From contig NIVC01003083.1 of NCBI GenBank assembly GCA_002269645.1, forward strand, positions 56,808-120,807: a stretch of 64,000 bases of DNA, read 5' to 3'. Shown here piece by piece: positions 1 to 64,000 of the stretch. The notes beneath the pieces were generated by a model. It saw only the letters and a list, made by a program, of their open reading frames with translations, was not told the DNA's origin and ran no database searches. The DNA comes from Macrostomum lignano. Lineage: Eukaryota. The position numbers and the translations under genes were made by a program. How positions within the stretch are numbered: the first letter of the stretch is position 1; each line of letters begins with the position of its first letter.

Positions 1-28
1 GTTTTTTTTCGCAAAAGGTCAAGCATAT

Positions 29-991
29 AGCTAGACAGAGGTTGGGGGGGGGGGTTCCAGTGCGGCTGCACTGGTGCTGCTGGTCGCGTACAGTCTGGCC
101 GCCACACAGCTTCCCCCAGCACCGAGCTAGGCCCCGAACGTCGGGTGGTAGTGGTAGCAGAGGCAGCGAGAGTGCCGAGGAGCGGGCGCCGAAATCAGCC
201 GGGCGCCGAAGGCGGTAGGGGCGCAAGGCGGGCGCCGAAGGCGGCAGGGGCGCGAGGCGGGCGCTGAAGGCAGCAGGGCCCCAGGCGGGCGCCGAAGGCA
301 GCAGCGTGCCAGGCGGGCGCCGAAGGCAGCAGGGCGCCAGGCGGACGCTGAAGGCAGCAGGGCGCGCGGCCGGACCACACCAGAGGCAACCGACAGTCAG
401 TTGCCGCCGTGAGCTGGGTCGATGCTTCTGCACAGAGGCTGGGGACGTTAGGCTAGCAGCAGCAGTGCTAACCTAGAATGAGCTGCAGCGTGTGGCGCTG
501 GTTAGTCCAACGCGGGGGCCGAAAGGCGAGACCCCAGGAGCTACCGGGGGGCGGGCTGACTGGGCCGATTCGTGCTGCGGGGTACTGCTGTGGCTGCTGG
601 TCTGCGGTGCTGCCGTTGCAGTCGGCCAAGGCGGTTGGCTGCCGGGACCGCACAGGGCCGACGGGTAGGCCCAGCGTTCGGCGCTGGGAGTCGGGCTCAC
701 GAATGAGGCGTAAGGCCTTAATTAGTTCAATAGATGGAATGGAATGGCAGCGAAGATTTTGTGCTGCTTTGCGCGTATATTTATATTTACACAAACTGCG
801 CGAGATTCATGAGGGGCCAAGGGAGGTGCGAACAAGTGGCGTGGCTCGATAGGATACGCCAACCCCCCCCCCTGGCTTAGCGAGCCGGCTAGCGCGGTGC
901 GCAACCACCCCACCTCAGCTAGACAGAGGTTGGGGGGGTGTCCAGTGCGGCTGCACTGGTGCTGCTGGTTGCGTACAGTCTGGCCGCCACA
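29..991. repeat. ~77-bp direct repeat pair (29-106 and 917-991) enclosing a GC-rich tandem tract (~183-372); probable mobile-element remnant of unknown class
   Basis: AGCTAGACAGAGGTTG(G)n..CCAGTGCGGCTGCACTGGTGCTGCTGG.GCGTACAGTCTGGCCGCCACA occurs twice. It contains the hairpin CCAGTGC-GGCT-GCACTGG. Repeated GGGCGCCGAAGGCAGCA-like units lie between the copies. Confidence 0.6.
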
Positions 992-1499
992 ACATTGTAT
1001 TTTCCCTGCGCTATGATAGATCTTAAAGACTCTTTGGTTATGTAATCATCTAATCATGTATTAGATTCAGTTATGTGAATGCGTCTCATGCATTTCCATG
1101 CCAATCTCTTTATTATTGTCAGCCCCCAAAAGAGAGTTTATTATAGTCTGCCAAAAGCTTGAGCGCCAGGCCCGACCGGTGTGTTTACTTCAGATAACTT
1201 GGACTCGTCTGAATATTGTAAACACATGCGCTTGCTAAAGATGATGTACTCTACTAGAGTAGGCTACAGCAGAATTCTGATTCAGTCTGATTGTAACTAT
1301 ACATGCGTCGCCCACGAATTGATTACACTCGCTCATTTAAGGGGTTGGCGTTTTTTGGTTCCACTAACACGGAATGGGCCGAGTACTCAAGATGCGATGC
1401 AGCATCATATAGTGTAGTTCTGCGTTAGTACCCGGCATAAATTACCCGCACTCAATGAACTCAATGTTTACGACAGCACAGTCTATCCAAAAAGTACGC

Positions 1500-1976
1500 C
1501 AAAGTGGTATTCCAGCTTGGACCGTGCTCAAGGATTCTAGCAGATCCCGCTGCGCGACTGCGACCAGCACTTGACGGCGTTCTCAGTGATTGACCGCGGC
1601 CAACTCTGTTTTAAAGTTCTACCGATGGGTCTCCACGACAGTCCCGGCAGCTTTCAGCATTGCATCAATAAGCTCCTGGACGGCCTGACGCCAAAGACTG
1701 CGCTTGGCTATATGGACGACATCGTGGTGCACTCAGTGACCTTCGAGGAGCAGCTGGATAACCTGCGGACTGTACTACTACAGCGTATCATCGCAGCCAA
1801 CCTCAAGGTCAAGCCGAAGAAATGTCATTTGTTCCTCAATGAGCTGCATTATTTAGGTTACGTCGTGACTCCCGACGGCCTGAAGAACTGTGAGGACAAG
1901 ATTGCGCAGATCCGTGATTGGCCCGTGCACTTGATGCACGGGCCAAGTCCGTTACGCAACTGAGAAAATTCTTGGC
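1500..1976 (+). pseudogene. Gypsy reverse transcriptase fragment
   Basis: ORF 1571-1963 has LPMGLHDSPGSFQ, GYMDDIVV, LKVKPKKC and YLGYVV. An in-frame TAG lies upstream at ~1558. A shifted frame gives KSVTQLRKFLG up to ~1976, where the sequence jumps to integrase. Confidence 0.92.
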
Positions 1977-2139
1977 GAGACGAAGACGTTACTGCGGCTA
2001 CGAGAACGGTTTTGGAGAGCCGGATTAGCCCGTGCTACCAAAACCTTCATCAGGAAGTGTTGCACTTGTCTTGAAAGTAAATCGCGAAGGCGAGAGAGAG
2101 AGTTCCGGTCCAGAGCTTCCCAGCCTGCGAAGTTCTAGG

Positions 2140-3222
2140 CACAGATAGTTAAACACTATAAAAAATATTTCACTCTGCATTGAGTTAAGCCATTTTTGTG
2201 TTATAGTCTATGGCTCAAAAAGTGTCTACTCTTTGGGTGAGCGTCAGCGTTCGCATGGCAAGAAAAATTGCTAGTTGCTCCAAAAAAGAATTTTGACGCA
2301 AGGCTCTGCCTACGGGTACACGAATTCAATTTTTACGAGATCAAACGAAGCGACACCCATTTGGCTACATCAAAGAGTATTGAGGTCGCCTAATATAGAG
2401 TGCCAATAAGGATGAAAATTTGAAGCCGATTTTTAGAATCCACCCACCCCCTCCGGTCACCAAGCTGTTTAGTCTATGGCACAAGTTGTGGCTAGAATGG
2501 TGTACAAAGCCGATGCTCAAAAATATACATAGAGTGCATGAGAAAAATACAAGTAGCTAATGTAGCTGGACGAATACCATGTATGCTTAAAACGTCCTCA
2601 AGACTTTATTTCTGTATCTATACTGTAACCGTACGTACATTGATTGCATTGTGTAAGGAGAAAAGAAGTTGAGCAGGATTCTTGCAGCAGAGTCGGAAAG
2701 ACAAAAACATAAGTGATAAACAGGCAGAGTGAAGGTCCTTGAAAGGCAGACGAAAGAAGGATACAGATGCATCAGAAACGCAGTTATTGCAATTAGCTAC
2801 CGCGCACTTTAGTGGCATGGCTGTTGTTGTTCAGACGTAAGGGCTATATGGCATGGCTGTTACAGAGTTGTGTATCGACGACGGCAACTGAGTCTGGTGA
2901 CTGAGCGATGTTGTCTTGCTTATTTGATACATGCATTTTCTAAGTGTGAAATGTCTTATATTTCTGAGCATCGGCTTTGTACACCATTCTAGCCACAACT
3001 TGTGCCATAGACTAAAAAGCTTGGTGACCGGAGGGGGTGGGTGGATTCTAAAAATCGGCTTCAGATTTTCATCCTTATTGGCACTCTATACTAGGCGACC
3101 TCAATACTCTTTGGGCTACATACTTTTCCCAGCGACTAAGTAGTTCACGCTACTAACCAAAGAGTAGTTGCAAAAATCTAAACAAGAGTGAACTACTCGT
3201 ATCTAGGGTTATAGTATCTGTG
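2140..3222 (-). mobile_element. Non-autonomous P-element-like (THAP) DNA transposon, 1083 bp
   Basis: 8-bp TSD GTTCTAGG at 2132-2139 and 3223-3230; termini CACAGATA..TATCTGTG; internal ~155-bp inverted repeats at 2371-2527 and 2957-3113; internal THAP-like reading on the minus strand. Confidence 0.8.
2618..2818 (-). pseudogene. THAP zinc-finger N-terminus remnant
   Basis: MPLKCAVANCNN...SFFRLP matches the MPxxCxxxxC...FFxxP start of THAP domains, then degenerates. Confidence 0.7.
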
Positions 3223-4873
3223 GTTCTAGGTAGAATCGACTGTGATTTAGTAGGACCAATCGCACTGAAGAGCAAGAGCGGCAACCGCTACATCCTGACC
3301 TTGTGCGACACGACGTCGAAGTATCCATTCGCCTACCCGATGAGAAACCAGAAAGCCAGAAAGCCAGGTGTATCCTGCTGGTACACACCGATCAAGGCAC
3401 AAACTTCACCGGATCAGCCTTCAAGAAGTTCTGCGACCTGTTTGGCATTCGGCATACGACCAAGACACCGTACAGCCCAGCTTCCAATGGACAAGTCGAG
3501 AACTTCAACAAGCAGCTGAAGAGCGTCCTCACCTGTCTACTCGAGCGCAACCACAACGACTGGGACACCTTTCTCCCGGCCTGTATGATGGCTCTCCGCT
3601 CGTGTCCACCCGGTGACAGATTTCACGCCGCACTACCTGGTGTTTGGCCGCGACTTCCGTCTCCCGATCCACAACGCGTTGAAGAAGCTGCCCGAGTATG
3701 CTGACCTGCCCGACTACGTCAAGGACTTCCAGCGTCGCCTGGACGAGGCGACTGAGCTGGCCAAGGAGCGCCTGCATCTGCATCAGCAACTGCGAGACGA
3801 GCACTACTCAAACCTACCCGCCGCCAAGAAGCTTCAACCCGGTGATCTGGTCTTCATCAACAACCCGGTGCTCGAACCGGACGAGGCAGCGAAGTTTCTT
3901 CGACCTCGCAAAGCACTTTACGAAGTCGTCGAGCCCAAAGGCGAGGTCGTCTACAAGATCCGACGGAGACTGCCCAACCCAAGAGCAAGACGAGACAAGC
4001 TAGTCGTCCATCGCCGGAACCTTCTGCTCGTGCCTGACGCCGACTACAAGAGAACTTCGGACCCCGAAGTCGATAAGCTAAAAAAGCGCCGGCGACCGCC
4101 CGACGTTCCCGACGGTCCAGGACCCGCGACCCTGGCCCCGATCCCCGAGGACGACCAGGACGATCCCGACGATGACGATGGTGACGGCTATGACGCAAGG
4201 CCGGCCTTCCGATAGCACTTCCGGCCTATAGCGATCCCGGAGGTGCAGCCAGGAGGTGGACCGGTCACGACACCAGCGAACCAGGCAAGTGCACTTCGGC
4301 GTGAGCCAGTGCCGTATGGTGAATGTCATTTGCACGAGCCTGTTCCTGATGCGTCTATGCCTGCTGTTTCTTTTTCGCCCGTCCCTGCGCCCGTTCCCCA
4401 TGATTGCTCAGTCCACGGTCCAGACCCCTGGGCTGTCGCTACGCACCACTCCGGTGGAAGCGCATGAATGACCGGTAGATAGTGGTAGGCCTGCTAGAAA
4501 TCGTAGACAGCCTGAACGGTTAATCATTAATCCTAGGGCCAAACCTATGATAGCCGCATTGCCCGCGCCAGCGCCCCGCAATGCGTACGCGTTTTATCTT
4601 CCCATGAGCTGTTGCTCTGATGCAGTTCTGCATCCCCCTTTTCCCCCAGTGACGGGCTCTGCCGGCTGTCTATGGCATCCCGTATATTTAGGCGCTGTTT
4701 TCCGTCGGGCGGGCGCCCCCGAAGACATTTAGGGCGTTAATCATGGCTCTCGCCCAGCCACCTGTTGTACTTGGCCTGTTTGTGGGTTGGCCACCCGCCA
4801 ATACCATCTCTTTTGCTGTTTTAAATAAAGTGTGCGCCGCTTTCACTCCGCCTCTTTATTTGAACGGGGAGAG

Positions 4874-5809
4874 TGTAGTGGGCCGCCAGTTTGGTGTCAG
4901 GCGTCGCACTATTGTCAGCAGTTTCCCTCGCCCTCGCCCTGGGTTGCTGTCTGCCACTGGGCAGGCTCCCTCCCCATTTTCTGCCTGTTCTCTGTCGCCC
5001 CTCTCCCCTCTTCTCTGCGCTCTTGCTTGCAGCCACGAGCTTCTCTGCTGTGGCCTGCTCTGCGTTTCGTTCCTGTCCTGAGGTCACGCTGGTGGCCTGT
5101 TTCCCTTGTCAGGTGAGCAAGTCACCTGACAAGTCTTGTTTTCTCGAAGTCCGTATTAACTTCCTCAGTCCGTGTTTACTGAGGAATCACGTGCCCGAGG
5201 CCCTTGCGATCTCTAAGGAAAGGAGTGACTCATGTTTCTAAAAATAGACACTGAGTCACAGCCTGGTGCACTCTGCCCGAGGAACCCAAGTGACGTCAGT
5301 TCTAAAAATAGAACAAAGTCACGAGGTCTTGTGTGGATTGGGGCAGTGGAGAACCCCAGGCTATAAATACGGACCCCCTCACCCTTGGTTCAGTCAAGGA
5401 AGTTCTTAAGTTTCAGTGTTTTCCAGTCTAGTTCTTAGTTTCTCAGTTTCAAAATTTGTCTGACAGTTCTATTGTCCAATCAACTCTCCCTTTATTGGCC
5501 TGACTAAACTTAGACGCCCAAGCCTAAGGGAGGCTAACACTGCCTTCCCAGCCACCCCCCTGAGCCCGGCGGGATCTGCTGACCAGGATGCCTTGTTCGT
5601 TAATCTGCAAATCTGCAAATCTGTGCGCTGTGCTGAGTTCGTTGACTTGTTTATTTCGTTCAGACGGAAAGCTCACCTCACCGAAGGCCGAGACCTGAAG
5701 GAACTGGTGGCAGCACTACCTACTCTACTAAGAGCTACGAGGCTTCTGGTTGGGAGGACGGAGAGCCCAAACCACTGTGCTAGATAGCCAGAGAAGCACA
5801 GGTACTACA
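4874..5809 (+). repeat. LTR, 936 bp
   Basis: Begins TGTAGT directly after the purine tract GGGGAGAG (4866-4873) and ends ACTACA (6-bp terminal inverted repeat). TATAAA at 5362. Confidence 0.88.
5226..5367 (+). promoter_or_regulatory. LTR enhancer/promoter: AP-1, MEF2, AP-1, CRE, MEF2, TATA
   Basis: TGACTCA 5226-5232; CTAAAAATAG 5238-5247; TGAGTCA 5252-5258; TGACGTCA 5291-5298; CTAAAAATAG 5302-5311; TATAAA 5362-5367. Motif matches only. Confidence 0.55.
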
Positions 5810-5810
5810 T

Positions 5811-5828
5811 TGGTGGCAGCGGTGGGAT
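5811..5828 (+). other. Primer-binding site complementary to the tRNA-Leu 3' end
   Basis: TGGTGGCAGCGGTGGGAT, 1 nt after the LTR end; complementary to ..AUCCCACCGCUGCCACCA of eukaryotic tRNA-Leu. Confidence 0.85.
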
Positions 5829-6230
5829 TCAAAGACCTACCAGGCCACCTCGAGACAACCCTCAATATTTCACTTTACATCAAGTTTAAAAGCAACATAA
5901 ATCTGAGAGTAAAATTTTAATTGAGACGTAATTTGATTTCTTTGAGTTGCAACTCGCATGCGGTTTTGAGTCAATTTTTCAGACAGGCGGCCCCGCGGTA
6001 CCCAACTAGACAGCCGAGAAGCTAGTATATAATTAGTATTGATTAGTAATGATAAGCATTAAAACTTAGATTAGATAAGTTATCAACAGTGACCTTGTGG
6101 TCCAGGGAGAGTGTAGCGAGTTGTTGCTCGATCAGAATGAAACTGTCCCCTGCAATAAGTTGACAAATATAAGATTTCATTAAATCTAATGTAGATACGA
6201 GCGTAGCTCCGTTGAATTAGATTTGAGCAC

Positions 6231-8482
6231 GCAAGGTTTTCCCTCAGAGAGGTTTTCCCTCAGCGAGGTTTTCCTGCAGCGAGGTTTTCCCTCAGCAAGG
6301 TTTTCCCTCGGCAAGGTTTTAAGGCAGCAAGGTTTTCCCACAGTGAGGTTTTCCCACAGTGAGGTTTTCCCACAGTGAGGTTTACCCTCAGCAAGGTTTT
6401 CCCTCAGTCAGGTTTTCCCTCAGTCAGGTTTTCCCTCAGTCAGGTTTTCCCTCAGTGAGGTTTTCCCACAGTGAGGTTTTCCCACAGTGAGGTTTTCCCA
6501 CAGTGAGGTTTTCCCTCAGTGAGGTTTTCCCACAGTGAGGTTTTCCCTCAGTCAGGTTTTCCCTCAGTCAGGTTTTCCCTCAGTCAGGTTTTCCCTCAGT
6601 CAGGTTTTCCCTCAGTGAGGTTTTCCCTCAGTGAGGTTTTCCACAGTGAGGTTTTCCCTCAGTGAGGTTTTCCCACAGTGAGGTTTTCCCACAGTGAGGT
6701 TTACCCTCAGTGAGGTTTTCCCACAGTGAGGTTTTCCCACAGTGAGGTTTTCCCACAGTGAGGTTTTCCCACAGTGAGGTTTTTCCACAGTGAGGTTTTC
6801 CCTCAGTCAGGTTTTCCCTCAGTCAGGTTTTCCCTCAGTGAGGTTTTCCCACAGTGAGGTTTTCCCTCAGTGAGGTTTTCCCACAGTGAGGTTTTCCCTC
6901 AGTCAGGTTTTCCCTCAGTCAGGTTTTCCCTCAGTCAGGTTTTCCCTCAGTCAGGTTTTCCCTCAGTGAGGTTTTTTCCACAGTGAGGTTTTCCCTCAGT
7001 GAGGTTTTCCCACAGTGAGGTTTTCCCTCAGTGAGGTTTTCCCTCAGTGAGGTTTTCCACAGTGAGGTTTTCCCTCAGTGAGGTTTTCCCACAGTGAGGT
7101 TTTCCCTCAGTGAGGTTTTCCCACAGTGAGGTTTTCCCTCAGTGAGGTTTTCCCTCAGTGAGGTTTTCCCACAGTGAGGTTTTCCCTCAGTGAGGTTTTC
7201 CCTCAGTCAGGTTTTCCCTCAGTGAGGTTTTCCCTCAGTGAGGTTTTCCCTCAGTCAGGTTTTCCCTCAGTGAGGTTTTTTCCACAGTGAGGTTTTCCCT
7301 CAGTGAGGTTTTCCCACAGTGAGGTTTTCCCTCAGTGAGGTTTTCCCTCAGTGAGGTTTTCCACAGTGAGGTTTTCCCTCAGTGAGGTTTTCCCACAGTG
7401 AGGTTTTCCCTCAGTGAGGTTTTCCCACAGTGAGGTTTTCCCTCAGTGAGGTTTTCCCTCAGTGAGGTTTTCCCACAGTGAGGTTTTCCCTCAGTCAGGT
7501 TTTCCCTCAGTCAGGTTTTCCCTCAGTGAGGTTTTCCCTCAGTCAGGTTTTCCCTCAGTCAGGTTTTCCCTCAGTGAGGTTTTTTCCACAGTGAGGTTTT
7601 CCCTCAGTGAGGTTTTCCCACAGTGAGGTTTTCCCTCAGTGAGGTTTTCCCTCAGTGAGGTTTTCCACAGTGAGGTTTTCCCTCAGTGAGGTTTTCCCAC
7701 AGTGAGGTTTTCCCTCAGTGAGGTTTTCCCACAGTGAGGTTTTCCCACAGTGAGGTTTTCCCTCAATGAGGTTTTCCCACAGTGAGGTTTTCCCTCAGTT
7801 AGGTTTTCCCTCAGCAAGGTTTTCCCACTGTGAGGTTTTCCCTCAGTGAGGTTTTCCCACAGTCAGGTTTTCCCTCAGTGAGGTTTACCCTCAGTGAGGT
7901 TTTCCATCAGTGAGGTTTTCCCACAGTGAGGTTTTCCCTCAGTGAGGTTTTCCCACATTGAGGTTTTCCCACAGTGAGGTTTTCCCACAGTGAGGTTTTC
8001 CCTCAGTGAGGTTTTCCCACAGTGAGGTTTTCCCACAGTGAGGTTTTCCCTCAGTGAGGTTTTCCCACAGTGAGGTTTTCCCTCAGTGACGTTTTCCCTC
8101 AGTGAGGTTTTCCCACAGTGAGGTTTTCCCACAGTGAGGTTTTCCCACAGTGAGGTTTTCCCTCAGTGAGGTTTTCCCACAGTGAGGTTTTCCCACAGTG
8201 AGGTTTTCCCACAGTGAGGTTTTCCCACAGTGAGGTTTTCCCACAGTGAGGTTTTCCCTCAGTGAGGTTTTCCCACAGTGAGGTTTTCCCACAGTGAGGT
8301 TTTCCCACAGTGAGGTTTTCCCTTAGGGAGGTTTTCCCTCAGCGAGGTTTTAAGGCAGCGAGGTTTTCCCACAGTGAGGTTTTCCCTCAGTGAGGTTTTC
8401 CCTCAGTGAGGTTTTCCCACAGTGAGGTTTTCCCTCAGTGAGGTTTTCCTGCAGCGATTTTTTCCTGCAACGAGGTTTTTCC
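6231..8482. repeat. 16-bp satellite array (~140 units), consensus GAGGTTTTCCC(T/A)CAGT
   Basis: Direct reading. Homogeneous core with diverged units at both edges. 304-bp higher-order period at ~6971-7880. Confidence 0.98.
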
Positions 8483-9200
8483 GCCTCATGTTGGAGGATC
8501 ATAAAAAGAGAATACTATGTACATATGCATGCCTTACATGCTAGTCAAGGCAATGTGCAATGTGCAGTGTAAAGTGTAGTAAGTGGGTGAGTAAAATGTT
8601 TTCCTACCTACTCATAGTAGGACCTAGGCGTTCTAATCCCTGTTTTGCAAACTGTTAAATATATTGGAAGCAAAGCAAAGACTGGCGAGAGAGCATCTGT
8701 GCGGGAAAGCTTCCTGTGGGAAAATCTCCTGCAGGAAAAGTTCGCCGCAAGAAAAACTTTCTGTTTGCGTGCCCGTGAAAATACTGAAGAGTGCAGTGAG
8801 GGTGTGCTAGTAAAGAAGCTTTGAGTGTTTGATTTGCTCTGTTTTATAACTGACATCCTAATAAGACATTTTAGGGAGTTTTCGCAATCTAAAAATCTGA
8901 TGTTTTTTATGCAAAGCAATTCTCTTCACCACACAGGCTGGGCGTAGCTCGTACAGCAAAGTCCCATGAGGTGTTCAATTGTCTCTACAGAGAACTGGCT
9001 GGTGTGCTGAGCTCACGCGTTAACTTGTAGCTCAGTGAGTTCCGTTTGGCTTGCATCTGCATGTGTGCGTGTTCAGCAACTTAACTTACGAGTACACTTG
9101 CTACTGGATTTAGTATTTTACCTTATCCTTATGTTATTTAATTATATTAACTAGTTGTAACTAGTGCTTCTCTCAAAGTCCTGAAATTTTCATGGGTAGT

Positions 9201-9522
9201 AGGGGTGCAGCCCAGTGGTCAGAGCGTCAGAATCACGACTGAAAGGTCGGGGCTTCGATTCCTGACCCACTCGGAACAATTTGTGTCCTTGAGCAAGGCA
9301 CTTAACTCTGCATTGCTTCAGTTCACCCAGCTGTAAAATGGGTGCCAGCATTGGCTGGGGTAATTGAGGCTGTGTGTGGCGACCCCCCCCCCAGTGCTTG
9401 GACTGAACAGCCGTACGCAGCCTTCAGATGCGCCGCGCAATAGCTGCGGCTGAGCTGTCGGTTGCATATCTCGACAATTGGGGCAGGTGTAGTCAATTAT
9501 TGTTATATTGTTATTATTATCA
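9201..9522 (+). mobile_element. tRNA-derived SINE with a CORE-like central domain, near full length
   Basis: A-box-like TGGTCAGAGCG and B-box-like TTCGATTCC. The segment TTGTGTCCTTGAGCAAGGCACTTAAC..CAGCTGTAAAATGGG resembles the MIR/CORE domain. (ATT)n-like tail. Second copy at 31475. Confidence 0.85.
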
Positions 9523-9991
9523 TAAGAAAGAAAAATTTGACTCCGATATTTAGAGGCATTGCTTTTTAATCTACGAAGATGTAAAAGAAATAATTCGATA
9601 TTTAAATTTATTTGAATACGTCAGAAAAAGTACAGGAAAAATTGCTACAAAACTATGAATTTATGGAGAAATAGAAATATACGCTGAAAAAAGGTCCAGA
9701 TTTGTTTGTCTGACATTTATACCGGTAGGTCAAAGCAGTAAAACAGAAGTCGTACTCGTAAGTAATTTAATCCGACTTGGTCCATGTGTACATGTAGGTA
9801 TAGCTACTCATGAAGTTTCGGTTTGAAATCGGTGACAATAGAGAGAAAAAATGTGTCGTCTAGTTTACCAATTAACAATCGAAAAGGGAACAGTTTTTTT
9901 TGGATTAAAACGTTTTAAAAAGTTTCAAAAAGTTTTTTTCACATGCGAAATAACAAATTCCAGAGATTCTCGTGTGAAAATCGCCTATAGC

Positions 9992-10695
9992 TCACTCAAA
10001 TGGTGATAGGCACTCGCATAGACTTTTGAAACTGTCGGCCTGTTTTAAATCGGCAAGGCGGCTCCTCGATTGGTAAAAGCCAAGAGTAGCTTCAGCATTC
10101 GCATCATTATTCGGCTCTTCACTGTTCCACAGAGTTCCATCCAGGGTGATGTTGCAGCCGACCCAGTACCAGCCACCGCCCGGCTCAGTGCTGTTGGGAG
10201 TTTGGAAGCCTCCGAGAAAAATGGAATGACCAAACAAACCGTTTTTGTTCCTTATAAGCTCGATTTTATTTATCTCAGTGGCGTCCATCACGTCGGCCAT
10301 AATCACCAGCCCGAGCTCCGCCTCGCACTTCTGTCTGCTCAGCCACCAGCTTCCAGCCTCAGCCAGCAGCCTGTACTTCACTCCGCACAGGTCGTCTCCG
10401 TAGCCAGCCGGACACAGCGCGCCCGGCCGCAGTCCCGGCTGCTGCTTCACAAACACGCGGCCTCTCCTGGAGCAGCCGCAGTCCTTCACCGACTTGCTGC
10501 ACCTGTCGAACACGAACAGCTGGCACGGAGAGTCGGCTGTGCTGAATGCCTGGCATCGCTGGTTGGCGCTGCACAGGGCGGCGCACTCGATCTTGCTGGC
10601 AGCTCGCGGGTGAGACTGCACGAACTCGGGCTTGATGCACAGGCTGCCCTCGATGCTTTGGTAGTTGGACAGTTTGGTAGTTAATTGGTAAACAT
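9992..10695 (-). CDS. PAN/apple-like + C-type lectin domain protein; start unresolved
   Basis: ORF 9992-10621 has CAALCSANQRCQAF (PAN-like) and a CTL domain (C..SWWLSRQKCE..L..IFLGG..W.W....WNSEEPNN...CE). The frame stays open upstream to ~10700. ATG 10695 joins only with a 1-nt correction near 10685; an upstream exon is the alternative. Confidence 0.82.
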
Positions 10696-10854
10696 TGTTA
10701 CATATTCACGTACTTCTTCTTGTGTACTACTTGTAACACGTTCAATAACACGTGCAATTCAATATTTAACGTCCGTGTACGCCGTGCATATGTAACAGCT
10801 GCCAATCTCTACATAAGCTGCCAATCTGCTTCTGCTTCTGTCTGCTTCTGTCTG

Positions 10855-13800
10855 CTATATACTAAAGTTGGTGCGTTGTTTGTTTGTCTGTCTGTCTGTC
10901 TGTCTGTCCGTATGTTGCATAACTCCTCCTGGAATACTTGCAAGTCAGCCTTGAAACTTATATCAGAAAACTGCAAATTTTCCGGAGACTGCAGTGGGCT
11001 ATTTTAAAATTTTATTTTCACATTTTAAGATCCCTAAAAAAGCAGAAAACTGATTTCCTAACCTTCTCTGCTCACTTTTTCTGCTTGGAGCTGAAAATTT
11101 GCATGAATTTTGAGTGATTACGCCACAACTTTCTCCTATCTCTGTAGTGTATTTTCTCTCCAGTGGGGGGATGGTCGCGTTCTCAGTGGCGGCGTGTGTA
11201 CACTTTTACCTTGGCGCACGGGCTGACTGACTGTATAGAAAATTGCGCAACGATAGATGTTCTGATTTTCAATAGGCAGCCCTGTGTATTTGTTGGACAG
11301 TAAATTCAATGAATAAACTTGCGAGCATCTTTAGCACGCACTGAACGTACACTCGATGGTTCAATGCTTTAAATCGGGAAATTTCAAACGCCAACTGTTC
11401 CTCGAGTTTTTAACTTTGAGAGGAGAGACTTATATTGCTGGAAAAATCTTTCAACGCTGAGTTCGGGGATATAAGTTGCTTGCTTTAAATAAGAAAACTG
11501 AAAGCACTGCATTCAATAAAATATTTCCATACTTTTAGCTTTCTACAAAGAGTGTACTCATTTTGGATTGAATGGGGGTTCGACCGACCCCCCAACAGTT
11601 GGGGGGGGTTCAATTTCTCACCACCACTGCGTATTTGCAAGGGGTCAGTCTCTGAGCATTGGAGGGTTGATTTAGATTGCGTAATAATTTTAACTGAGAC
11701 TGATACTGACTGACGGAGAAATGAATTGCGCCATCAATTTGTTTTATTATTTGTGCCAGCAGGCAGTGAACGTGCACACTCGATATTTCAATGCTTTAAA
11801 ACGGGAACTTTCAAACGCTAAATTCTCTTTGAGTATTAAACTTTGAGAGAAGAGACTTATATTGCTGAAAAGAGCTTGCAACGCTGAGTTCGGGTATAAA
11901 AATTGTTTGCTTTAAAGTAGAAAAATAAAGGCGGAGCAATGGAAAAAGTTTTTCATACTGTTGGCAAAGATTTTATTCATTTTAGGGGTTCATGGGGGTT
12001 CCGGGGGTTGGTTTCATCTTCTAACTGCCACTGAGTATTGGAAGGGTCGGTCGCTGTGTATTGGAGGGTTGATTTACAATAGATTGCGCAATCTTTTTGC
12101 TAACTTTATACTGACTGACTGAGAAATCGGTTGCGCAATCAATTGATTCAATTAGTTCAATATTTTATTGGCGCCTTTCAACACGCTGCTGTGTGTAGCT
12201 CTAACCCTAACCCTAACCAATGAATTCTGAGAGTTGAGTTTAGCTGATGGAGTTCAGGGAATGGAATTCCAGTGATGGGAGTTCTTCCCCTTTCTTCTCC
12301 GAAGGAGGAGTTGGCCTCTCTCTGTATATACTAAAGTTGGTGCGATGTTTGTGTGTTTGTTTGTCTGTTGCATAACTCCTCCTAGAATACTTGCAACTCA
12401 GCGTTGAAACTTATATTGGAAAACTGCAAATTTTCCGAGGATGGCTTTAGGCTATTTTAATCTTTCATTTTTACATTTTAAGATCCCTAAAAAAGCAGAA
12501 AACGGCGGTTTTGACCTTTGATAATCTTAATTGTACCCTCTTTCTGCTTGGAGCTGAAAATTTGCATGAATTTTGAGCGATTGCGCCATAACTTTCTCCT
12601 ATCTCTGCAGTGTATTTTCTCTCCAGTGGGGGGATGGTCGCGTTCTCAGTGGCTGCGTGTGTACAATCGGACCCTAGCTCACTGGCTGATTGTATAGACA
12701 ATTGCGCAACGATATGTGTTCTGATTTTCAATAGGCTGCCCTGTGTAGTTTTGGACAGTGAAATTCAATGAATAAACTTGCGAGCCTCCCACTGCTGCAG
12801 GCAGTGAACGTACACTCGATATTTCAATGCTTTAAATCAGAAAATTTCAAATGCTAACTGTTGCTCGATTTTTTAACTTTGAGAGGAGAGACTTATATTG
12901 CTGGAAAGAGTTTGTAGCGTTGAGTTCAGGGATATAGGTTTTTTGCTTTAAATATGAAAACTAAAAGCACAGCATTCAAAAACGATTTAAATACTTTTGC
13001 AAAGATTGTACTTATTTTTGCGATAGGTCAGAGATAAAGTTGGGGGGTTCAACTTCTACTTGCCACTGCGTATTGGAAGGGGGCGGTGGCTGTGTATTGG
13101 ATGGTTGATTTAAATTGCGCAATTATTTTGCTAACTTGAACTGAGACTGATACTGGCTGACTGAGAAATCGATTGCTCAATCTGTTGCTTCAATTAGTTC
13201 AATTTTTTATTATTGGTGCCTTTCAACACGCAGCTGTGTGTAGCTCTAACCCTAACCCTAACCCTAGCCACTGAATCCTGAGAGTTGAGTTCTGTTTGAC
13301 GGAGAAAATTTCGATTGAGTCCAGTTTCACGGAGAGGATCTTTTTGTCTTCGGAGAGGAGTTGGATGATGCAACTCGGGTTATGGAATTCAGCTAATGGA
13401 GTCCAGGAAATCGAATTCCGGTGATGGGAATTCTTCCGATGCGAGAGAAAAGAGAAAAGAGAACAGAGAAAAGAGATTATAGAAAAGAGAGTAGATATGA
13501 GAGAGGAGAGATTAGAGATTAGAGAAGAGAGGGGAGAAGATGAAAGGAGCAAGGAGAGGAGAGAAGAGAGAATGAAGAGGATAGAAAAGAGAGAAGAGAA
13601 GAGACGGGGATAGTGGAAAGGAGGAAAGAAAGATGGGAGACAAGAAAGTAGAGTCTGAGAGCGTATATGAGATATGAGAAATGAGAGCAGAGAGGAGAGA
13701 AAAGAGAAGAGAGAGGGTTAAGAGAGACGATAGATAAGTGAGTAGAGATGACATATGAGAGAGGAGAGAAGAGGGAGAGATAAGAGAGAAGAGAGGAGAC

Positions 13801-16800
13801 AGGAGACAGAAGTAAAGAGGAGAGATATGAAAGAAGAGAGGAGACAAGAGACAGGAGAGGGTACAGACGAAAGACGAAGGAGAAGAGATACATAAGGGAG
13901 TAGAGATGAGAGGAGAGAGAGGAGAGACTAGATATAAGATAGCAAAGAAGAGAGAGCAGAGATGAGAGACTAGAGATGGAAATCAGATTAGAGAGAAGAG
14001 ATAAGAGACTACACTGTAGAGATGAGAGGGCAAAGAGGAGAGCAAAAAGGCTTTACAGAGGATTTGGAGATGATTTGGAAGATGGGATTCAAGTCATGGA
14101 GTTTCAGCTGATTGATTTCAGGGAATGGAATTCCGGTGATGGGAGTTCTTCCCCTTTCTCCTCCGAAGGAGGAGTTCCACTCGTCCTAATACTAAAGTTG
14201 GTGCGATGATTGTTTGTTTGTTTGTCTGTTTGTTTGTGTGTTGCATAACTCCTCCTAGAATACTTGCAAGTCAGCGTTGAAACTTATATGGGTAAACTGC
14301 AAATTTTCCGGGGACTGCAGTGGGCTATTTCAATTTTTTATTTTCACATTTTAAGATCCCTAAAAAAGCAGAAAACTGCAATCTTGACCTTTGATAATCT
14401 TATTTGTCCCCTCTTTCTGCTCGGAGCTGATAAAATGCATCAATTTTGATTGCTTGCGCCATAACTTTCTCCTATCTCGCCAGTGCATTTCTCTCCAGTT
14501 GGGGGATGGGGCGTTCTAAGTGGCTGCGTGTGTACAATTGGACCCTAGCTCACTGGCGCACTGTATAGATGATTGCGCAATGATTTGGCTACTGTTAAGT
14601 TGTTCTGCCTTTCAATATGAAGCCTGTGTATTGTAGGACAGTTAAATTCATTGCATAACTTGCGAGTCGCTTTAACAGGCGGTGAGCGTACACTCGATAT
14701 TTCAATGCTTTAAATCGGAAAGTTGTAAACGCTAACTGCTCCTCGAGTTCTAAACTTTAAGAGAAAAAAGGCTTTAAATCGGAAAGTTGTAAACGCTAAC
14801 TGCTCCTCGAGTTCTAAACTTTAAGAGAAAAAACTTATATTGCCGGAAAGAGCTTGCAACACTGAGTTTGGAGGTATAAGTTGTTTGCTTTAAATATGAA
14901 AACAAAAAGGACAGCATTCAAAAACTATTTCCGAACTTTTAACTTTCTGCAAAGATTACACTTAGTTTCGCGAGACGTAATAGATAAAGTTATGGGAAGG
15001 GTTCAACTTCTTACTGCCACTGTGTATTGGAGGGTTGATTTAGATTGCGCAATCATTTTGTTAACTTTACCTGAGCCTGATACTGACTAAATGAGAAATC
15101 GGTTGCGCAATAAATTGATTCAATTAATTCAATATTCTTATCGGCGCCTTCAACCCGCAGCTCTGTGCAGCTCTAACCCTAACCCTAGACCACTGATGGC
15201 ACTGAACCCTGAGAGTTGAGTTCTTTTTGACGGAGAAAATTTCGATTGAGTCCAGTTTTACGGAGAGGATTTCGATGGTTTTCAGTTTCACGGAGAGGAT
15301 TTCTGTTTCGCGGAGAGGAGTTTGATGGATTTGAAGATGTTTTGATGATGGGATTCGGGTCATGGGATTCAGCTAAGGGGTTTCAGGGAATGGAATTCCG
15401 GTGATGGGAGTTCTTCCCCTTTCTCCTCCATCGGAGGAGTTGGCCTCGTCCTAATACTAAAGTTGGTGCGATGATTGTTTGTTTGTTTGTCTGTTTGTTT
15501 GTGTGTTGCATAACTCCTCCTAGAATACTTGCAAGTCAGCGTTGAAACTTATATGGGGAAACTGCAAATTTTCCGGGGACTGCAGTGGGCTATTTCAATT
15601 TTTTATTTTCACATTTTAAGATCCCTAAAAAAGCAGAAAACTGATTTCCTAACCTTCTCTGGACACTTTTTCTGCTCGGAGCCGAAAATTTGCATGATTT
15701 TGAGCGATTGCGCCACAACTTTCTCCTATCTCTGTAGTGTATTTTCTCGCCAGTGGGGGTTGGTCGCGTTCTCAGTGGCAGCGTGTGTACAAGCGGACCC
15801 CGGCTGAAAAATTGAACTGTGTGTATTTCGTGGGGTGGTGGGTAAGTAAGCGCAATTATATGGCTATTGTGCTGAGATTCAATTGGTTTTATTATCAGCG
15901 CCTTTCAATTGACTGCCCTGTGCATTGGTTAGACAGTGAAATTCAATGAATAAACTTGCGGGCCTCTTTAGCAGGCAGTGAACGTATGAACGTACACTCA
16001 ATATTGCAATGCTATAAATCGGCAAATTTCAAACTCAGACTGTTGCTGGAGTTTTTAACTTTGAGAGGAGAGACTTATATTGCTGGAAAGAACTTGCAAC
16101 GCTGAGTTCGGGGATATAAATTGTTTGCTTTAAATATGAAAACTAAATGCTCTGCATTGGAAAAACTATTTCCATACTTTTAACTTATTGCAAAGATTGT
16201 ACTCATTTTAGGAGTTCAATGGTGTTCGACTGACCCCCCAACAGTTGGGGGGGGTTCAATTTCTAATTGCCACTGCGTATTGGAAGGGGGTCGGTCGCTG
16301 TGTATTGGATGGAGGGTTGATTTAGATTGCGCAATATTTTTGTTAACTTTAACTGAGACTGATACTGACTGACTTAGAAATACGAGCGTAAATTGCGCAA
16401 TCTTTTGATTCAATTATCTCATTTTTTATCGGACCTTTTCAACACGCAGCTCTGTGCAGCTCCAACCCTAACCCTAACCCTAACCACTGAATCCTGAGAG
16501 TTTAGTTGTTTGACGGAGAAACTTTCGATTGAGTCCAGTTTCACGGAGAGGATTTCTGTTTCGCGGAGAGGATTTCGATCGTGTTCAGTTTCACAGAGAG
16601 GATTTTGATGGATTTGGAGAACAGTTAGATAATGGGATTCGGGTCTTGGGATTCAGCTGATGGAGTTCAGGGAATGGAATTCCGGTGATGGGAGTTCTTC
16701 CCCTTTCTCCTCCATCGGAGGAGTTGGCCTCGTCTTAATACTAAAGTTGGTGCGTTGTTTGTCTGTTTGTGTGATACACATCTCCTCCTAGACGACTTGC

Positions 16801-19800
16801 AAGTCAGCGTTGAAACTTATATGGGAAAACTGCAAATTTTCCGAGGATGGCAGTGGGCTATTTCAATTTTTTATTTTCAAATTTTAAGATCCCTAAAAAA
16901 GCAGAAATCGTAGAACAATAGGGGAATATGCCCATCTTGCGTAATTTGCAATGATTGCGCCACAACAGCTGGCCTATCTGTGCAGTGTATTCTTTCAGCT
17001 GAAGGAGTGTAAGCTGGGCCGGTTGACATCAATTTTTAGCGATTGCGCCACAACTGTGTGCACTGAGAACTTAACCAAACCCCTCTGTGTTGAGGGTGCT
17101 GGGGCGGCAGTGGAATTTAATGAATAAACTTGCAAGCCTTTTTAGCAGGCAGTGCACGCATGCGTACACTCGATAGTTCAATGCTTTAAATTGGGATATT
17201 TCAAACGCCAACTGTTCCTCGAGTTTTGAACTCTGAGAGAAGAGACTTATATTGCTGGAAAGATCTTTCAATGCAGACTTCGAGGATATAAGTTGTTTGC
17301 TTTAAATGTGAAAACAAAAAGCACAGCATTTAAAAAACGATTTCCATACTTTTAACTTTCTGCAGTGTACTCATTTTGGAGTTCAATGGGGGTTCGACCA
17401 ACCCCCAACAGTTGGTGGGAGGGGAGGGGCGGTTCAACTTTTAATTGCCACTGCGGAAGGGGGTCAGTCGCTGTGTATTGAAGGGTTGATTTAGTTTGCG
17501 CAATCTTTTTGTTAACTTTTACCGAGACTGATACTGACTGACTGTGAAATCGGTTGCGCATTCAATGAATTTAATTGGTTCAATTTTTTATCGGCGCCTT
17601 TCAACACGCTGCTGCGTTGTAGCTCTAACCCTAACCCTAACCCTAACCACTAAATCCTGAGTGTTGATTCTTTTTGACGGAGAAAATTTCGATTCAGTCC
17701 AGTTTTAAGGAGAGAATTTCTGTTTCGCGGAGACGATTTTGATGGATTTCAGTTTCACGCAGAGGATTTCCATAAAGTCCAGTTTAACGGAGAGGATTTC
17801 TGTTTCTCGGAGAGGATTTTGATGAATGTCAGTTTCACGGAGAGGTTTTTGATGGAGTTATCTTTTACGGAGAGGATTTCGATGATGTTCAGTTTCGCGG
17901 AGAGGAGTTGGATGATGGGATTCAGGGAATGGCATTTCAGGGAATGGAGTTCCGGTGATGGGAATTCTTCCCCTTTCTCCTCCAGAGGAGGAGTTGGCCT
18001 CGTCCTAATACTAAAGTTGGTGCGATGATTGTTTGTTTGTTTGTCTGTTTGTTTGTGTGTTGCATAACTCCTCCTAGAATACTTGCAAGTCAGCGTTGAA
18101 ACTTATATGGGGAAACTGCAAATTTTCCGGGGACTGCAGTGGGCTATTTCAATTTTTTATTTTCACATTTTAAGATCCCTAAAAAAGCAGAAAACTGATT
18201 TCCTAACCTTCTCTGGACACTTTTTCTGCTCGGAGCCGAAAATTTGCATGATTTTGAGCGATTGCGCCACAACTTTCTCCTATCTCTGTAGTGTATTTTC
18301 TCGCCAGTGGGGGTTGGTCGCGTTCTCAGTGGCAGCGTGTGTACAAGCGGACCCCGGCTGAAAAATTGAACTGTGTGTATTTCGTGGGGTGGTGGGTAAG
18401 TAAGCGCAATTATATGGCTATTGTGCTGAGATTCAATTGGTTTTATTATCAGCGCCTTTCAATTGACTGCCCTGTGCATTGGTTAGACAGTGAAATTCAA
18501 TGAATAAACTTGCGGGCCTCTTTAGCAGGCAGTGAACGTATGAACGTACACTCAATATTGCAATGCTATAAATCGGCAAATTTCAAACTCAGACTGTTGC
18601 TGGAGTTTTTAACTTTGAGAGGAGAGACTTATATTGCTGGAAAGAACTTGCAACGCTGAGTTCGGGGATATAAATTGTTTGCTTTAAATATGAAAACTAA
18701 ATGCTCTGCATTGGAAAAACTATTTCCATACTTTTAACTTATTGCAAAGATTGTACTCATTTTAGGAGTTCAATGGTGTTCGACTGACCCCCCAACAGTT
18801 GGGGGGGGTTCAATTTCTAATTGCCACTGCGTATTGGAAGGGGGTCGGTCGCTGTGTATTGGATGGAGGGTTGATTTAGATTGCGCAATATTTTTGTTAA
18901 CTTTAACTGAGACTGATACTGACTGACTTAGAAATACGAGCGTAAATTGCGCAATCTTTTGATTCAATTATCTCATTTTTTATCGGACCTTTTCAACACG
19001 CAGCTCTGTGCAGCTCCAACCCTAACCCTAACCCTAACCACTGAATCCTGAGAGTTTAGTTGTTTGACGGAGAAACTTTCGATTGAGTCCAGTTTCACGG
19101 AGAGGATTTCTGTTTCGCGGAGAGGATTTCGATCGTGTTCAGTTTCACAGAGAGGATTTTGATGGATTTGGAGAACAGTTAGATAATGGGATTCGGGTCT
19201 TGGGATTCAGCTGATGGAGTTCAGGGAATGGAATTCCGGTGATGGGAGTTCTTCCCCTTTCTCCTCCATCGGAGGAGTTGGCCTCGTTAATACTAAAACT
19301 GGTGCGTTGTTTGTCTGTGTGATACATATCTCCTCCTAGACGACTTGCAAGTCAGCGTCGAAACTTATATGGGAAAACTGCAAATTTTCCGAGGATGGCA
19401 GTGGGCTATTTCAATTTTTTATTTTTACATTTTAAGATCCCGAAAAAAGCAAAAAACTGCAATCTTGACCTTTGATAATCTTATTTGTCCCCTCTTTCTG
19501 CTTGGAGCTAAAAATTTGCATGAATTTTGAGCGATTGCGCCATAACTTTCTCCTATCTCTGCAGTGTATTTTCTCTCCAGTGGGGGTGCTCGCGTTCTCA
19601 GTGGCGGCGTGTGTACACTTGGACCTTGGCGCACGGGCTGACTGTATAGACAATTGCGCAACGATACGTGCTCTGATTTTCAATTAGGCAGCCCGGTGTA
19701 TTTTTTGCACACTGAAATTCAATGCATCAACATTCGAGCCTTTTTAGCAGGCAGGTGAACGTACACTCGATACTTCAATGCTTTAAATCGGGACATTTCA

Positions 19801-22800
19801 AACGCTAACTGTTGCTCGAGTTCTAAACTTTAAAATAATAGACTTATATTGCTGGAAAGATCTTGCAACACTGAGTTCGGGGATATAAGTTGTTTGTTTT
19901 AAATGTGAAAAGAAAAAACACAGCGATCGAAAACAACTTCCATACTTTTTACTTTCTGGAAAGATTGTACTCATTTTGGGGTTCAATGGGGTTCGACCAA
20001 CCCCCCAATAGTTGGTGGGAGGGGGGCGGTTCAACTTTTAATTGCCACTGCGGAAGGGGGTCAGTCGCTGTGTATTGGAGGGTTGATTTAGATTGCGCAA
20101 TCATTTCGTGTGCACTTGGACCGTGGCGCACGGGCTGACTGTATAGACAATTGCAATTCACTGTTGCAGGCAGTGAACGTACACTCGATATTTCAATGCT
20201 TAAAATCAGAAAGTTTCAAACACTAACTGTTGCTCGAGTTTTGAACTTAGAGAGGAGAGACTTATATTGCTGGAAAGATCTTGCTGCGATGAGTTCGGGG
20301 ATATAAGTTTTTTGCTTTAAATATGAAAATTAAATTCACAGCATTCAAGAAAAGATTTTCATACTTTTAGCTTTCTGCAAAGATTGTTCTCATTTTGGAG
20401 TTCAATGGGGGTTCGACCGACCCCCCAATAGTTGGTGAGGGGGGGGTTCAATTTCTAGCTGCACTGCGTATTGGAAGGGGGGTCGGTTGCTGTGTATTTG
20501 AGGGTTGATTTAGATTGCGCAATCTTTTTGTTAACTTTAACTGAGGCTGATACTGACTGCCTGAGAAATAAGTTGCGCAATTTAATTGGTTCAATGTTTT
20601 TACGGCGTCTTTCAACACGCAGCTGTGTGTAGCTCTAACCCCAACCCTAACCTTAACCAATGAATTCTGAGAGCTGGGCTGTTTGACGTAGAAATTTCGA
20701 TTTAGTCCAGTTTCACGGAGAGGATTTCTATTTCGCGGAGAATATTTCGATGGTGTTCAGTTTCACGGAGAGGATTTCGATAGTGTTCAGTTTCACGGAG
20801 ACGATTTCTGTTGCGCGGAGAGGTGTTGGAAAATGGGATTCCGCTGATGGAGTTCAGGGAATGGAATTCCGCTGATTGGAGTTCTTCCCCTTTCTTCTCC
20901 GAAGGAGGAGTTGGCCTCGCTTAATACTAAAAGTGATGCGTTGTTTGTTTGTCTGTATGTGTGTTGCAATTTTTCTCCTAAACTACTGGCAAGTCAGCGT
21001 TGAAACTTATATGGGTAAACTGCAAATTTTCCGGACTGGGTTTATAGCAATTTTAATCTTTCATTTTTACATTTTAAGATCCCTAAAAAAGCAGAAAACT
21101 GATTTCCTAACCTTCTTTGGCCCTTCTGTGGCCACTCTGCCTCTCCAGTGGAGGGGTTGCAGCCAGTTTGTAAAAATAGCCACCCCAACCTCCGCCCGCG
21201 GGCCGCTGTGTATTGAGGGGTGGTGGGTGCGCGTGTTCCGCGTTCAATGCAAATAACCCCCCCCCGCGTGTTGGGGGGTTCAATTAATTTAACGATTCCC
21301 CCGGAATGGGGGTTTGGGCTTGGGCTGAGTGTACATAGCAGTTGTACAGTGTAAGGAGATAGCTAGGACTGTGTCGAGAATTAATTGGTTTTATTATCGG
21401 CGCCATTCAATAGGCAGCCATGTGTATTTGCTGGGCAGTGAAATTCAATGAATAAACTTGCGAGCCTCTTTAGCAGGCAGTGAGCATACACTCGATACTT
21501 CAATGCTTTAAATCGGGAAATTTCAAACGCTAACTATTCCTTGAGTTTTAAACTTTCAGAGAGACTTATATTGCTGGAAAGATCTTGCAATACTGAGTTC
21601 GGGGATATAAGTTGTTTGCTTTAAATGTGAAAACAAAAAAGCACAGCATTTAAAAAACAATTTCCATACTTTTAACTTTCTGCAGAGTGTACTCATTTTG
21701 GGTTCAAAGGGGGTTCGACCAACCCCCCAACAGTTGGAGGGGAGTTCAACTTTTAATTGCCACTGCGTATTGGAAGGGGGTCAGTCGCTGTGTATTGGAG
21801 GGTTGATTTAGTTTGCGCAATCTTTTTGTTAACTTTAACTGAGACTGATACTGACTGACTGTGAAATCGGTTGCGCAATGAATTGATTCAATTAGTTCAA
21901 TTTTTTATCGACGCCTTTCAACACACTGCTGCGTGTAGCTCTAACCCTAACCCTAACCCTAACCCTAACCACTGAATCCTGAGAGTTGATTCTTTTTGAC
22001 GGAGAAAATTTCGATTCAGTCCAGTTTTATGGAGAGAATTTCTGTTTCGCGGAGACGATTTTAATGGATGTCAGTTTCACGGAGAGGTGTTTGATGGAGT
22101 TCTCTTTTACGGAGAGGATTTCGATGATGTTCAGTTTCGCGGAGAGGAGTTGGATGATGGGTTTCATGGAATGGCATTTCAGGGAATGGAGTTCCGGTGA
22201 TGGGAATTCTACCCCTTTCTCCTCCAGAGGAGGAGTTGGCCTCGTAAATACTAAAAGTGGTGCGTTGTTTGTCTGTGTGTTGCAATTTTTCTCCTAGACT
22301 ACTGGCAAGTCAGCGTTGAAACTTATATGGGAAAACTGCAAATTTTCTGGATTGGGTTTATAGCTATTTTAATCTTTCATTTTTACATTTTAAGATCCCT
22401 AAAAAAGCAGAAAACTGTTTTTTAACCCTCAATAACCTTCTTTGGCCACTCTGCCTGGGGCTGCAGCCAGTTTGTAAAAATAGCCACCCCAACCTCCGCC
22501 CGCGGGCCGCTGTGTATTGAGGGGTGGTGGGTGCGCGTGTTCCGCGTTCAATGCAAATAACCCCCCCCCGCGTGTTGGGGGGTTCAATTAATTTAACGAT
22601 TCCCCCGGAATGGGGGTTTGGGCTTGGGCTGAGTGTACATAGCAGTTGTACAGTGTAAGGAGATAGCTAGGACTGTGTCGAGAATTAATTGGTTTTATTA
22701 TCGGCGGCATTCAATAGGCAGCCATGTGTATTTGCTGGGCAGTAAAATTCAATGAATAAACTTGCGAGCCTCTTTAGCAGGCAGTGAACGTACACTCGAT

Positions 22801-23492
22801 ACTTCAATGCTTTAAATCAGGAAATTTCAAACGCTAACTGTTCCTCGAGTTTTAAACTTTCAGAGGAGAGACTTATATTGCTGGAAAGATCTTGCAATAC
22901 TGAGTTCGGGGATATAAGTTGTTTGCTTTAAATGTGAAAACAAAAAGCACAGCATTTAAAAAACGATTTCCATACTTTTAACTTTCTTCAGTGTACTCAT
23001 TTTGGAGTTCAATGGGGTTCGACCAACCCCCCAACAGTTGGTGGGAGGGGGGGGCGGTTCAACTTTTAATTGCCACTGCGGAAGGGGGTCAGTCGCTGTG
23101 TATTGGAGGGTTGATTTAGTTTGTGCAATCTTTTTGTTAACTTTTACCGAGACTGATACTGAATGACTGTGAAATCGGTTGCCATTCAATGAATTCAATT
23201 GGTTCAATTTTTTATCGGCGCCTTTCAACACGCTGCTGCGTTGTAGCTCTAACCCTAACCCAAACCCTAACCCTAACCACTGAATCCTGAGAGTTGATTC
23301 TTTTTGACGGAGAAAATTCCGATTCAGTCCAGTTTTATGGAGAGAATTTCTGTTTCGCGGAGACGATTTCGATGATTTTCAGTTTCGCGGAGAGGAGTTG
23401 GATGATGGGTTTCATGGAATGGCATTTCAGGGAATGGAGTTCCGGTGATGGGAATTCTTCCCCTTTCTCCTCCATCGGAGGAGTTGGCCTCG
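10855..23492 (+). mobile_element. Head-to-tail array of nine non-autonomous Helitron-like units (1.25-1.87 kb each)
   Basis: Unit starts at ~10855, ~12320, 14184, 15449, 16733, 18003, 19287, 20920, 22245. Each opens with (TC)..TAATACTAAAG plus a GTTT/GTCT microsatellite, carries (CCCTAA)2-5, and ends in the hairpin CT(C/T)CTCC-NNN-GGAGGAG followed 6 nt later by CTCG (CTCT at the end of unit 1). No Rep/helicase ORF. Confidence 0.72.
13441..14048 (+). repeat. GA-rich aperiodic low-complexity tract inside array unit 2
   Basis: Almost all purine on the + strand. Flanked by two copies of GAATTCCGGTGATGGGA.TTCTTCC (~13408 and ~14128). Confidence 0.9.
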
Positions 23493-24210
23493 TCTCTACA
23501 TATAAAAATCAAAACTCTGTCTGTGTGTCCGTCTGTCTGTGGACAATTTTGTTCGCTATGGACTCCCAAACCGCTCAACCAAATGACACAAAACTTTACA
23601 CCCACCCTAAACTTACTACGGAGAATGTCTTAGGCTACCTTTAAATTTCCTAGACTCAAGTCTTCCTACCTAAAAGTACAAAAAACTGCTCAAAAAACGC
23701 GATTTTTTCACTAAATCCTCCATAGCGCCGCTCCACTTTTACCGATTCTTTTCAAATTTGACACAGACAATCTTCAACTATTTTGGCACAATAATGTAAA
23801 ATTTCGAGTCTCAAAGTTAATCCTGAGCGGTGCTGTGCACTTTTAAAATTAGGCTGTTTTTTCAGCGTAGCAACCACCCCAACCTCCGCCCGCCTCTCTT
23901 TCCCGATCTGGGCCCAGATGTGTAAAAGGGGTTTCAAAATTAACTAACTTTCAGCTGCCATAAGTTTGCTCCACGTAAAGCGATTGACTTCAAACTTGAC
24001 ACAATTCTTCATTGACTCATTCTCTATCTAAATGTAAAGTTTCAACTCTGTAACTCAACCGAAAAAGAAACTGTAAGCATGTGAAGTTTGTCTGCTTTTT
24101 CTGTTGTTTGTTCCACTCACTCACTCATTCCCCCAGAGCCAGACGAAGGGTCAGGCGATAGGGCTAAATGTACATAGCAAATGTACAGTGTTTTGGAATA
24201 ACTTTTTAAT
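23493..24210 (+). mobile_element. Second Helitron-like family element (5' part; 3' end not resolved)
   Basis: TCTCTACATATAAAAATC plus a CTGTCTGTGTGTCCGTCTG microsatellite directly after the CTCG end of unit 9. Shares CCACCCCAACCTCCGCCCGC and GTACATAGCA..TGTACAGTG with units 8 and 9. Confidence 0.6.
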
Positions 24211-24642
24211 AGCCTTCTCTGTACCCCCGCGCGTGGAGAGGCTACGTTTAGCCATGACAGTTTAGTGAGAAATTCTAACCACTGTCCTCTGTATTGGCAA
24301 ACTCTGCAGCAGTTTAACAGTGGATGCCTGGATGGCAAATCGAGGGAATCCAGCATGGTTTGTAAAAGCGAAAGATTTATGAAAAGGCGATGCAATGCAA
24401 TACAACCCTACTAAATTAGTCACACCATGGAAATTTTAGGTTTCTCTTAAAAGTACTTTAAATTTTAAATGTCCTCCTAAGAAATGCGTATTTCCTTGGT
24501 TGTTAGTTAGACTGATGCAGACTGCAGTGGAGCTGAAAATACACAAATTCCTTTCAGGACTGCAAATTGGCAAGAAAGATGACATGATCAAAGCATGAGA
24601 ACAGCCATGAGAGTACTACGTCCCACAAACTGGCTTTCCAAG

Positions 24643-25567
24643 CAGGAATGGGCAGACTTTTACTTCAAAAGCCAGATAAAGAATCCAGTATCCAGCTTAT
24701 GTGCGGGCCAGATGAGAGTGGAAAGGAGAAGGAATAGACTATTAGAAGAGAGGAGAGGCGAGAGGGGGATATGAGAAAACATGGAATATAAGAGGAGAGA
24801 AAAGTGTCCTCTGTATTAGCAAAAAGTGGTGAGGAGAGAGCAGAGAAGAAGGGAGGAAGAAGCGAGAGGAGGGGAGAAAGGAGGGAGAGGAAAGAGTAAA
24901 GGTGAGAAGAGGGGAGAGATGAGACAGAGGATCGATGAGAGGAGAGTAGAGAAGAGTGAGAAGAGAGTAGAGATGAGAGAGCAGAAAGAAGATGACAGAG
25001 GGTCAAGAGGAGAGGAGAGATTAGAGAGGAGAGAGTAGAAAGGATAGAAAAGAGAGGAGATAAGAGGGGGAGAGAAGGGGTGAGAAGAGAAGAGATAGAG
25101 ATAAGAGAGTGGTGTAAGAAGATGGGAGAAAGGAGAGATGAGAGAGTAAAGGGATGAGGAGGAGAGAGGAAAAAGATGAGATTGTAGAGATGAGACAGAT
25201 GAAAGAAGAGATGAGAGATGAAAAAGGTGAGAGAAGAGTGCAGAGAGACGAGAGAAGACAATAGAGGAGAGAGAGAGTATAGAAGAGGGAAGAGAAAAGA
25301 AGAGAGGAGTAAGGAAAGAGAGGAGTCAGAAGAGATGAAAGAGAAGAGTACAGAGGAGATAAGTGAGAGAACGTATAAGAGAGTAAAGATGACAGATGAG
25401 AGAGCAGATGAACAGACGAGAGATGGGAGAGTACAGAGAACAGAGGAGAGATAAGAGAGAAGAGATTACAGAGACTAGAGGAGAGAGGAGAGACAGGGAG
25501 AGAGAAGAGGAAATAGGAGAATGAAGAGGGGAGAGAGTAGAGAGGAGAAGAGAGATTGGAGAGAGAT

Positions 25568-25628
<61 letters not shown>

Positions 25629-26101
25629 CAGAGCAGATAGAAACGAGAAGAGATAAGAGAGAAAAGATAAAAGAAGAGAAAGGAGAGATGAAAGAGCAGA
25701 CGAGAGAGAAGAGAGGTGAGGGAAGAGACGAGCGACGAGGGGAGAGAGAAGATATAAAACAAGAAAAGAGATGAGAGGAAAGAGAGATAGGAAAGAGGTG
25801 AGGGAAGAGACGAGAGAAGAGGGGAGAGAGGAAAGAGTAGAGAGGAGAGATGAGAGAGTAGAGGAGAGAGTTAAGAGAAGAGAGAAAAGAATAGAGAGGA
25901 GAAGGATAGAGGATAGGGAAGAGAGATGAAACAGAAGAGAGATGAGGGAAGATACAAGAGAAGAGAGGAGAGAGGAGAGAAGAGAGAGGAGAGAGGAGAG
26001 ACGAGGGATGAGAGAGAAGAAAGAAAAGAGACGATAGAAATTTTAAAGGATCCAAGGGACATAGGGAGAGTCAGGGAGAGGCCAGAGTTTGCCAATACAT
26101 G
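24643..26101. mobile_element. hAT-like MITE containing a ~1.3-kb GA-rich tract (24720-26040)
   Basis: Degenerate TIRs CAGGAATGGGCAGACT..AGTTTGCCAATACATG. Flanks TTTCCAAG/TTTTAGAG match 5/8. Internal GATAAAGAA.CC and GGGCCAGAT motifs are shared with the MITE at 29381. Confidence 0.5.
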
Positions 26102-27187
26102 TTTTAGAGTCAGACAGACATTGCCTGGCATTCTATGGAGTACCATATCATACCATACCATAACAATATCAACGTTTGCCTCAAACCTTAATTTTACACG
26201 AATGTGCTCCATTTTATGTCTACCTCTATGCTACTATTAATTTGTTTGTGTATGGCCTTAGATTTCAGAATGCATGCAAAAGTAGTTCCGGGGATTAGAA
26301 TTCCCCGGGTTCAAAATCCGCGGGTTTCAACAGCTTGTTGCAGTATAAAAATAAAAAAATGATTTCTAAAAGAGCAGTTTTTATTTTCAGATCTCTCTCT
26401 CTCTCTCAGGTCTCGAAAATTAACCAATATTTGCGCCGTTCAGAACTGTAAAAAAGTTTTAGTTTTATTCCAGTATAACAAAAAGTGAAGAAAAAACGGT
26501 CTATTATTGAACTTCAAAATAGGAAAAATAAGTGAAATATATTGCACATTCAAAAATAATACTTAAAAACCGAAATTAAAGGAGTGACGCATAAAAAATA
26601 TTTTTCTTTAATACTGTTCCTAGAAAATTAATTCAAAGTCCAAATTAGGCATTGATTTTAAAACAGGTTAATGAGGGTAAGACTAACAATTCACGAAATT
26701 ACGATATTACATTCGTTGAGTTTCGAATTAGTTGTATTTGATATAAAAATACTAGTGCAAATACAGAGTCCTTTCAACTGCTGCATCGTCACTGTTTATA
26801 TTTATTTCGTTTTAAGTAAGTTTAGGCTAGGCCTAGGGCCTAGAGCCTCAGGCTGAGCAGCTAAACTAGTTAACTAGGCCTGGCCTGCCTAGGCATATAG
26901 GCCTGTCTAGGCTTATAAACTAAAGCTGGGGTTTTTTTCTCTTTCGCTGGCTCTAAGATTTGAAATCGCATCTAGGCTCCAGCATTCAGTATAAATGCAA
27001 TTTTTTGAACCTAGGATATAATTGCATTTAAGAGTCCAAGACCAAGGACTGGTTGCTATTTCAAGATACAATTGGCAAGGTCAGGATGCTATATAGCCTA
27101 GGCCTAGATCTATAGCATCCCTAGGTTCTATTAGCCTACACAGGTGCAGCTTTTAGGCCCTAATCATAAAAGTATAGGCGCTATAAT

Positions 27188-27782
27188 GGCAATAGTGCAG
27201 TTTCATTCGCGAAATTATTTTTCGTTTAAATTTGAAAGTTTGAAACCAGAAAACAATAACAACGATGTTTTAAACCATTCTAGGCCTAGCAACTGTGTCA
27301 AAGCTCACTGGTCACGGAACTTTAAAGCAAATGGGCGCTCTATTAATATACTTTTTTATTAAATCTGTTCCATGCTTAAATGCTACTTGAGTTGAAATGC
27401 AAGTTGTCTATGGAAAAAATAGTTAAAAAAATTGAAAGGAGCTCAAGTGGGGGGGGGGCTTGAACTATTTCCCTTTAGCTGAGAAGCTGTTAATATAATA
27501 TCTGCTTTTTCTTTTGGACAACATATTGTATCATGGCTGGACAACTACTAAGACCCTCGTGGATAGTTCCGCCAAATGTGGAACAGTGCCCAGTGACAAG
27601 CTCTGTATCCGCCACTAGAACACAATGACGAGTTGGCAAGTTTGGCAACCAGGAAGCTAAAAACTCTGCCACAATCGTTAGAATAGTTTAAAACATCAAT
27701 TTTATTGTTGTTATTGTTTTCTGGTTCCAAACTTTCAAATTTAAACAAAAAATAATTTCGTGAATGAAACTGCACTATTGCC
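27188..27782. mobile_element. Merlin-type MITE, 595 bp
   Basis: ~100-bp TIRs starting GGCAATAGTGCAG; perfect 8-bp TSD GCTATAAT at 27180-27187 and 27783-27790. GG termini with an 8-bp TSD fit Merlin. Confidence 0.8.
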
Positions 27783-29380
27783 GCTATAATATATATAAAA
27801 AATTAAAAGGGAGCCATAATAGACACTAGACTAGAGCCTAGAGCCAAGAAGAGGGCCACTATAATATACATTAAAGGGGTGCCATAATGTACTCTAGACG
27901 ACTAGAGAGATGCCATAATAGCACTAGAAAACAGTAGTAGACCTCTTAGATATTTTAAGTAGAGAGAAGGAATAGATCTAAATTCTAAAAAGTTTTTTAT
28001 CAGACCTATGGCTATGCTATAGCTTTCCATTCCATTCCAAATACCTAAAAAGAAGTTTTGATTATTTTTTTAAGTATAATATTAGTATAATGCTTTATAA
28101 ATGATATAGCTTTGTTTTTAAAGAAAATATATTGGGGCCTAACTTTAAGTTAGTCTAATTTTCTTGTTAGTTGTTATTTGTCTAGTGACTGGACAAATAG
28201 CCTTTTTGCTATTTGTCCAGTTAAATTGCTAACACAAGTATCTATTTGTTTTGTGATGAATATTCTAAATTTTTAAGGCCTTTTTTGTATACTGATTAAT
28301 ATTTTGTTGTATAGTATTACTAGTAAGCAAAGCAGTGTATTATTCAATTTGGCATAATTTTATAAGACACACTAGTATAACAACATATTATTAAAGATAT
28401 GAGTAAGAAGTATTTGAAGTCTAAGAATATTTCCCCCTTGTAGTTTCTATAAAATAGATATTTTAGCATTATCAATTTAACTAGACAAATAACAAAATGC
28501 CTATTTGTCTGATAATAACTGGATGAATAAAAAAGCATGGTCATTATCTAGTAACCAGACAAATAACAACTGCCAATTTTCTCCTAATCTAATTTATATT
28601 TCTATTATTTTCATACATGTGCAACCTTCAAAATTTGGTTGGCCGTGGATCATAGTGCATATATTATGGCTTGAATAGCCCTTAACCCTTTCATCACCCT
28701 CTTATCCTCCTCTTAGTATGGCTTCATTGGTTGGCTTTTACTAAAGTTAAGGTAGCTTAAAAGCTCTGCTTAGCTAGATGTCTTGTATAAGCCCTTGGTC
28801 TCCACCCCTTCATCCCCCCCTCTGCACTACTATAGACTAGCAATATGATTAAAAAATAGAATTAAAAAGGGTTGGAACTATTATTTGACTATTAAAAGAT
28901 TGTTAATTTTAAATATTAGAAAAATAAGGTCAGTTTTTTCACTTCATATCAATTCAAATACAAGGACTATTGGCAATGCACTGATTGTTTTAGCTAAGTA
29001 TCTATTTGAATAAGTTTAGAAATTGTAGAACAACACAAGCCATAAATAGCCTAAATGTGCAATATATGATATAGAAGCATTAACACACTATATGAAAATG
29101 GGATATAAATATTGAAGATGAAATGAAAAATTGTTTTAACTATGGTTTTTTATGACTTAAAATTCTTTTAATTCTTAACTTCTTAACTCATTTGCCAAAA
29201 ACTCATAAAATAGCTATAATGTGATATCTTAGTCTAGGTAATAGGTATTTTCATAATTTTCTTGTGCTATAGAAAATTCTATGATTGCCACGTATTGACT
29301 GTACTGCAATATTGAAAAATGCAAAAACTATAACAAATGGCCATTTGCAATTTTCACTATGTTCCAAATAGAGGCTAAGC

Positions 29381-29746
29381 CAATGGTTGGCAAACTGTTT
29401 ACCTTAAGGGCCAAATAAAGAACCTAAGGCATGGCTGCAAGGATAGGATGAAGAATAGGGAAGAGAAATATGAGAAAGGAGAGGTGAGGAAAAGTAGAAG
29501 AGAGGAGAGGAGAGAAGAAAGATAAGAGTCTGAGAGTAGAGGGAGAGGAGAAAAGGGAGAGGCAAGGAGAAATGGGAGGAGATGAAGAGGAGAATAGAGA
29601 TAAGATAAAGTGAGAGAAGAAAACTGCAGAGACACAAACCTAAAGTGGGCCGGATTGCTATTGTGAAGTTTCAAAAGACCTGAGGGCCAGATAGAGAGGC
29701 TTTGTGGGCTGCATGTGGCCCACAGGCCAGAGTGTGCTGACCCTTG
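29381..29746. mobile_element. hAT (Charlie/Tip100-like) MITE with an internal GA-rich tract
   Basis: TIRs CAATGGTTGGCAAACT / AGTGTGCTGACCCTTG; perfect 8-bp TSD GGCTAAGC at 29373-29380 and 29747-29754; subterminal GGCCCACAGGCC. Confidence 0.82.
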
Positions 29747-30216
29747 GGCTAAGCAGTTATAAATATACTACTGGTATATAACAATCCTTGTTGTAGACAA
29801 GTGTACAGATAGTTGGTTGATGCTTGAATGCGCTATAAATGTTATGTTTATAATAGTATGTACAACACAAAAGGCCAATGTATGATATAAATTCCCTGTC
29901 ATATTTTTTTCCTATAGATTGGGGCCTAACTCCTAAGGTCTAATTAGCTTGTTTCTTATATATTTATTTTAACAATTTGTAATTTTAACATATATTCATA
30001 TAACTTTAATACTACTATTGACTATTATAAATTGTTAAAACTGATAACTTGTATACTTGTTTACTTATTTAAACCCTCTCCTACGCTCGTAAATAGGCCT
30101 AAGTCATAATTCTTAGTTTAAGTTTATAAAAAGATCTGGATTGCTATGTAACATAGATCGTCAATATTCTAAATTCCATTCTAATTTTTCAGCTCATATT
30201 GTGACTGCTCACTCCA

Positions 30217-33200
30217 ATGGATAAAGGCATTGATTACAATGGATTCCAGCATGCATCTTATGACCCTGTAAGTTGTATGATAATGGAAAATGTTTGTTTT
30301 GCCATAGTCTTACTCTTACCCTAACTCTGCATTGATTGATAAGCATTAAAATTGATTTTTTAAATATATTTTTTTTTCAGACTGGTTTGCAGCCGTCCTT
30401 AGCTGGCCAGCTGGGGTTTCCATTCTACTCTGCCGACTACGGCAAGAATTACCTGCAGGATCCGCTGGTCCCCTACCAGCAGTCTGCCACTCCGTTTGCT
30501 GGTGAGTTGTGCGCTAACCTGCATGTTAATAGCGTAGGCAGAGGTGCTTATGCTTAACAAAACAAGAAATAATGCAACTGCTTATAACTACTTATTTCTG
30601 GTCATTTCAGACTGGTCATATTTCACCTCCATGGAAACTGGAGCCTATGGTGCACAACAGCAACTAGCCCAGCCTCCGTCGCAGCCGCTTCATCAGCATC
30701 ATCAACAGCAGGCTATGCCTTATCCGCCAGTTTCCTCATCAAATTCTGGCTATTTCTCTGTTTGCGACCCCGGTAACCAAGATGCACTGCCGCCTCCTAC
30801 TCGTAAGTGAAGTGCTCAAAACCAGCCATTTCTGTTGTGATGTACTTTATTTAAGCGGCGCATTAATATTAATCGTGGTTGTTTTTCAGATTCTAATCCG
30901 TCAGCTGATTTATTGTTGAACTCCAAGGTGAGCAAATTTTGTTCAATTTTTTTGTTTTTTCAGTTAGATTTATAAGCAACTGGCAACTGCCATGGAAACT
31001 GTTTCTAAGAAATGCTTTAAAGGCTCGACGATTTTATGTTTAAAGAAAGAAACAAGTTAAGCTATTTTGGTCGCGGTTAGTATGTAGCTAATCATTCAAC
31101 AAAAAATTCTTCATAGTTAAAGTAGATTATTTTTAATTTAAATTCGATCAATTTATAAATTTTAACAAATCGATCTAATTTTAGCAGACGCTTCACACTC
31201 TGCCTGGCGCCTCTGGTAATGGCAGCGCCTACCATCTGGATGGCCAGACTCATTTTCCTTTGTCTTCAGGCTTAGATCGTGAGTTACGACTTTTAATGAT
31301 TTATTGCATACTTTTCAGCTACTTATAGTAGACTTGAAGCATTTAATTCCACCGTAATTTCAATATTAAAGTTGAGATTAAATGCAGTCCCAGCCATTCT
31401 TCTTGTGCAACAATTAAAACAAGACATGTTTATGTATTGCATTGTACTTTTATTTTTTTACTTCATCACTATATTGTAGCCTAGTTGTCAGAGCGTCGAC
31501 CTCGCGACTGAAAGGTCAGAGGTTCGATTCCCGATCTCACTGAAGCAATTTGTGTCCTTAAGCAAGACACTTAACTCTGCATTGCTTCAGCTCACCCAGC
31601 TGTAAAATGGATGCCAGCATTAGCTGGGGTAATTGAGGCTGTGTGTGGCGACCCCCCCCCCCCCCAGTCCTTGGACTGAACAGCCGTACGCAGAGTCACG
31701 GGAAGTGGCAGAAAATTGCTTTGCAACAAATATGAATAATGGAAAGGCTACGGGGAAACTGTATGAAGCATGTTGCCAGTCAGCATTTGGCTTGCGAAGC
31801 GTTATAACAAATTTATCCAGTAAGCAATTATATATTTGTTTTTACCCAGCGACCGGAGTTGACTTGTCAATGCGACCTCCGTCCGAGCTTCATCCGTCGC
31901 TAGTCCAGCATCCCTATTATCAGCAGTATCATCATCAGCAGCAGCATCAGGCCTCGGTAGGCTATCAGTTGGAGCAGCCGTTGCAGCAGCCGCACCATCT
32001 GTCCTCGGCTGGGCCTGCCGCTTATCCGCCACCTCCGTCCGCCAGCGCTGCCGCTCCAGCCTGGGCGCACCGATGTCTACCATGGCAACGAGCGGGTTTG
32101 CTACAAGTTTGCCACAGCAGCATGCCAGCTTGAAGATGGACTGCCAGCCTGTTGCTGCTAGTGTCTATTCTGTGAGTTCTGTGAGAGTTTTGTTTAATTG
32201 AATGAATTATTTTTGAGGTACTGGGCTGGACGATTCTCTGGACAAAAGTGAGGGCAAGTCAACTCGAAAAAATTCGTTAGGGGTCAGCTCAGAAATGGTC
32301 AAATCGTAGATGGGGTCAACTCGCAGAGGGGGTCAACTCGTAGAGGGGTCAACTCGTAGAGGGGGTCAACTCGTAGAGGGGGTCAACTCGTAGAGGGGGT
32401 CAACTCGTACAGGGGGTCAACTCGTACAGGGGGTCAACTCTTAGAGGGGGTCAACTCGTAGAGGGAGTCAATTCGCAGAGGGGTTCAACTCGTAGAGGGG
32501 GTCAACTCGTAGAGAGGGTCAACTCGCAGAGGGGTTTAACTCGCAGAGGGGGTCAACTCGCGAAGGGGGTCAGCTCGCAGAGGGGTCAACTCGCAGAGGG
32601 GTCAACTCGCAGAGGGGGTCAGCTCTTAGAAGGTGTCAACTCGTAGAGGTCAACTAGTATAGGGGTCACTCGTAGAGGGGTCAACTTATGCTGCAGTTAG
32701 ATGTGCTGTCGTAAAAATGTCAATTCAAAGATTTGGGCAGTAAAGGATTGACCAAATCATTTCGACCGTCGCCCAATCAAAAATCTGCCGCAGGCTGCTT
32801 CAATCGGCATGTCGGACAAACTGAACCCTGGTGCCGCTGTCTCGCCCGCCAATGCCGCAGCGGCCTCGGCCGTAGCCAATTCTGCCGGCACAGATTTTGT
32901 TGGCTGTCCGACTTTTCAGGTTTGGCTATTTAAAATGATATCTTTTAGCGAATGTGACTTGAACTCTGTGTTGACTCCCTCTGTGAGTCAATCCCTCAGT
33001 TGACCCCTCTCGGAGTTGACCTCCCTATAAGTTGTTGACCCCCTCCGTGATTTAACGTCGCTTAGTTGACCCCCTGTTAGTTGATTCCCTGTAAGTTGAC
33101 TACCTGTGAGTTGACCCCCTCTGTGATATAACCCGCTGTGTTAACCCCTTCTAATCATTGACCACTCCTCTATGAGTTGTTGACCACCCCAATGTTTTGA

Positions 33201-35206
33201 CTTCGCTATGAAGTGACCCCCTCTATCAGTTGACCCTCGCTGAGTTGACCCCCTCTATCAGTTGACCCTCGCTGAGTTGACCCACTCTATCAGTAGACTC
33301 CTGTATCAGTTGACCTCCTTTATCAGTTGAATCCCTTTCAGGGTTGCTCCCTTTATGAGTTAACAAAGTAGCTCGTATGTTGATACCTAAGATTGAGGAC
33401 TCTAAATCGGAAAAATATCATTTGTACTTCACAGACGGGATTTTCATTCCCCAGTGATTATCGTTAATTTTCCCCATCCATCAAAACTTTCCAGCAGGTC
33501 AAAGAGCAGCCGCTGGAACTGCCGGCTCTGTCGGCTCCCCTGTCCGTAGCAACCGTTGCTATGCCAGCCGGACAGCCGCAGGCTAACCCGCTCTCACGTG
33601 TAGTGAAAGCTCAGGCTGTGAGCCTGCCCGGATCCGACGAAATCGATGGCGTATCTATGCCATCGGCGGCTTCCTTAGCAACGGTTGCTGGGCAGCAGCA
33701 GCAGCAGCAGAAATCTTCTACTAAGAAGAAGCGAACAGCCGGCGCACCGATGGCAACGACAGCGTCGGTCGCTGCCTCCGAAGTGCCCACAGGTGCAGCT
33801 TCAGTGGCGGCGCCTTCCAGTCTTGCCGGCAGCGGCGTTGGCAGCATGGACGACTTTGCCGAGTTCTGCTTCGGCGGCGGCGCCGGCGGCGGAGACAGTA
33901 ACTTTGACTTCGGCACCGGCGGGGACAGCGACGGCGACAGTTCGGATTTGGCCGGTTTGAGTCCCGGACAGAGGCTGGTCAGGGAGTCCGCCAGGCGGCA
34001 CGCCAATAATGCCAGAGAGAGGTGAGCGGGGTGGTGGCGGCCTCGTTTGATCTTCAATTAGATAATTAATTGCGGCGTCGTTTGATCTTTATTGTAGATA
34101 ATTAATTGCGGCGTCGTTTGATCTTTATTGTAGATAATTAATTGCGGCGTCGTTTGATCTTTATTGTAGATAATTAATTGCGGCGTCGTTTGATCTTTAT
34201 TGTAGATAGTTAATTGCGGCGTCGTTTGATCTTTATTGTAGATAATTAATTGCGGCGTCGTTTGATCTCTAATTACAAAAAAATAATTGCGGCTTTATCT
34301 TAATTAGGTGTTTAATTGCGGTAAATTGTTTGATTGACTGCGCTGTTGCTTAACAATTTATTGTTTTATACTAATTTAGTTATGTAGGACTTTTCTTAAT
34401 AAAAAATCAGATAAAATACGATATTTGCCTTTAATTTAACAATATTAATCGCAGAGTTCGAGTCCGCGACATCAATTCGGCCTTCAAAGAGTTGGGCCGC
34501 ATGACCACACTGCATATGCACCACGAGAAGCCCCAGACTAAGCTGAGTGTTCTGCAACAGGCCGTAGCTGTGATCACCGCTCTGGAGCAGCAGGTTCGAG
34601 GTCAGTTATGAACTGTTTATATTAGAATTGTATCGCTTTTTTTAACGTTGATGACATCATAAAGTAACTCAGTGATTCCACAGCCACTCTGGCTGGACTC
34701 TACGGCCCCAGAGTCGCTTCACAGTCGCAGACAATATAAAACGTTCCAAATTGACTTTTAAGGAGACTCTTTGGCGAATTTGAGTCGTCTAGATTCACTT
34801 CTTTCCTATTTTACTTCCCAGAGATTGGCCCACGGGTTATCCTGCAATTCACAGCCATTGGCGCGCTTGTCTGCTCAGGAGTCAGTGGATTGAGCAGAAT
34901 TACCGAAGGCTAGCCATACCAGCCCCCTGCAATAAATATCCTACGTTAAGTAACACGCCTAGTTTTTGTTTGCTAAAAAAGTAAGTAAAATTTTTTTCCA
35001 ACTTTCCAGAACGCAATCTCAACCCGAAGGCGGCCTGTTTAAAGAAACGCGAAGTGGACAAAGGTGCAACATCTATGCCGGAATTTTCAGCTACATCCGC
35101 AGCTTCATCGTCTGTGCCAACTCAAAGTTCAGCAGCTGTCATGGGCCTACCTGGCAATTCAAATTGTGATCCTATGGGATTTCAACAGCAGCAGCAGCAG
35201 TTCTAA
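30217..35206 (+). CDS. da: Class I bHLH E-protein (daughterless/TCF3-4-12 orthologue), 10 coding exons
   Basis: Exons 30217-30267, 30381-30501, 30611-30802, 30890-30927, 31185-31278, 31850-~32171, 32794-32919, 33495-34021, 34455-34600, 35010-35206, all GT-AG. bHLH reads [65 protein letters not shown]. One 1-nt frameshift near 32054. Confidence 0.93.
31475..31693 (+). mobile_element. Second copy of the CORE-like tRNA SINE (3'-truncated), intronic
   Basis: Collinear with 9201-9420, including GTTCGATTCC, the CORE-like segment and the poly-C GCGACCCCC..CAGT. Confidence 0.85.
32279..32686 (+). repeat. 17-bp minisatellite (GGGGGTCAACTCGTAGA)n, left arm of an inverted pair
   Basis: Direct reading; lies in the intron before exon 32794-32919. 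Confidence 0.93.
32965..33362 (-). repeat. Same minisatellite family in reverse orientation (AGTTGACCCC cores), right arm
   Basis: Repeated GAGTTGACCCCCTCT-like units are the reverse complement of the left-arm unit but more degenerate. Confidence 0.85.
34046..34275. repeat. 36-bp tandem repeat (~6 copies) in the intron splitting the bHLH domain
   Basis: GCGGCGTCGTTTGATCTTTATTGTAGATAATTAATT with 36-bp spacing (34077, 34113, ...). Confidence 0.95.
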
Positions 35207-36196
35207 ATAATTTTAGTAGGTCTCATGATATATCAAAGTTTGTGCGCTTTTTAAGCTGGCAGCTCAATATTCCTCATAATCAGTCCAACCATGTTGCATG
35301 CTATGTAATCGATATTGTTTATTTAACCATTTATTCTTGTTCGTATTTGTTATACCTTTGCCAAAACACATTCGCTAGTAACAAGAATATGTCATATAAT
35401 CTCCTTTCTTCTCTTTCAATCGTCCATTGAAAATGAAACATTTTGTTTTACACATGCAGCTCTACTAGTAAGTAGCATTTTACGCAATATATTCGTTATA
35501 TTTATAATTGTTTATTTTTTTCCAGTTCATTTTCTGAAATGAACGCATTTTATTCAATTATGAAACGTGCTTTTCTCTCTATAACAATTTGGTACGTACA
35601 GTTAATGCTGTTGTACATATCCCAGGCTGTTTGTACAACTATTTATTTAGCTTTTGAATGCACTGCTCGGTGCGCGACCTTAACTCTGTTTAATTTATTT
35701 CAAATTGTAATAAATTTATTACAAGTGATTTATCAATATCGGTCTGATGACTGACCAGCTCTACTGTCGCTTGTGCAATAAATAATACGCTGTTTTTCTG
35801 TTCATAATTATAAATTGTAATACATCTTTGTAGTTGCCAAGTTTGAAGCTGATGTCGCTTTAGCCATGCAAAATTATTATTTCGATAGCGCTTACTTGCT
35901 TGTTTATTTTTTTATAAGTTCACCCGCCCAATTCTTATAGCTTCCTTTGAAGTATTTGAAATACTAAATATCGCTTGCGTTTCAATCCAAATTCCAGATC
36001 TACTTGATTGAGATCCAATTCCTGTTCCAGATCCACTCAGTTGTTTCCCTGTTCCATATCTATTCTAAAATCTGAATTCTCTTCATTTAATTTTACTTCA
36101 TTCGCCAGTTTATCTGGGTATTAGGATCATTTTTAGTGTCAAAATTGGCATATATAAGACAGACACACACAGACAAACCATTTTTATTAGCATATA

Positions 36197-37158
36197 CCTT
36201 AGTGCGTCCAAAAAGTTTTTAGACACCCCTCCTATCTCTGCATCTGTTCAATCGATTTTTATAAAAACTTACACAAACCTGGGCTTATGTCTAATGAGTT
36301 CAGTGCTAAAGTTTCAGCTTAATCGGGTTGACAGAGCAAAAGCAATCGATCATTTACTGAGGAATCTACGAAATTAGCAATACGATTTTTGAAAAGCATC
36401 AAATCTGGACTCCAGTGGTGACATTGCAGCTCATTTTTAAAAAAATTAATCAAAATATTACTGCTTTCGCTGAGTATTGATAAATACCTTAATTGATTTA
36501 ATACTAATTCAAGCTGTAAAGGTTTAGCCATAGATTAAAGAGCAAAAAAAGAACAAAGCAGTAAGCATTCAGATGCTGAGACACGGAACCAGCCTCAGAT
36601 GGTTCAACAGCAAAAGAAGCGCCAATACGAAGTCTGCTTGCAACAAAGGGCGGCAGTTTCAGCTCTGGGAGACGAGTTCAAGAGCAGATTTCAGCACGCA
36701 GGATGAGTCCAAGAGGCCAGCGGTTTGCCAGATTCCCCCGAGCTGCAAGCGGCTGCTGAGGGGCTGATCAGAGCGACACCTAGGGATATGTGGTCGGCGT
36801 GGATTGAGGATGAGGAGTTGCCGATGCGATATGACAATGACAAGTGCATTCAACGGAATGAAGACTCTTCTGAAGATTGTCACGATTGGTGATCTGTTTT
36901 TTGAAGTTCTGGAACTCGTCAGTTTAAACTGTTTGCTCAATAACTTTTTACACTTTGTTGAGCTTAAAATCGTATTGCTAATTTCGTAGGTTCCTCAGTA
37001 AATGATCGATTGCTTTTGCTCTGTCAACCCGATTAAGCTGAAACTTTAGCACTGAATTCATTACATATTAGTCCATGTTTGTATATTTTTTTATAAAAAT
37101 CGATTGAACAGATGCAGAGATAGGAGGGGCGTCTAAGAACTTTTTGGACGCACTAAGG
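36197..37158 (+). mobile_element. Internally deleted Tc1/mariner element, 962 bp
   Basis: ~195-bp TIRs (CCTTAGTGCGTCCAAAAAG..), TA on both sides. Internal ELQAAAEGLIRATPRDMWSAWIEDEELPMRY..KCIQRNED resembles the mariner transposase C-terminus (GIxxLPxRWxKCI). Confidence 0.85.
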
Positions 37159-37611
37159 TATATATATATATTTGAAAATCAATGTAAATATTTTTAAGCA
37201 TTTGTATGCATGGGGACTGGGGAGTGCACGTTACTAGGATAGATAACTTTAGTCGAAACAAAATTTACTCAATAATATAGTGCTAAAGTAGCGTCAAACT
37301 TCCTGACATTGAGATAAAAAGAGGAAACTGTGAAAAAACACAGATGGCAGGTGTGCAAAGAAACTTGATTTGATCAATTAAAACACGTCAGTTGTTTGCA
37401 GACAGTCGCACCTACGTATCTTACGAGGAAAGAAGTGATTTTAAAGTGCAAGTATCATTGGTTAATATGTAGTGGGTAATAGTGCAGTTAAGCAGCCCTC
37501 TATTTCTCTAATTATAAAAGTCTTGAATATATTCTGGTTTTTTCAGATGGCTTTACCAATAGATCGAATAGTAACCATCTGAAATTGCTATACCGACTGA
37601 TTTGTAAATTC

Positions 37612-39915
37612 TCACAGCGGCTCTTCGAGTTTCTGGAAAATCTCCTTGCGCATCTGCTTCATTCCAAAGTTGGCCTCGAAAAACCGGCACAGATCCATAA
37701 CGGTTTGACCATTATCATTCACGTCCTTGATGCACTCCGGTCCAAGCTGCTTTATCAGCCAGCGGAGGGTTTGCCGGCTCACCTTATTCAGAGCAGCCAC
37801 GTGCACCGTTTTCATTCCGTTGCGACCCCTCACTTTGCGAAAAATTTTACATCGCTCAGCTTCTCCTTGATTAACTGCAAGGTTTCCTTAGTTTGAAACT
37901 CGGCTGCCGCGTGGATCACGGTGTCGCCTCTCCTGTCACTGTACAGAAGGCACTCGGGGCCCCAGCTCGTTGATCATCCACTTAAGCGGTAGTGGACTCA
38001 CTCTCTGAGTTGTCGCGGCAGAATGCACAACAGTGATTTTGTTGTATTCACGGGTCTTGAAACATTCGACGCCCTTTGTCTTCTCCTTAAGGAAGTGCAG
38101 AACGTTCACATCCTGAAACTCGGCTGCTATATGAAGAGGAGTGCTGTCGTCTGAGTCTCTGTCCATCAGACACTTGACTCCGAGCTCGTTCACTAGCCAC
38201 TTGAACGCTAAACTGCTTTTCTTGTTCATTGCAGCGCAGTGAACAGCAGTCATCCTGTCTCTGCCCCTGAGGCTGAAGCACTCGGAACCGTTCATCTTCT
38301 TTTTGATAAACTTCAGTGTTTCATCTGTCTGAAACTCCGCTGCGTCGTGAATAGGCGTGTTTCCTTCAACGTCCTGACTTTTAAGATACTCTGTCCCAAG
38401 TTCGTTCACCAGCCACTTCAACGCCGAGTCACCGGTCTTATTTTGAGCTGCACTGTTTGTAATGCTGTTGCGGAAACGACCTTTTAGTCTGAAGTGCTTC
38501 ATGCCGCCCAGGGTATCCTTGATGAACTGCATGCACTCTGCCGATTGGTAATAAGCAGCTATATGGATGACTGTGTCGCCTTGATAATCCTTATTTAACA
38601 GGCATTCTGGACCAAGCTCTTTCACTAGCCACGTGAGTGCAGAAAAAGTTGATGTGTTGAAGGCAGCACAATGCACCGGTGTCATTCTTTCTCCCTGTTT
38701 AAAACAACTGACGCCGTTCATCTTCCTTTTGATAAACTCCATGGTCTCCGCATTTTGTGAGCCGGCAGCATTGTGAATAACCGTATTGCCCTCCTGATCC
38801 TTTACCTCCAAGCACTTCTGTCCAAGTTCATCCACCAACCAATGAAGAGCCGAGTTGCTAATCTTGTTCAGTGCAGCGTAATGCACCACAGTAGAAAACT
38901 TCATGCCTGTTTCGGTGAAACACTCGACTCCGGTCATTTTCTCCTTGATGAACCTCTTGCAGTCAGCCGTTTGGAAGGCGGCTGCAATGTGGACCACAGT
39001 GTTTCCATCCCCGTCCGTGTCCGTGAGTACTTGATGTCCGAGCTCGTTAACTAACCATTCGAGCGAAGAGCTGCCGAACTCGTTCTTGGCGGCCGAGTGG
39101 ACAACAGTCATCCTGTTGAAGCCTTTGGTTTTAAAACACTTCGCATTGTTTGTCTTCGCTTTAATTAGCTGCAGCACTTCGGCTCTCTGGCGCTCGGCAG
39201 CGATGTGCATGGCCGTGTACTAATCTTCGTCCTTCTCGCTGAGGCAAGCCGCTTCCAGCTCCTCCACAAGCCAGTTAAAAGCCGACAGACCCTGGCGGTT
39301 CATGGCGGCGCAGTGAAGGGCCGTCCGGTTACGGAATCCCTTCTGCTTAAAGCACTCGGTATTGTTACCCATGTTCTGCTTGATGATCTGCATCGACTCA
39401 GCAGTCTGTTGTTGTGACGCCAGGTGTACGGGCGAGTTTCCACTAGCGTCAATGTCGTCAAGACAACCTGGTCCGAGGTTGTTGAGCAGCCATTCAAGAG
39501 ATGAGCTTGTGTGCCGATTCCTCGCGGCACAGTGTGCCACAGTGCCACCTCTGCTGTCCTTGTTGGGCGACTTGAAGCAGAGAGTCTCTTGCATTGCGTC
39601 CTTGATGAGCTGCATGGACTCGGAGCTCTGATGATGTTCGGCTACCATGTGTACAATGGAGTCGCCGTTGCTGTCTCTGAGCAGGAAGGCATCAATGCCG
39701 ATGCAATCAGCCAGAACTCGCAGAGCGGCGAGCCCGAGGCTGTCGCGAGCAGCCGCGAACACGACGTCTCTGGCTGTGGAATCGCTCGACTCGCCGATTC
39801 GATCAGCCACCTCCTGCGTCAGACGCTCAATCTCAGAATCGTCGCCGCACTGGATGGCGGTCTTCAGAGCTGAGTAGAGCTGCTCCGCCGAGTGCTGGTT
39901 TAGAGTATGGGCCAT
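37612..39915 (-). pseudogene. Intronless ankyrin-like repeat gene (~765 codons) with an in-frame TAG and a +1 frameshift
   Basis: ORFs 39220-39915 and 37936-39210 are in one frame, separated by TAG (39220-39222). An extra base in GGGGCCCC (37956-37963) shifts the frame; the corrected frame runs ELGPECLLYSDRRGDTVIHAAA.. to the stop at 37612. Recurrent GxTxxHxAA motifs. A splice acceptor precedes the ATG. Confidence 0.8.
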
Positions 39916-42148
39916 CTTTTAGCTGCGTTGAAAACAAATAGGGTTGGTAAAAACTACAGGTAAGTTAGAAAATCTTATACACACATGTAGGAACGTCCTG
40001 TATTCAAAATACATTCAAAATGCATCACAGTTTGGCAAAACGACTCGAAAATTCATGCGCACTTTACAAGATTACTGTAGTACAGTGGCGTGGCATACTA
40101 TCCAACTGAGGCAGAGGGACGCATTATTTAGTTTTCTAAGAAACGATCGCTGGAAGCCGATAAGAAACGTATTTGTATCGACAGTCTATTTAGATTAGTA
40201 ATCACTAGATCATTCCGAGAGACCTGAGACCGAGACCGAGTTTGTCTATGGTAAAACCCCATTCAGCACTGTGCATTCTCTAGAGCATACACAAATGCAC
40301 TAGCAATGCGACAAATATGCGTTCCTTACCAGCCTCCAGCTCATATTTCTTCCCCACTTGGCTGGGCCGTGTCTGTCTATGGTTCAATGCTTTTTTCATC
40401 TTTGGCCGGGCCAATCATTTTTTTCGCCCGGTCCAAGTTTGGAAGAAATATATTCTTTCCGTTTCTTTCTGTCTACGGCCCAAAGTCCCCGGCTTTGAGC
40501 TCGCTTCTAGGCCTCGGCCTCGAACTTATACCTCTTTTTGGCCGCGCCAAATGCATGTAACGGCAATCACGACGCTATATTTCATATCTCTAAGATAAAC
40601 CACTTAAGAACGTAGTTAGTTGCAATCGCGCTTCTCATCTCGGATAGATCAGCCAACACCATCAAACTCGGTCCATGTTCTGCCTTATAGCCCGTTAAGT
40701 CTTCTCGTGCCACGATCGAAAGATTTCTGCCATCCACTTACACGTCTTCGTTGTAGCTTCTGGCACGCAATCATTTTGTTGAGTCTCTGCTCAACTTCGT
40801 TGTAGTCGGTTGCAGGAGGAATGGCAAGTCACTCAAGACAGCTTACCACTTCAGCAAGGCTAAGTGCTTCAAAATAACACCAAAAAGTCACAGATAAAAA
40901 TTTGAGATTTAGTAGGCAACAGCTAATTCTTAAATACCCAATACATTCGTTTTCGTGAAATGTACCAAATCAACATTCGTCTTTGGTTGAATGTACAGCG
41001 TTAATATGACCAAACGGGGCATAAATACGAGCTATATATTATTTCATGGACTACATGTACTCAAAAACTTAGTAGTCCTTGTATTATTTACTTTTATTTT
41101 AGTTTATGGTCTTAAGCATAAGCAGGGGACTCGTTTTTGGCGTCCCTTGGTGCTGGCGCCCCCTGAAACGAGTCAGCTCTGCTTTTGCTTCACACGAAAG
41201 AAATAAATAGACGGAAATAACCTATACTTCTAAGAAAATCGAGTACAGCGTTCTACTACTTCAACTGTCAATCAGCATTTGCTGCAATATTTAGGTTATA
41301 ATCCTGAAACATTGATATGACAAATCATGCTGTAGCTATACTCAATCTTAATTTAAAAATGATTAAAACAATCCTGACTAACCAAATCAGATTATTATAA
41401 TTTTTAGGGCCTATTTTAAATCAACAAATTTTAGTGCTTACCATTTATTCTCTCGTCGAATGTTCTGTGCCGCAGGTAACGGGGCCTCCGTGATGTGTAG
41501 GAATAGAAAACTGAGTATCAGCCGTGGTTTTCGGTCGGTTCTCAACGCGTTTCGCGCTCAAAGTCGCATCGTCAGGCTATTTTTGTAACAGTAGAGCAAA
41601 CTATATTGAATCGAAATGAAGCAGGGTATTATGTAAATTGTTGCTGAGAGGCTGTTGAAGGCAATTTTGAGTTTAAACTGAACAGCGAGGGATGGGAAAG
41701 GCAAACAATACAATGATAATATATTGTACTGATGTCACCATGTAGAATGCAGAGTGGACTGTTCTCTGCAGAGGAATGAGACACGCGCGCTGCAATTGTC
41801 TCTCCCAGGCTGTACAGGGAGTCAGGGACAGATTATACAAAGGAACGGAGTTCTGCCACACTACTGTGCATGAGCAGAAATGTTACGATCGGGTGAAGAT
41901 TTAGGTATGAGACTATAGACAGATATTTATATGCATTGCCATGGCAATGAACATACTTCGTGCGCATCCACACACGAAGGGCCGTGGGTACAGAGGATTC
42001 TGTAAATGCAACCTTGTAAAATATTCGCATATATATATACTGTACATGTATGGCGTTAATTCACAAAATATGTATACGTTTGTTCCATTTTCCAAGACTA
42101 TTTGAATTTACTCCTAGGTTTTAGGTAATTCTTCCTAGAACCATTTTT

Positions 42149-42165
42149 ACCCACCGCTGCCACCA
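42149..42165 (-). other. tRNA-Leu primer-binding site of a second, degraded LTR element
   Basis: Minus strand reads ..TTGCA-T-TGGTGGCAGCGGTGGGT, the same PBS type as at 5811. The far LTR end and pol remnants were not identified. Confidence 0.5.
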
Positions 42166-44685
42166 ATGCAAGACCAGAATTGCGAGAGAAAATCGCACGA
42201 GGGCTCAATTGGCCAAAGTTAGTTGATATACATGTATATTTGTCACGCACAAAGTACGCGCGTACACTTCAATCGATATAATTGACACAGGTAAATAAAA
42301 GCGTGCCCAACCCCCCAGCGCAGGCCAACCCCAAAACAGCCAACACAAAACTCACAACTTACATGTAATCCTTACACAGTCCCATTTTTCATGAAGCGAT
42401 TTCTCATATTTGAGATGAGGGCGCGTAGCTTCTAGTGCACACTAAGCTTCTCTTTGTATATAAATCAGCTAATTAGCTTCCACTCTACTCATGAAAAATT
42501 GCATTTCGACTTCCGCCGATGTACACTGTATCGATCCGCGACGTAATACGTACATGTACGTACAGTGTACTTCGATGAATTCGCTAGCGAATTGATTTTT
42601 ACATTACACTGACGGAATGATAAGAGAATTTACATGTACATGTAAATGTAGCGCGCCTTGACACAGAAAAATATCTATAAAAATTGCAGGGAATACGACT
42701 GTGGCGTCTTTCTTACAGTGGCTTGGACAAAGGGGATGAGGGATAAATATTTTTCGGTCTCCTCAAAAAATAAAGAGCCATGCATTGCAGCGAGCGGTAC
42801 GTAGCCTCCCTCTTTTTGGACATCCCTCGAAAAGTTACCGCGCTTAGTTACTATTATTATTTATTAGAGCTTGTGACCTTACGAGCTGACAAGACTCGAC
42901 TTTAGCATATTGCAAACATGCTTTACGTGTGGTGGTAAATGTCTAGATAAAAACGCTTTGAGCCTTTTTCTGCCGAATTTAGCAAAACTGCGGGTTGCAT
43001 TTAATTATCAAATCAATATAACAAATACTGACTAGTTCGTATTTATTAAGCAATAATATCTTCAATGTCTGTTGCAAAATGGATATAAATATAATAATTT
43101 AGGGCCCTAAAATTTGGTTCTGCATCAAAATAAAAGTAAATGCGATTCGATAATTTTTTACTTAAAAGTCCTATAGTTTCGCTCAACGCGTGCTCCAAGT
43201 CGAAAAACTTGTACGTAAATAATAGTCTCGACAGTTGGAAACCGAATATTCTCTTGAAAAATTTCAAATGAACCCACTCTTTTCGAAGAAGTTTAGCAAA
43301 GTAAATATTATACAAGTTTCTACTTTATACAAAATAAATTACCACTTCTACAAACGAACTTGTCTTCACAAATTTTCATTGTAGGTGACGCTGCGGCGGA
43401 GGCAACTAGCTAAAAGTTATCAATCTAACGTTGCCCTGTCACACAACAAGTGCTATGAGAAGTTTTTGTAAGTTGCGCGCTATTTACCAGCTTTTGATAC
43501 TAGCAAAAGTATTTAATATAGTTACATTTTATCCATTTTTGATAGCAACTATTTTCTTGAATGTATTGTTGAACATTAGTATACTTATTAATAAACTGTA
43601 TTAAATATATTTTTGTGTGTTGTTAGGTCGAGTGCAGGGTTGACTTTTCCTTTAATTCTGAGAATACAAATACTCTTTCAGTCTTGATTTTGCACTTATT
43701 TTATGGGACAACTTGCCCCTCTTAGGTAGGTAGGTTAACTTCAAACTTTTCCCTTAACATTTATTAGATGAGGCATAAAATATTGTTCAGAATCAGCCAC
43801 TGCAGTTTTAGCTATATCTAAGAGCAAGTAACAGTGCTGAATACACTTGTTAGCAAGAGGACTTAGTGGGCTTGCTGGCTAATTTTTATAAAGCCTGAAA
43901 TTCTAATGGCAGTATTATATAACTGGATATAAAATAGTAGTACACCTTTTAGTAGTAGTAGTACAATTCTAATAGTAGTACAGTATAGTACAGTAGTATT
44001 AGTACAGCAGTAGTACAGCAGTACAGCAGTAGTACAGTACAAATAATAGTAGTACATACACTCTTTTGTATAATTGTTTTATTCTTTCTAATCACTATTA
44101 TTCACATAAAGATATTTAGGCATTGGTGGCATGTCTTTAGGCAATAAATCTACTATAAATTATTTGTTATAAAAAGTGATGTATTTAATATGAATTGACG
44201 TCAATCAAATATTAATTTTATTTTTAAAGAAGTTTTAAAAATCTGAGTACTTACTTGCAATGCTTGCTTTTATTAAAAGATTCTAATAAGTCAATTTATA
44301 TAAAAATTGGAACTACTGACATAATTCCATATAAATTAACATTGTCTTTACTTTTATTAGAACTTTCACATTCATTTAAAGTTTAAACTAAAAAATGGTA
44401 TCTTTTAATGTTTATTTATATCTAATTTAGCTCGTAGTTAGGTCTTTTATGGTGGCAGTAGCTGATAGCACTGCTAGCTAGTTGTTTAAAATCTCTTTTT
44501 GAAATCAATCCTAAACTCTAACCAAGAATAATATTCCTTTCTAATATAATTCACAATGATATTGGTATTGATTTACTAAGGTGTACTACTATTATTAAGA
44601 AGTAGTCACGACTCCTTCTTGACTCACTTTGCTGTATCAACAGAGTTTTTTAAAAAATCACCCAATCTACATGCATTTAATTTAG

Positions 44686-44848
44686 ACGTCGCAGCCAGTT
44701 GCGTCTCAAGTCTGTCGTTTCTCTGCGCAAATTGCTGGCTCAGCTAATCGAGTCCCGCAGCAAACTGTTCGCCGAGCGCAAGGCACTGCGGGCTCGAGCT
44801 CGCGCCCTACTCAAGAGTAACGTTGGTGCTAAATTGGTCGAGCAGTAG
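44686..44848 (+). CDS. Probable terminal coding exon of a small unidentified basic helical protein
   Basis: TTTAG acceptor, GC-rich open frame RRSQLRLKSVVSLRKLLAQLIESRSKLFAERKALRARARALLKSNVGAKLVEQ* inside AT-rich flanks, AATAAA downstream. Candidate upstream exon at ~43385-43448 (VTLRRRQLAKSYQSNVALSHN). Confidence 0.45.
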
Positions 44849-45665
44849 ATTTAGGATTTGCTTCAATCGGGAGCTGACAGACTTTTCTTGACACTTGCTG
44901 ATTGTTTTGATTTGGAAGAAAGGTGCTTTTTTCCCTTTCATCGAATCGTTTATTGTTCTTGGACCGACCTATCCGCTCGAGTTGTTTTTTGGTAAATGAT
45001 AGTTGTTTAACTAACAACTTACAACAGTAAGTTGTTAGTTGTTAGTAACTAACAACAACTAACAACTAATTAACAGACTGTATTCTGTATTATGTAGACT
45101 GTATTCCTAGTCTACAACTAGATTGTCAAATCTTCCGTGCATTAAAATTTAAGACTAAGTTAAACTTCATTCCTAAATTATTATCGACTAATTTTTACGA
45201 GATATCTGTTAAATCTAGTGGATATTGTCTCCAAGATGTACTATTTTGACCTTATCAACTTTCACCCTAAGCGCAATAAAGCATTCACTCTTGTCACAGC
45301 CATTCTACTGTTAATAGTTGCGCGTGTTATTTTCCAGATCTGTTTATGCCAGCTAAGATCTTTTTGTGTGGCTTAATACACTCCTCTGTTCGCTCGTTTA
45401 TTTTTCTTGTGCGTGACTAGCCTTTGGAGCTAATCAAACCAAGCATTAAACTGATTTTCAATAAAACAAAAATGTCGAAGGGAGAATTTAAAACTTCAAA
45501 CTCCTGTGTTTGGAGTATGAAAAAATCAAGATTTGCTCAATTTTCTAGCCAACTTGACTTCAAAAGTGGTGCTAAATAAACAAAACCAATAGTAGTTCCA
45601 AGATTTGATAATAATAATAAGTGCGTTTTTTAGCTTCTTTATGTGGGCAGAAACTTTCTTTAAAA

Positions 45666-46877
45666 CTAATTTCTCGGCGTCTTCCAGATGATGAACACGT
45701 TCCTCTTGTACCTAAACACGTACGAGGTTTCAGGCTCGAAACCAAAGTAGCACCAGAACTGGCCGCGAATAGCTAACACGTGCCAGACTCGATCGAATTG
45801 CTTGTCAGCCTCGAGCTTCACCCACTTTGGGACTTCCTGCAATGCAGAAAGTTTCTCGATTTCAGAGTTTTTTGTGTGATCTAATCTTCTTCCTTGTGTG
45901 TTTCCATTTTCCTACCTTCAAGCTAGAGTGCTTCTCCAACGCTTCAATGCAGAGCCTGGCAATATCGATCTGTCGCTCCTCCGACATGTCGCCAGCAATG
46001 TACTCCACACCTTCAGGCATGCCGGTTGCCTTGGCTCGAAGACGAGTCTCTTCCATCCTGTTTCATATAGCCAAATTAATGCGACAACGTGCTAGTTCTT
46101 ATTATATGTTATTATAAGCGTATTTAATGTAGTATACATGTAATGAGAGCACCATATGTACGTTATACATGTATGCGCCAGCAAAATTCTACTTTTAACA
46201 TTTTTATTTGTTCAGACGACCATCCCGATTAAATAGAGCCCGAACTAATTTTTATTCGATTCCTGTCCAGAGCAATGTACGTCAATGAGTGGCTTTTGAA
46301 TGAGCAACATCATCAAGCGATTTTTGTGGAATGTCGAGGCATCACATGACTGAGCACCCTTGTGGTCAGGCACAAACCTCAATTGGGACCTTGTGGTCAG
46401 GCAGCAACCTCAATCGGGACCTTGTGGTTAGGCACCAACCTCAATCGGGATCTCGTGGTCAGAGACCAACCTCTTCCGGGACCGGGATGATGTAGTTTAT
46501 CTATATTTAAATTTTCATTAAATGTTTCTCAAACAAGACAAAAAGAGAATTAGCTCAAAAAGCCTCGAGGTCACAATCTTTTAACGCACATTTCCTTCTC
46601 ATTGAGTCCCAGAACTTCGCAGTACTCTTCGAGTTCAATAGTACCCGAATTGTCCTGATCAAATATGGCCATCCATTTCTGTAAAGCAACAGAAGACCAA
46701 GTGCTTAGTATTGAATACTTCAAAAATGCAATTTCACGTCTCATTATAGTTGCACCGCACCTTCACAAACGCTTCTTCGTAGTTATTCTTGCGCATATAG
46801 ACCGCCAAATCTTCCGCGTTGATTGATCCCTTGGCTTCTAGATCGATGGAGTACCAAGCCTCTTTAAATACTTCCAT
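45666..46877 (-). CDS. TAL: Tegument-allergen-like (TAL) protein: EF-hand pair + dynein-light-chain-like domain, 172 aa
   Basis: Exons 46877-46761, 46678-46590, 46057-45916, 45836-45666 are GT-AG and phase-consistent (519 nt). Protein: MEVFKEAWYSIDLEAKGSINAEDLAVYMRKNNYEEAFVKKWMAIFDQDNSGTIELEEYCEVLGLNEKEMMEETRLRAKATGMPEGVEYIAGDMSEERQIDIARLCIEALEKHSSLKEVPKWVKLEADKQFDRVWHVLAIRGQFWCYFGFEPETSYVFRYKRNVFIIWKTPRN. Confidence 0.93.
46358..46480. repeat. ~31-bp tandem repeat (4 copies) in TAL intron 2
   Basis: GACCTTGTGGTCAGGCA..AACCTCAAT.GG repeated. Confidence 0.85.
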
Positions 46878-48211
46878 TGCTTTTAGTGCCGTGTGGAGAG
46901 CTTCTGTGAAACAAAATCAAGTGGGCAGTTTGTGTGTGTCTGCTTTTCGATGCTTTGCCTAGTCTTTTGTACAGTTGTTACCATCTGTATGCATCTAGCT
47001 CTTCTTGCACAAAGTGTGCGTGTTCACTGAGAGATCTTCATTTTTGTGAGCAGGCACTCGCGCTAAGAAGAATTGAAATATTAAAAAAATATAAAGTGAA
47101 GGCATTTCGTCTCGACACACTGTTCATTTTGCTGACTACCGACGAGCATTGTGCGTTTACTCTGCAGTACAAACTATAATGGCCGCGCAAGGGTAGAAAT
47201 CTTTCTAATTTGCGTCAGTCAAATTTTAACTGTCTCAGTAGCATTCGATGCAGAGTAAGTCAGTTGTGTCCTTACAAGATCACTGATAATGAGGCCGTCA
47301 TCTTCTATAAGACCAAAAAACCTGTCAAACACATTTCATTCTAAAGTGCACAGACTAAAAAAGTATGCTAGAATGTCAAGGTGCATTTGCGAAAATCTTG
47401 AAGAAAAATTTTTTTTTGGGAATCAATTTTCCTCTACTCAAACGTTATTATTAATCTCGCTAAATCAATTCTCAATTCTTTTCTTAGCGAGGATTTATCC
47501 TAACAAAAATAGAATAAAGAAAAAGTTGCGTAGTTGCGGACCCGGCGACAGTGGTGGCGCCGCTCTTGGCATACCAATCAGACTTTAAAGCCTATTCTGC
47601 ACTCAGTAGCACAGCAGTTGATTAATCTTCCACTTCTTTCATTCTGTCTAATCCGCTTAGGAGTCGATGTTTCTTATAGAGGAGAAATCCTTAAAAGGCA
47701 AAATACTTAGCTGCAACAGGTGCATGGAAGAACGCAGTCGAGGATCAGTTAGGATTAAAGACGGTGCAACACGTGCAGCTAAGACGGTGGATTCTGCCTA
47801 AGCTGCAAGTTGCTGAGCTCAGCATGCAATCTGCTATCGGCAGAAAGGGGGCGAATCAGCGGAGGAAGGGGGCGGGACACGTCAAAAGTTAGGGATTTTA
47901 TCCTGCTGCTACCATTCCTCTCTAGCATTATAACTTCTGCGCCAGTGTCTCAACCAACTGAATTCACCAGACAGTGACGAAGAAATTTTCGGCTCCTAAG
48001 TTGAACACCCCGATTTCAAATTTCAGGCTCCGTTCTGCATCCGATGGACTTCGATTGGATCTTGCAATCGCTGAGTGGCTCGCTGAGCAAAATGCCCAGC
48101 CTCCAATATTCTCCCATGGCCCACTTTGCGCTAGATCAGTACACTGCATGGTCCTATGGTATAGCCTTCACACACTTACTGTCACACATTTTTATTCTTT
48201 TAATTGTGAAG

Positions 48212-51200
48212 GTGCGCGTGACTTGATTGCGCCAAAATCAAAATGGACCGCCTACTGCAACTCGGACAAGGACCCAAGCGATGGTGACAACGAGAACATC
48301 AACTTTGCTCGAGTGGTAAGCTCAGGCTTATTGGTTGTGTTGATGTCTCTTGCTGAACACACAAGCGCTGGGATAGGCAGATAATAAAACGCAAATACAC
48401 TCACATAGACGGACAGACACTAGCACAGATGGACAGACACTAGCACAGACGGACAGACACGTAGCACAGACGGACAGACACTAGCACAGACGGATAGACA
48501 CTAGCACAGAGGGACAGACACTAGCACAGACGGACAGACACTAGCACAGAGGGACAGACACTAGCACAGAGGGACAGACACTAGCACAGAGAGACAGACA
48601 CTAGCACAGAGGGACAGACACTAGCACAGACGGACAGACACCATCACAGAGGGACAGACACTAACACAGACGGACAGACACTAGCACAGACAGACAGACA
48701 CCATCACAGACGGACAGAAACTAACACAGACGGACAGACACTAGCACAGACGGACAGACACTAGCACAGAGGGACAGACACAGCACAGACGGACAGACAC
48801 TAGCACAGAGGGACAGACACAGCACAGACGGACAGACACTAGCACAGAGGGACAGACACAGCACAGACGGACAGACACTAGCACAGAGGGACAGACACTA
48901 GCACAGAGGGACAGACACAGCACAGACGGACAGACACTAGCACAGAGGGACAGACACTAGCACAGAGGGACAGACACTAGCACAGAGGGACAGACACAGC
49001 ACAGACGGACAGACACTAGCACAGAGGGACAGACACTAGCACAGAGGGACAGACACAGCACAGAGGGACAGACACTAGCACAGAGGGACAGACACAGCAC
49101 AGACGGACAGACATTAACACAGACGGACAGACACTATCACAGAGGGACAGAGCCGTCCATACCGTCCCATTGTAGGTATGCAGCGAAATCTGCAACTCTC
49201 CAATCGACTGGAAATGCCGAGTAGCCGGCACCGGCCTGTCAGCCTCAGCCACTGGCCAGAACTTCTCCACCCCCTGCTCTCGAGAGGGCATCGTGTGCGA
49301 CAAGTCGCAGAACAAAGCCGCCGGTTGCAGCGACTACGAAGTGTCGTACCTTTGCCCAGCTGGTAAGTGATGTCAAATAATAGCATGTATGCAATAACTT
49401 AAAACTGAAGAAATCTCAGAAATATTATTTACCAACTTAAGCACCAGCGTTGAGTTTGAATTAAAAAAACACGGGATGATTACTTCGACGGATTGGATGT
49501 CTCGGCGTTTCTAGTCGACTAGCCCAACAAGTTATCAATTTCGCCATTTATAGAGGTCCGGCATCTTTAAATAGATAACAGAGTGACTGAAAAGCTGTTT
49601 AAAAGATCATGTCTTAAGGTAGCTGAGCATCCTGTAATTGACTCATTTCCAGACATCGACGAGTGCGCCCTGAAGCTGCACAATTGCGACCCGAACGCCC
49701 AGTGCATCAACACGCCCGGAAGTTACAAATGCCAGTGCAAAACCGGCTACTTTGGCGACGGCTTCAACTGTCGCACCGGAGCCGCCTGCAGCGCATTCGG
49801 CAACGTCCACGTGGTAACCTTCGACGGAGCGCATCAGGTTGGCGGCTCGCGCTGCGACTTCCAGCTGGCCGCCAACTGCAACGCCACCGCTGGAAGCAAG
49901 TACGCCTTCAGCATCGATATTCAACAAGATCTGATCGGCGGTGCCAAAGTCTTTGTTGCCGGCGTTCTTGTTCGGGTGTACGACCTCACCATCATGGCGC
50001 ACAATGAGCACGGAGTTACAGTGAGTGCAACGGCAACTCTTTACAGGTGTTAGACCACTTAGCATTCCATGCAAAACTCCACACCTGAAAATAACAAAAT
50101 CAAGAACCGTTTCAAAACCTGTGTTTTATTGCTTAGTAGTAAAAATGCAACCAGTGCTGCAACGCAAGGACACAGGACAAGATGAGTCCATGAGAATTGC
50201 CCGCAAACGAATTGCCCGTCGAGATTTGCGGCAGTGCAATTTGCCCGCAATTCTTTTCTCCTGCAGTGCATTTAATCATACGGCAGATTTTGTCTGCATT
50301 ACCCCCGCCCCTAATGCTAAGTAAGTCTTTAAAAAGAGATTTAGGGGACAAAGCAGCATGGCATATGAATTAATTATTAGCTCACTGATGTAGCCCTGCA
50401 TCTATATAAAAATCAAAACCCACAAGTATGCATTTGATATACAGTTACCATCAAAAAGTTTTAATCGGGTAAATCTCTTTATTAAGACTTAATTAAGCAT
50501 TGAGGGGGATTTGCACTGCGGCCTAATCTCCTACGGGAAATTCTCGTGCTTCCGGACAAGATGTCACAGTTTCGTAATGGCATAGTAACTGCTTGACAAC
50601 TAAATAGCTTGATTGTTCGCGGGGAGCTTTTCCAACTGATAGTCGACCCGCAGTCAGTAAGGAGGAAACAAGACGTGCCCATTTCGCTGACACCTGAAGA
50701 CGCATAAGCGCACACGGATGCTTAAAATCAGGCATACACCTGGTGTACAGCGGCACTTCATTTCTTATCGTAGGGCATGTACTCACTCTGTGCCTTTGGG
50801 ATAGAATTGGGCGAACAGCCCTAGAGACAAAATACCAACATTCTTCACAAACAATTCATTTATTCCAGGTAAACGGAATGCCCATCACGCCCAGCCTCAA
50901 CACCTACTCTGGCAATTTGGCCGGCCATCCGAACAGCTCCGTGACCATCACCTACATGTGGAACGACATCGTAATCACCACGGACTACGGCTTGGAAGTT
51001 TCCTACGACATGCGCCGCTACCTGGCAACCGTGATCTCCCCCCAGCTGGCCGGCATTGAACCGTGCGGCCTCTGCGGCAACTCCGACGGCCATCAGGCGA
51101 ACGATTTCACGCCAAAAGGCGCCAACACGACGAGCTCGGATAAGGCGGCGGTGTACGCCTCCTGGATGACTGCCAATCAGTCCAATTCCAAGTAAGCTGA

Positions 51201-54200
51201 ACTTGACGCTAAGTGTATTTAGAAAATCGTTTTACTAGTAGTCAATACGCTACAAAAAGTGATTAAGGGTTTTATAAACTTCTTTTTTCTGACTTAAATT
51301 TTACTAATGCATGATTAAATAATACTTTGTTGTCAGTCAACTGCCGCCTGAGGTATTTAAAAGGTTGGTGCCAGCGCCAGCAGAGGCTTTAGCACCAGGG
51401 GCTTTAGCACCAGGGGCTTTAGCACCAGGGGCTTTAGCACCAGGGGCTTTAGCACCAGGGGCGCCAGCACCAGGGGCTTTAGCACCAGGGGCTTTAGCAC
51501 CAGGGGCTTTAGCACCAGGGGCGCCAGCACCAGAGGCGCCAGCACCAGAGGCGCCAGCACCAGGGGCGCCAGCACCAGGGGCGCCAGCACCAGAGGCGCC
51601 AGCACCAGAGGCGCCAGCACCAGGGGCGCCAGCACCAGGGGCGCCAGCACCAGGGGCGCCAGCACCAGGGGCGCCAGCACCAGGGGCGCCAGCACCAGGG
51701 GCGCCAGCACCAGGGGCGCCAGCACCAGGGGCGCCAGCACCAGGGGCGCCAGCACCAGGGGCTTTAGCACCAGGGGCGCCAGCACCAGGGGCGCCAGCAC
51801 CAGGGGCTTTAGCACCAGGGGCGCCAGCACCAGGGGCGCCAGCACCAGGGGCGCCAGCACCAGGGGCTTTAGCACCAGGGGCTTTAGCACCAGGGGCTTT
51901 AGCACCAGAGGCGCCAGCACCAGAGGCGCCAGCACCAGGGGCGCCAGCACCAGGGGCGCCAGCACCAGGGGCGCCAGCACCAGGGGCGCCAGCACCAGGG
52001 GCGCCAGCACCAGGGGCGCCAGCACCAGGGGCGCCAGCACCAGGGGCGCCAGCACCAGGGGCGCCAGCACCAGGGGCGCCAGCACAAGGGGCGCTTGTAC
52101 CAGGGGCGCTAAAGATCCTGCAAGAAGCGCAATATCATTTTTTCACTTTATTGGGGGGGGGGGTGGTGGGGCACAGCCCACCTTGCCACCTTCCTGACCA
52201 CGCCCAATAATTCTCACATTTACCAAGATCTTAAATTATTATCACCAACAACGACAGCTCTTTATCCCCGCCTGAATTGCAGCTGCAAAAAGGAGGAAAT
52301 TTCCCGCCCAGTCGAAAGCAGCAGCGTCTCCTCAGCCTCCGTGATGGTCGTCTGCAATGCTATCCTGTCCAACTACGCGTTTTCAACTTACCTGGCTGAC
52401 GCGACGCTTCGCGGAGTCTTCAACGACGCCTGCCACAGCGACATGGCCGCTCCCTTTGACAACCTGCAGCTGTGCCAGCTGACTACAGCATTCTACAAGG
52501 TGCTCAGCGCCCGCGGCCTGCTCAGCTCTGCCCAGCTGTTTCCACCCGGACTGTGCCAGGGTAAGCAGTGCAAATAAACGTTACACTTTCTACTTGAGAC
52601 AGTAGTGCGGTTAGAACGTTTAATAGATTATGTTAATGATATGTTAGGCTGGATGTTACAGAAGGGTTGTAAGATTTTATTTAACGGTTTATTTATATTT
52701 AAAAGGTATTTCCAAAGTGGTCATAGCCTTGAATCGGTTTCTGAGTTTTAAGCGTCAGAATTGCAATTGCGTTTGGCATCCTGGGTCCGAATTTAAAATG
52801 CCAAATGCCAAAATGCCAAGTTTACAGATTATTCGAATTTGACAATTGATAAACGTTTAGAAATTTCAATATAATCCGAATTGTTCCAAAATTATTATTA
52901 CTTTAAGTGAAATGGGAATTACAGAAAATATAGAATTCAAATGAATTGGCACCCAGTCTGGAAAAATCAGGCTGCCTACTCGTATTTGGCATCCGGGATC
53001 AACATTCAGGATTCCAGGATAACAAAATTAAAGTCGATGTGTTGACACATGACACAAGCTGTGAAACAAAACTCGACCCGAACTGCTCCATTCAGAGACT
53101 TCCACCTGTCAGGCCAACGAACAGTTGGTAGTCGACGCACGACCCTGCGAGCCGAACGACTGTCCGAACATCAACCAGGGCATCGGCACCGGCTCCCACT
53201 GCGGCGTGCAGCGCCGTCAGCCAGCCTGCCATTGCCAGCCGAGCTATCGTCGAAGCGGCAACGTCTGCGTCCGAGCGAACCAATGCGGCTGCACAGCGGC
53301 CAAACGAGACGAAGCCGGCGGTTTCTACAAGGCCAAGGGCCAGGTTTGGTACTCGCAGGCTTGCGCTAAGAAGCACGTTTGCAACGGCGCTCGCGGAATT
53401 GACTCGGTTGGCAACGCGTGCAAAAACAACACCAAATGCGTGCAGCTGCCGGATGGCGCCGCCTTCTGCGACTGTGCCGAAGGCTTCGCCGGGCCCGCCT
53501 GCGAGGATATTGACGAGTGTGCCAAGTGAGAGGCCAATGATGCGATTTCTGTCCGCTCAAAGTTTTTCTTCGTCTTTTTCTGCAATATCATTTTTCGGCT
53601 TTTCATTTTTACAGTTAGCTTTTTTTGGATTTTAGCGTTAGTCTTTTTGTCTCCACATCCGTCACTAAGTCCGCCTCCACGTCCGTCTCTACGTCCGTCT
53701 CCAAGTCCATCTCCAAGTCCATCTCCAAGTCCGTCTCCAAGCGCAGGCCGTCTCCACGTCCGTCTCCACGTCCGTCTCTACGTCCGTCTGCATGTCCGTC
53801 TCTAAGTCCTTCTCCATTTTTGTCTTGATTCTGTGTTCATTTTCCCCCATCGACATTCAGAAGTTTATTTCACTGCTACTTCTTACTTACTACCGCATTT
53901 CGCCATTGTCATCTTTTGTTTTTCATCTTCCAGTCGAATTTAACTGAAAAACCCTCAACCCATCTGCCAGAGGCAATCACGCCTGTCACGCTAAAGCCGT
54001 GTGCGTCAACACACCTGGCGGTTATCAGTGCCGCTGTCAGTCTGGTTACCAAGGCAACGGCTACAACTGCAGCGACGTAGACGAATGCTCGGCCACCGTC
54101 TCGCCGTGCAGCGCCAACGCAATTTGCCGCAACCTACCCGGAAGTTACCAGTGCGCCTGCGTGTCGCCCTACGTTGGCGACGGTAAAACCTGCTCCGTAC

Positions 54201-57200
54201 CGTTTATTGCGCCAAACTATGCCAACGCAAGCACTGGCGAGTCTGGCTGCTCCTATCTGAAGGAGCTGCAGTGCGATCCAACGTCAGTATGCAGCGATTT
54301 GGCTAACGGCAGCATTTCCTGCGCTTGTCCGCACGGGTCCATTGGCGACGGATACAAAGGAGCTGGTCACTCCGGCTGCAAGTGGCGTGAGTGCCAAGTT
54401 TAGGAGACATCCCGATGCAACTAGTCGATCTTTACGCGTTTAAGATCTAAGAACATACATGTTTTAAAATGTATTAAATATCAGGAATGGCGCGATTCAC
54501 TGAAATTTAGGATCGAGAGGCATCCGGGATCAAGAGACAGTTTATTGACATCCGTTATCGTATGAATGCTCCATAAAAATTCAGGACTTTCAGGATCCAC
54601 AGACATTCAGGATCAAGAGAGATTTGGGATCTAGAGACATTCAGGATCAAGAGAGATTCAGGATCTAGGGACGTTCAGGATCAAGAGAGATTCGGGATCT
54701 AGAGTTATTCAGGATCAAGAGAGATTCAAGATCTAGGGACGTTCAGGATCAAGAGATATTTCAGGAAAGCCCGTGATCGATAGATACCCGATATCCAATG
54801 GCATCCAAGGGTCCAAAGCTATCCAGGAAGCTTATAAAATCGGATTTCGAAAGAGTATTAGAGCCTTAAGGAGCTCAGAGCCCTATGTGGAACACCAAAC
54901 TTTTAAAATCCAAGAAACCTACGAGCCGTTTGTGATCTGACGACAGCATTGTGGGATGCGATAGTGCCAAAATATGTCTTTTCAGGGTCACTACTTATTA
55001 GCTCGTACATAAAAATATCATAAACTCAAAGGCACTCCACCTGTATAAAATTGTACACAGCCAACTGCCCAGCTAACTACACAAGTATTGAAGGCTTCTG
55101 CTACTACTACGACGATACAAAGCGCAACCATTCATCTGCTGCCGAATATTGCGCCACCCTCGGTGGCACTTTGGTCACTATTCTGGACGAACGAGTAGCC
55201 AGCCAGGTCAAAGTCCTGCTCAACGCTAAACTGGCCACCGGAAATTTCTGGACCGGATACGCCGACGACAAAACTAGCGGCTACTTTCCGCCAATGGATT
55301 TTGTTGGCTCTCTCTGGCGCAAACTTTGGATCACTTCCGGGGATAATAGTTCCGCGAATTCCGGAGTTGGACGATTCCGACCAGACATGTGCGGCAGTGG
55401 AGTGCTCAACAATGGAGCTGTCAAACTGGAGGCTCGGTCTTGCGGAGAGCAGCTGGCCACTGTCTGCAAAGTTCCCGGCGCCACTCGCAGCTGCCCGGAG
55501 GGCTGGCAGAGTCTGGGCGGCAACTGTTACTATATGAGCGACGATGCGGTGACCTACGAGGACGCTATGGTGCAGTGCGCTCTATTGGGAGCCGATCTCG
55601 TCTCTATTGGAGCCAACGATGTCAGCAAATTCCTTTATGATTAGTGAGTTTAATCGAAGGGATTCATTGGGGGTAGGAAAGCGAAATTTAGTTGAGAGCA
55701 GACTACAAAATCGATAATTTAGGGTTAACGAGGTTAGGAGAAAGAAATGCCTTAAAGGCCGATCATAAAATCGATAAAGTAGGGTAAGGTAAGCAAGGCT
55801 AGGAAAGAGAATTGGGGGCCAAGAAGTCGACCATAAAATTGATGCGCAAATCAATATATTAATTAAAAGTTGATTTAATAAAACATTACCCGCATTGCAA
55901 AAGAATACGAAAGCAATGTGATTAGATTTTGAGTTTGAGGCGCCAACGGGAAACAATCGATTAACGACATTATACGCTCGTAATCCACCCATTAGCTTCT
56001 TCAACTCCCGCGCTGGCTCCGGCTACCACTGGATCGGGCTGCAGTACGACACCCTGCTGGCGCCGAGCGCATTCAGATGGTGGGACGGCAGCGCCTACAA
56101 TCCCGCCTATCTCATGTGGGACAGTCCAGGCGAGCCGGCTGCTGGCAAAGACTGCGCCGCTATCAGCACGCAGGCTCGATGGGCCACCAGAGCTTGCGGA
56201 GACAAACTGGGCTACATCTGTCAGAAGCAACGATGGGGTGAGTCTCTTGACAAGAGGAAAAAGCTATGGTGGTTTTATGAATAGATATGACACTCGCAGT
56301 TAGATTTGAGGAAAAGTAGAGCGTCTACTCATTTTTCAGTAGTTTGTCTGCGCAGTGTCACTTAAACTTAATGGGGCAGCTAAACATTTTTTTCTTCAGG
56401 AGCATATGGAATTAAAAAATGAAGAATAACTAGCATTCAATTTGATGTACACTAGTGATGCAAGACGGACGAAACTCAGCCTAAGGAGCAGGCTTAATCT
56501 AGCCCAGCCAATGGGAGAGCAGTAAAGAGAGAGGTCCAAGTCAGACGGACAAAACAGCCTAGACCCAATCTAGCTCAGCCAATGAGAGAGCAGTAAGGAG
56601 AGAGGTCGTAGTCAGACGGACGAAACTCTGCCTAGGGGCAGGCCCAATCTAGCTCAGCCAATTAGAGAGCAGTAAGGAGAGAGGTCGAAGTCAGACGGAC
56701 GAAACTCTGTCTAGGGGCAGGCCTAATCTAGCTCAGCCAATGAGAGAGTAAGGAGAGAGGTCAAAGTCAGACACAATGAGCGAGAGGAAAGCCCCATCTG
56801 TTTATCGGCTTGACTGGCTGGGGTGCCACCTCTTTTTCTCTCTTGCTCCCTGTGCACATGCACTCGATTTGGGTGCCGCTTCAAACAGGATAAAGATGCT
56901 AATTTAATAGATAGATCTAATAGATCTAGTTGCTATATTATTCGTGTTAGATCTATATGCTTTTGTGCGTATGTTTTGCTTTACATTCTTCTGTCACTAC
57001 TCGTCAGTAAGCCATCGCTTCAAAAGCGTATTTAAAAAACCGGAACTTCAGCTTACTACCGCTGCCCAAGGAACGCTTACTATTTCAACGGCAAGTGCTA
57101 CACGGTGATTTCAACGTCGCAGAATTTCACCCGCCATCTCGACGACTGTCGCAGCCTCGGCGGCGATCTAGTGGCCTTCCAGACTACGGAGGAGTACAAA

Positions 57201-60200
57201 TTTTTTAGCCGTGTCATCTACGCCGGACAGACCGGGCCGAAGAGCTACTACACTGGCCTGTTTCTGGCTGCCAATGCGACCAACTTCACCAACTCTGACG
57301 GCAGCAAGATCGCTTATTACAACTGGAAGGGCGGCGCCGCGCCAGCCAATGCTAGTCAAGGCCGCTGCACTCAGATTGCCGACCCGGCGGAAGGCTTCAC
57401 CGTTGTTGGCTGCTCATCCGACGCTTGGGCCGTGTGCGAATTCGGTTAGCGATGCTTTATTGGTTCATTTTTGGATTTGGCTTGAGCAAGGGTCTGTTTC
57501 ATATGGAGTATATAGATTAAGGGGCTGTTTTGTTTTATTTTCTGGGTAGGATTGTTAGAGTAAATTGTCTGGTAGATGTGTGTTTTAGTTTGAGTAGATT
57601 GTATGGGTTGACTGAGGTTTAGTTTGAGTAGGTTGTAAGAGTTGACTGGGGTTTAGTTTGAGTAGGTTGTAAGAGTTGACTGGGGTTTAGTTTGAGTAGG
57701 TTGTAAGAGTTGACTGAGGTTTAGTTTGAGTAGGTTGTAAGAGTTGACTGGGGTTTAGTTTGAGTAGGTTGTAAGAGTTGACTGGAGTTTAGTTTGAGTA
57801 GGTTGTAAGAGTAGGTTGTAAGAGTTGACTGGGGTTTAGTTTGAGTAGGTTGTAAGAGTTGACTGGAGTTTAGTTTGAGTAGGTTGTAAGAGTAGGTTGT
57901 AAGAGTTGACTGGGGTTTAGTTTGAGTAGGTTGTAAGAGTAGGTTGTAAGAGTTGACTGGGGTTTAGTTTGAGTAGGTTGTAAGAGTAGGTTGTAAGAGT
58001 TGACTGGGGTTTAGTTTGAGTAGGTTGTAAGAGTTGACTGAGGTTTAGTTTGAGTAGGTTGTAAGAGTAGGTTGTAAGAGTTTACTGGGGTTTAGTTTGA
58101 GTAGGTTGTAAGAGTTGACTGAGGTTTAGTTTGAGTAGGTTGTAAGAGTAGGTTGTAAGAGTTGACTGGGGTTTAGTTTGAGTAGGTTGTAAGAGTTGAC
58201 TGAGGTTTAGTTTGAGTAGGTTGTTAGAATTGACTGAGGTTTAGTTTGAGTAGGTTGTAAGAGTTGACTGAGGTTTAGTTTGAGTAGGTTGTAAGAGTTG
58301 ACTGGGGTTTAGTTTGAGTAGGTTGTAAGAGTTGACTGAGGTTTAGTTTGAGTAGGTTGTTAGAGTTGACTGAGGTTTAGTTTGAGTAGGTTGTAAGAGT
58401 TGACTGAGGTTTAGTTTGAGTAGGTTGTTAGAGTTGACTGAGGTTTAGTTTGAGTAGGTTGTAAGAGTAGGTTGTAAGAGTAGGTTGTAAGAGTTGACTG
58501 AGGTTTAGTTTGAGTAGGTTGTAAGAGTTGACTGAGGTTTAGTTTGAGTAGGTTGTAAGAGTTGACTGGGGTTTAGTTTGAGTAGGTTGTAAGAGTTGAC
58601 TGAGGTTTAGTTTGAGTAGGTTGTAAGAGTTGACTGAGGTTTAGTTTGAGTAGGTTGTTAGAGTTGACTGAGGTTTAGTTTGAGTAGGTTGTAAGAGTTG
58701 ACTGAGGTTTAGTTTGAGTAGGTTGTTAGAGTTGACTGAGGTTTAGTTTGAGTAGGTTGTAAGAGTTGACTGAGGTTTAGTTTGAGTAGGTTGTTAGAGT
58801 TGACTGAGGTTTAGTTTGAGTAGCTTGTCGGGGGTAAAGCTTCAAGTTAGGACAAATTATTATGTAACTTTGCTAGCTAGGTTTCTGGTAGATTAATAGA
58901 AGTGCGTGCTAGAGATACATTAAAAAGGTCTTCTAAAAACCGCGTATTCCGATTTTCGACTCAAATAAATGGCCAGCACATGTGAAACGATGCAACGCAG
59001 ACAACCCTTCGCGCAATTGCAGAGAACACGCCCTGTCTGAAGCACTCCGACTGCGCAGCCAATGGCGAATGCTTCCTCGGGCAGTGCCGCTGCAAGAAGG
59101 GTTTCTATGGCGACGGTCGGCGATCGTGCGTTGGTGAGTGAATTGGAATAAATACCTGATTCTGAGTTACGGATTGTAATTGTTTTATTAGTCTAAACAT
59201 TTGAAACCCTAACGCGAAACCAATCAGACATTGATGAGTGCGAGATCGATGGCGTCTGTCAGTCGCATTCGACCTGCTCCAATCTGATTGGCGGCTACAA
59301 ATGCGACTGCGACGCTGGTTATCAGCTGAACGCCGAAGGTCGCTGCCAAGGTGAGTTGCTATGGGTCCTCTCCATCCTGCAGACCACAGGGCGAAAACTT
59401 GACTCCGCTAACTCTCAAGGCTATGAAGAGAACTCATTTTGATATCTCTAGCCAAAAGCAAGCACTTGGTATGTAATTAGTAAGCACGTCTATCGTGGCG
59501 CGTCAGCGGCACGAATTCAAAATTACTTTTTGTAAAGAAAATTGTTGACGGAAAAGACATTCACAGACATTCGAGGTTGTCTAACACTAGTGCTGATCTT
59601 CTTTCAAATTTTCTGATGTAGCTTTTAGCCGGAACCAGATGGTAAAGATTTTTAGTATATTTGAAAAATTCAAATAACAATTTTTTGTTTAAAAATTATC
59701 TTTAATTTGACAGAAAGCACAAAAATTGGTCAAGATACTGAGGTGCAAGAGCAAACATTCCTGGAACTTTTGGGACACCGCTCGTAGATTTAAGTCGCTC
59801 GTTAAGCATGGGATAGAAGTTGTTGACTTGTTGAAAGGGGTTGCTTTTTACAGGTGCAGATCAGCCCTGGTTGAGCTCTGTCGCTGAGTAGAAGAGGGTT
59901 GATGGGTCCATTATTGGACCGGCAATAAATTTAGATCGCCAGCCGTCATCTTCATTCTCAGAGTCAAATCAAGCCTCTATACTGCCAGCGAAATATCGTG
60001 CAGAGCTCAAATTTTCGGACTATGCTAAACTATGCTAACATCCCCTTTTTATCGTTGGTACTATATTCCCAAACAGTCCATCTTTCTAAATAGAAATACT
60101 ACGGTTGCTACTTGAATCAGTATTTTTACTCGACTATACGAGTTCTACACAATAATTTTAACAGACATTCGATACTGTGTCTCAAACTCCGACTGTCTCC

Positions 60201-63200
60201 GCTTGGCCGCCTGTATTGGCAATTTGTGCACCTGCAATCGAGGCTACAAAGGCGACGGTGTGCGCACCTGCGTCGACATCGACGAGTGCTCCATGGGCAT
60301 CCACGACTGCAGCCCGAACGCCACCTGCACGAACAACCCGGGCAGTTTCACCTGCGCCTGCAAGAACGGCTACGCTGGCAACGGCAAGACCTGCGTCGAG
60401 CTGCCGCGCACCTGTCACGAGTTGCGCCTGAAAAAAATGTCCGAAGCCTTCCCGCGCCGCTCCAAGCAGACGATCGATCCCGACGGTACCGGGCCCCTTG
60501 ACGCTCAGGAGGTCACCTGCGAGATGTACGCAGACTACGGCATCACGGTGTTCCCGCCGGAGAAGAATAAGAAATCCCGCTACTCTGGCAGCGTGTGGCG
60601 AGAGAAACTGATCTACACCACTCTGATTGACGAGATGACCGCTGTGGTTGGCAACTCCGCTTTCTGCATTCAGACAATCAGGTGCGTATTCAGACTACTG
60701 TGCTGTTGTGAGATTAGAGTGTCAGAGGGCTGCTTTACACCTTGTCTGAACGTGTGTTGTTATTCAAGGCTGCAGAGTAGCTAAATAGTTAAACGCGTCT
60801 GATTCCGTGAACGGCCAAGTTAATTTAGTGCCTATGGCGTTTCGTGCCATTGTAGGAAATGAAGGCAAAACCCTCAATGCGCAAAGCGTAAGGCCCCTTG
60901 TAAACCAATTACCTAGCAGAAGCCTACTCATATATATGGGATTTTCTTGGATATTGAAATCAGGTTAACATAAAAATTTTTTTCACAACAGCATTTCTGG
61001 ATGAAACATTTGGAGTCTTAGATTACTGTCAAATATTCTCTCTCAGATACAACTGCTTCTACGGCGCCAATCCCATGGAGGACATGCTGTACTATGATAG
61101 AAGCATGAAGACTCATCGCGACTGGGGCTCCGGCACAATCGGCAAGGTGAGTATCAAATTAAGGACTATTTGAAATGATATGGGACTAAATTAGACTTGA
61201 CTTAGCTGCAGGGTGGTCCGTAGACACAAGCGAGGAGGCAAGGGTCACCCATACCCCTTGTCCATGAAGGTCCTGCAGCGTGATCTTCCGTGGGGAAGAA
61301 AGTGGCTCGTCTTGTCGCCCGGAGGAACCGGAAGAGGCGTGGGATGAGTCTCTGGTAAAGAAAGGGAAGTGAGAGAAAAAGTGTTGATCATCTTCATCGC
61401 CGTATTCGCAATGAGATCTCCTCGGAGTGTCTGGCAACGTAGCCATGATCGGTGGAGGTCATGACAGGGGCTCGAATATCCTTCCGATTTTGGTTCAGAA
61501 GGACGTACCTGAGCCTGCAAGAGGGGCACGGAACCGCGGCACGTGATTGCCACTTGCCCGCCCATCTGTCCCCGTGAAGGGAATCAGCCCAAGAGACAAA
61601 ATTGGATACAAATATTCAAGAAACTAAAATAGCCAATACCCAGGCTACTCCTAGCGTAATTCGTATTTTACAAATCATTCTACGAGTAGGTATCCGAAAA
61701 TGAAATTTCATTAAGAATTTTGTAGCCTACAATTGATCAACTTTGGCTTAACCCCAGTGCCTCTGCGGCACAGTCGGACTCTGTCGTCAAAAGTCGGCCA
61801 GCTGCAATTGCAACGGCGACACAACGCGCAGCACGAGCAGCGATTATGGCTACATCACCAATCGCGATCTGCTGCCGTTGCGTGGCTTTCGCGGCCGTTC
61901 AAGCCGAGGCGCCGGTGAGCACATTGTCGGCGAGCTGCGCTGCTCCGGCGTCCAATTCGACATTCCGGCCACTTGCGACGAGCATCCGGACAAGTTGTCG
62001 TCCAATGTCCATCTGATCGATCCGACCAGCGTGGCGAGCTGCCGCCGTTCCCGGCGCTCTGCTTCAATCCGTTCTGCAACAATGCCCTGATCGCTCAACC
62101 ACTGTAGTCAGCCACGACAACTTTGGGCAGCGATGCTCCTACGGCTTATCAAAGAGTGTCGCCAAGGGCGACAATCCGATTACCTATTGCGCACCTTTGG
62201 CTCAACTACAGCTGCTTAAGTCTATGATGTCATTCTGCAGTCAGGAAGTAAGTTGTTTAGCTTGTTTTTAAATCGTAAAATTAATGCCAATTTCGAGTCG
62301 TCCAAGCATTTCGACAAATTGACTTCTAATAGTTTGAGTTTAGGTTTATATTTGACTATAGGAATTGTCAGGGTTTAAGATAGAAATTAGGGTAGGTTTA
62401 GATTGCATGTAGGTTAAGGTTCAGCAGTTAACTTGAAGACTTCTTAGTCGCTATGTTGAGTCAAAATCGTGGTGTGCAAAACAGTATGAATACCAATGCT
62501 ATACCTAGCACTATATTGATACTTTACTTACAGTAGAAATGCAGGAAAAATACTTTTACTGAAAAAATAATGATGGTATGTTCAAAACTGTCCTAGTGAA
62601 AATAATATTGTAATATGAGCGTAATTTTTCCGAATTAGTGGCTCGCAACAACAGTAACGAGTTAAGGTATTTTATATCACCCTGATGATACCCCGATGAT
62701 ACCCCGATGATACCCCGTTGATACCCTGATGATACCCTGATGATACCCCGATGATACCCTAATGATATCCTGATGATACTCTGATGATACCCTGATGATA
62801 TCCTAATGATATCCTGATGATACCCTGATGCTACCCTGATGATACCCTGATGATACCCTAATGATATCCTGATGATACTCTGATGATACCCTGATGATAC
62901 CCTCATCATACCCTCATGATACCCTCTGATAATACCCTCATGATAAATTTGTAGAACGTTAGTTACAATACTATAAAAATGTTCCGACCGGTTCAAAAGT
63001 CGTTATTATCTGTTAATTCGTAGATCCGCTACGACTGTAACAACTCGCCCCTCGTGTCTGCCGGCAACGAGGCCTCGCACTTTTACACTACTGGCAAACA
63101 GCCAGTGCCAAATATGGGCTTCGGCTCGCCTAGCGACAACACCTGCCCCTGTTCGGCGCTGAACAAATGCACCAACGGCAGATCGTGCAACTGCGACAAC

Positions 63201-64000
63201 ACCGGAGTCGGATGGACCTACGACTTTGGCTGGGTGCTCAACAAAGACCAGTTGCCAATTATGGGCATCAAGGCTGAGAATATTGGACCGGCTTCGTCTG
63301 GCAACGTCAGTGTCGGCTATTTCGCCTGCTCTTCAAGACAGTTCGGCATATGGGCACCTGCCAGATGTACAGGACTCGATTCCGCGAGGACGATGATGCC
63401 ACGTTTATATTGAGAAGCTATACAGACAACTATGTTTATCCGATTGATCCTGATCTCAAGGGATCCGGTAAGACATTTGATTACACCCCATCGCTTTAGT
63501 AAGATCTAAGACTGTACCTGCAGAAGCAGAAGCAACCTTGAAAGGCTCGCCTTAAGACTCTTTGCCTTCTTCTTCAATAGCTAATGACTGAAGACTGACT
63601 GTACAATCCAGTGTGTGTTCCCACAAACCCTCTGCACCCACCACCCCAAAGTCAGCCAGATGATCAGTCAGGACTGACTGTACAATCTGCTGCGTGTTCC
63701 AAGAAACCCTCTGCACCCATCACTCCAAAACAGATGCATCACTTTTTCCCTATTATACCTTACTACAATAAAACGATCCAGTCTCTTCACGAAAAACCAT
63801 CAACACCATGACTATCCCTCAAAGTGTCACCATTCCCCAACTTCTTCTGCTTCCAGCCATCAAGCCTTTCCCGGCCTACTGCAGTATGCAAGAGTTTGAC
63901 ACTGGCGTCACCATCATACCGAACCTGGCCGCTGGCACTTCGTCATGCAGCAACACGTCAAACCTGTGCGAGGCCAAAGCTCGCTATTATCACACTAAGG
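48212..64000 (+). CDS. Large mosaic extracellular protein (WxxW, EGF/EGF-Ca, VWD, C8, TIL, three C-type lectins, >=3 CASPR-type fibrinogen-like modules); start unresolved, continues past the window
   Basis: Phase-consistent GT-AG exons: 48212-48315, 49176-49362, 49653-50020, 50869-51191, 52283-52560, 53096-53525, 53971-54386, 55061-55643, 55996-56237, 57052-57444, 59023-59133, 59228-59350, 60165-60681, 61047-61146, 61758-62247, 63024-63467, 63857-end. Motifs include KWT..NSD.DP..GD.E, DIDEC, HVVTFDG, CGLCGN, CPEGW..GGNCY and IDPDGTGPL. A signal-peptide-like stretch (DFILLLPFLSSIITSA, ~47894-47942) lies upstream. Apparent -1 frameshifts at ~62022, ~62097 and ~63381. Confidence 0.88.
48405..49150. 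repeat. 20-bp (and 18-bp variant) minisatellite GACAGACACTAGCACAGA(G/C)G, intronic
   Basis: Direct reading; lies between the two WxxW-domain exons. Confidence 0.96.
51375..52110. repeat. 15-bp minisatellite AGCACCAGGGGC(GCC/TTT), intronic
   Basis: Direct reading. The flanking exons (end 51191, start 52283) join in phase without it (..SN|CKK..). Confidence 0.95.
53655..53805. repeat. 12-bp tandem repeat CCGTCTC(C/T)A(A/C)GT, intronic
   Basis: Direct reading. Confidence 0.88.
54585..54765. repeat. 34-bp tandem repeat (2x17 substructure), intronic
   Basis: TTCAGGATCAAGAGAG at 54606, 54640, 54674 and onward. Confidence 0.88.
56460..56790. repeat. ~71-80-bp tandem repeat (4 copies), intronic
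   Basis: GACGG at 56464, 56544, 56615, 56694; each unit has AATCTAGC.CAGCCAAT. Confidence 0.85.
57600..58822. repeat. 34-bp G/T-rich minisatellite TGAGGTTTAGTTTGAGTAGGTTGTAAGAGTTGAC with internal-duplication variants, intronic
   Basis: Direct reading, ~1.2 kb. Confidence 0.97.
62680..62945. repeat. 11-bp tandem repeat GATACCCTGAT, intronic
   Basis: Direct reading. Confidence 0.92.

What the first reader, a model, noticed from the sequence alone, without database searches (positions are those of the whole stretch)
45666..46877. Intact TAL (EF-hand + DLC-like) gene in what looks like a free-living flatworm
Seen: four phase-consistent exons give 172 aa with a degenerate EF-hand 1, a canonical EF-hand 2 loop (DQDNSGTIELEE) and a DLC-like C-terminus ending WKTP. 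The ORF track shows only a fragment of it. Established: this fusion defines the TAL family (Sm22.6/Sm21.7/Sm20.8, FhCaBP), usually described as a parasitic-flatworm tegument family. Inference: if the host is free-living, the family predates the neodermis and had an ancestral epidermal or ciliary role.
Basis: partly seen in the sequence, partly recalled or inferred. Interest (0 to 1): 0.75.

Follow-up and report, generated by a model that had tools for sequence, protein, structure and literature searches.

The report
TAL-type calcium-binding gene in Macrostomum

Summary
Four GT..AG exons on the minus strand (46877-45666) give a 172-aa protein. It is 100% identical to GenBank BOX15_Mlig014838g1 of Macrostomum lignano, and the window is identical to contig NIVC01003083.1, so the host is a free-living flatworm. 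Pfam finds an EF-hand pair and a Dynein_light domain, both above the curated cut-offs. Only EF-hand 2 is canonical. The protein aligns end to end with Sm21.7, a 22.6-like schistosome protein and FhCaBP4. Its AlphaFold model (pLDDT 94) has FhCaBP4 as best PDB match. Introns 1 and 2 (phases 0 and 2, around an 89-nt exon) sit at the same positions in two schistosome TAL genes (an Sm21.7 orthologue and a 22.6-like gene) and a third schistosome fusion gene, so the fusion is inherited, not convergent. M. lignano has at least eight such genes. The window gene belongs to a Macrostomum-specific clade outside the classical tegumental clade. Papers from 2012-2025 call the family parasite- or trematode-only, and this gene contradicts that. 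The gene is already in databases as a 'hypothetical protein'. The epidermal or ciliary role is untested. Likely mechanism, by inference: a cytosolic homodimeric Ca2+ sensor and adaptor. Interest is moderate.

The parts
45666..46877 (-). Whole gene from ATG to TAG: 4 exons, 3 introns, 172-aa product (20.4 kDa, pI 5.0, no hydrophobic segment)
   Evidence: Identical to NCBI model BOX15_Mlig014838g1.
46761..46877 (-). Exon 1 (aa 1-39): helix, EF-hand 1 loop, helix. Ends in phase 0, one codon before the conserved Trp.
46809..46844 (-). EF-hand 1 loop DLEAKGSINAED, degenerate (Glu at loop position 3, Lys at 5, Asp at 12). It fails the PROSITE PS00018 pattern.
46679..46760 (-). Intron 1 (82 nt, phase 0). 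Its position is shared with M. lignano paralogues and with four trematode genes.
46590..46678 (-). Exon 2 (89 nt, aa 40 to part of codon 69), which carries EF-hand 2. The same 89-nt length and the same 0/2 phases occur in three schistosome genes.
46625..46660 (-). EF-hand 2 loop DQDNSGTIELEE, canonical. It matches PS00018 and is the predicted single Ca2+ site.
46058..46589 (-). Intron 2 (532 nt, phase 2). Contains a 31-nt tandem repeat (3.7 copies) at 46358-46473.
45916..46057 (-). Exon 3 (aa 69-116): the linker with the conserved 'MP.GV..I..DM' motif and the first half of the DLC-like domain.
45837..45915 (-). Intron 3 (79 nt, phase 0, after aa 116). Shared by several Macrostomum paralogues and absent from the four trematode genes examined.
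45666..45836 (-). Exon 4 (aa 117-172 plus the stop): the second half of the DLC-like domain, ending IIWKTPRN*.
45678..45999 (-). Dynein-light-chain-like domain (aa 89-169, interrupted by intron 3). The model superposes on LC8 structures at about 1.2 A over 85 residues.

Best explanation
[quoted passage not shown] It belongs to the flatworm EF-hand/dynein-light-chain-like fusion family, known as TAL proteins in schistosomes and CaBPs in Fasciola. The fusion gene was present in the common ancestor of Macrostomorpha and the parasitic Neodermata. The window gene is one of at least eight M. lignano members and belongs to a Macrostomum-specific expansion, not to the classical tegumental-antigen clade.

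Likely mechanism, inferred from solved and biochemically studied relatives: a soluble cytosolic protein of about 20 kDa that forms a homodimer through its LC8-like C-terminal domain (swapped beta-strands held by main-chain hydrogen bonds). It binds one Ca2+ per chain at EF-hand 2; EF-hand 1 is degenerate, as in SmTAL2/Sm21.7. [quoted passage not shown] The tissue and the partners in M. lignano are unknown.
For: Shown here.
- Gene model: four GT..AG exons with consistent phases.
- Identity: 100% match to BOX15_Mlig014838g1, and the window is identical to contig NIVC01003083.1.
- Domains: both Pfam domains score above their cut-offs.
- Similarity to TALs: end-to-end BLASTP alignments to Sm21.7 (29% identity, 5e-31) and a 22.6-like protein (2e-28). 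hhalign of the Macrostomum clade against the classical TAL profile gives probability 99.95%, E 2e-38, over 172 columns.
- Solved structures: the best PDB sequence match is full-length FhCaBP4, 9voa, at 5e-24 for the single protein and 5e-34 for the profile. LC8 and calmodulin score only 1e-7 to 1e-11.
- Model: AlphaFold2 pLDDT 94.4. The best Foldseek match is 9voa over 176 columns, and the DLC domain superposes on LC8 at 1.2 A.
- DLC-domain tree: the DLC domains of all fusion proteins are monophyletic against LC8 in 300 of 300 bootstraps.
- Introns: intron 1 (phase 0) and intron 2 (phase 2) flank an 89-nt exon at the same positions in the window gene, in M. lignano paralogues, and in an Sm21.7 orthologue, a 22.6-like gene and a 202-aa schistosome member.
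- Ca2+ site: EF-hand 2 matches PS00018 and EF-hand 1 does not.
- Solubility: no hydrophobic segment.
- Constraint: three genomic copies of paralogue Mlig012489 differ at about six exon sites, and all encode the identical protein.

From the literature: SmTAL1-3 form dimers, and SmTAL2, with one good EF-hand, binds Ca2+ reversibly (PMC4300400). The FhCaBP4 and CsTAL3 structures show DLC-mediated dimers and a Ca2+-induced conformational change (PMC12347358, PMC5431922). SmTAL3 was reported to associate with dynein (cited in PMC3317908).
Against: - I could not obtain transcript, protein or localisation data for this gene.
- The two genomic copies are almost identical (one substitution in 1212 nt), so this locus gives no dN/dS signal.
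- Deep nodes of the family tree are unresolved (bootstrap below 35%).
- The trees are neighbour-joining only, and species labels could be obtained for only about 40 sequences.
- Several residues that line the LC8 peptide groove differ in the alignment (interpreted from my own knowledge of LC8). Partner binding may therefore differ from LC8, and the mechanism is inferred, not shown.
- pTM is 0.65, so the orientation between the two domains in the model is uncertain.
Confidence: 0.85

Rival explanations
1. Same family, different mechanism. The protein acts as a Ca2+-independent LC8-like dimerisation hub or dynein light chain, for example in epidermal cilia or sperm, and the EF-hand pair is only structural.
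For: SmTAL3 binds no Ca2+ although it has two EF-hand-like motifs (PMC4300400). The DLC domain superposes on axonemal and cytoplasmic LC8 at about 1.2 A. The Macrostomum proteins keep the Trp-His pair found in LC8, where classical TALs have Trp-Gln. EF-hand 1 is degenerate.
Against: EF-hand 2 is a perfect PS00018 match. It is conserved in paralogues P0002, P0003, P0009 and P0023 and in the environmental relatives, which argues for retained Ca2+ binding. Groove residues differ from LC8.
Confidence: 0.2
2. The locus is an unexpressed or decaying duplicate in a recently duplicated genome, intact only because it is young.
For: M. lignano carries several near-identical copies of many loci. Two copies of this gene differ by one base, so selection cannot be measured here. 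No transcript was retrieved for it.
Against: The ORF is complete and all splice sites are canonical. Family motifs and the EF-hand 2 loop are intact. The protein is only 58% identical to its nearest paralogue yet keeps the full architecture, which implies long-term maintenance. Copies of a sister paralogue differ only at synonymous sites.
Confidence: 0.07
3. Convergent, independent fusion of an EF-hand pair and an LC8-like domain in Macrostomum, not homologous to the TAL fusion.
For: Both domains are common and could fuse more than once. The deep phylogeny is unresolved.
Against: The alignment runs end to end, including the linker motif and the C-terminal W[KR]TP. Two intron positions, their phases and the exact 89-nt exon are shared with schistosome TAL genes. 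The DLC domains form one clade against LC8.
Confidence: 0.03
4. Parasite DNA contaminating the assembly, or recent horizontal transfer from a parasite.
For: Family members appear under implausible organism names elsewhere (a euglenid and a salmon louse), so contamination does occur in this family.
Against: The gene lies inside a 120.8-kb M. lignano contig, with a homoeologous copy on a 131.9-kb contig and the same neighbours. Seven further paralogues lie on M. lignano contigs of up to 700 kb. The protein is at most 37% identical to any labelled parasite member.
Confidence: 0.01

Closest known systems
SmTAL2 / Sm21.7 of Schistosoma mansoni (UniProt P32070)
   Same: Same architecture and size (184 aa against 172 aa), collinear over the full length (29% identity, E 5e-31). 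Same EF-hand status: EF-hand 1 degenerate, EF-hand 2 good (PMC4300400). In its S. haematobium orthologue, intron 1 (phase 0) and intron 2 (phase 2) flank the same 89-nt exon.
   Different: Sm21.7 belongs to the classical trematode tegumental clade (99% bootstrap), which excludes the window protein. It has Trp-Gln where the window protein has Trp-His, 'SYW..FSHEP' where the window protein has 'QFWCYFGFEP', and a longer linker. It lacks intron 3. It is a tegument antigen of a parasite.
FhCaBP4 of Fasciola hepatica (PDB 9voa), FhCaBP2 DLC-like domain (5fwz, 5fx0) and CsTAL3 (5x2d, 5x2e)
   Same: These are the best sequence and fold matches in the PDB. The dimer-interface segments align without gaps: FhCaBP4 QTLV and WMKFS against window HVLA and WCYFG (alignment, PMC12347358).
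   Different: Both EF-hands of FhCaBP4 match the canonical pattern. Sequence identity is 30-32%. The inter-domain orientation differs from the model (rmsd 12 A over 176 columns), which may reflect model uncertainty or the apo crystal form.
LC8 / DYNLL dynein light chain (Pfam PF01221)
   Same: The fold of the C-terminal domain is the same (TM 0.9 normalised to the target, 1.2 A). The Trp-His pair is retained.
   Different: LC8 is a stand-alone protein of about 89 aa with no EF-hands. Identity is only 30%, E 2e-12. The window protein has a one-residue insertion and different residues in the beta-3 groove region, and ends WKTP where LC8 ends FKSG. It falls outside the LC8 clade.
Calmodulin and centrin-type EF-hand pairs
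   Same: The N-terminal 70 residues match EF-hand_7 and calmodulin or centrin lobes.
   Different: There is one EF-hand pair with a single canonical loop, fused to a DLC-like domain. The scores are much weaker than to TAL/CaBP proteins (1e-5 to 1e-8 against 5e-24).

Membership tests
TAL / CaBP family (EF-hand + DLC-like fusion; criteria of Fitzsimmons et al. 2012, PMC3317908) | N-terminal pair of EF-hand motifs | tested here: met
   EF-hand_7 covers aa 2-61, 38.1 bits against a cut-off of 30. EF-hand_1 covers aa 38-62. The model shows helix-loop-helix twice.
TAL / CaBP family (EF-hand + DLC-like fusion; criteria of Fitzsimmons et al. 2012, PMC3317908) | C-terminal dynein-light-chain (DLC-1/LC8-like) domain in the same polypeptide | tested here: met
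   Dynein_light covers aa 89-169, 50.6 bits against a cut-off of 29.1. The fold matches FhCaBP2, CsTAL3 and LC8.
TAL / CaBP family (EF-hand + DLC-like fusion; criteria of Fitzsimmons et al. 2012, PMC3317908) | Overall sequence similarity to SmTAL1-3 (the paper used BLAST E < 1e-16) | tested here: met
   Pairwise BLASTP gives 5e-31 to Sm21.7 and 2e-28 to a 22.6-like protein. phmmer gives 5e-24 to FhCaBP4 in a database of 177,635 sequences. hhalign gives 2e-38. Caveat: pairwise E-values are not database E-values, and SmTAL1 and SmTAL3 themselves were not compared.
TAL / CaBP family (EF-hand + DLC-like fusion; criteria of Fitzsimmons et al. 2012, PMC3317908) | Common descent of the fusion gene (shared gene structure). 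This is my added criterion, not part of the published definition. | tested here: met
   Introns 1 and 2 have the same position and phase, and exon 2 is 89 nt, in the window gene, in M. lignano paralogues and in three schistosome genes.
TAL / CaBP family (EF-hand + DLC-like fusion; criteria of Fitzsimmons et al. 2012, PMC3317908) | Homodimer through the DLC-like domain; Ca2+ binding | not testable with these tools
   Only predicted. The interface segments align without gaps and the EF-hand 2 loop is canonical. No multimer prediction or biochemistry was possible.
TAL / CaBP family (EF-hand + DLC-like fusion; criteria of Fitzsimmons et al. 2012, PMC3317908) | Tegument localisation and IgE/allergen-like antigenicity (the origin of the name) | not testable with these tools
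   M. lignano has a ciliated cellular epidermis and no neodermal tegument (established zoology), and it has no host. Even in schistosomes not all members are tegumental: SmTAL5 in situ signal is in testes (PMC7959349).
Classical tegumental TAL clade (Sm22.6, Sm21.7, FhCaBP1-4, CsTAL) | Groups inside the clade formed by these proteins | tested here: not met
   The classical clade has 99% bootstrap support and excludes the window protein. The window protein sits in a Macrostomum clade with 72% support.
Canonical LC8/DYNLL dynein light chains | Stand-alone protein of about 89 aa that groups with LC8 | tested here: not met
   The protein has two domains and 172 aa. Its DLC domain groups with the fusion-type domains against LC8 in 100% of bootstraps.

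The most novel reading that the evidence does not exclude
The EF-hand/DLC-like fusion family had already split into several lineages in the ancestor of rhabditophoran flatworms. It served a Ca2+-regulated microtubule or dynein function in a ciliated epidermis or in sperm, and some members were later co-opted into the syncytial tegument of parasites. M. lignano can be manipulated by RNAi and transgenesis, so it would then be a practical model for finding the function of a family whose role in parasites is still unknown (PMC3317908: 'Their function is not known'). A more remote possibility is that the environmental and 'euglenid' relatives (P0005, P0006, P0100) show the family extends beyond flatworms.
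Probability: 0.3. Interest if true: 0.6.

Novelty: new member of a known kind. Interest (0 to 1): 0.4.

Why it matters
TAL/CaBP proteins are major IgE antigens and candidate vaccine or drug targets in schistosomes and liver flukes. Papers repeatedly describe them as 'found only in parasitic flatworms' (PMC4300400) or 'only in trematodes' (PMC12347358), and their cellular function is unknown.

A multi-gene family with the same fusion and the same introns in a free-living macrostomid corrects that statement. It shows that the fusion did not arise as an adaptation to parasitism or to the neodermal tegument. It also points to a tractable non-parasitic model in which the family's basic cell biology could be studied. 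The family still has no reported counterpart in mammals (PMC5431922), so the drug-target argument is unaffected.

The gain is incremental. The gene is already in GenBank and UniProt, one paper already calls TALs 'flatworm-specific' (PMC7959349), and a 2012 EST table shows weak hits of a 'Tegumental protein' in Schmidtea and Macrostomum (PMC3510090).

Tried and rejected
1. dN/dS between the two genomic copies of the window gene was uninformative: one intronic substitution in 1212 nt. I used three copies of paralogue Mlig012489 instead.
2. The word-indexed homology search with a 57-sequence alignment returned only 10 proteins. It was of little use for labelling, so labels came from cluster look-ups and a second search with classical TALs.
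3. The supplementary BLAST table of PMC12058154 (S. mansoni against free-living flatworms) was not held in usable form.
No held paper describes the fusion family in a free-living flatworm. Vichasri-Grams et al. 2006, which may discuss homologues across the phylum, is not held.
5. I found no labelled planarian (Schmidtea, Dugesia) member. The databases carry few named planarian proteins, so this is not evidence of absence.
7. There is no second family member in the window, and no Rfam family or tRNA in the window.
8. I considered and rejected contamination, horizontal transfer and convergent fusion (see the rival explanations).

Full report
**1. What is in the sequence**

On the minus strand, four segments are each bounded by GT..AG: 46877-46761, 46678-46590, 46057-45916 and 45836-45666. 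They join into a 519-nt reading frame of 172 codons plus TAG. The intron phases are 0, 2 and 0.

The product is MEVFKEAWYSIDLEAKGS...IIWKTPRN. It therefore ends WKTPRN, not WKTP. It is 20.4 kDa, has a pI of 5.0 and has no hydrophobic segment, so I take it to be soluble and cytosolic.

**2. Whose gene it is**

The protein is 100% identical, over its full length, to GenBank 'hypothetical protein BOX15_Mlig014838g1 [Macrostomum lignano]'. The 21.2 kb around the gene are base-for-base identical to contig NIVC01003083.1 of assembly GCA_002269645.1.

A second copy lies on NIVC01000417.1 with the same neighbours. It differs by one intronic base in the gene body, although the 400 nt upstream differ by 26 substitutions and 27 gap columns.

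M. lignano is a free-living flatworm of the Macrostomorpha, within Rhabditophora.

**3. Domains and fold**

- Pfam gives Dynein_light at aa 89-169 (E 2.6e-13, 50.6 bits, cut-off 29.1) and EF-hand_7 at aa 2-61 (E 2e-9, 38.1 bits, cut-off 30).
- The EF-hand 2 loop, DQDNSGTIELEE, matches PROSITE PS00018.
- The EF-hand 1 loop, DLEAKGSINAED, fails the pattern at positions 3 and 5; it also carries Asp rather than Glu at position 12.
- The AlphaFold2 model built on a 57-sequence family alignment has mean pLDDT 94.4 and pTM 0.65.
- Its best Foldseek match in the PDB is full-length FhCaBP4 (9voa, E 1.4e-13, 176 columns). The FhCaBP2 DLC-like domain and many LC8 structures follow, at about 1.2 A over 85 residues.

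**4. Is it a TAL-type protein?**

By sequence, the best solved relative is FhCaBP4, at 5e-24 for the single protein and 5e-34 for a profile of the Macrostomum clade. Next come the CsTAL3 and FhCaBP2 domains. LC8 and calmodulin reach only 1e-7 to 1e-11.

BLASTP aligns the protein end to end with Sm21.7 (29% identity, 5e-31), with a 22.6-like schistosome protein (2e-28) and with a Paragonimus member (34%, 2e-40). Profile-profile comparison with seven classical TALs gives probability 99.95% over all 172 columns.

In a tree of DLC domains only, all fusion proteins group against canonical LC8 in 300 of 300 bootstraps. The outgroup there is small, four LC8 domains.

**5. Gene structure as independent evidence**

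I mapped exons exactly for nine genes.

- The window gene, M. lignano paralogues Mlig012489, Mlig022705 and Mlig010873, an Sm21.7 orthologue (S. haematobium), a 22.6-like gene (S. mekongi) and a 202-aa S. rodhaini member all share two introns. One is a phase-0 intron one codon before the conserved Trp. The other is a phase-2 intron exactly 89 nt later.
- A Fasciola gene model has the same phases with a 140-nt middle exon.
- The ninth gene, Mlig006259, has lost introns 1 and 2 but keeps intron 3.
- Intron 3 of the window gene (phase 0, after aa 116) is shared by several Macrostomum paralogues. It is absent from Mlig012489 and from the four trematode genes.

Taken with the collinear alignment, which includes the linker and the C-terminal W[KR]TP motif, this makes convergent fusion very unlikely.

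**6. Where it sits in the family**

An exhaustive HMM search of 1.84 billion representative proteins found 1023 hits at E < 1e-3 and 184 at E < 1e-10. About 65 of the best 150 listed, together with cluster members fetched earlier, are full-length two-domain proteins. All 57 sampled match Dynein_light, and 45 match EF-hand_7.

Labelled members come from the following groups:

| Group | Taxa |
|---|---|
| Trematodes | Schistosoma, Trichobilharzia, Heterobilharzia, Fasciola, Fasciolopsis, Paragonimus, Clonorchis, Opisthorchis, Calicophoron, Echinostoma |
| Cestodes | Taenia, Echinococcus, Spirometra, Schistocephalus |
| Monogenean | Cichlidogyrus |
| Free-living | M. lignano |

M. lignano has at least eight distinct genes: Mlig014838, 012489, 022705, 006259, 015343, 010873, 005207 and UniRef A0A1I8GY77. 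Two of them lie in tandem, 7.6 kb apart.

In a bootstrapped neighbour-joining tree, the window gene falls in a Macrostomum clade (72% support). The classical tegumental clade (Sm21.7, 22.6-like, FhCaBP4 and relatives) has 99% support and excludes it. Deeper nodes are unresolved.

The gene is therefore a member of the fusion family in the broad sense, the sense in which SmTAL1-13 were defined. It is not an orthologue of the classical antigens.

**7. Evidence that the family is under constraint in M. lignano**

The window locus itself is uninformative. Three genomic copies of paralogue Mlig012489 encode the identical protein while differing at 3-5 exon positions per pair, about six variable sites in total, all necessarily synonymous. 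Their introns differ at 3-11 positions in 245 nt.

**8. How it probably works (inferred)**

- SmTAL1-3 are dimers. SmTAL2 has the same pattern of one good and one degenerate EF-hand and binds Ca2+ reversibly (PMC4300400).
- The FhCaBP4 and CsTAL3 structures show dimerisation through main-chain hydrogen bonds of the DLC-like domain, a hydrophobic groove like that of LC8, and a Ca2+-induced conformational change (PMC12347358, PMC5431922).
- The interface segments of FhCaBP4 (QTLV, WMKFS) align without gaps to HVLA and WCYFG in the window protein.

I therefore propose a cytosolic homodimer with one Ca2+ site per chain that links Ca2+ signals to bound partners.

Residues that line the LC8 peptide groove are partly different (my reading of the alignment, using my own knowledge of LC8). 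Classic TQT-motif binding should therefore not be assumed.

The Macrostomum proteins and some parasite members keep the Trp-His pair of LC8, where classical TALs have Trp-Gln.

**9.

'The family predates the neodermis' is supported. The family is present in Macrostomorpha and Neodermata, with shared introns.

'Ancestral epidermal or ciliary role' has no support or contradiction here. Indirect hints from the literature point in several directions:

- SmTAL5 is expressed in testes (PMC7959349).
- SmTAL4 is found in the cercarial tail tegument, and SmTAL6 is expressed mainly in miracidia and sporocysts (PMC3317908).
- SmTAL3 was reported to associate with dynein (cited in PMC3317908).

**10. Novelty**

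Papers describe the family as belonging to 'parasitic platyhelminths' (PMC3317908, 2012), as 'found only in parasitic flatworms' (PMC4300400, 2015) and as 'found only in trematodes' (PMC12347358, 2025). The cestode and monogenean members found here already contradict the last of these.

One paper calls TALs 'flatworm-specific' (PMC7959349). A 2012 EST comparison lists a 'Tegumental protein' cluster with weak hits in Schmidtea (62.8 bits) and Macrostomum (50.4 bits) (PMC3510090).

None of my ten full-text searches found a paper that describes the fusion family in a free-living flatworm. The library does not hold most subscription journals, and Vichasri-Grams et al. 2006 could not be read.

The gene is already deposited, but without a name. 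I rate this a new member of a known kind, with a modest and real correction to the literature.

**11. Limits**

- There are no expression data.
- The trees are neighbour-joining only.
- Many family members could not be labelled.
- No named planarian sequences were available.
- The inter-domain geometry of the model is uncertain.

Noticed in passing
window 45666-46877 against L002 (NIVC01000417.1): The two genomic copies differ by a single base across the whole gene, including 693 nt of introns. The 400 nt just upstream (window 46878-47277) carry 26 substitutions and 27 gap columns, and other flanks range from 0.5 to 11% divergence. This suggests gene conversion or a mosaic of young and old duplicate segments.
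   Followed up: partly
window 46358-46473 (intron 2): A 31-nt tandem repeat (3.7 copies, consensus CCTTGTGGTCAGGCACCAACCTCAATCGGGA). It occurs nowhere else in the window, and the exact consensus is not found in the 12 fetched loci.
   Followed up: yes
P0006 (EukProt EP01003, Olkasia polycarbonata); L003 1-673 (ENA ERZ3792527): A protein filed under a phagotrophic euglenid is 43% identical to the window protein. A close relative on an intronless 673-nt environmental contig is 46% identical. Both share the Macrostomum-type 'GQFWC' motif and group next to the Macrostomum clade. The most likely cause is contamination of the single-cell transcriptome by a small free-living flatworm; a real non-flatworm member is the less likely alternative.
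   Followed up: partly
P0046 (GenBank ADD38633.1): 'Tegument antigen [Lepeophtheirus salmonis]', from a salmon-louse EST set, groups with trematode members of the family. It is probably a flatworm contaminant of the louse library, for example a hyperparasitic or fish-parasitic flatworm, rather than a crustacean gene.
   Followed up: no
L011 10001-12120 and 19771-20576 (NIVC01000042.1): Two family members, Mlig022705 and Mlig010873, lie in tandem 7.6 kb apart on the same strand. Mlig006259 (L012) has lost introns 1 and 2 but keeps intron 3. Mlig012489 (L005) has lost intron 3.
   Followed up: yes
window about 48196 to beyond 60784 (+): A very large gene encoding EGF_CA, cEGF, VWD, Mucin2_WxxW and C-type lectin domains (NCBI model over 1485 aa). 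Satellites lie within this gene's span (20/59-nt at 48407-49151, 15-nt x48 at 51391-52109, 34/102-nt at 57584-58828). Its 3' end lies 1.3 kb from the start of the TAL-type gene.
   Followed up: partly
window 37936-39915 (-): Two adjacent long ORFs (424 and 231 aa) full of ankyrin repeats, probably exons of one gene.
   Followed up: partly
window 6234-8449; 24904-26020: A 16-nt satellite with 138 copies (AGGTTTTCCCTCAGTG), and a purine-only GAGGAGA-type tract of about 1.1 kb that causes extreme GC and AT skew.
   Followed up: no
L010 1548-1687 (Fasciola hepatica JXXN02000313.1): The deposited model of a 208-aa 'tegument-associated antigen' has a 140-nt middle exon instead of the 89 nt seen in the other genes, with the same phases. 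This may be a real insertion or a mis-called splice site.
   Followed up: no
alignment A4, window protein residues 134-135: Macrostomum members and a Paragonimus member keep the Trp-His pair of LC8, where the classical tegumental TALs have Trp-Gln. In LC8 the His lies at the dimer interface (my own knowledge). This may mark the classical clade as the derived one.
   Followed up: no
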